A stretch of DNA of 64,000 bases from Geosiphon pyriformis uo1 (taxonomy: Eukaryota; Fungi; Glomeromycota). Below, piece after piece: positions 1-64,000 of the stretch. Numbering within the stretch: the stretch's first letter is position 1; each line of letters begins with the position of its first letter. The translations under genes and the position numbers were made by a program. The notes under the pieces are model-generated. The model had not been told where the DNA came from and did not search any database. It saw only the letters and a program-made list of their open reading frames with translations. The DNA is taken from positions 215,008 to 279,007 of the forward strand of contig JAAOMT010000603.1 in NCBI GenBank assembly GCA_016748015.1. Reading direction: 5' to 3'.

Positions 1-3000
1 TTAGGCCATTCTTTTCTATGTATGCATGATGCTTAGCATGGACCAACCAAATGTCATCCCTGAAAGCAACACAAATAGAGCATACAAAATCAGCAATTTT
101 AACGCCAGCAATTTTGGGATTACGGAAGATGGAAACAGCCTCCTGAAGCCATCCTTTGAAAACAAAACCCTTGTAAAGAGCCAAGAACACCAGAAAATCT
201 GAAGCACAGGTCAACAGCAGCTGTAAAACGCTTAAAGAAGGGAGGAAGAGACCAGAAAGCACCATTCAAGAAGACATACAGGATTCCAAAACCCGACGAT
301 GAGCCGCACCATCAATTATACAAGAAAACACATAATTAGACATCTTCATCTCACCACAATACAGACACAAAACACTAGGGTAACATTTATCATAAACGCG
401 CTTTCGAACAGCCACGGGAAGCTGATGGTGCAAAGCTTTCATGAAGTAAGTACAAATATCAGCAGTGCGCCTGCTGGTGAAACCAGCCACCATATGCAAA
501 TCAGGGTACCAAACTCTAAAAGAGGCAAGCCAATCGACATCCGAGTGCAAATTACCAGCTAGAAACCCAGAACCAGAACCAACCTCTCAGCATGCCCAAC
601 AAACAGCATGAAAAACATCTTGAACAAAGTGTCTAAAATTACCAGAAACAATACCACCATCTGCCAACAAAAAATGTTCATCCACACAAGGAGGAAGAAG
701 CCAAACAGAGAGAGCTGCAGCATCAGCGATGCTATCAGCGCAATCATTTCCCAACACACCAGAGTGGCTCTTAACCTTGTGCCAGCTAATCCTCAAATTT
801 TTTTTGTGGATAATATTCTTAATATGCTGGCACTCAACTCAACACCGATTTCAAAAGTCAGAATACATCAAGTTCACCTCCAACTTGCAAGCATCCAAAG
901 CTGCCTGGCTATCTGAAAACAGGCAAACAGAATGATCTACAGACATGCACTCCAGAGCCAATGCTACAGCCTGCAACTCCACCAAAGTAAACGACATCAA
1001 ACCCTGAACACAGACACCCAAACCCAAGTTAATGTCCTCAAAAAAAGCAGCAGCTCCGGTCCTACAACCAGCCATGTCCAAATTTTTCACTGACCCATCC
1101 ATATACACAGACAAACTATCAGCGCTAATCCAAGAAAGATGATCACATACAGACACAAAATCATCAGAACCACAAATGTCCATAGGGCCAACACCACCCG
1201 AAGCCAAAGGAGAGGAAAATGCACCATTGAGGAATACAACAAAGTGCCCGAACCACTCAAGAACTGGACCACGAGGATCCAGTTTCTTCCATCACTTAAA
1301 AATGTACCAATCAAAAATATTCTCATGACAATCTTGAAGCTGATCCACAAAGGCAATGCCATAATGCCAAAGAAAAGACAAGTACTTGAAAAACAAGGAT
1401 TCGCCCAGAACAGCAGATATGGGCACCTCATCACGAAACCAAAAAGAGCTGGCCAAAGAGCCACCTAAAGACAAATTGCATTCAAGAAGAATGCGTACCA
1501 AACCTGACAAGAAATTATTGGAAACACTGACATAGATACGAGCCGGTGAACTCAATGGATGAATGGGGCGCCAACACAGAACTTGCAAGTCATAAGATCT
1601 GTGACTAAACAATTGACCCAGAACCCCGCAGGTGTTTGCAAAACTAATAAGTGAAGCAATCTTGCTTTCAGACTGACATTGTGAGAAGAACTTCAAACCA
1701 TAAAAGAAAGGATGATGAATTATGTTACTAGGAAAATTGAGAGGAAGACCAGATTTAAGTTTCAAACCCTTGCAAATCAGAGCATTCCACTTGTTGTACA
1801 CACTGACAGGGATAAAGCTGAACTGTGTCCTGTAGCTGACTATAGGATAGAGAACAGCCAACACCAGGTACAAGAACTGCTTATCTGAAACTGCTTTTTT
1901 TAGAACCAAATTGCTGAAAAAACGAACATCCGAATGCGTCTTAGCCAAACTAGGCTTAGAAAGACCATCAGATAAAAGAAAGATGCCAAGATACTGATGA
2001 GATTTGCCTTTTTTGGCTATGGAAATGGGTAAACTACTAATAAAAAGAGATGGGTTGCTGATCCTGTTATTAATAGAAATGGCCACAGTTTTATCATTGT
2101 TGATTGAAATGTCATTAATCCGAAAAAATTCACTAGCAACATTGAGAATATGTTGAGTAGCAGTCTGACTGCTGCCAATCCAAATTGTGTTATTGACAAA
2201 GGCCTTAGCAGTAAAAAAAGTAGAAAACCCAGTCTGAGATTCAGCACAACCATTCCTAGAGACAAAATGAGAATTGAGTCTATACTCATACACACTCTCC
2301 TGACACTTGACCTCACACAAAAGAGGATCATAAAATATGTGCCAAAGAAGAGGAGAAAAAACTTCTCCTTGGTCCAACCCATCATGTACACTATAACCAT
2401 TAGTTAAACCAAAATCTGTTATAACCTGATTGGTCCAATTTCTATGAATATTACCGAAAAAATGAATAAACTTGCTACACATTTTGATCCTAACCAAACA
2501 CTTCTCGAGATGCTCCCATCCAACAGAGTCATACGCTTTTCGCATATTCTGCAGCACCAGCCAGAGCTCCCAGTTCTTCTCCAAAGCATCCTTAACAACC
2601 GAACCAATAGCAAAAATAGGAGTTTGGGAAGTTGTACCCTTCAAAACTGAAAAATTATCCCCATAAAGAACATCATGAGCACTGCACGCCAGCGATATCC
2701 TGTTGGAGAGAATCTTGGAAAGGATTTTGTGAGCCGTCTCAATCAAGGCTATAGGTCTGGTATTTGTGAGAACACCTTTCCATTCATATGGTTTAGGGAT
2801 CATTGAAACCCAAGCTTCCCTCCAAGAACCAGGCACAGATTCATGAAACAGACAAGAATTCAGAAGCACCAAGAGCATATCCAGAACAGACCTATTATTA
2901 TGCATCCACAGCTCATTCAAAATACCCAAAAGACCAGCAGTCTTGCCAATAGGCAAATTAAAAATCACATCAAACAATTCCAAAAACCCAATTGGCTGCA

Positions 3001-4504
3001 TAACACCAAAAAAAGCCTCATCAAAAATGTAATCCAATGGCCGATACTGACAGTGCCACACATCAGAGACATTGGGAACCACTCTACGTTTCCTAGTCCA
3101 TCCTTCCATGATTTCATCCACCCTTAATCTCACAAGACCAGGTTCCATAACCAGCTCATTGTCAACGACCAAGTGATCTAAGATGACCTTATGGGAAGAG
3201 CACTCCAGAATGCTCTGAATAGTGTGACCCTTGTTCAGCTCGAAACTTTCCATCCTTTTATGGATTGCTGATTTGATTTGAGATTCCTCTACATGCTTCG
3301 ATTCTGCCATTTTAAGTGAGCAATAAGTTTTTCTGATCTTGGAAAGAGCTGACCAAACAGTATCAAGAGGAGAGCTGGAGAGAAAGAGAGACCTAACTAC
3401 AGAGGCATTATCATCATCAAGAGAACCCCAGACTTCCAACAGTAAAATGAATTCGTCACAACAAATCGATCAAGAAGCTTTAACCAGCTTCGATATCAAA
3501 AGTTCTAACTTATGAAATTTGGATGATTCCTTAATGAAGACACTATCACAGTTCTTAAATCATTTTCTCTTGAACACCTTATTAGCTGAAAGAACCATTA
3601 TTTTGTGAACAATGTCCTACATCGTATCCAAATCTGAGAATTGCTGGGAAGCAATAAATTTATCAGAGAACATGGCGGCATTAACTGCCATAGCACCCTT
3701 GAACTTGTTCTATTTTGTATCATCAGCACCCTTAAAATTAAACTTCCAACAATCTCTATTCGCCTGTTTGCAAAGAGAGTTCAATTGCATGTCCAATAAA
3801 CCATCTAAATCCAAAGACACGGAAACAGCCTGATGGTCTGTTTCGAAATGTTTACCAACATCTGAGACACTGCGGTGTACTATCACATTAACCAAATTTG
3901 AAGAAACTAACACGTAGTCAATCATTTTTTTAACATCTCTAGAGTTTGCCCAAGTAGGCAATTTCACAGCCAGGCTTCCTACCAAAAAATTTGCCAGACC
4001 CAAATTAAGGCACTTCCTAAAACTTGCACATTTACGAAAACTATTCTTATTGAAATCACCACCAAGAACAATGAAAAAAGATTTATTGACAGTCTTTGCA
4101 ATGAGAGAGTTGATCTTACCAGCCTGAGAAAACCAAACCACCAGAGAAGCACCAACATAAAGCCCCAGAATTGACACAAAAAGTTTACCCTTGAAAAGTA
4201 ATTTAACAGACAGAAGCCAACCAGGCACCTCAGAAACCTTGCACACATGATGAGCCAAAGAAATGTCCATGATAACAGCAACACCTGCACCCAAGTAACC
4301 AGAGTCTGAACCAGAAATAAACACTCAGACACCATCAAACTTATCTGCAATCCACAGACAAACCTTACTCCTTAATTTCATTTCAGTAATGATAGAGACT
4401 AAATTGTTCATTTTCTTATGCCACCTAATAACATCCTTCTGCTTAGCAGGATTGTTCATGCCTTTGACATTGCACGTAGCAACTTTCCAGACTAAACTGC
4501 TCAT
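1..4504 (-). pseudogene. LINE copy A ORF2 (endonuclease, reverse transcriptase, RNase H), disrupted
   Basis: Starts MSSLVWKVATCNV at 4504. A 715-codon RT fragment spans 1292-3439. RNase H motifs are VYMDGS, ELQAVALAL, FSDSQAAL and WHKVKSHSGVLGNDCAD. The RT catalytic DD is mutated to NN. Confidence 0.88.
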
Positions 4505-6295
4505 TGAGTGAGGGATAGAAACACCAAACATGTATCTAAACTATCCACTTTGGCCAAAAGGTCCAGAACCATTTCCATTAGACACCTCATGCTGTTTTCT
4601 AGCTTAGACACTGAAGACATATCAAAAGACTCCACTCCCACGACAGTCCCACTACTAGTGGACACACCCAAGCCCCCATTCATCACTACATCCGCCCCTT
4701 GATCCTGTGATAAAGAGGTCACCAATAGCTGACATCCAGGGCTAGGCTGAGGAACCATTGGCCCGAGTGCATCCAACTTCTTAGCCAGCTTACCAACTTG
4801 TTCTGCGAGGCAGGCGAGACTGTGCTCAAGAACGGCGAACCTATTGTTGACCTCCATCATAACTGGCAGGGACGGCTTCATCTCTGAAAAGAAGCCATTG
4901 TCTACCAAAACCTTCTGACTAGAGAGAGGGAGCGAAGAAGACCTGCAAACAACTTTTGCCTAAGAGAGACCACCAAAAGAGACCAGACAAGCAACTGGAG
5001 CCAAGCATTTGGCATAAATGGCTACCAGCCTGCTTTTATCCGTGTCTGAGAAAGCCCTACGCAGTGAATTACCAGAAGAAAACTTCCCACCAACTACACA
5101 ACTCAATAACGTATGACCCAACTTCTCACACTTGGCGCATTTAGTAGAGATAAGATGAGACCAGTGGAGATTGGTGTTTCTAAGTACTGGCGTGGTTCCC
5201 ACGGCAGCATCCAATGATTCAGCAGAATCGAAGCAAACAACAGCACACCTGGCCCAAGCATACATAACAAAATGATAATCAATGACGCACATTTTCCCAT
5301 CCACAGATTTAACAAAATCCCAGATATCATGAAGCATTAGTCCCCATTGGCAATGTGTAGAGCAGTGCCCTATGTTGATCTCTTACATCCCATGCCTTTT
5401 TGTCTGAATCAGCCCTGGCCACATGTACAGCATCTTTCCTGATTAAAATGGACTACTCAGCTGCGACCAAATCAGCCTGATCCGTTTGCTCAAATTCTAT
5501 CACTGCCTTCTGCCACAGCCCAATTAACTGTATCTTAATCACCTTAATAACTCCAAACTCAGATAGCGCAGCACACACAGCCTCAGCTGATGTTCCAATT
5601 GGAATTTCTTTTATGACCACAGCCTGATCTGATTGCTCAGATGATTTTTTGAGATCAGTATTTACTAGGATTTTTGCATTTACAGCCTTATCAGTAGTTT
5701 TTATTAGACTCGATTCGAAAGTGAATGCCACTCTGATGATCCCTGAGAATTTTGAGAGGGTAGATGCCCCCCCAAAACCATTGATTCCAAAAAATAATTT
5801 CCTCACTACCACAAGCTTTTCTTGAGAAGAATTGCCGGCTACCTTATCCAAGCCAATATCTAACGCGAATGACTTCCTGACTGAAACATTGACCAAGTTT
5901 TTCAAAGGAGGGGGGAGCTCAAGAGGAGCATCTGAGAGAATACTATCACCATCACTATCCTTTGAGAAATCAATCTTTCCTAACGGCTTGCCCAATGTCT
6001 TCTTGGTTTTGACTTTTGAACTCGTAAGTGTTTGATCATGATCCCTACCAGCCAGAACACCACCTTCACCAAAATCAAAGCTGGTCTCTTCTACCAGACA
6101 CTCCTCTTCCATATCAATACTCTCAGACTCAGTAGTGTCCTCAGTTTCTGAACCCCATGAACAGCTCTTCTGGACTTTAGAAGCCACTTTTTTGCCACTG
6201 GAACCATTTTTCAAAACACCACCTCTTCTCTTCTTTCTCGACAAAACCATCTCAAAACCATCACCAGAACTAGAACTCTTAGCAGTCTTCTTCAT
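4501..6295 (-). pseudogene. LINE copy A ORF1 (RRM-like, CCHC knuckle, coiled coil), disrupted
   Basis: Fragments 5453-6382, 4960-5337 and 4501-4908. CAKCEKLGHTLLSC knuckle and heptad-like LEHSLACLAEQVGKLAKKLD. Likely ATG (MKKTAK) at 6295. Confidence 0.75.
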
Positions 6296-6589
6296 AATAG
6301 CAGTATTTGGGCCAACGGTGGCCTTGTAATCGAACAAAAACAGTTTAGAGATATTGTACTGAATGGTGAAAACTTCTTTCAAAAAACTTTTTAGACTCTT
6401 TTTTGGGATTTGTGGATGAATGAGAGAAAGAAGTTTTTAAAATATTTTATATTATAATATTTTTTAGTAAATTATTATTATTTTTAAAAACAAAACAAAA
6501 CATATTTTTAAATATATTTTTAATTAATTAACTTATTAAGTTATTTAATTTTAAAGATTGAACTAATCAAATAAAAATTAAATCAACTA

Positions 6590-9500
6590 TTTTTTTCTGT
6601 TTTTTGGTATTGTTTTTTGGTATTGTTTTTTTTATTTATTTATTTATTTAACTAGTGAAGTTCAAATACTACCTAGTATAATACATCAACTTAGTAATCT
6701 AAACTAGGCATGAATCATGCATTTTTCACATGTAACCAGTCATTTAAGCTAATCAAGACAATACTATGTGTCTATATGAACTGAAACTACACTATCTAAA
6801 TTTGAAAAAAACTGACAAAAATTACAAAAACCAAAACTAACACTAATGGCATCAGCAATACCCAACAATTTAACTATACCAGCAGAAAACACCAAAGAAA
6901 GCTTAAACACTGAGACCAGAACAGACCCATTATGTAAAATTAGTCCGTTTTTTTCCATAAAAGTCTGGTGTTTGACATAAGTCAACCAAACTTCCTCCCT
7001 GAATGCAAGGCCAAATTTGTGTACAAAGTTTACAACTGTTTGACCTGTAATTTCAAAATCTTTAAAAATAAAAAAAAATTTCCAATACCAATTATTGAAA
7101 ACAAATCTTTTGCTTAAAGCAACACACATGACAACATTGGAAGAACAAAAACTTAAACACTATAACACACACGAGACTGTGCAAAACAGACCAGAAATCA
7201 CCTTCCAATTGGCAGCATAGGTGTTCAGCAACTGAACATGAATATCAGAATTGAACGAGCAAGAAAAAGTGTGGTCTGAGATCTCAATATCTTTACAAAA
7301 CAAACATACTACACTCAGATAATTCTTGATATACAAACACTTATGAACAGCAACAGGAAGCCAGTGATACAAAGCCTTTATAAAGTAAGTGCGAGCTCTA
7401 GCAGTACTTCTACTAGTAAAACCAGAGGCCAAATGCAAATTAAGATGCCATACCAAGGATGACCTAAACTAATCAATGTTAGCATGCAAAGTGTCCACCA
7501 AAACTCGAGAACCAGAGCCAATCTCCTAATATGTCCAATGGACAGACTAAAATATATTACAAACAAAATGTCTAGAATTAGCAAAAACAATGCTACCACC
7601 AGCTCTAATATGACAATTAGCAATACAATAAGAGAGATACAGATTAGAAAAGCAAGCAGCCTTTGTGAAAGTATCAGCACACTCATTGCCCAAAACTTCC
7701 AAATAACCCTTGATCTTATGCCAACTGACTTCCAAATTTTTTTTATGAATAACACCCATGATGTAATGATGCTTAATTTAACACCAATTTCAGAAATTAG
7801 GACACAACAAGCCCAACTCCAATTTACATACATCCAAAACAAACTGACTGTCTGAGAAAATTTGAACTGAACTAAAAGAGAGAACACACTCAAGTGCCAA
7901 AACAATAGCTTGTAGTTCAGCCATAGTAAAGAACACCAATCTAGAAACTTTAACACCCAAATTCAAACCAATGTTTCCAAAGAAAACTGCTGCACCAGTC
8001 TTTATGTCTGAAGTTCTCAAACTGCTAAGAAAACTATCTGTATAAACAGAAAGACAACCAGCATTAACACTTAACAAATAGTTACAAATAACCCCAAATT
8101 TATAAGACTCAAGAATGTTTAACAAATTAATGTTCACCAAAAGAGGCAAACAAATGAAAGAAAAAAGAGCACCATTAAGAAAATGAACAGAAAGCTTGAA
8201 CCAGTTAGGAATTGGGTCATGCAGGTCCAATTTTTTCCACCACTTAAACGTTTTCCAATCAAAAACTGCACCAGCACAATTGTAAAGCTGTTTAGCAAAA
8301 GCAATTCCATACTGCCAAAGTGAAAAGACATTTAAAAAACTTAGGACTACTGAGAACAAAAAACAAAGAGATACCACCTCAGTAACAAAAAGCATTAGTC
8401 ATAAGATCACCCAAAGACAAATTATACTTGAAAAAGATGCAGACTACACTAGCCAAAAAATTATTTAATGAATCAACATTAACACGAAACAGAAAAAGCA
8501 AAGGATAATAAAAATTCCAGCTAAGCACTTGCAAATCATGTGACCTATATGCAAACAGACAACCCAGAATGCCAACTGAATTTGAAAACCAAACAACAGA
8601 AGCAGACTTGTCCTCAGCTTGAATCTGTTCAAAAATCTTTAAATTATACAATGAGAGATAATGAAGTACATCATTAGAAAAGTCATGTAGAAGACCAGAT
8701 TTGGACTTTAAGTTTTTGTGAATTAAAGTGTCTTACTTATTATACACACTAACAAGAACAAACCTAAATTGAGACCTATAGCTGACAATTGAGAAAAAAA
8801 CCACTAACACCAAATACAAGAACTGTTTATTAGAGATAGTTTTTTTCAACACAAAATTGGCAAAAAAATGAACATCCACATAAGTTTTAGCCAAGCTGGG
8901 CTTTAACAAGCTCTCAGTAAACAGAAAAATACCCAGGTACTAATAAAACTCCCCTTTTTTAGCAATAGAAATAGACAGACTATTAATCAACAAAAAAAAG
9001 TGTACAACTTTGCAATTAATGAGAATGGCCACAGTCTTGTCATTGTTGATTAAAATGTTATTAAGCCAAAAAAATTCACTAACAATATTGAAAATATGCT
9101 GAGTAGTAGTTTGACTGTTACCAATTCAAATTGTATCATTGACAAATACATCAGCAGCAAGAAAAGATATCAAACCAGCTTAAGATTCTAAGTGACCAGT
9201 TCTGGCAATGAAGTGCGAATTCAACTTGTACCCACATATACTTTTCTGTCTCTTGATTTCACACAACAGAGAATCATAAAATATGCACCAAAGAAAAGGT
9301 GAGAATACCTCCTCTTGGTCCAAACTATCATGCATTTAATAACTGTTTGTTAACCCAAAATCAATCATAACTTTGTTGACCCAACTGTTGTAAATGCTGC
9401 CAAAAAATCAAATGAATTTATCTCACATCTTTATTCTTACTAAGCTTTTTTTAAGATGCTTCCATCTAACAGAGTCATAAGTCTTCTGCATGTCCTATAA

Positions 9501-12500
9501 TACAAGCCATAGTTCATGGTTCTTCTCCAAGACATCTTTAATAACTGAACCAATTGCAAAAATAGGAGATTGTGTTATTGTGCCTTTTAAAACAGAAAAA
9601 TTATCCCCTCTGAAAACATCAAAAACACTGCATGCTGAAAAAATTCTGTCTGAAAGAATTTTGAAAAGGATTTTGTAAGCTATTTCAATCAAAGCAATTA
9701 GATAGGTATTCATAAAAACTCCCTTTTACTCATATAGTTTGGGGATTATTGACACCCAAACTTCTCTCCAAGACTTAAGAACAGACTCATAACACAAACA
9801 AGAATTCAAAAGCACCAAAAACATATCCAAAACTGACTTGTTACAGTGTTTTTATAATTCATTTGAGATGCCAAAAAAACCAACCGCTTTTTTATTAAGC
9901 AGATTTGAAATCACACTGAGCATCTTATTAAAACCAATTAAGCACATCACACCAGAGAAAGCATCATTAAAAATGTACTCTAAAGATTAATATTAGTGAC
10001 ACCAGTTATTAGAAATATCAGTTGTCATCACATGCTTCCTAGTCCACTTCTCTATAATTACATCCACTTTGGCCTTAACCAGATCAAGATCCAGAACCAA
10101 TTCATCATTAACAACCAGATAATTCAGAGTAATCTTGCAAAAAAAATACTCTAATACACTCCTAATAGTATAACTCTTGTTTAACTTAAAGCTTTCCATC
10201 CTTTTATTGATTGATGACCTGATTTGAGAAACTCTAGCACACTCCAATTCCGACATCTTAGAAAAATGATAAAACTTCTTAACTTTAGCCAAAACTGAAC
10301 AAATAGTGTCAAAATGAAAACCCAAAAGAAAGAAAAACTCTACCACAGAAACATTAACTGCATTCAAACTGTGTTATTTAACAAGCAAAAATACAAACTT
10401 CTTACTAGAAATCAGATGAAAGGCCTTAACAATTTTAGACACCAAAAGCTTCAGCTTGTAAAACCTAGACAACCCCTTTGTAAAAACACTGTTATAGCTC
10501 TTAGATTATTTTCTCTTAAAAACTGTATCAGCTGATAGACACACCACTCTGTGAAGTGTATTTCATATTACATCCAAGTCCGAGTGCTTTCCAGATGCAA
10601 AAAACTTATTATAAAACATAATAGCATTCACTGTCATATTTTCTTTAAACTTAACTCACTTGATATCATCTATATCTCTGTAGTCAAATTTTCAACAATC
10701 CCTATTTGTTTGCTTGTAAAAGAAGTTTAGCTGCATATCAAGCAATCTACCTAAACTCACTAATATGGAAACAGTCTGATAATCAGTATTAAAAAATTTT
10801 CTAACATTAAACACATTATGATCTACCACAGCATTAACCAAGTTCAAAAAAATGAACAAAAAATTAATTGTCTTAGCCACACCCTGAGAGTTAGCTTATG
10901 TTGGCATTTTTACATAAGAATTTCTACTCAAAGAATTGACCAAACCAAGATCCAGACACTTTTTGAAACTGGCACATTTATGAGAACTATCCTCATTAAA
11001 TTTGTCATCCAAAACAATAAAAGAGAATTTATTCATGGCTTAAGCAATCATAGAATTAACATTACCAGCTTGGGAGAATCAAACCACAGGAGAAGTATCA
11101 ACATAGAGCCCCAGAATCAAAACAGAAAGTTTATTTTTGAAGAATAACTTGAGAAAGAGGAGCCAACCAAATATTTCAGAAACCTTATACACATGTCTTA
11201 TCAATAAATTGTCCATGATAATTGCAATACCAGAACCCAAATGACCAGAGTCTAAACCAGAAGTAAAGACCCAAACACCATTAAACTTATCCATAATCTA
11301 TGGGTAGACTTTATTCTTCAACTTAGTTTCAGTAACAACAGAAATCAAATTGTTTACTTCTTTATGCCAATGAATTATATCAGCCTGTTTCACAGAATTG
11401 TTTATACTCTTAAAATTACATGTGGCAATTTTCCAAACCAAATCACTTATTGAAAATTGGAGGAAACTGACAAATTCAAGCCAGAACACAAACAATTCAA
11501 TCTTACCAAAACTGAATTAACTGACACATCTAACACCACTATTTTAGACTCCAAACTACCTACTTTAGTGGTTAAAATTTTAGAACTACTAGAGCTGAAA
11601 CCAGACATCTCAATATTAACACTAGTGAAAAGAAGAACAAATGGCACCAACACATCATCTATGGCCATATTTGAATCCAAACCTGATTCCAAAAATACAA
11701 AAGCAACAAAAGAGGGGGTAAAAGGTAAAAGTGCCAAAAACACCAATTCAACGAGACTTAACTTTTTTAAGATACCAGAAACTTGGTCTGACAAGAGCTC
11801 TACAAAGCATTCTAAAGAAGCCAAACAGTCATACAAGTTAGAATTACTAGGGGAAGCAAGAATTGCAGAAAAGATTCCAATACCAGAAGATAAACTAGTA
11901 CCAGAAAAAAATGAAAAAACCACATATAAAGGAGAGCCACCAGCAACTTGGGCCCAAGTTTTACCACCAAAAGAAACCAGGTGGACAATTAGAGCCTGCT
12001 TCTTCTTATATATATTGGCTAAACAAATCTGATTATAAGCAGTCACCACCCACCTATTACAAACACCTGAATTCTCACCTAAAAAACAATCACTAAAGAT
12101 GTGACCAAATTGTTTACACAATGCACAGCAAACCAAAGAGAGACCAGCCCAGTGCAAATTCATATTCTTAAATACTGGAGTAGAACCAATAACAGCCAAT
12201 TTGGATGCTTTATCAGCAAAACACAGAATTACACATTTATTATGCACATATAAACCAGGATTATGGCCAATGAAGCAAGTTTTTCTATCATATAAATCCA
12301 GCAAATCTAATAAATCATAAGCTGTGATACCAATTGGAAAGTATAATAATAATCTTTCAGTACTCATGTTTATTTGTTATCAATAACCTTTGTTATACAC
12401 ACAAAGTTTTTTTCTATGAAAACAGACTATTTAGCTGTGACCAAATCAGCTAATTCAGATGATTTATATTCCACAAAAGCTTTTTGCCACAAATCAATTA

Positions 12501-13480
12501 ATTGTATCTTGATTGACACAATCTTGCCAAACTTGGAAAAAACAAATTTCACAGCCAATTTGGGAAGATTAACAGGAATCTTCTTGACAACAATTTCTCA
12601 ATCTGAGCATTTGTTTATTTGTCTAACATTATTATTAACTAAAATATTCTTACTAATAGTTAATTCTTTTGTCTTTTTCAAACTTAATTTGGATGTAAGA
12701 ACTTTGAGAGAGTTAAAGCTCTTCCAAAACCATCCACTTAATAAAAGATTTTTTTTACTGAAATTAACTTATCACTAATAGACTTGCCAAATACTACAAA
12801 AAACTCAATATTAAGTGCAAAAAATTTTGTCAAATTGAAACTCTGCCTTTCTGGGACATATAACTCGAGTGACAGCAACTGATTGGATCCAACAATTACA
12901 CAAAAAGGAAGTTTTAATGCTTCATTATTGTCACTCATATGTCTAAATACAGGCCATTTTGGTGGGTTGTCTAACATGTATGTTCAAATGTGAGTTTTTT
13001 TCAGAGTAGTATCATTCATATTATCATCCTCACCTGATTCTGTGTAATTGGTTTTTTCAGCAACTGTGTTTGTCATATTTTCAACATCCAAAAGTCCAGT
13101 TACACTGCTATTAACACTGCCAACTTCATTATCTCACAATATTACAGACTTTCCACTAAAGACACCAATATCAATAAGATTTAACAGGCCAGCAGATAAG
13201 TTAACCACACTGATATTCACAATAGACTTTTTTAGTTTTTTATAAGACACATTTCAGAAGTAAATGCTTTCTACACATTTGCTCTTAGCACTTGAGTGAA
13301 TCTCCAAACTAGCCAAGTTTAAACCAAAACCATCAGCAGAAGCATTCACTAGATCCATAACAACAAAAGGAGAAAAGTCAAAAAAAATAATTAAAGAGGA
13401 GACAAGGAGAAAAAGAAAAAAAACTAAATAAATCTTTGATAAAATTTTGCTTTTGTTGTGGTCAAGAGATCGACAAGAGA
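6590..13480 (-). mobile_element. LINE copy B, same broad family, near full length and more heavily decayed
   Basis: Same domain order and homologous peptides as copy A (LVWKIATCN, IALIEIAYKIL, YTDSFL, WHKIKG, CLFCKDIEISDHTFSC). ORF1 about 13358-11447 and ORF2 about 11450-6764. The plus-strand T-rich/(TTTA)n tract at 6590-6650 fits an A-rich 3' tail. Confidence 0.88.
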
Positions 13481-15576
13481 AAAAATTTTTATTTTATTGT
13501 TTTTAATAATATTTAAAAAACAATTTTTAATTATCAAAAATTTTTTAAATAAATAGTATTTACTTTAATACTTAGTGTTATTTTTAAAATTAAATTAGCT
13601 TTTATTAATTTTTTGTTTAATTTATTGTTTGGCTTTGTTAAGTTTAAATCAATTTTAAAAAACAATATTAAGTTGTTTTATATAGATTTTGCTTTTAATG
13701 TTTTTTAGTTATTGTTATTAAAATTTTTTTTAATAATTTTTTTTTCTTAACTATACTTAAAATTACAAAGTTTTTTGTAATAAATTTTGTTTTTATTTTT
13801 TTTTTATTGTATTTTGTAATGTTTTTTTTAACATATTTTTTAATATTATTAAAAATACTCTTAGTGTTTTTTGTTATTATTTTGGTTAAATTAAAGTTTA
13901 TTAACTTATAATAATATGTTATTGTTTATTTTAAAAAAAAATTTTAATTGTTATTGTTTTTGTTTATTGATTTATACTAATAAAAAAAGAAAGTATTAGA
14001 ATTTTTTTTGTTTAACCAAAAAAATTATTATTTTAAAAAATATTTTTAAGACTAAATTAATTAATTTTTTTTTAACTATACTGCTTTTGAAATTAGTAAT
14101 TTGATTTTTTAAGTTAGTAATTATATTTATTTATTTTTTGTTCTTTTAATTTTTATTATTGTTAATGTTTTGCTATTATAATCTTTAAATTTTTAGAAAT
14201 TTTAAATCTTACTATATTAAAAATTAATATATTATATAAATATTGTATTTAATAAAAAACTTTTAAATATTAATATTACTAAAAATATTAGAATTTTAAT
14301 TTGGTTATTTTAATTAAGTTTATTAGTTATTTTAATTATTTCTTTTTGGTTAAAAATATATACAAAAATCTTAAAATACTTTTTTTTTGGTTTTTATAGA
14401 ATATATTATTAAGAATTTTATTACTATTTTGGCTAGTTTGTTTAAAAACTTTGCTAATTTTAAAGCTAAAATAGAATTTATTAACATAAATTATAAAAAT
14501 TTAAATACTATTAAAAATATTTTTTAAATAGCTTAATTATTAATTATTTAATAGCTTTATGACAAATAAATAATCTTAATATTAAGTATAATATTAAAAA
14601 AACCAGAGATTTTATAAGTTGAATTTTTTTTTGTTTTTTTTAATTTAGCTTAGATTAATTTAAGTAGTTAATTATATGTAAAAAGCATTTAATTTGAATT
14701 TTACAATAAGTATATTATATTAAATAGTAATTAAATTATATTTTATTAAAACATAATAAAAAAATCAGTTATTATTTTATAATATAAGTTTTAATAATAA
14801 AAAAATTATTATAATTAATTATACAAAAACCAAAGTTTATAATATTTTAATAAAATTTATTTTAAATAATAAATTTGTTAAAAATATTATAATTTTTTAA
14901 TTAATTAGCCAACTAAATTTTATAGTTAATTAAAATACTATAATTTAAAAAATTATAATATATAAAAATACAAAATTATTATATTTACAAAAATATTAAG
15001 AATAAATATTAAAAATAAATCTTAATAAATAATAATTGGTTTACAAAAAAAATTATTTTAAACTAAATTATATAAAAATTACAAATTAATTATTAAAATT
15101 AACATATCTGAATTTTAATAATATATAATTATTTTACCAAAATTATTATTAATAAACAATTTATTTTTAAGTTTAAAAAATCCAAATATTGTTAATTATT
15201 AAAACATTTTAAGTTTTATAAACTAATAATTAAAAACCAAAATTATTATTAATATTAATTTTAAAAACAAAAAAAAACAACCAAATTAAATAATAGTAAT
15301 TTTATAATAATATAATTAATATTACCAATAACTTAAAATTAAAATATTTAATTTATCAAAAAATATTATTATTAATAATTATTTATATTGTATTTTACAA
15401 AAACTTATTTAATTTCAATATTTTTTATAATAATAAATAATATAATAAAACTTTATTTTATTAATTATATTTGATTAAAAATATTTGTTTTTGTAAATTA
15501 AATTTATTTTTAATATATAGATTATTATTTTGTTATTATATATATATTATAAAATATATTTTTTAAAAGAAAAAAG

Positions 15577-19874
<4,298 letters not shown>

Positions 19875-20916
19875 TTATGGCAAAGCGGTGGATTGGTACT
19901 CGCTTGGTGTTTTAATCTTCGAAATGTTAGCCGGGTACCCACCATTCTACGATGATGATCATATGCGACTTTATGAAAAGATACTAGGTGGTCGAATAAA
20001 ATATCCAGGATATTTTGAACCTGCTGCTAAAGAATTATTAAAACGATTATTAACGGCCGATCTTACCAAAAGATATGGAAATCTGAAGGGTGGCAGCGAA
20101 GATATTAAACGACATAATTGGTTCAGGGGTGTTGATTGGGATCGTGTCTTAAGGCGAGAGATTCAGGCTCCTTATATACCAAATGTGAGTGGGGAAGGTG
20201 ACTCGAGCAATTTTGATTTGTACCCTGAAGAACGTGAACCTTATGGGGAGCCTTCCACTGACAAGTATCGTGAAAAATTCCCGAGTTTCTGATTCGGGAC
20301 TCTGAGGAAATGATGATTCACGCTCGAGAGAATTCTAAGAAAAAAAAGATGATGTTGACCAAGGAAAAATTTAACTGGAAAGTTTTATTTCCTGATTGTC
20401 TAAACGCTTATGAGGAAGAAGGGAAAACCCTTTCTATTGCCAGTTCAGAAACCCAACTAATCTACTGCGTAGAATTTCAGATTTACTGAATTAAAAGGGC
20501 AATTTTATAATTTATAAAGCCTCAAAATGAACTTTTGTTCAATATGTGTATACCAGCCGTAATTTTTGTATTATTTATTTCAATGAAATAGTAGCAAAAG
20601 ATCAGCTACGATATCATTTCAATCTACATTTTGGAAGATGGAAGTAATTGCATGACCAAAAATTTGAAAAGGGCAAAGTAAATAAAATATGAATCCTAGT
20701 AATATCTTGTGGGTATTTGGTTGGCAAGCTTAAATTTGGAAAGTATCCCAAGACTCGTATCTACACTTCCAAATAAGCATTTCTTGAATTGGAATCACAT
20801 CAATATATATCTGAATTTTCAGGACGCCCTTCCTTCGATGTATAACGCTCTTTAACCACCTATGTCTTAAATGAAAACCATCATCAAATCATATACCGTT
20901 ATCAGGCTGGCATAGA

Positions 20917-21647
20917 TTAACGAGGTGCAGGTGTCGGTTGTTGAGCTTCCCTACGCGCAGCATCCTGTAACAAAGCAGTATCAACTGCACTCGCTGGAAG
21001 TTTCACATACCGAACTACTGATCCACGTATGAAGCAATTCTTTACGGCCATCTAGGGTAAAGCCCAGAGCATGTTTCCACCGTAGTATTAGAAAAATAAA
21101 ACTAAGCACAAAAAATAAAATTACGAACAAAGAAACATTTGAAATCTACCATATGAGGATACTTGAGCTCCTCCATTACGTGAATATCGTCCAGTTTAAT
21201 ATTTAAGAATTGATCTACAGATACCAGGATCCCAGTAATTGCTAGGTCATTTTTGAGTTCCACAGTCACCTGTTGACCCACAAGTGTTTTAAAGAATGAA
21301 TAAAACAACTGTGTGTATTAGGGTTTGGCGGACGATTGTAGAAAAAGATCTTATTAGCCAGAGTATGAAAAGAAAAACATATCAATCAATAAAGAGCATA
21401 ATAGCCGGAACACACGAGTATTTAGTTAAGATAACGGAAAATTGATGTATGATGTTTCTGCAACTTTATTAATAAAAAAACAACTGCGAAAGCCAAAGTT
21501 TTTTTTAAACTTTCAGAATGTTGCGAATGCGTAAAATTGTAACTGTAATTTCCTATTTCCACGAATTTGCAAAAGGCAGATTTTAAACCTAAACCCCTCA
21601 ACCGCACAATAAAATAAAAATTCAAGAATTATTACTCACATTACCAT
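20917..21647 (-). CDS. LSM2: Sm-like protein LSm2
   Basis: LFYSFFKTLVGQQVTVELKNDL...KYPHM|MAVKNCFIRGSVVRYV. The ATG is probably alone on exon 1 (AAAATG|GTAATG at 21647-21645); this start is less certain. Confidence 0.9.
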
Positions 21648-21867
21648 TTTTGAGAAAGAAAATATAGATTTGTAAAGCTTGTAGATTGTTTATTTCAAAA
21701 GTTTTACGGGTCAATATTAAATTTTGAGGTGGCGTAGGAGCAAATTGATATAGCAGAGTAACACAGGGATACTTTGTCCAAGAATGTGGCTGATAAAGAC
21801 AGGTTTTTTATAAATTGTAGATTTCGTTCCATTATCCGTAATAAATTAATACTGTCCTAATAATTCC

Positions 21868-23011
21868 ATGAATCCCGAGGTATTTCCGATCGATTTGGTA
21901 AGTTCTTTTTGCATCCTTTCTTGTGACCGCAACTTATTAAACTTATCAATTTATCACCAGACGGTAGACCGTGATCTCGTCGGAGGTGTTTTACGCGGTT
22001 GGTTATGCAGTTATCTCTATTGTCTTTCTGATATAGAGGGATTGAGTTTTCTACAGGAATATATGCATGAACCATCGCTTTCTCGCATGCTTTCATGTGC
22101 CCAATATAAATAGCAATCCTACATACTATCCTGTTCTATCGCGTTTATACAAACGTAAAACCAAAAGACGTGGATTTTTTGGAGATAACCTATGTAAAAT
22201 ATCCGAATCTTGTCTCTTGTTGATTCTTCTTGAACCATCAATCTCCAATTGGTTGTTTGAATAAGCAGCTATTCTTGGTTCATGTATATTATTACTGTTC
22301 AAGGATTAGTATAGGATATTAGAGGAAAGTTTTCTGAATAACTCGAATAATTCAATTAAAGGCGGCGATCGATGATCCCGAAATCGAGAAGGAAGTAAAT
22401 GAGAAAGTGAAACAATTTGAGCGTAATCTCGAAAGTCATGCTAGCCAAAAGGGCCAGGTTTGTTAGTGCATCGAAATTTCATAAATATCTATCCCGTTTT
22501 TGGGATTGGTAAGTAGTATATCTTCAAGAAAAACGAGGAATTTAACACTTCTCCAAAGATTGCCGTAATGTTTCACGAAAAACGTACCAAAAAAGCTTGG
22601 TTTTCCAAATCCGAAGAGGAAATCTGCTGGGAACAGTGGGCCATTACTATAAAAACTATAGTATGCCGCAGAGAAATTGGTATAATTTTTTTGCCAATTT
22701 TCTTCCCAGTTTCAAATATCAAATTTTAATATTATAGTCTCAACTTTTTTAGATCAATTGAAAATGCGAAAAGATATGAATAAACAATTGAATTATTGTC
22801 TTCTTAACATTATACGTTTTGTAAATGAAAAAAAGGATCATATTCCCCCCATTACCGAGGATAATAAGAAGAACCCATTCCCTTATCAGGTACACTTCCC
22901 ATTTTGATCATTGAATATTGTCACGTTGTCTTGTGAATCATGATGTCCTCTTAGATCGTTATACCTGCAACCGATGACTCCTGGGGCTCGATGTTGAAGA
23001 GGATGCTTTAA
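21868..23011 (+). CDS. ATG101: Autophagy-related protein 101 (HORMA domain), 7 exons
   Basis: Spliced by eye: MNPEVFPIDL|TVDRDLVGGVLRA|ILHTILFYRV...|AAIDDPEIEK...|IAVMFHEKRTKKAWFSKSEEEICWEQW...|KKDHIPPIT...PFPYQ|IVIP. Includes the WF finger and WEQW motif. Confidence 0.85.
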
Positions 23012-23473
23012 AATTCATGTTTAGAACAACTTCCTTCCATATTTGCCTTTTTGTTAGAATGAAATTCTAGACCATGCCTCCCGTATTATTTTGAATTTTT
23101 GTTTTCTCAATTGATAATCATAATTTATTCATCATTAACACCCTCTGAGAGAATGTAAAAGAAATCCGAAGGTTTTTCTCATTCGAAACACAAACGAATA
23201 CTCTGGTCGCCTTATTTGCACTTATCTCATAATTGGTTGTTTCGTATCATATCCTTGTCCTAGACAGAGCAAACACATTGGATTTTTGGAACTTTGAACT
23301 ATACCAATCAACAATCCATGCATGTATGTTTTTGATAAGGATAGAAACGGTGCTATATCGCCCGTTTTTCTTTTCGAGAATTTAGCTACTAAATTATATA
23401 TTAGTATATAGCTTAAAAGGCTGAAAAGATTGAGGGACTGGAGGAATAAGGTTCCGTAGCAAAAGAATTGGTT

Positions 23474-26297
23474 TCACCCGAAATTGCTTCGACGTTCTTC
23501 TGCTTTTCTATTGCGCACTGTATCCAAAGCATTCTGAGTTTCTCGAATTCGATCAGACATTTGGCTAGCAGTTTGATCAATCCATTGTAGTGATATTAAA
23601 TGGGCGTTGAGAATTTTGACAACTTCCTCAACCTATAAAATCGGATTTGATTAATAATGAAGAGTTCATGATAGAATTTATGAATCACAATTGCCAATAT
23701 TATTACAGCATCATCTTCTGCGTCTTCCATAATTCCTTCATTGTCGGGATCGTTTGAAACATTATCTATCCCAAAAGAAGTGTTCCGATTGATGTCAGTG
23801 ATAATTGTCGACAACTGTTGACTCATCGAAACCAAATCACGATTAATAGTTTCAGCGAGCTTATAACTGTTTATGACAAAATGAAGTAATTCTTAGTGAA
23901 CTTTTAACGATGATAATAAAAATATTCGCTTCCGCAATAAAACAAACGTTTTTTCTCTGGCCTTATCGGCCTTATTCTCTTTTGGAGCCTCATAATGCCT
24001 GGATTCGTAGTGTTGTAATAACTTTTCCATCTCTTGTTGCTTTTGTTCGAAATTTGCCAAGCTGATTTCAATTTCTCTTTGAATACCGTTGGCCTGTTCA
24101 ATTTGTGCAACCAAATTAACCACCTTAAAGGGGTTTTTGAAAAATCAATAGGTTGATTCACATTGGGACAATAAATTATTATTGAAAACATGTCTTTTTT
24201 TTTTGCGACTTACCCTTCCATTATTTTCCATTACTTTTAAATCCCATTCTGCAACCTCAACTGCCTGATTATGAAAAGTACGTTGACAATCTGTCAAATC
24301 CTTTGACCATCGATTGATCATATCACTAATGGATGCATTCTGTAACCAGGTGGAGACTTCAGGAGTCGACGGAGCAGTCACTTTTGAGGGAGTAACGGTA
24401 GTGGTAAGAGTAGGAGCAGCAGCAGTAGTTTTGGCAGGAAGAATCGCAGCAGCAGTGCTAGCTGCTGCTGAGGTAGCTGTTTGGATTGTGGGGAGGGTTG
24501 AACCTGATTTATTGGTTGTTTCTGTTGGGATGAGATTTGATAATCCTGAAGAAACTGTCGTGGTTCCTGCCTGAGTTGTGGAAGTTATGTTAAATGGTGT
24601 TGCAGTGGTAGTCGAGGGTATTAATGGTGCGGTGAGGAGACCCGAGGGAGGCTTTTTCGTTGGATCAGCTTGTCAAGATCAAAAGGTTACCAGTAAAATT
24701 AAATTATGGTGCATGCAGGAACTTATGTAAAATTAAATTGATAAGGGCACTGATTACCTGATGCTGTGACTTGTGTTGTCGCTGGCAAAGCTGCTTTTGC
24801 TTCCTTATTAAAGGTGAGATTGTTGGATGATGAGGTGTTGCTAGTAGCCCCATTCGCGACCCCTAAACGGGAAAAAATACTTTCCTTTTGAGCAGTGGGG
24901 GCTGGGGGCACAGATGTAGATGCCGCAGTATCCTTTGTTTGAGCTCCAAAAGGAGTTTTCTGATCAGATACAAAAGAGCTGAAACCTAATGAAGAACCTG
25001 CTGTAGTTGCTGATGAAGGCTTGTTTCCTAATCCTGCTAAGCTATTGAATCCAGCAGAATTTTGAGATGAAGAGGCTAAGTTGAAGACACCAGACGTAAA
25101 CGATGTGTTATCTTTGTTATTATCGGTACTGGGTTGTTTATTTAGCAATGTACCGAAAGATGAGTTAGTAGATAATTTTGAAGTGGTCTGATTAGGATGA
25201 GAGAGAACAGGAAATCCGGTAAAGGGTTTGGATTCAGGTTTGGAAACAGATGGTACAGTAGATGCACTAGAGTCTGATTTACTGAGAGTTCCAAATCCCA
25301 AAAAATCACTACCAGTTCCAAACGTAGAAGATTCAGTTGAAGTCGGAGCTACTGACGCTCCAAACTTTGATTGAAACGCGGAAGATCCTGCGGAAGTTTG
25401 CGCTGAAACACCAAACGCATTAGGAAAAGCCAATGCCCCGGTGGTCCCAGTTGAGGTTGTTGTTGAGTTGGAGGTATTAGTCGAAGGAAATGTAGATGCC
25501 TTGCCAAAACCAAAGCCAAGATTAGGAGCACTCGTGCTTGCAGCAGCACCAAAAGAGAGAGTACTTGTCCCTGAAGCTCCAATTGATGGTTTATTTGCTT
25601 GAGCAAAGAAGGATGATGTAGTTGCTGGAACACCCGAAATTGAGTTGGTTGGTTGAGCACCAAATAAAGATGACTTAGTTGCTGAAGGGACACCAAAGCC
25701 ACTGGCACTTGGTGCTCCCGTAGTAGAAGCAGCAGCAGCAGTAGAGGGTGTGCCAAACGCAACCGGAGCATTCGATGCTGGGGCACCGAAAGCAGACGTA
25801 TTAGAGCCTTGTGATGGAAAAAATGACGAAGGCCCTTTGTTTGTTTGGGAACCAAAAAGGGAACCATCATTTACTACCGGAGAGCCGAAAAGTGATGGGG
25901 TAGTGCCTGTTGAACCGAAGGTCGAAGAGCCCCCACCTAGGGGCTTAAATCCGCCCTCTTTGCTACTAAAAATTCCTGTGTTCGCCGACTGCGTAGCATT
26001 TGAAGAATCAGAAGCTCCGAATAAATGTGTACTTGGGCCTTGTTGAGCTGGTGCATTAAAAGGTGCAGAATAACCCCACACGAGTTTCGAGTTTGTAGTT
26101 GCTTGTGCTGTTTGGTTATTTGCGGCATTACTTTGCCCTAATGACGGAGTGACACTTTGCCCTGGTGCTGATCCTAAGGAAAAATTTGTATTAAAATATA
26201 GTTTCAAACGGTGACAACTTCTATAGCCATAAAATTCACCCCATTGCGATTTTGTTGCCGAATCAGCGTTCGAGTTATTGTTCGGGTTGAAGGACAT
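23474..26297 (-). CDS. NSP1: FG-repeat nucleoporin Nsp1/Nup62
   Basis: Long S/T/A-rich FG-repeat N-terminus. C-terminal coiled coil INRWSKDL...FHNQAVEVAEWD and VVKILNAHLISLQWID. Multi-exon. Confidence 0.88.
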
Positions 26298-26823
26298 ATT
26301 TGGAAAAATTCAAGCAGAGTAGTTGAGCACGGCCTTGAAATTTAATAGCAAGCTTTTTTCAAAATAATAAATAATGATCTACCACATCAAACAAATCTTA
26401 TCTGATAAAGTTTTTACTCTATTTAGATAAAGAAACTTGTTTATTAACTAAAATTGTTTCAACTTTGATGCCAACTTTATGTAAATGATTGAACCAGAAT
26501 TTTCTTGTAAACATTTGGGTGACATTAGCAACATAGGGTGATAACATCTCTCAAATATCACTGTATTTTAATCCTCACCTCATGATCGGTCAGACCAAAA
26601 GGTTTTGATCTTTATCCTGCGGTATTAGCATAGCAAGAAGATGCAATTTCCATGTTCTAATCAGAGTGAACAGGAAATTTGCAAACTCTTGTAAAAAGAC
26701 TTGAGATGGAGGGAGGTAAAGGTGGTCTCTGGAATGAAATTATAGTCTATTGAAGTTTAGTAGTTTTTGCTACGAACCATTTTCAAGAGTTAATTATCTA
26801 TTAGCCATATGCCCAAAGGTGTT

Positions 26824-31837
<5,014 letters not shown>

Positions 31838-33533
31838 TCTTGAGATGAATTGACGACTCGAAATATATGGTATACTGTAACAAAATCAGAAAGTCAAAAA
31901 ATTGTTGATCATAATATATTATTTACTGAGTCAATATATTATGGGCCACCTTTAGTCTACCGTCAACAATTTAGTCATTTTCTGAATAGCAAAGACCAAG
32001 AATACGATTGATATGCCCGCAGCCTCATAACTATAATGAGCTGGAAGAAACACCCACACAAGCGGGCTGGCAAGGCTTTTGCTTCAACCTCTCTAGGTAA
32101 TAGACGAGTCTGAAGAGTGACAGCTTTTTGGAGGGGGTGATTTCGTCCTTGTGACCTGTCTCGGTGGTTTAATATTTAGTGGATTATCTTTTCGTCGGCT
32201 TTACTAACTAAACATTCTATCATTAATAGAATCAAAAGAAATGGGAGCTGGGTAAATGTTAGATTAATGGAAAAGCGGCAGTTGGTAGCCATAGGTGAGC
32301 GCACAGCTTTCACAGTACGAAGTATTTGATCGGTCGATATGTCGAAGGATATGGGATGATTGAAATACTTAAATTTTCACCTCCTTTTTGCACTTTTTTT
32401 ATCGCAGGAGGGACATATTAGTGCCATTCTGTGTTCAAATTTTCAACAACAGATTCCCCAAAGGTTAGAGGATACGGACTTTGGTTTGGAAGATCTTAGT
32501 TCATCCAAACTTAACGAAATTAATGAACAACATTGATTTACTCAAAGATAACAATTAAATTTATTATGACCGCTTTTTCAATTAGCACAAACTTGAACAG
32601 GGAAATATATAACTCCTTATGCTTCAGATCCATTGGACACTTTCGCCTTTACAAGCACTTAACCGATGAAGAGCAAAACCATAATTAGAAATTCGTTGAA
32701 TAAACTATAATCAAACTGAGGAGTTTAGAAAATATGGCAATCAGTTTACAGAAGATGTACGTGAAAGAGCTCAGATTCGATTCTTATTCCCAGGTCCTTT
32801 GTCCAGAGTAGATTTGATTCCCATTACCATGATATCGCCCAACAAGTCCTTACACATTGGAAGCATCCTTGTGGATATTGGCCAATATCTAATATTTTAC
32901 TGAAATTTCTGTAAAAAATTCTGTCCGCTTAGAAGCACCAACGAGTCATGAATCCAAGTGGTTTGGTCTTGAAAGAACATTTACGATAGATGCCATAGTG
33001 TATATTCTGAATTGTTAATGAATACTCAAACATTTTTGTTAAATATTATTGGTGACTATATGTTTCATCCTCACGTTCTGGATCACCATTGATTTAATTC
33101 TATTGACTTACAAGGAAAGACCTCTGGAAGTTTATCATATATATGTATTCAGTGTTGTTGTGAATAAACAATTCCTGTCAAACACCTTACACAAGCATGA
33201 ACAATTTAATATTCTAGATGACCTTTTTTTCATTCCAAGTATAATCCTACTTTGAGATTATATCATACCTTAACCAAATCGCCCAATACACATTCTTTGA
33301 AATGGAACAAATAATCCTACGATATTAGGACAAGAAAAACTTGCTTAAGCGTTTTGCTGTATAGCATATTTAAGATTTTCAAAATTTCTAGACTCCCTAA
33401 TGCTAAAATTAAGAATATTAAACTTTACCGCACGATTAAGAATAATATTATCTAACGACCAAAGGGCCTCATAAAATGAATATCAAGTACGTGAATCTAT
33501 CTTGGCAAATGAAAATTCATTATTCCCGATCGT

Positions 33534-35583
33534 TCAGGCCTTAGAATGAGAACTTTTTTTCTTTCCCGTAGTCTGAGGCTTAACCTCATGATATGAAGGA
33601 ACCAAATGGTTGATTATAGCGATCAAATCTTTGTTAACTTCAAGAACATCTTTGATCTTTTTCATTTCTTGATTATTATTGGATGATTGGAGATTAAAAC
33701 GGCAAGTGGGGCACTTTCCATCATTATTTTCTAGCGCACGTTCAAGGCATACTCTACATGCGTTATGCTCACATGGAGTCGTAACAGGAAATTTTGCCAT
33801 TTCTTGGCACACAGGGCACATGAATTCTTCGCGAACTTTATCGATAAATTCTGCTTCATTTGTAGTTTCTGCTTCAAGGACAAGGGCCCAAGCCCGAGTG
33901 TTACGTTTGTCATTTTTAATCAGCGTTTTCAATTTTGTTGTGGGGTTGTATTTATTGAGTTTGATTTTCTTTTGAAATATATTTTCCGAGGATTCAGCCA
34001 ATTCATCACTACTATCTGCCTTAAGGTCCTTACGCTTAGTGCTAGTCTTTGAACCTTTTTCTTTTTTATCTTCAGGAACGTACATTTCTAGGCCAAGTTT
34101 TTTGACTCGAGCTTTACCCTCGAGAGTCCAAGGAGCTGGCTCATCATCATCACGGCGCATTCGGTAACGCCATACATAGAATTTGTTTTTTCCTTTTTCA
34201 CGCCAATACTAAGCATATTCAAAAAATAGAAAAAATAATACATAGAAATGATCTTTACAGGATTCCTTTGAAGAAACTTAAAAACAGGGCAAGGAGATTA
34301 CCTCCACCAATTTATATAAGCCATCGTAACGACATCCCTCTTTTGGGGCATATTTTGGGTTGTGTTTATTTAACCCATGCCCGCGTACAACTCTAATCGG
34401 CTGACTTTTACGCCAGTCCTTAGCTTTGGCACCTGTTTTTTCATTGATCGAGGCATTACAGGTGCGAGCGAGTGCTAAATTAGTTAATTTCAATTCTTGA
34501 TCTTTAGACTGTTCATTGGTCCTCTTATTTCCTGAGAGATCCCTGCCACCGGCTCCCGTATAAGTAAATTCCTCGCCATTATCTACATCTTCTGGATAAC
34601 CCCCACTCAACACGAGTGAAACAGCCCCTTGTTGTGAACTACCAGCGATTCCAGCAACATGAGGTCTATGGACTCCTGCTTCCGAGCAGTTGATTCGATA
34701 AAGCCATGAAGAACCAACTGGAATACCGGGAATTTTGCCAACGTGATCTTTATCAACAATAGTACAGGTTTTTGATCGGCCAACACAAGCCATACCACCA
34801 CCCCATTGTTTGGTTTGTGTCGCTGAAGCCATTTTTGCCTTTTTGGTCTTTGAAATATCTAATTTTTTTCCAGCAGTTAATACTTCTTGATCATCATGTC
34901 TACATTGGGAGCAATACCTTGGTAGAAAAAATTAATAAATGAATAATAATTTATCAATTTTATTGCAATTAGAAAAAGTTCAAAGGTACATACCAGTCAT
35001 CGGGTGGTAGTACAGTGATTTCTGGTTTTAAACAAGCCCAGTGGAAATAACTTTCACATTCGTCGCAGACTATTGTATGTTCCTCATCATCTTTCTTTCC
35101 GCATACGCTGCAGCCGCATTCTTTACAATTTTTTTTAGGATTATTTTTGCATCGATTACAAAAATAATCCTCTTCGGGTACTTCTTCAGAGTTGACAGGA
35201 GCTGCAACAGTTACATAAACTTCTGAAGGGTGCAAAGACACGTTCGATACCCCTATTTCAACTCCAGATGGCTCTTCAATTTTTTCGGGTTCCAACTGCT
35301 GACTTGGGCAAAAATCTTCAGTTTTGTCAATTCTTACGTGACTCTCCTCGGTCACCTCAGCTTTTAGGGAGACGAGTACAATATTTCCATTTTTGATATC
35401 ATATTCAAAAAGTGTATTTCCATCTTCGAGTTGCTTCCCGCCAAAAAATAGGCGGAGACGATGGACCGGATAATCTTTTTCGCCCAAAGCTTTTGAAATA
35501 TAAGGTCGCACTTCACTCACGTCTTGGGTAAACTTGGCTTCAATTTTTTCTCGCTTACCTTCAGCGACCACTGTGAAATACAT
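33534..35583 (-). CDS. UHRF1: UHRF1-like E3 ligase (UBL-PHD-SRA-RING), 3 exons
   Basis: UBL ([20 protein letters not shown]), pre-PHD/PHD ([24 protein letters not shown]), SRA ([38 protein letters not shown]) and RING ([20 protein letters not shown]). Introns 34993-34918 and 34301-34209. Confidence 0.92.
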
Positions 35584-35769
35584 ATTTTAGAAAAGAATAC
35601 TCTACCTTAAACAAATTTCTCGAAAGTTGACGATAGTTCAGTTTTTGTTATAATGTTACGCGTATCTTTCATCTTATTTTTTACGTGTACCAATTTTAGT
35701 AACCGATGAAAAGATTTTTGATGATCAGTCCGAAATTTGGAAATTAAATATTTATTCAATATAAACTTT

Positions 35770-36450
35770 CTAAAATACTATCCGGAATTCTCTGGCATAA
35801 CGTTTGGCTGCTTCTTAATATCTATCAATAAAATTTAGTTCACAATGAAGTTTAGGATATGTGTTCTGCTTTTTCAATTACTTCTGCATGCATAACAAAA
35901 AGTGTTTTTGTTTTTGCATTCTTTGCATTCTTTGCATTTAGCCAAATGTCTTTCTAATGGCCATTTTTCTCTTTTTAATAAAACTTGATGGATTCCTTTA
36001 GGTTGTTTTCTTAATTTTTCATTAGAATAATTTAATGAAAATACCATGAATTAATATCGATTATTTGGTTCAAAAATATGTATCATGCATTTCTGGTTGT
36101 TTTTCACCAGATTTAAGACCTATTTACTGTGCTATTAAAGCATTTTTTTGGTATGTTGCATGATTTGAACTGTTATTAAAAGTAAAACACTTATACAATT
36201 TAAATAAAGCACTTTAATTAAATATTTAATTTAATATTAATTATTATCTTTTTCTGGCTTTAAATAACAACATCTTTTTTTGAAAATGTTGGATGATTTT
36301 GAATATTAACAAGTTTAAGTTATAGTTTTTATTTACTTTTATAAAAAATTTATTGACCATAATTAATCTTTTGTTTTGTGTTTTAAATAATAACAATTTT
36401 TTATTTTTTGCTCGAATTTATTTTTTGTTAATATTAAAATAGCATATATA
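35770..36450 (-). mobile_element. Degenerate DDE (IS630/Tc1-like) transposase remnant
   Basis: Hand translation gives FTFNNSSNHATY..NALIA, KQPEMHDTYF, QPKGIHQVL and PKLHCELNFIDRY*EAAKRYARE, resembling fungal PKFHCELNxIExYW transposases. Stops and frameshifts present. Confidence 0.7.
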
Positions 36451-39400
36451 CTTATTATGTGTTATTAATATATGCTATTCTTAAAAATAAACAAAACTTT
36501 AATGATATTTTTTTTTATATTTAATTATAATTTTTTTTGCAATTTTAATTTTATTATATTTTGTAATATATAATTATATCTTTATTATTCATTATTTTAA
36601 TTTTTGTTTTTTCTTAATATAATATTAATAATATATTGTTAATTATTTAAATATCTAATTTGTTATACATGTTAAATTTTATTATTAATAAATATTATTG
36701 TTATAACTTTTAAATTAAATATTTATTTTACTATAATTATATATTATTTAATTATTAATATATTTAAAAATTAAATTTTTATTTTACATTAAATTAAATT
36801 AATTATTATTAATTTTACATAAATTTTTTTTAATTAATATTATTAAAAGTTTTTTATTTTTAATTACAGTTAATAATTTTTAATTTACTATTTTTATATT
36901 GTTATTAAAATTTAGTTTAATTTTATTAATATAATATTGTTTATAAAAGATTTTTAAAAAAATATTATTTAAATTTAAATTTGTTTAAAAAATTGTTATT
37001 TGGCTTTAACTATAAAAAAATTTTAAATATAATAATTTAAATCTTAAAAAATTGTTTTTATAATTAATTCAAGATTATTTGCTTAATAATTTTTTACTTT
37101 ATTGCTTTTTAAAATACAAAAACTAACAATTATATTTTTAATCTTATAAATTCAAAAATTAGTATTTTTTTAATTAAAAACAATATTATTTTTTGGGATT
37201 TATTATTTTAAAATAACTAATAAATTAATAATTAATAGCTAAACAATTATAAAATTTATTAGTTTACAATACAAAAAGATAAAAAATTGTTTATAAATAT
37301 AATTTTCAATAAATTATTTATTATTTTAAAAAACTTTGGTTAATTTTAATTTAAATTGGTTAAATTTTGTTTAAATTGCTTAAAATTTATTTAAAATATA
37401 TAAAATTTAGTTTAAATTGTTCTTGTATTCAAAGTTTAAAGTTTTGTATATTTTAATTAGAATATTTTATTATATTTATAAATCAAAAACAATTGTTTTA
37501 TAATAATTTAATATAAAAATTAAAATATTATATTAATAATAATTTTTTAATATTTATAAGACTAGAATTTGTAAAATAATTTATAATACTAAAATTATAT
37601 TGGTAATTTTAATTAAATAGTTTAATTTTATTATTTATTTTTTTTAAATAACTTTTTATTTTAAGATTAATCTTATTAAAAATTGTTAACTTATTAAAAA
37701 AACAAAAAAACAAAACCAAATTTTATTAATTGTAATTAAATAATACAGATTAGACTAATTATAGTTAAAAATAATTATATTAAATTTAATTGAATAACAA
37801 TTACTAATTAATATTATTAAAGACAACAATATTTAAAAAGTTTTAATATATTTTGTTTTTTATAAAAAAAGTTTTTAATAAATAAATTATTTAAAAAAAA
37901 TTAATATTATATAATTAAACACTAAAAATTATGTTATTTTACTTAAATAAATTATTTATAAAAATATTAATAACAAAAATATTCAAAAAATAATACAAAA
38001 AACTACAATAGCAAAATATAAAACAAAATTAAATATTATAATAAATTTTACAATCTTAAAAAAAAACAAAAAATTTAACAAACTTAATTTTAATAATAAT
38101 ATAACTTTATATTAATAAAATTATGTAAAAATTTAATTAAATTTTAAAATAAACAATTTTAATTTTGTAATACATAATATTAAAATAAAAATTATTTATT
38201 TTAAAAAATTTTAATAATTAATATTTATTTTTAAGTATTATTAAAACCAATATTATAACTAGTTTTTATAAATAATATTTTATAATTTATATTGTTATAT
38301 ATTGGTTTTATTTAAAAAATTTTGGTTAATTTAAAAGTTTTTGATTTAAATTATTTGTATAAAAAACAAAAATTTAATAATTTAATAATTTTTCAATATT
38401 TAATATATAATTTATTTATTTTTTTTAACAAATTTATTTTGGTGTTTTTTATTTTTCTAATAAGTTATTTAATTTTAATAAATTAATTTATATTTATAAT
38501 AAGTAATTTTAACAACAATAATAAACAAATAAAAAATAAAAAATTAGTATTTTATTAATAACTATAATAAAAAACCATTAATTTAAAATAATTATATTTA
38601 AATTATATTTTTGATATTTGTTATTTTGTAGTAATTATAAATCAATTATAATAATTAGAATTTATAATATTGTTTTAATAATAATATTTATTAAAATAAT
38701 TTTAAGAAAATTTTTCGATTTTTTTATTAAATAAATTATTTTTTTAAAATTTTTTTAAAATTTTTTATCTTTTATTATTTATATATATATATATATTTTT
38801 AGTAATATAAAATGATTTAATATTTTTAATTGTTTTTTTATTATTTTACTATTATTTTAATATTTTTTAATGCTATATTATTTTTAATACTGGCTAATTC
38901 AATATTATTTTAGCTATTTTTATTGTAAGTAATATTAGAAGTATTTTAAAAAATATTGTTTTTTTGTTGTTTTATTTTTTTGGTTATTTAAACAATAAAA
39001 AAATAATTAATAATAAAAAATAATAGCTTAATTACCAATTTGTGATTAAAATTTTTAAAACTTTTACAGTATTAACAATTATTTTAGACCAGTTATATAA
39101 AAATAGATTATAATTAAATTATATTTATTAATACAAAACAAAATAAAATAAAAAAAATAATTTTTTTTAAAAAAACATTTATTTATTAAAATATAATTAT
39201 TGTTTAATTTATTAAATATTTGTGAAAATTTTAATTAATATAAATATTGTGTTTTTTTTTAAAACTTGTTTTAAAAGTTTTAATAAATATGGTTTAATAA
39301 AAGTAATAAATTTTGTATATTTTTATTTAATTTCAAGTAAAAAAAAAAAAAATTGATTTATATTCAAAAAATTTTACATAATGTAATTTAAAAAATTGTA

Positions 39401-39680
39401 TTTTTATATAATTTAAAATTTTCAAATCTAATACAAAAAATTCATTTTAAAAAAAAAGAAAAAAAATATTATAAAAAATATTTTACAATAATTGTAAAAC
39501 AATAAAAATAAAAATAAAAATAGTTTTAAATATTTTATAAATATTGGTTATTTTAAATTTATGTTTAAAATAAAAAAGAAAATAAAAATATTAATATAAT
39601 AGTATTTAAATTAAAAATAAAAACTATTTGTATAGATTTGGTTATATAAATATATTAACTTAATTTGTATTTATTCAGAT
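36450..39680. repeat. AT-rich desert, probably eroded repeats
   Basis: Near-absence of G/C, no ORFs, bounded by two transposon relics. Confidence 0.6.
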
Positions 39681-39683
39681 ATA

Positions 39684-40889
39684 CAGTTTGATAAGAAAAA
39701 AATTGGAATATATAAAACTAATTATTATGTCTTAACTAATATACCATATTACATAAAACAACTATTATTAGAAAATCAAATAACATATAATTTTATTAAA
39801 AAAAATTAATAGAAAATTCTTTTACTATTAATCCAATTAAAATAAATTCAAAAATATCTTATCACTCTTCTTTCATAAATCTTTCTAATTCACTATAATT
39901 TTAAGACATTTTTTTTTTCTACATTCTTTTTAACAATAGCCCAAAGGTTTTTTTATTGGGTTTAAGTCGGGAATTATTAAATGACCATCTTAACAATTTA
40001 ATTGTATTCTTAACAATAAATTCTTTGGCAAGCTTGCTAATATGCTTGGAGTTGTTATCTTGTTGGAATCCCCAATTATTCCCCAGCATTGCTCTAATTT
40101 CAGGTAAGTGGTTACGAAGAATATTTATATAAAATTAAGCATTCATTATTTGAACAAAACAGAATAAACTAGTTTTTCCTTTTTCATAGAAACCCCCCCT
40201 CCCACATGAGAATTTTTATTCGATCTTTAGACATAGAACAAATTGGTCGAGTACCTTTATGTAAACGTTTTACCATGTTTTGAAAAAGTTGAAAAGATGT
40301 TTTGTCAGTAAAAATTGTTCTTTTCCAATCGTCGTTTAGATGTTTTTTGGCCCATTCTACATGTTTTCGCTTATGCTCTTCAGTCAGCATTGGAATTGGT
40401 CTAGGAAGACTTTTTTTATAATCAAGGTTGGATAAATGATTTTGACTAGTAACATGAAAAACATTTATTCTCTTCTTAGGTCAACTTTATTACTAAATAT
40501 CTAGACAAAACTGAAAAATCTCTATGAAGCATTTCCCGTAATTTTTCTTGGCCGATCATTACCATTCGCATGCTTTATTGTTCTTTTTTTTTTGAGTTTT
40601 TCGAGGATAATATAAATTGTAGAAAGAGGTATATTCATTTTATTCTGTATTTCTTTTGCCTTTCGTATTCCTTGCTTCCAAAAATGTAATACGACTTGCC
40701 ATTGCATTTCTTGCTTTGAAGTTGGCATTTCAAAGACAAGTTTTAAAAAAAACTATTAGTTAATACACAAGAAAATGTTTTTAGAGCTCAACCACTTACC
40801 TAATATTCTGTTTCCATTTTTACAAAACTTACTAAAAATGGTTAAATCAAATACAATCTTAGTAGATTCATATTTTTCTTATCAGGCTG
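39684..40889 (-). mobile_element. Tc1/mariner DNA transposon, about 1.2 kb, with TIRs and TA target duplication; transposase disrupted
   Basis: Left end TA|CAGTTTGATAAGAAAAA and right end TTTTTCTTATCAGGCTG|TA. Transposase fragments 40728 to about 39850 include an HTH region (IPLSTIY, RPRKIT), WKRTIFTD, FQQDN and NLWAIVK. Confidence 0.88.
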
Positions 40890-41181
40890 TAGATTTTGAC
40901 AATTTAAATATAAAAATTGGTCAAAAATTAGAATACAAATAATTAATCAATTAATTACAATAATTTTAAAAAATTCTATAATAAAAAACATTTGCAAAAT
41001 AACAAAATTAAATTATATTCATAAATTGAAAATTGAGATAAATTAATAAAAATTATATTCATTGATCAGTGACTTTTTTTATCTTAATCTTTGCATTGAA
41101 TTTAAATTAAATGACTAAATAATTTAATTCATCTATTCTAAAAAGTATAAAAAAACTAAAATTTAATAAAAATAATAATAT

Positions 41182-44100
41182 TTATTTGGAATTTAATTCA
41201 TTCATCTCCTGGGGTTTAACCGGTGACCATTTTTTTTGAACACGTAACCAAATAAAGACACCATAAATTCGACAAATTAAATTCATGCTCAAAATTATTG
41301 AACTCATAGTAAGACTTATTAGTGGAATAATATTGTATGCGAAGGTGTTTCGATGATAAAAAACCTATTTGAAAATAATTATGTAAGATATTTAATTTAA
41401 TCAAGCATTGAAAATTTTCATTTAGTTAAAAATACCTGAATTATAAATTGTGGAACATCTTCAATGAAAATATTAATACCACTACCCCAGAAGATTAAAT
41501 TATCAACTCTGTTAGATATTGGGGCATTAAAAATATCAAAGTTGGCATATTTCGAATAGAGGAGATTTAGAGCATCAATATCGGCAGAGGAGAGCAGAGT
41601 AAATAACGCAGCGGGTTTTGCATGTTTCCGTAACCACAAAACATATTCATCATTTATGGTAATCTCCGTAATTACGATGTACGCTGCTAGTCCACTATTA
41701 AAAAGAAAAGGTAGGACTAGAAAAAGAATGCTGATTGATAAAAGAATTAATAAAGATTTTTGTAGATTTTAAGGAATTTACTAAAGATTTGAAAAATTTG
41801 AGGATTACCTTGGTAAATATAAATCTCTCACATCTTTTCCATTATTTATAACAAATATAATATCGACTACAACATCGATTAGAATCAATGTAATAGAAAC
41901 AAAGATAAAATTTTTACCCTAAAATTATAAAAGTTTTTAGATATTTATTTAATTTTAAATTTCAAACCAGCAATAATTCTAATATACTGTAATTATAAAA
42001 AAGTTAAATACCTCGGGATTTTTCTTTCTTCCTATAAAATATAGGGCCATTAATGTTACTGCAATAATAGCAATTGCAATTAACTTTAATTTATTTTCTT
42101 CCCAAAGATTAGCTAAAGAAATAGTGTAAGTACAGATATATTAGATATGTAATTTAATAGAAATCAAGTATTGAAGATTAAATTATGATCACTCACGTTT
42201 AACTTGGAACCCGTAAGTCTCATCTAAAAAACCTGTATGTGAATAAACGCTAATGGGAGTGAGCCATTTGTTTTTAACCATTATATCGAGATCATTTGCA
42301 ATTTCCATAGGATTTCTTTCCAATTTATCTTTTACTGAGGAAATTTTGAGTTGTAATATTTTGTGGCCTGCTGATACTGATTTATCAGTCTTATGATTAA
42401 TGATTTCGATACGATGTCTTTCAACTGGAATGGTTAAAGCCAATTGATCTTCAAGTGTCTCGAAAAATCCACTGCTGTTTCTACTTTCGGTGAAATTCGA
42501 GGTTCCGTTTGTATTCAGACGCAAAAGTCCAGTCAGGGTAGCTTAAATTAATAAACATTATGTATTTTAGTTAGACAACGATATTCAATATTTTTAAAAG
42601 AAAATAAGCAATAAACCTTCTTACCTGCATGTTTGCTTTTTTCTCGTCCATCTAAACAAACGAGCGAACGAACGAATTAATGAATGAATGAATGAATGAA
42701 TGAATGAATGAAAATTTAAAATGAATCTCCTAGAAAGCAAAAAAATAAAATGTACATTTACCTGTTTTAAATTGCCAAATATTTCTACTGATTCCTTTAA
42801 TGGCTTCCTTATATTTTGCATCTTTTACAAAATTATTATCGACGACTATAAAATAATCTTTATCCGGTTGATTAAATGTACTTTCTAATACTGTTTCTGC
42901 TATGATAGTTTTCTTATCCGAATCCACACGACAATTCTTTCCAGAGATACTCTGTCGTAGAATTGGTATAGTCTCATTGATTTGATAAATAGAAATATTG
43001 TTGTTATTGTTGTTGGATAATGAGATTTCATTAGAATAAGTGATATTTATTTCGCGCCACCCCAATGGAATTATCGTATTAAGACGAGGGTAAGTAATTT
43101 CGATCAAAGGATTTTCATATCCAGTGTCTATTCAAATAAAAAAATTAATAAAAATTATGAAACTCTATAAAAATATCACCATTCAATCTTACCGTTTTTT
43201 AAAAAATGTGGTAAATTCTTGGAATATATTGTAATATTGTTCTTTCCTAATGTAGCAGTTAAGAAAGTATTGTTTGGTAAGATACCCCAGGCATTAAAAG
43301 CGGAACCATCGGAGGAAGTGTTCCATGAATCCTTCTGTTTTCCAAATTGGTCACTTAAAGTAAATTGGTAAGGATCAGACAATTTCTGGGTTTGAGTAAT
43401 TTTTCCCCCATAAGGCAGTGGATTTTCCCATGAAAATCGCCCATCTGGCCCAGATTTATAAATCGTGTCATATTTTAACACTGCTCCACTTTTAAGAAAT
43501 GATATTGTAAATCCACGGATTTCTCCATGTACAGATTCCATTGTAGTTATCATCAGTAAACAAAAATAACCCAAATCATCTATTTGAGCAGCACATCCGA
43601 TCGACAAATCAATTGCGTCATATTGATCGAGTAGAAAATGAGGACTAAAATCAGTTGTTTCTGGCTCCCAAAATGTGACGTATACTGAATATCTTGTTAT
43701 GTTTATACTGGGAGAATCAGAAATGGGAGAATTATTAACAAATATATGCATATCCAAAGCCTCCTTCAGTTGTGGCAAAAAAGGAATTAGATGTCAAATT
43801 TCCTTCCAATTTAAGTATTGTAGAATTAAAAATTGGATTGACATTTTGATTGGATTCAGTCCTAGATATAAATTAAATATGGAAAAATTATTAGGATTTA
43901 TATATTGAATATTTTCAAATTTTATATTTATTAACTTACGGAATATTATAAATAGTCCACCCTATTTCTGTTATATTATCATTTTGTTTCCAAATAAGAA
44001 ATTTGTCATTTTGGATATCATTAATTATACACTTGTACCCTGTACCTAATTCTATATCACTAGGTAAAGCGTTATGCATTATCAATATTATTTTTTATTT

Positions 44101-44531
44101 TTAAAATTAAGCAGATTTTATTTCAAAGAGTTATTTAATAGAAACCTTTGAACTAATGTTCCGTTCCATAAGAATATTTTGCCTTGATTTCCATATTCTA
44201 CCAAAAGATAATTAGAGTTAAGAGGATAAATGTCAGTTATATTACTCTTGCCTCCATAATCTTTTTCTTCGTTTCGAGACAATTGGCCGTTAGGTGTAAG
44301 TTTAAAGTATGCGTAATAATTGGTAACAATATTATTAGTACACTCTAAAATAATTGTTCCATCTTGCTGAAAATAAATTATTTCCCTAATGTAATTACAT
44401 CTCTTTGTATCAATTGGGTATACTGTTTCATTAATTGATGAACTCTTAATAACTAAAATAAAAAAAGATAAAAATATTGAAATAATCAAGAGGTAATGAT
44501 TAAAATAAACGATGAATAAAAACTGCTTCAT
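41182..44531 (-). CDS. Predicted membrane protein: signal peptide, large ectodomain with Ig-like module, C-terminal multi-TM region
   Basis: Hydrophobic N-terminus. Ig-like segment (INITYSNEISLS..STFNQPDKDYFIVVDNNFVKD..GI..NIWQF). TM block (AALFTLLSSADIDAL, IFIEDVPQFIIQ, NIIPLISLTMSSIIL). About 10 GT-AG exons. Confidence 0.75.
42677..42712 (+). repeat. (GAAT)n microsatellite in an intron
   Basis: Direct reading, about 8 units. Confidence 0.9.
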
Positions 44532-45599
44532 TTTTTGAAAAAAGTTATTTTTCTTTGCAGAATAAATTTTTTGAATAGATTAGTTTTTTAGTTTTATCCT
44601 TAATTTTATTCTTAAATACTCTATCATCGGGAAAACTTAAAATCAAATATAGTTAAGATTACATTTATATCATGCTAACTATTTTTTAAAAGAAAAAATT
44701 ACTTGAAGGATTGCTATTAAATCTAAAAATATTAATTCTTTGATATTGCCTTTTGAAGTTATCAAGACCCGGATTAAATTTTATGAAAATTAGCCTAAAT
44801 CAAGTAGATTGAATCAACCACCCAGCTAAAATTTGTAAATATAGCTATGTATATAAACATTTAAAGCTTAGATTTACTCCACGCTCAATTTATTGAAAGG
44901 ATTAAAATATTCCCAAAAAATTCGAACAATCAGCCATTATTATTATAACTTATCGTTTAGGGCTTAGTTAACTATTGGTTTATGAACCATAGAAAAAGCA
45001 CCAATACACCACACTCTTTTAAACACATTGAAATAAGTCGATTCATAAAAAACATAACTATTACGTATTGATATCATTAAATGAACTATAAATAAACACA
45101 AATTGTTTTTTTTTCTATGATAATGAATGAAAAAGTTACCACATATAAAGCCTTTTTCATTTTTTATCCCATGTGATAAATTTCATTTTCACTATTTTTA
45201 AAGCGGGAATCAAATTTACAGCTTTGTATATAATTTAAAATAGAAATGAACCTATCAGTTAAAGAAAATAGCTAATCTATATATCTTAACTATAGAATAA
45301 AATGTTAAAAAAAGGTGTTGATGGTTGTCGCAAGAAAACTACGGAACATGTATTGAGAAAAGTTAGGTTAAAATGTTTATAAAATTTTCTTTGTTTGCAA
45401 AAGAAAAACGGCCAGTTTATTCAAAAAACAATTGGTTTAATTAATAAAGTTAGTTAGATTGTGAAAAATATTTAATTTGATCGATTGGCTATAGCTTGAA
45501 AATTTTTATTAGGTAATAACTTGGTTGGCTATTATACGATTAAATGGTTTACATTTGCTGGTAACTTGTGGTTTGAATTTGCATGTTATAAAAAAATAT

Positions 45600-46552
45600 T
45601 TTAATTAAAATTGTGTTTTTTTCTAGTCTTGACAAAAAGATTTAATTCAAAGATAAAAAGTAAATTTATAATAAAGATTATCCAAAAAATCAGGTGTTAA
45701 TATAAGTTTAATTACAAATCTATAAAATGTATTATTAGTGTATATTGTTTAAAAGGATAAAAGCAACAGATTTTATTAATATAAAAATTTAATACACACA
45801 AACTTTTTTAATAATTAATTCATATTGAATTTATAAATAAAAGTTTTATTATTTAGTTTTTATAAACTAAATGTAAATCATTTAAATTTTACTTTTATAA
45901 GACATATATATCTATTACAATAAACTTAACTTATGTATTTTTTATATGTGACCAACCACTTAAACCAGTTAAACTAATTAAATTTTTATAAATATCAAGT
46001 TTAATTTTTATAAAAAATTACTTAAATTTATTAATTATATTTAAAACAATCTGTGTCAAATGTTTTTATTTATCTTTTTTATAATTAGTCTTAAATATAA
46101 TATATATAATTATTAATTTATATTTTATATTTTAAAAATTTATAATTAATTCAAAATTTAATCAAGTGTTTTCTTTTAAGTTAATAAAATTTATAATTTT
46201 AATAATAATATCTTTAATTATTTTATAAATTTAAAATTTATTTTTTAAAAACAATATATAATAATTATTTATTTTAAGTCTAATAATTTAAAATAAAATT
46301 AATATATCTAAAATTAATAAAAAAAAAATTTTTTTTGTTTTAATTAAAAAAATTGTTTTAATAAATTGTAAAATATTAAAATTTATATTAAAAAAAATAA
46401 GTTTATATGTTTTAATAGTAATTTTTTTTTTAAAATAAATAAAAATTTTAATTTAAATTATTAAAATTTTTTTATTGTTATATATTTTTAAAGTTTTGTA
46501 TAATTTAATTATAATATTTATTATACTTGTAAATTAATATAATAACTAAAAC

Positions 46553-46590
<38 letters not shown>

Positions 46591-46796
46591 TTGTAAAATA
46601 ATAAAAAATACTAAATTAATAAAAATATGTAATTTTTTTTTATTTTCAATCAGTAATTATTATTAAATATGTAATTCATATTTAATAAAGCAAAATAAAT
46701 AAATAGTAAATTAATTAAAAATAACTTTTTATTAAAAGTGTAATTTTAAATTATATAATTATTATTTGTTATATTTAAAATTTTATAAAAAAAAAA

Positions 46797-46841
<45 letters not shown>

Positions 46842-47050
46842 TTAAAATTCAAATATTAAGAATAAAATTTTTAAACAAATATTTAAACTTAAAAACTTTA
46901 TTATTTAAAAAAAAAAAACCAAATTGAATATTATAATTATTTTAAGCATATTTAAATTAAAAATGTCTTCTTAAATAATTTTGTAATTATAATAAATAAT
47001 TATTACATAATTTTTAATTAATTAATTATATTTATGTAAAATTGTAATTA
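45600..47050. repeat. AT-rich desert with (AAT)n at 46554-46590 and (ATT)n at 46797-46840
   Basis: Direct reading. Confidence 0.7.
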
Positions 47051-47214
47051 ACAGCAAAAAGATCAAAAAATATTACGTCACGCGTTACAAAATTTATCAA
47101 ACACAACATATCCAGTAAAACCAGTAAAGTTAAAGATTTCGTGAGACAAATTAAACTCTAGAAATTAATGAAAGGCACTTTCCTTTTGCTAGACTTTTTG
47201 AATCATTCTGAAAA

Positions 47215-49105
47215 ATGTCTTCTTCAATTCCCATCCTCACTAATAATGCCATTAATGAAAAAAAAACAAAAAACCATTCCACTCTTACTGACACTCAACT
47301 AAACTTACAAAAACTAAAACAGCTCTCCGACTCGATAACAGCACAAGTATTCAGTTGTAAAATAATGAGTCAAAATGCGAAAAAATACAAATCAGATTGT
47401 GTAGCATTTGCTAATAGATTAGAAAGTATTGCAGAAAAAGCTCAAGAATTCATTAGGAAAGTTTTAGGTGAGGTGAAGGGGGAGATGATAGAAGCTATAG
47501 AAGTTGCTGACTTGAAGTATGATTTACCAGGTGCTCTTGATGCTGTTCAGAAAGTTCAAGGTATTTTTACGGTGGATTCCATAAATACAATTTATTATTT
47601 TTTTTTAACAATATTTATTCAATTAAGGTTTAATTATGGACATCCGAATATTTATTCAACAACAACAAATTCCACTCCTACCATCTAACAATCGTCCAAA
47701 TCTAGCCGAGGATTTTCGGATACAGCGTCAAATAGTTGATTATAATCGTCGTTTAGACAATTCTGTTGGCACTTTATCTGTCGCATTTACAGGGAGAAAA
47801 TTCCAACGATCTTTATCAATAGAAGAACAAGAAAAATTATTAAAAGGCTTAAAAGCAGATGTTGAAAAAGAATTAATCGCTTTAGAAAAAATTCAACAAC
47901 AAAAAGAGGAGAGTAATGAGTTTTCAGGAAATGGTACTCTGAGTAGATGGTTAGAATTGGCGATTGAACAAAAACATTTAAGGTTTATCGACTATGATAA
48001 TATTGTAGTTGATCAATTCCTTAAACGTGGAGGGTATGTAAAAATTCATAATGATTTTTTATAACTAAATCATGATAAAAATGATTTACTAAATATAACT
48101 TCAAATATAAATTCCAATAGATTCGGAATAGTATATAAAGCATATTGGGATGATACTCCAGTAGTTTTAAAACAATTATTCGATCAAACTGATTTCATAG
48201 ACGAAATTCGTCTACACAAACTTGTTCATGATGGTGACTATATCGTAAAATTTCACGGGATTACAAAAGATAATGATGGTAATTTAGGGATGATTATGAA
48301 ATACGCGGAACATGGTAATCTAAGAGATTATTTAAAGACTCACGGATCGAAGTTATCATGGCATCAGAAAATTATGTTGGCCAAACAAATTACTACCGGA
48401 TTATCGTTTATTCATCGTGAAAAGATTATGCATCAGGTTGTTTTTTAATTCTTTGGGATGATATTTTAAGATTTTGAAAAAGAAAAACAAAGAATTTAAT
48501 TAACATATTTTTATATTTTTCCTATTCTTAAAGGATTTTCATAGTGTAAGAAAATTCTATTTCTTTATTGAATTTATTTATTTATTTTTCGATTTTTGAA
48601 TCAAAAACCTCTGATGCTTTTTTTTTTTGTTCAAAGGGAAATATTCTTATTGATGAAAACGGTGGTCCAATGATTACAGATTTTGGATTATCCCGAATAG
48701 AAGAGCAAGCCAAAATGCTTGAAACTTCTTCAATCTCTTCATCAACACCAAAATTGTTCGGACTAGTAGCATATACAGCACCTGAGCGTCTCAAAAATCC
48801 AAATCACCCTTTCAATGATCGATGTGATATTTATTCATTAGGTGTAATTTTCTGGGAAATTGTTACTAGTCGAAGACCATTCAATGGACAAAACGATTTT
48901 TCACTTGCTTTTAATATTTTAAAGGGATTTAGAGAAACCTTTCCTGATTCTGGACCAAAAAAATTTTTCGAATTTGGAATGAAGTGTTGGGCCCAGGTAC
49001 CTGAACAACGACCAACTTTAAAAGAGATTAAAAATGTATTGAATGAAGTTTTAGAGGAATTAGTTGAGAACCCCATTCAAAATTCTTTGAGAGATCCCAG
49101 GGTTA

Positions 49106-49163
<58 letters not shown>

Positions 49164-49520
49164 GGGTGTACTATTAAGCTCATCCGATTACAATACCGCA
49201 GGCCCAGAAGTTTCACTCGACGAATTAACCAGATTAACTACTAATGTAAAAGCAGAAGTTACTAATCAAACTTCATCTATCGATGAAGAAATGTTTTCTT
49301 CTCTTGAATATACCAGTGCCTCATCATTTAATACATCTTTGTTAGAGTATACAACCGCATCGTTAAATCAATTGATCGAGGAGGATGAAGCCTTTGGTAA
49401 GTTCTTTTTTAAATTTCGATAACAGTACTCTTTGAAATTGGGTTAAGTTTTAAAACTAAAAAAATTTCTTTTTTCTTAATTTTGTAAATTATTGAAATTT
49501 AATATATAGTGCGATCCTAA
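47215..49520 (+). CDS. TKL-group protein kinase with N-terminal helical-bundle (MLKL-like) domain and poly-Asp tail
   Basis: KRGG|FGIVY, VVLK, IMHQ|DFHS|GNILI, DFGLS, YTAPE, DIYSLG and CW...RPT. N-terminal helices include NAKKYKSDCVAFANRLESIAE. (GAT)18 at 49108-49161. Last exon VRS* at 49510-49520. Confidence 0.85.
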
Positions 49521-50469
49521 CCTTTAGAAATAGAGCATGCTACAATAAAATTAAACAAATTTTTATTTTTATATTTTATTAATATTGTATAGTCATCATA
49601 TAAAAGAAGTAGCGTGACACAAATTCAAAGTACACTTTTAATAAACCTAAGTTGATATAACTTGTTAAACATTTTCTTTTACAATTTGATAAATAAATTG
49701 TAAATTTTTGTTACCAAATAATTGATTTAAAATTTTTCTTACTGAAACAACAAAACTTCAAAATTCAGCATCTATTTAAAGAAGTATATGTTTTGCAAAT
49801 TAAATTTTATATAATGTGAATTATAATGTCATCTTTGTAGTTACCCAAACTTTTAATCCAACAACTTTGGAAGTACCAGATTTAAAAGCCAAAATAACAA
49901 GTTGGTATGTTCATATGACGTTAAATATTCACTTTGTCTGGTTTTTGTTGCAGCGCGCCCCCTTATATGAATAATTATTTTTCAAATTGTCACACAATGC
50001 CATCATCATATACAATTTTTTATCCCCCAAATTAGAAATACCCAATTTTGTAGCTACGAATTTTTTGTACAACCACGCGAAATCTATGGTCTATTCACCC
50101 CCTGGCAGTGAAGGAGTTTGTGTTTTAAAAATTATTAAAAGTCAGAGCTACCTTTGTAAATTATAAGGAGCCTTTAAAGGTCTCGCGAGCAGGAGTATCA
50201 CCGAGACTAGTAACATTGATATTTGTACTTTTGTAGGTTTGTACTCAACAGAAATAATAGAAATGATAAAAAGTGATATGTTCAATTCTAAATTTTTATT
50301 CCGTTGTCTTTGGTCCAGAGAAAGAAGTTATTAATAAAGAGAAGGAATTTCCCTTTTCTACTTTTTCAAGTCAGTGTTTGAACTTGTTAAAAATTGAAAT
50401 CCGTACTTTGTCAATCTTTCAAAGACTTTTGAAAGTCCAACTTTAAAATAATAAAAAATCTTAAACTTG

Positions 50470-53400
50470 ATGTCTATGAAATCCCAAAGACGACCAACTG
50501 TCCCCCCAAAACCAGCTCGTTTGAGTTCGCTTACCAGTACTCTTAGTAGTGGTAGCGGTGGAAATGTTGGGACAAAACAAGATTATAATGCTCGAAATTC
50601 TATTAAAACTCTAAAAGTAATGCAGCATTATGAAGAAGGGAAACTGAACTCTGAAACCAAAGAAACAGTGTCAAACTGGTCGAATTCTGGAGTTGCGTTT
50701 TCCACTTCACCAACGAATTCACCCACAACTCCCACTTCAACTACGATGATCATATCGGAGGCAACGTTGGAACAAAGTATAAATGAAAATTCAAATGAAC
50801 AATTACCAAATAGATTAACACAAGAATTCCTAAAATCACAATCTCCCCCACTACCACTATCACTACCACCACCATCATCATCATCATTATCATTATCATT
50901 ATCATCATTATCGCCACCAACTGGACGCCAAGCTCGAGCATTATACGAGTTTGAAGGAGAAGCTTCGTATCGTGAACTTTCTTTTCGTGCTGGAGATGTG
51001 CTTACGATAACTAAAGAGAAATTAGCGGAAGGTTGGTCATTAGCATATAAAGACGGAGTGACAGGTCTTGTACCAGAGTCGTATATCACTGTATGTAATA
51101 CTAGTATACATAAATTATTCGAGAAAGTTATTTATAACATTTAAAAAGACTTCTAACTGACTATGCTCTAATAATCAAAATTCGATTTTCTTGCAGTATA
51201 TTCATGAATTTACTGAACTGCCTAACGCGAGACTTGCTAAAACTTCGAGTTATCAGCCAGATCCGTTACCTTCGCCACTATCGCAATCGCAAGCACAATT
51301 ATTAACTCCAACTACACCCAGAGGGTTCACTTATAGTAAAAGCTTGCTAAAAGGACGCCAATTAAATCGGTTTAGTTGGTTTGTTACAACCGGTGTTGAA
51401 GAATTTATATTGAAGGGGGGTATTGTTGGGAGTAGTGAGAGTAATAACGTAGCCATTAAAGACTTGAAAATGGATACACTTCATGAGAACGATGAAGATG
51501 AGGATCAAATAATGGAATCAGATAAACACTATATTCAGGTTAAGGGATCGAAGCTTACTCTTTTTACCGTCGATTTTCGATTCAGCTTTCGAATTTAATA
51601 TAGACTTTCGCTGATTTTATTAGAATGGACCAAGCTGGCAAGAGAAATCCCCAATCTTCACCATCATGGTTCATAACCCTGAGAAGAGAGTAAAACTAGG
51701 AGGCATGCAAGAATTCACAATCTTCAAAGTGACATCATTGGTAAGTTGCATCAATTGATCATATTCCATTAATATATTTAATTTGTTTCACAAATTATTG
51801 TACGCTTTTAGTTTGCTGAAGCAGCTCAAGTCACCGTGGAGAGGAGATACTCCCAATTTGAATGGCTCTACGATAAATTAACCGCAAAATTCGGACCTCT
51901 TGTGATGTCACCACTTCCGGAAAAGCAATACTCTGGTAGATTATTGAAGGATATTTGGATTTTGAATATGGCGATGATAAATTTTAAATTGACATCTTAC
52001 ATCGTTTAGGTCGATTTAATGAAGAATTCGTCGAGAAACGCCGACGGGCTTTAGAACGATTCATCAATCGGTTAGCGCGTCATCCTGTCATACGATACTC
52101 TGACCTTTTAACACATTTCCTGAGCTGTGAAAATGAATCGGTATTTTATCGGGGGTTTTTTTTTTCAAGGAATTTTTTTTTCAAAACTTGTAATTCATCT
52201 GCTATTTTGCTCCTGTAAGGAATGGCAAAAACGTGAAAAGGAATTCGATGCTGATAAAATAATCGGTCAAGTATTCTTTGAACACGTCTATCACCCAGAA
52301 TTTAATTTCGACGATAGGTAAATTATGATATGAAATTTTTTTGGCATGTTGTTATTTTAACTCTAGGCATCATTAAACTTATTTTTTTAATCGATTCAGT
52401 GATATAGAAAACTTTGAACGATTTGAAGCTCATGCTCGCGGAATGGAGAAATTAATGCCATGGGTGAATGAAGGATTACAATCCCATAAAGATCTTATGG
52501 GAGGTAAGATCTCTTTTTCTGTTATTTGAATTTGTCCATTTTTGAATTTATTTATTTAAAAAATTAATCAAATTCTCAAGATACACATCGTCAATATCGC
52601 CGAATGGGTTACGCGTTATTACGCCTAATCACTGGTCATAATGTTGGTGATGGTTACGAATGTATTAACGAAGAAGGAGCTTGGTGTTGGAGAGATGATT
52701 GTCAAAGTAGGTATTCATAATGATATATATATATATATATATACCTTTTTTTTATCTAAATCTAAGCATATTCTTTGTTCTATTAGACTGCCTTAACCTC
52801 ACCAAAGCAATGCAATTCACGGCGGAAAGTATGCAAACGATAGCCGACCTATTCGAATCTTATGTGGGTAACTCTTAAAGGTTAATTTTTTGAAATTTGT
52901 CAAACTTAAAATTAATCAAAGAAGTTATTGAAAGGCAAATGACGAATGTATCACTATGATGGAAAAGTTCAAAGAATATACATATCCGGTGAATAACTAT
53001 GAGGTAACTTAAGCAGAAAAAGGTTTTAATTTTAGAAATTGAAAGTCAATTAAAATCTTTTAATATAGCCACTAATCGATACCCACATGGGAACTAACAA
53101 AATGTATAAAGAAGTTTCATCGTCAAATGACGATATTCAGAAAGTTGAGGTAAAGAAATATGCTATTTTTCTTCGTTCTTTTTTTATTTTCTTGTAATAA
53201 TGAGAACAGTTTAACTTGGTTATATTTTAGGACGTGGAATCCGAAATAATTCGGTCGAGATGTGACACTGTATTTAATGTAACCTTAGCAGAAATGGATC
53301 GAATTCATGATGAACGTGCTCAAGATTTTCAAGAAAACACCAAAACATTTTTGGATGGACAAATTCAATTATATGAAAAGGTGATTCTTCATTATTTTCT

Positions 53401-53753
53401 TTTAATTATTACACTGGTATTTTATTCAAAATCTTCAAATCTTATTCCTACTAATAAAAAATCAGATACTCGAAGAATTACGACAAGCAAGAGCAAACTT
53501 TGATGATCCATATTACTCTTCACTCTCTCAGACACCCTTCACCCCTAGTAAGTACGAAGCACTTATCGATGAACAACGACCGGTAATCTCGAGGCCTGTG
53601 TCTGTTGCATCGGTGGGGTCAATGTCGAGTATGGTTGGTGGGGTAGTTGATGGTGTTGGGACTATGGGTAGTTTCTTGTTAAAGAAAACAGGAAGAAATA
53701 CTAGTAGTAGAAGTAATCCCTCAATGTTTGATATATGGTGGGGTAGAGGGTAG
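50470..53753 (+). CDS. SH3-PX-BAR sorting nexin (SNX9/18/33-like)
   Basis: SH3 (ARALYEF..ELSF..GW..GLVPESYI), LNRFSWFVTTGVEEFIL, PX (VERRYSQFEWLY..PLPEKQYSGRFNEEFVEKRRRALERF..HP) and BAR end (TLAEMDRIHDER). Many introns. Confidence 0.87.
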
Positions 53754-54039
53754 AGATTGAATTTGGAATGAAATTAATGAACAATGGCGTTAAGCAAAGT
53801 GTGAAAATATTAATCGATTTTATTACATACTAATCTAATTAAGTTATCTAATTATAAATCAACAATCTTTATGTCATTATCTTTTTAATCCAATCATGTC
53901 TTGACAGGTTTGACGATCATTATTTCTATTAACGCGAAATCAATATTACGTTGAAGTTTTTAGTGACCTCTATAATTACAAGTCCCAAAAATATTCATCT
54001 TTTACTTTCTTTTTAAAGAATAACGTTCAAAGAGATACA

Positions 54040-55296
54040 ATGATTAAATCAACTATAATTACAAGAGTTTCTGACGGTATGCTATATAAAAAGCTTAATA
54101 AATCAAAAAAACGATTTTCAACTGACTCTGTTGTCAAAACTACCCATTAGGCTTACCACTTGCCGCTTCAGTAGATAATGAACAGGTAAATTCTATTCAT
54201 CTCAAAAGTCATTATAGAAAACTTGCGGGATTTTTGTTCAAGCTTATTAAGGATCTCTTCTGACATTATTTGTTAAATTGATTCGACTATTTAACTGAAG
54301 GCGGGTGAAGCTGAGCTAGCTGAGTACAAACAAAAAGCAAAACAACTTTTCAAAAAGATCAATGAAAATTCGGAAGATAAATGTTCTATAGAATCTGGGA
54401 ATTATTATTTTCAGTGAGTTGGAAGGATAACGCGTTTAATTTGCTCTTGATTTACTATTTTTTCATAATCTATTAATATTATTAATCGAATCTCCCTTTT
54501 CACTATTATTAAAATTTATCTTTTTCGTAACATCCATTTCATCTTCAAAATCACCAAAGTTATATTATACAAAATGGCGTTTGCTACATGACTATTAGTG
54601 ATCGATCGTACCCACGGCAGCTTGCTTTCAGTTATTTAGATGAGCTTGCTAAAGAGTTTTACACAAACTACGGAAATGAGATAGAGAAAAAAAATTTGAG
54701 ACCCTATGCCTTTGTTAAATTTGGTAAGTGAATATTACGTGTGTAAATCTATAGTTTCGCAGACATTTTTTGTTTGATTTATCTTGGGAATTAGGATTTC
54801 TCAGAATTTTAATTATTTTAATACTCGATACCAGATACTTTTATGCAAAAAACCAAAAAGGTATACCAAAATACACGAACACAGACGAATCTTGATCGAC
54901 TGAACGTAGAATTGAACGAAGTGGCCAATATCATGACAAAAAATTTAGAGAATGTACTTTGGCGCGGTGAAGGTTTGGAGAGTGAGTGTCAATGAATTAA
55001 AGTGTTATTCTGTGCTAGTGGTTATTTTTTAACTTTCTGAAATCTAGTTATAAAGGGCAAAGGAAGTTATTAAACCAATCAAAAGTCATTTGTTATTTTT
55101 TTTTGTTTACTGACTTGGGTTTTAACTTGAAATAGAAATGAGTTCTCTATCTGATCAACTTCGCTACGAGTCTCAGAAGTACAAGAAATCTGCGCGTGAT
55201 CTCAATTTGCAACTCCTTTATCGCAAATATGGTCCGCCGGCGGTTATCTTGTTGGTATTTTTTTTGGTGATTTATTGGCGCTATTGGTGGTATTAG
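54040..55296 (+). CDS. SEC22: R-SNARE Sec22 (longin, SNARE, TM), 6 exons
   Basis: MIKSTIITRVSD|GLPLAASVD, SYPRQLAFSYLDELAKEF, RPYAFVKF|DTFMQKTKK, IMTKNLENVLWRGE and a C-terminal TM helix. Missed by the ORF track because the exons are short. Confidence 0.92.
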
Positions 55297-56187
55297 AGCG
55301 AGAGAAGACTGTAATTTTGTCCGAATAGCAATGATTCTTTCCCTTTCAGAGAATTAAACAGAATCGAATCAAAATCGCAAGTCGAATGATGGGTAGGTTA
55401 GTCTTTTCATTTTTATGGTGACGCTAGATTCATAGCCTTAGCTAGCTGCTATAAATTCATGACGATGAAATCAACACCATTTTTCATTCTTTCAAACAAT
55501 CATTATAATTCTTGTATGTTATTCTTTTGTATATATATATATATAAATATACGACACGATTTGGTGAAATTAAAAGGTATTCATTCTCTAATCGGGTGTG
55601 CGCAATGTACATAGTAGATAAAAATTTTAGGACCTTTCTTTTTATGCCTGTCTAGATCATTTGCTCCACCATATAATCTATATATAAATTTCAGACAATT
55701 ATTTTTAATGGTGGGGTGAATTTTGACTAGGATCCATTAATATAAGTTCTATCTGAATACCTAATACGTGATTCCAGAATTATAATTATACCTACGATAA
55801 TTAAGGATCTTGCAAGTTAAAAATTACAGGTAATATTAAATTTCCGGGATAAAAAACTGGGGCTTCGATTAATTTCAAAAATATCAACTAAAGATGTATG
55901 TGACCAATCAACATTTTCCATCTCGAAAAATACGAAACGATTTAAAATTACAAAAGATGCTCAAAACTTTTGTAATGATTGAAAATGGTTTGCGATGAAA
56001 ATACAAGGGTTTTGATTGTAATATAGGTGATTAAAGTTAAAGGTTGAAATTCAAAATTTCTCCTACCTTTTGTATAAATTATGCTGAAATAACTTTGCTT
56101 TTTTTTAAGATTGATTTATTGAGTACAGTAATATAGCATCTTTTGATACAAGATAGTCTTCTTAAATGCATCCCTTTTGGAACTGAT

Positions 56188-56793
56188 TATAAGTGTGCAT
56201 TTAATATAAGTGTGCATTTAATATGTATATGCACTTAAAAAATCTAAAGTTTAGAATTATTTAAAAAAAATTTAATTATAAAAATAATTACAATAATAAA
56301 ATTTTTTTAAACCAAAAACATTCAATATTTTTATTTTATTAAAGTAATCTACAAATATTTGTTTATTATAAACATGTTTAAATATTTATTTTTTTGTTAT
56401 TATTATCTTTTTTTTTTGCTATAATTCATATTTAATACTATTTATTATAATTAATTACAATTAAAAACTGATTTTTAAAATTATAAATATTTATAAAAAA
56501 AAGTTTTTTTATTTGTTTTTAAACTAATTAAAATTTTTAAGTAAAATTAATTATTATTTTAAAAATATGTAAAATCTGAATTTTTAAATATTTAATATTT
56601 ATAATAAAATTTATTTTGTAACCAAAAAAAAAAACTAAATTTATTAAGTAGTTTATTTTTTTTAATAATAAAAATTTATAATAATACTAATAATCAAAAA
56701 TTTTTTAAATATTATCTTAACAATAATAATGTTAAAAACTTTTTAAAAATAAAAATAAAAATAAAAATATTTTTAATAATAATTTTTTTAAAA

Positions 56794-56838
<45 letters not shown>

Positions 56839-58200
56839 TTTAATACATTTTTTTTTTACCAAAATTAATTAACAAAATTAATTTTATTGGTAATATTTAA
56901 AAAAATCTGAAATATAAACTTTATAAAAAAAAACTTAATATTGTTGTTTTTTATAATTAATTTTATATTTATAAAACCAAATAGAAAATTTTTATTTTTT
57001 ATTGATTAATATAAAGTTAATTATTATTTAATATAATATAATTATATAGAATTTTAAATTAAATATAATATATACACTTTTTATATGTGATCAGACATAA
57101 AATAAAAATTAAATCTTTATAATATTATTATAAAATACTATAATAAAAACCATTTATTCAAAATTTATTAATAATTATTAAATATTTTTTAAAAACAGAA
57201 AAAAAAAAGTTTTAGTTTTTATTTTTTTTAATTCAATTTTTGCAATCAAATAATTTAATAATATAAATAATTAAAATTATGTGTAAAAATATAACTTATT
57301 TTACTTTTTAAAACCAATAATAATTAATTAAAATCTATTATATTAAGTAGTATAATTAAATATTAATTCAAATTAATTTAAATAAATATGTTATTATTAT
57401 TATTATTATTATTTAAAATAAAAAAATTATTGTTTACAATTAAAAAAAAATTAAGTATTATAATTAATATCAATATAACAAAATATCAAAAAAAAATCAA
57501 ATTTTAAATTTTAAATAATATTTAAAAAAATTAATTGTATTTTTTTAGTTGTTTTTTTGCTATTTTGGTTTTTCTTGATTATTTAAATAGCAAAAAAAAA
57601 GTTAATAATAAAAAATAATAACTTACTTATTATTTTTTAATTAAAAATTTTCGAGTTTTTTGTAATAATAACAATTATAGTAAAACTGTTTTTGGCATAT
57701 TATTTTAAAAAACCTTTAAATAAAAAAATTCCATTCAAACCCAAAAATAATGTTATTTTAACAGATAAAAACTGGTTAAGTTTTTATTATTTAAAAAAAA
57801 ACATTTTTTATAAAGTATTATTTAGTTGTTTTTACTATTAAAAAGTTTTTTAAATAATTATATTAATAATAATTAAAATAATAATAAAAATTGTCTTTTT
57901 TTAATTATATTTATAAAATTACAAATAATAATTAAAATAATAATAAAAATTGTCTTTTTTTAATTATATTTATAAAATTACAAATAATAATTAAAATATA
58001 TTGATTGTATTTAAATAAAAAAATTTTTATTCATAAATTGAAATTGGTTATAAATACATAATTAAAATATTAAAATTTTTTTTAAAACCAAAACTGACCA
58101 GTTGTTTTACACATTAAAAAAGAAATAAGTAAAAGTAAAACCACCACCAAATCTGTGTTTTCATGTTATTTTTTGATTAATGAAAATAATTTAGTTTTCT
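56188..58200. repeat. AT-rich desert with a 17-bp tandem repeat x2 (56188-56221), (AAT)n (about 56794-56838) and a 59-bp tandem repeat x2.3 (57865-57998)
   Basis: TATAAGTGTGCATTTAA twice; 59-nt period read directly. Confidence 0.75.
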
Positions 58201-58437
58201 GGTCACACACTTGAATACAGATAATATTGCCACGTGCCATGCAATTATAGGACTTCAATTATAACGAACCCGAAAATGCATTGCACATGTAAAACATAAA
58301 GGGTGTGCACTTATTTAGAATATTTAATATTATGTAGTAAGAGTCCGTTCTATAATGAGAGAAAGGGAGTAAGGATGTACGATCAAACTTTTGTTTTACA
58401 TCCAATAATTTATTTTTCGTCTAGTTATTGGAATATC

Positions 58438-60102
58438 TCAAATTCTCAAAGAGTATTCTGGGAGTATATCGATTACAAACGGGTCCGTTGTAGTGTAAAT
58501 TACTTTGCTTTTATGAAATCCATTAAACTGTGATGCCGCGCAAATGGTGTAGGCGCCCATTTCCTCAAAATATAACCAATCGCCAGGAAACAGCTCAGGA
58601 AGGGTCCCAATCTTGGTAATACAGTCAATGGAATCACAGGTGGGTCCCCAAATACTGCAAGCATATTCGGGTTCCTCCAAATCGAGACCAAATCGGAAAT
58701 TTTCCCCTTTCAACAAAACTTTTGGATAGACAGTTTGATGATCAAACAAGATACAGTTAAATGCACCATAGACTCCATCATTGATGTAATCTGTTTTCAA
58801 AAATATTAAAACGAAAAGACAGTTGAAAAACCAAATACTTCAGTGAATTCTCACAAAAGAGTTTTAACTTACACATATATGAAGGTTTTTCCATGTTCAC
58901 TGTTGGAACTATGTCCATAGATCGAGTTTCGTGAAGGTCACTGTGCACAGTACGGCGTGAGATTATGTGTGTAGCAATTGTAAATGCTGAGGCGACATAA
59001 TAACGACCAGGCTCGGCAATCACTCGGATATGTGGTGGGAAATGTTCATCGATTGCAGGCCCCAATACGGCTGCGATCTTTTCGAAAGTGATTCCATTTC
59101 CGAGACGTTCATGTGTAAATCCACCCCCAACATCTAACAATTCGAAATCAAACCCGAGCTTTGAAGCTTCGTCAAATACCGTCTTAGCCATAAACACAGC
59201 ATCAGCAAAAGCATTCTCATCAAAACATCCACTGCCTACATGAAAGCTGTTTAGGTGAAAGGTTAGTCAATTTTCATTTATAAGAAAACTAAGAAAATAT
59301 TTAGACTGAAATCATCGACATACCTGACCCCAATGACGTTTAAGCCTAAATCTTGAGCAATCCTCAAAAGACGTCCGGTTGAGTCCAATGAAGCTCCAAA
59401 TTTCAATCCCAATTTACATCGTGATTTTGAGTCGTCGGGCAAGATACGAAGGACAAGTTGAGCATGAGAAAAATAGCGTTTAATTTTATGCAACTCTTCG
59501 GCATTATCAAATGTCATTAGCTTGACATTTTTTTCAGCGGCGTAACGAATAAAAGATGCCTGTTTGCATGGATTGGCATAAATGATTTTGGATGGATCTA
59601 CATTAAGATCAAGCACTGTTTGAATTTCTGCTTTACTGGCACAATCAAAGCCAGTGCCCAATTCGGCCAAAAGGCGTAATACAAGTAGATCGGGATTGCA
59701 TTTGACGGCTAGATTAAAAATTTTGCCATACAATAGACTAATAAATTAATTTGGTGCTATGAACAACTTAAAAACTCGAATGGCCTTTATTTTACCATAG
59801 TAAGGTTTGACACGAGGTAAAAGTTTTTTCCAACGTAAATGCTGGCGTCTGATTTCGCCAAGATCAGCAACAAAGAAAGCGTTGTCTCCTTCAGAGTCAC
59901 CAAGATCTTCAACTGCGGTGATGGAATTATTCGGAGGCAATATTTGATTTTTCAAGACTTGGTCAACAGGTAGAGATTGGATAAGGGGAAGAAGTCCATT
60001 CGTACTACCAAGCGAGCTTTTTAATGAATTTTTTTCAACCAAAAGTTTTGAGCGAAATTGCTCTGCTTTATATGTGTGGATGGTTTCAATGGATCCTTTC
60101 AT
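58438..60102 (-). CDS. SPE1: Ornithine decarboxylase, 4 exons
   Basis: YY|AVKCN (PLP lysine), GFDCAS, YANPCK, KFGA, SFHVGSG, LDVGGG, EPGRY, WGPTCDSID and GAYT. Catalytic Lys and Cys are intact. Confidence 0.95.
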
Positions 60103-60209
60103 CGAGGGGTGTTGATGATCAATAATTGCTGTACCTTTTAAGGGATTATTTGGCTGCCGATTGCTTTAGAGGGAATGTTAAAATTGAAGAAATCAAGAGC
60201 AAATGAAAT

Positions 60210-60456
60210 TCAAGGTTGGATAACGAATGAATAAGTGGTGATTCTCGATGTCCACCACACACCCACTCTCTCAGCCGCAAAAAATGAAGCCTAGCTTATA
60301 GAATGTGTCAAGCCAGGGAGGTGAACGCTGAGATGATGAAGTGGTATGGCACTTTAGTCTCAAAAATAGAGCTCGTTACAACAAAGGAAGAATTAATGTA
60401 TTTACCTGATGACCCCGGAAGACAATTAACTTGACTACTTGGTTTTGTGGCGCCGT
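60210..60456 (-). promoter_or_regulatory. Candidate non-AUG (ACG) spliced upstream coding region (uCC) in the ODC leader, 43 aa
   Basis: ATC-ACG-G context. Exon 60456-60406, GT-AG intron 60405-60291, exon 60290-60210. Encodes (M)APQNQVVKLIVFRGHQ|ASFFAAERVGVWWTSRITTYSFVIQP*. Confidence 0.65.
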
Positions 60457-60833
60457 GATGGAAGTGCACCTTTCCGAACGCGGGAAAAGTGCTGTGATAG
60501 AAAAAGGGTGTGTACTCAAGGAGTACAAAAAGGAAACTTAAAGTTTATCAAAGGAAGGAAAAAAACAAAGTAGCAGTAAAAGAACCTTGTGGATTTATTT
60601 TGTATAGGAAACCTTGTGAAACAATCAATAAGCTATGATCTCACAATGATTTATTCACAGATGATCTGATTATTTTTTCAAGGCCCTGCGTAACGTTTCC
60701 TCAAAACGAAAACATTTTGCCGAATAGATCCCCAAAAAAATCGATTCTAAACAAAAAATAAAGCCTGATATTTATCAGAGCAAGATTTTTTCATTTATTA
60801 ACAATAGCCAAGTAAGATTCACCAAAACATAAA

Positions 60834-62856
60834 ATGATAAAAATTGTACCACTTGGAGCTGGACAAGATGTAGGCCGTAGTTGTATTATTGTATCGATCG
60901 GTGATGATAGCACTGGTATCAAGAATATTATGTTTGACTGCGGCATGCACATGGGATATGCCGATGAAAGAAGGTTTCCTGATTTTTCCTATATTTCAAA
61001 GACAGGAAACTTCACTGGCATGCTAGACTGTATCATTATCACACATTTTCATTTGGATCATTGCGGTGAGAATTCGATTGAATATTTTTATCTCATTTCT
61101 GCCAATGAAATCATTTTTAATCAAGATCTTCCTTGATCTTGTTAATCTAAGTATAAGTTTTTCTTTTTCAGGGGCATTACCTTTCTTTACTGAAATGTGT
61201 GGGTATGATGGCCCAATATTTATGACCCACCCTACCAAAGCCATATGTCCGATCCTTCTTGAAGACTATCGCAGGATTACTGTAGAACGAAAAGGGGAAA
61301 CCAATTTTTTTACCTCGCAAATGATTAAGGATTGTATGAAAAAGGTGACAGCTGTGAATCTTCATCAAACGGTCAAAGTGAACGGCGAGGATAATCTTCA
61401 GATTAAAGCTTATTATGCTGGGCACGTGCTGGGAGCCGCAATGTTTTACGTGAAGGTTGGGCAACAATCTGTAGTATATACTGGGGACTATAATATGACA
61501 CCTGATCGTCATCTTGGTGCTGCTTGGATCGATAAAGTACGACCAGATATTTTAATTACCGAATCAACTTATGCTACCACTATTCGGGATTCGAAAAGAT
61601 CACGTGAAAGGGATTTTCTGAAGAAGGTACACGATTGTGTAGCCCAAGGTGGAAAAGTCTTAATTCCAGTTTTTGCTTTGGGACGAGCACAAGAATTATG
61701 TATCTTATTAGAGACATACTGGGAACGAAACAATCTCAGTGTACCAATATACTTTTCGGCTGGGATGACAGAAAAAGCCAATGAATATTATAAATTATTC
61801 ATTAATTGGACCAACGAGAAGATAAAAAGTACCTTTGTTCATCGCAACATGTTTGATTTTAAGCATATCAAACCTTGGGAACGTGCTTATGTTGATGTAC
61901 CTGGTGCCACAGTATTATTCGCCACACCTGGGATGTTACATATTGGAACTTCATTAGAAGTTTTCAAAAAATGGGCTCCTGATGCCAAAAACATGGTAAT
62001 AATGCCGGGATATTGTGTTGCAGGAACTGTTGGAGCCAAAGTTATCAACGGGGAAAAAAAGATTCAATTAGATAAAAATACAACGATCGATGTTCAACTT
62101 CAGGTCCAATACATGTCATTCAGCGCGCATGCCGATGCTCAGGGAATAATGCAACTTATAAAACAGTGTAAACCAAAGAATGTTGTGCTTGTGCATGGCG
62201 AAAAAGCAAAGATGGAATTTTTGGCCAATAAAATTACCAATGAATTTAAAATTCCTTGTTATTATCCAGCAAATGGGACAACAATCACAATTGAAACAAA
62301 TCTGGATATACCGGTTGATATTTCGATTAATTTACTTAAACATCACCTAGTTTGGCAAAAGGACCCTTGCTTAACTCATCTTTCCAAAAAGATAGATCTT
62401 GAACATGTAAAGCCAATGGAATCAATTTCTATACAAGGAATGTTAGTGATGAAACCCAACCAAAATATTCGATTGGTCGATCCCAATCAAGCTACTGATG
62501 TTGTACCCGTTCACGAATTATCATTTGAAGTTACCAAGAAATTAAATTCTTTTATTCAAAATCAACAAAAAAAAAGACAATACAAATTGTTAGATGCTAA
62601 CTTATTTGAGGATTTACGATTCGAAGCTTTTGATGCCGTTTTTACCGCTTTAGAATTGTCACTAGGAAGTACTGTGAGAATTGAAAAGGAAAACTCATTC
62701 CGAATTCGAATAAGATCGATTTCTATTAGTGTTCCTCCTATTCGCAAACCTTTGATTAGTGATGAGAATGATAATGCGCTGAAAATTTCGTGGAATTACA
62801 AGGATGAGGATCTGGCTGAAGAAATCATTTCGATTATTGAACAAACTTTATCATAA
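60834..62856 (+). CDS. INTS11: Integrator complex subunit 11 (CPSF3L; MBL/beta-CASP nuclease), intron 61066-61171
   Basis: [75 protein letters not shown] and SFSAHAD match INTS11 rather than CPSF73/Ysh1 (GAGQEVG, GDYSREEDRHL). Confidence 0.92.
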
Positions 62857-63332
62857 TGATCATTTGCCGATCAACAACGAACCTTCTTTTCAGGCTATCA
62901 CTTTTGCTCAAGATTTAAAAATTGTCCAAGCCATAATTGGGATGATTTTTTGTCTCGATATTTCCAACAATTTGAAGTTGGACAATTTCTTTGCAGATAA
63001 TTTTGAATCCCAATAAATTCTTCCTAGAAAGCTCAGTTTCACCATTCATGACTTGCCTTATTTTTTTATTTAAATAATATTGTTAAAATAAATAAAACTT
63101 AAAGCATTTTTTTAATCATAAGTAAAAAGGGGGTATTTTGGCGAATAGAGTATTGTGGCAAAATAAATTTGCGTACGAGAATAAGACGCCATTTTCACAC
63201 TTGAACAAATGGGATTTTTATTAACTTCGCCACAATGTTTTTTAAAAACATGATTATCCTATGATCATAGCGTTATTGTGTCACAATAAAAAATTTATAA
63301 GTTTTAAAATATATCAAGGCAAATAACTGAAA

Positions 63333-64000
63333 ATGGTGGCTTCCACACTTCGGCCAGAAAATGAAGTTTCTAAGAACTCCAGAAAAGGCCCCATTTTACT
63401 TTCTGCAGGAGGCAAACAGAAAAAGGCTCATAAAAATAAAGAAGACAAAAAAGTGACCAAAGGTCAGCTAGGGAATGGCATTAGAAAAATCCGAAGCGAA
63501 CATCCGAAGGGTTCAATTAAGCTACCTGGTGATAAGCTCCCTGTTAAACCTGTAGAACCAACTTCAGAAAAGAGCGCTACTGAAGGAAAGGATGATAAAA
63601 CTTCTAAAAAAGCAAGTAAGAATAAGCAAACAAATCAAATCCTTGAAGGAACCCCAGCTAAAAAACTCAAAGATTCTTACAGCCTTATTAAACCTTTGAA
63701 AGAGCAGGGTAAAAAGAGTAAAGCAAGAGATGTTGAGAGGGAGGACGTCAAAAGTAATAAAAAAGCGAGTAAGGGTATTAAAACAAAACAATTCAATGAA
63801 GAAAGCCTAGATGAACAATCTAAGGATTCTAATAGCCTTTTTGGATCCTCGAGAGAAAAGGACGAAATGAAAATAACGGCTCATGTTGCGCAATGCGATA
63901 GTAAAGCAAAAGAAATCAACTTATTAATGGAAGCCACCAAAGAAACTCAAAGGGAGCAACCGAATGGCACCAAAAAAAGGAAAAGGAAAAAGGAAAAAAT
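63333..64000 (+). CDS. 5' part of a Lys/Glu-rich low-complexity protein, truncated by the window end
   Basis: AAAATGG start and a frame open for more than 220 codons (MVASTLRPENEV...KKRKRKKEK). No recognisable domain. Confidence 0.6.
   Translation, partial: MVASTLRPENEVSKNSRKGPILLSAGGKQKKAHKNKEDKKVTKGQLGNGIRKIRSEHPKGSIKLPGDKLPVKPVEPTSEKSATEGKDDKTSKKASKNKQTNQILEGTPAKKLKDSYSLIKPLKEQGKKSKARDVEREDVKSNKKASKGIKTKQFNEESLDEQSKDSNSLFGSSREKDEMKITAHVAQCDSKAKEINLLMEATKETQREQPNGTKKRKRKKEK

Follow-up and report, generated by a model that had tools for sequence, protein, structure and literature searches.

An intron-split, ACG-initiated putative uCC with a Pro-Pro-Trp motif in the ornithine decarboxylase leader of Geosiphon pyriformis

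The ODC locus and its transcript

The window analyzed here is a 64,000-nt stretch of the genome of Geosiphon pyriformis, a member of the Glomeromycotina (Archaeosporales). Its minus strand carries an ornithine decarboxylase (ODC) gene, the coding region of which runs from 60102 down to 58438 in four exons (60102-59796, 59708-59324, 59246-58873, and 58790-58438). The exons match Pfam families PF02784 and PF00278 and encode 472 amino acids, the length of the annotated Geosiphon ODC, and the gene is single copy in the 128-Mb assembly. A divergent neighbor on the plus strand occupies 60688 to 62856, as established from a transcript contig and a protein match; its product is 100% identical to the Geosiphon pyriformis Integrator subunit 11 (INTS11) homologue.

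Transcript evidence for ODC consists of one assembled contig, taken from one public run that holds the locus as contigs and compared with the genome over 57600 to 62600. The contig spans 58165 to 60619 on the minus strand, minus four GT..AG segments. Three of these are the introns of the coding region (58791-58872, 59247-59323, and 59709-59795), and the fourth, skipped by the same contig, is a 78-nt intron in the leader (60328-60405). The run type had been automatically guessed as "RNA? (probably DNA)". As the GT..AG introns of the divergent gene are also spliced out of a second contig, two neighboring genes are represented by intron-less contigs, which, together with the single ODC copy, indicates that the contigs are cDNA. 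Minor splice variants, such as use of an acceptor at 60291 or retention of the leader intron, could escape evidence at the level of contigs.

The first exon of the ODC leader (60406-60619, minus strand) has its transcript 5' end at about 60619, where the contig ends with a loose adaptor-like tail. The 5' ends of both contigs, at 60619 and 60688, carry the same short G/C-rich tail, which we take to resemble a template-switch adaptor. The 5' ends of the ODC transcript (minus strand) and the INTS11-homologue transcript (plus strand) lie 68 bp apart, and this interval, 60619 to 60688, is a compact bidirectional promoter. Within the INTS11-homologue gene, the contig has a G at position 61563 where the genome has an A. 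As seen in one low-depth contig, the mismatch may reflect strain variation or an error.

The ODC leader is at least 517 nt long (60619-60103), or 439 nt once spliced. The initial annotation of this region had described the leader as free of ATG, and there is indeed none on the minus strand from 60103 to 60714, the nearest being found at 60715. The absence of ATG from the transcribed leader compares with a mean of 4.7 in dinucleotide shuffles, of which 20 in 5,000 reached zero. The opposite strand of the leader interval has 13 ATGs. A search of Rfam gave no match up to an E value of 1 within 60000 to 60900.

A split reading frame in the leader

The initial annotation placed in this leader a non-AUG, intron-split upstream conserved coding region (uCC) that ORF finders would not see, and in kind it was right, as its start, frame, and donor are all correct. 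The putative start codon is the ACG at 60454 to 60456 (minus strand), in a strong context with A at -3 (60459) and G at +4 (60453). From here, part 1 of the uCC (60406-60456) extends for 17 codons, TAPQNQVVKLIVFRGHQ, to the splice donor CAG/GTAAAT, and the transcript contig uses exactly that donor.

Downstream of the donor the structure differs from the one first described, in which a 115-nt intron led to a TAG acceptor at 60291 and a second exon of 26 codons closed with an atypical QP-stop about 107 nt before the ODC ATG. The contig joins 60406 to 60327, removing a phase-0 intron of 78 nt with GTAAAT..CAG ends (60328-60405). This is the only leader junction in the contig, and the 60405-60291 junction, for which a check had been proposed, does not occur there. 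Translation past the joint gives TAPQNQVVKLIVFRGHQ, then RSPPWLDTFYKLGFIFCG, then a stop, for a total of 35 sense codons. Part 2 (60271-60327) comprises 18 codons, RSPPW plus 13 non-conserved ones, followed by a TGA stop at 60273 to 60271. Arg-Ser-Pro-Pro-Trp occupies codons 18 to 22, directly after the intron that follows codon 17. The mature frame bears a canonical Pro-Pro-Trp, the putative stall site, at codons 20 to 22 (60313-60321), or +58 to +66 from the ACG on the spliced leader. The 26-codon exon with the QP-stop end is shifted by +1 relative to this continuation and lies partly past the real stop, which translation of the contig-defined exon puts 168 nt before the ODC ATG. That remainder of the leader (60103-60270) is ATG-free and not conserved.

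How far the letters of the leader alone can guide such a model was gauged by counting the combinations of a near-cognate, good-context start and a GT..AG intron that yield split ORFs 35 codons long or longer. The leader allows 89 of them, all equally legal. The choice of the 60291 acceptor was therefore unconstrained by sequence, and for the same reason the reality of the corrected element must rest on transcript and comparative evidence. The earlier structure, offered as a lineage-specific stall peptide, has in its favor a correct donor and start, the existence of a TAG/G acceptor-like site at 60291, and the compatibility of a rare alternative acceptor with contig-level data. However, with 60406/60327 as the only junction seen, it is refuted as the major form. 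Its second exon, besides being out of frame, has no similarity in any relative examined, whereas the RSPPW junction is conserved in four other Glomeromycotina lineages. We give the earlier structure next to no credence and proceed with the 35-codon frame.

Conservation of the uCC in Glomeromycotina

Relatives were found with the ODC exon-2 peptide as the query, and their loci were then compared. Paraglomus brasilianum and Gigaspora margarita are represented by genomic sequence, as is a Glomeraceae relative known from a genomic contig (L012). The last groups with a metatranscriptome cDNA (L026) that is 85% identical to the Glomus cerebriforme ODC and is already spliced. All four relatives share the ACG with A at -3, the FRGHQ/RSPPW junction, and a hairpin upstream of the start, and in each of them part 1 has 17 to 18 codons ending in FRGHQ. 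In the three genomic copies, the intron lies at exactly the same position, with lengths of 426 nt in Paraglomus, 504 nt in Gigaspora, and 100 nt in L012. RSPPW is followed in the Glomeromycotina relatives by 3 to 8 codons, with the stop 12 to 30 nt before the ODC ATG. Geosiphon is atypical in both respects, with 13 codons after the Trp versus 2 to 8 and a spacer to the ATG of 168 nt versus 12 to 30 nt, and nothing past the Trp can be aligned between it and these relatives. Rather than being a lineage-specific invention, as first thought, the element is common to all Glomeromycotina lineages sampled and orthologous to the ODC uCC of the "Zygomycota" considered below.

Two further candidates for the start, the upstream in-frame TTG codons and the ATC that precedes the ACG, were rejected, as in L026 the frame is closed by a TAG 7 codons ahead of the ACG and the codon preceding the ACG varies across lineages (ATC, ACC, AAA, AAC, or AAG). 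The ACG is the sole near-cognate codon kept everywhere among the relatives compared.

Synonymous-biased conservation in Glomeromycotina and Mucoromycota had been suggested as a check, and the outcome is positive. The stretch KLIVFRGHQRSPPW is invariant among Glomeromycotina, bar one Val-to-Ile change in L012. Over 21 codons, Geosiphon and Paraglomus show 12 synonymous and 3 nonsynonymous differences (pS, 0.75; pN, 0.06). In the K-to-W core, which includes both parts of the uCC, 10 of 14 codons differ between these two by synonymous changes only, and the Arg18 codon is CGT, CGA, CGG, or AGG depending on the lineage. The pN/pS ratio is 0.09 to 0.25 in 7 of 10 pairs. This pattern of substitution indicates that the uCC peptide is under purifying selection.

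Constraint on the leader is not confined to the peptide. Between Geosiphon and L026, 60 of the 66 nt from the ACG to the TGG are identical, including 19 of 22 third positions, whereas their ODC exon 2 has 72% amino acid identity and 43% identity at third codon positions; identity over the 73 nt preceding the ACG is 82%. As third-position identity among Geosiphon, the Glomeraceae, and Gigaspora exceeds what selection on the peptide needs, RNA-level constraint is also present. The same third-position and upstream identities, along with the conserved hairpin, would be expected if the conserved block acted purely as RNA, through the hairpin and a primary-sequence motif, and the open frame were incidental. 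Against Paraglomus, however, synonymous sites diverge freely while the peptide stays. The frame, the ACG, the PPW, and the closing stop are moreover kept in dozens of uCC-bearing leaders whose sequences differ, and the phase-0 intron preserves the frame in four lineages at lengths from 78 to 504 nt. An RNA-only role is thus very unlikely, and we retain a coding element that is also constrained as RNA.

In Paraglomus (L100:1525-1950) and Gigaspora (L101:1425-1928), all ATGs of the leader region lie inside the uCC intron; the 300 nt preceding the ACG are free of them, as is the stretch from RSPPW to the ODC ATG. The Geosiphon uCC intron has no ATG. Given this intronic location, an unspliced or intron-retained mRNA in Paraglomus or Gigaspora would carry several uAUGs. 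The uCC intron is a possible second control point, at which retention would swap the stall motif for a short unrelated tail and, in these two genera, add the AUGs as well.

Relationship to known uCCs

In a wider set of 13 further Mucoromycota-type leaders, a PPW core or the closely similar TPW or VPW follows the ACG. Eight of the 13 end in PPWLA-stop or PPWLS-stop, 22 codons from the ACG. In a tree based on exon 2, the clade that includes Rhizopus microsporus has an unspliced 22-codon form ending in RRGFPPWLA-stop, and other Mucoromycota-type leaders show RSPPWLP... or TPW or VPW variants. All uCC-bearing leaders scored have PPW or PPP, except L005 (TPW) and L039 (VPW). All relatives keep the ACG and its A at -3, and the window shares G at +4 with most of them.

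According to Ivanov et al. (2008), as relayed in the review PMC2811004, uCCs of ODC homologues occur in Zygomycota and can be as short as 22 codons. The same review notes putative ACG starts among uCCs in general (PMC2811004). With its length of 22 codons, the Mucorales-type form found here matches the published "Zygomycota" uCC (PMC2811004). That uCC and the one in Geosiphon have in common their place in an ODC leader, the freedom of this leader from AUG, an ACG in strong context, adjacent prolines, and the position of the hairpin. In contrast to it, the Glomeromycotina form contains a phase-0 intron, and HQRS replaces F, so that 3 more codons stand between the Gly and the prolines. The Geosiphon copy in addition has 13 codons past the Trp, 35 in total, and ends 168 nt before the ATG. 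With this length, its 78-nt intron, and its post-Trp tail, it falls outside the 22-codon Mucorales definition. On the features that the two share, it is an orthologous variant of the Mucorales-type form.

The closest animal counterpart is the mammalian AZIN1 uCC, which starts with AUU, has a C-terminal PPWxxPS-stop, and works through queuing, eIF5A, and polyamine sensing, the PPW being the site of ribosome stalling at high polyamines (PMC9082881, PMC11058473). Like it, the Geosiphon uCC combines a weak non-AUG start, a downstream Pro-Pro-Trp, and a main ORF of the ODC family; inhibition of the main ORF is a property of the AZIN1 uCC and a putative one of the Geosiphon uCC. The two differ in that Geosiphon uses ACG instead of AUU, has about 20 codons from the start to the PPW compared with about 30 or more, lacks the xxPS-stop end, precedes ODC rather than an antizyme inhibitor, and has an intron and an upstream hairpin. 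The ACG start and the PPW without xxPS-stop place it outside the animal AZIN1-type definition.

All of the features by which a uCC is recognized at the sequence level are found in Geosiphon, namely, location in an ODC leader, a near-cognate start, adjacent prolines, and purifying selection. Conservation of the uCC type is concentrated toward the C-terminal side with its two adjacent prolines, and this holds for Geosiphon too. By these characters, the Geosiphon element is an intron-split addition to the known family of ODC uCCs.

A proposed mechanism of polyamine feedback

It is highly probable that the Geosiphon ODC mRNA has an AUG-free leader with an ACG-started, intron-split 35-codon PPW uCC, which would provide polyamine feedback of the kind known from the family. 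From AZIN1 and the ODC family we infer that the uCC would be translated and that its effect would depend on polyamines and eIF5A. The ACG, a start of low efficiency, would mostly be bypassed by leaky scanning, allowing ODC synthesis. At high polyamines, eIF5A would fail at Pro-Pro-Trp and a ribosome that had initiated at the ACG would stall. Scanning ribosomes would then queue behind the stall, the second in the queue being about 60 nt upstream, above the ACG. Such a queue over the ACG would increase uCC initiation and shut off ODC translation, closing a negative feedback on polyamine production.

Features of the leader can be set against this scheme. On the spliced leader, +61 to +63 is occupied by the second of the Pro codons, about two ribosome lengths from the start, and the second queued complex would therefore be positioned over the ACG. 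The tail after the Trp has 2, 3, 4, 8, or 13 codons depending on the lineage, with differing sequences, and this variability fits a stall at the motif, not at termination. The long tail and 168-nt spacer in Geosiphon may allow more reinitiation and therefore weaker repression. Plant and animal AdoMetDC uORFs and the yeast HOL1 uORF, which ends in Pro-Ser-stop, are likewise polyamine responsive, peptide dependent, and located in mRNAs of the polyamine pathway. However, they are AUG initiated and act at termination, whereas in Geosiphon the motif lies within the peptide and is followed by variable sequence.

A candidate ODC antizyme was identified elsewhere in the Geosiphon genome (L102, G000:C689:841809-841994) as a match to PF02100 with 28.4 bits, above the cut-off. 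The match is interrupted by in-frame stops, a pattern that a split or frameshifted antizyme gene would show, and polyamine feedback in Geosiphon probably has its antizyme arm as well.

The uCC could also be translated and repressive but not a polyamine sensor, acting as a constitutive brake or NMD trigger while antizyme alone gives feedback. Such a division would draw on the candidate antizyme locus, the atypical length of the post-Trp tail and the spacer, and the fact that polyamine dependence is extended to Geosiphon from the family. Yet the strictly conserved part of the uCC is the eIF5A-dependent Pro-Pro-Trp about 60 nt from a weak start, which is the arrangement that the queuing mechanism requires, and a plain brake would need neither a conserved peptide nor a non-AUG start. 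We therefore regard a brake that does not sense polyamines as improbable, though less so than the alternatives weighed above, and favor the polyamine-responsive uCC.

A uCC of the putatively polyamine-sensing type extends to the arbuscular-mycorrhizal lineage, Glomeromycotina, in which strong purifying selection has retained the Pro-Pro-Trp motif of animal AZIN1 for several hundred million years. This putative regulatory ORF is invisible to annotation owing to its non-AUG start and its split by an intron, and its recognition should be useful in curating fungal 5' leaders.

A hairpin upstream of the start codon

Upstream of the uCC, at 60466 to 60492 on the minus strand, the leader can fold into a 10-bp stem closed by a loop of 7 nt, and 9 nt separate the 3' foot of this hairpin from the ACG. 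The hairpin has an MFE of -14.5 kcal/mol (z, -4.45), and none of 200 shuffles folds as well. A hairpin of 7 to 13 bp, with the main stem ending 9 to 12 nt before the ACG, was found in 14 of 14 Mucoromycota-type leaders with sufficient upstream sequence (listed with the hairpin are the window, L002, L003, L005, L007, L011, L013, L017, L019, L021, L023, L058, L026, L100, and L101); in Paraglomus the spacer is 15 nt. In a positional scan with 36-nt windows over 216 nt to either side, the mean is -12.6 kcal/mol for the window that ends at -6, compared with a background of -1 to -3 kcal/mol. The minimum there is sharp, and 12 of 12 loci reach -9 kcal/mol or lower at this position.

At least four unrelated stem sequences occupy the hairpin position, those of the Glomeromycotina, L005, L021/L023/L058, and the Mucorales types. 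Within the Mucorales-type stem, a G:C pair is replaced by A:U through a double change in L013, and an A:U pair is changed to G:C, with a bulge, in L007, L017, and L019. Covariation within this clade is not significant, as the structure-fitted alignment has one double-change pair and 69 of 500 shuffles equal it, and MAFFT alignments leave hairpins from different clades out of register. Support for the hairpin accordingly comes from position-specific folding energy and from the unrelated stem sequences. A covariance model built on the Mucorales-type hairpin (R1) recovered its own clade only, plus weak matches that point to Ascomycota-like leaders.

When the scan was widened, 40 distinct ODC leaders of fungi were seen to combine a proline-rich uCC with a start of the form A-N-N-ACG. 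A hairpin precedes the ACG in about 34 of the 40, mostly with spacers of 9 to 13 nt.

Ascomycota-like ODC loci with the hairpin were seen in metagenomes (L028, L032, L037, L042, L045, L048, L064, L073, L087, and L091-L097). These leaders have a near-invariant stem, a spacer of 9 to 17 nt, ACC or ATC followed by ACG G, and a frame of 30 to 45 codons with PPP near its end. One of their clades includes Zarea.

The review PMC2811004 favors independent origins of fungal uCCs. That Ascomycota-like and Mucoromycota leaders appear to have a start module in common, the hairpin plus A(C/T)C ACG G, suggests instead a single origin and, if true, would argue against independent ones.

In human 48S complexes, the mRNA is clamped over positions -9 to -14, where it exits, and positions -17 to -20 contact eIF3 (bioRxiv 10.64898/2026.05.12.723742). 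With -9 to -14 clamped in this way, a refolded hairpin would abut the back of the 40S subunit once the P site is occupied by the ACG. The hairpin could thus refold at the 40S mRNA exit and pin a queued complex on the weak start. Tentatively, and with somewhat more doubt than confidence, we suggest that the 7- to 13-bp hairpin is a conserved and previously unremarked part of fungal ODC uCCs that serves as a back-stop for the queued scanning complex. If functional, it would be a new cis-element for the selection of near-cognate start sites.

Hairpins downstream of weak start codons reportedly enhance their use, as is said to have been described by Kozak in 1990. Queuing induced by a stem-loop has been described on ATF4 (PMC11058473). 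The ODC hairpin resembles the Kozak-type and ATF4 structures in that RNA structure near a weak start would prolong the residence of the ribosome. It differs from them in lying upstream; its 3' foot falls between -10 and -13, at the end of the 40S exit channel and not on the entry side. The review PMC2811004, which this check covered, mentions neither a stem or hairpin nor an intron.

Other local structures were seen around the uCC. A second, weaker folding minimum lies over the codons Arg-Arg-Gly...Trp-Leu-Ala-stop (L002:3497-3568 and equivalents in L007, L011, L017, L021, and L058), where pairing is between the codons for RRG and those for LA. L011 keeps this pairing with synonymous Arg codons, AGG AGA, and a Leu-Ser ending. 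Near the 5' end of the Geosiphon leader, a 7-bp hairpin is found at 60511 to 60527 (minus strand); its sequence is conserved in L026, where the fold is different.
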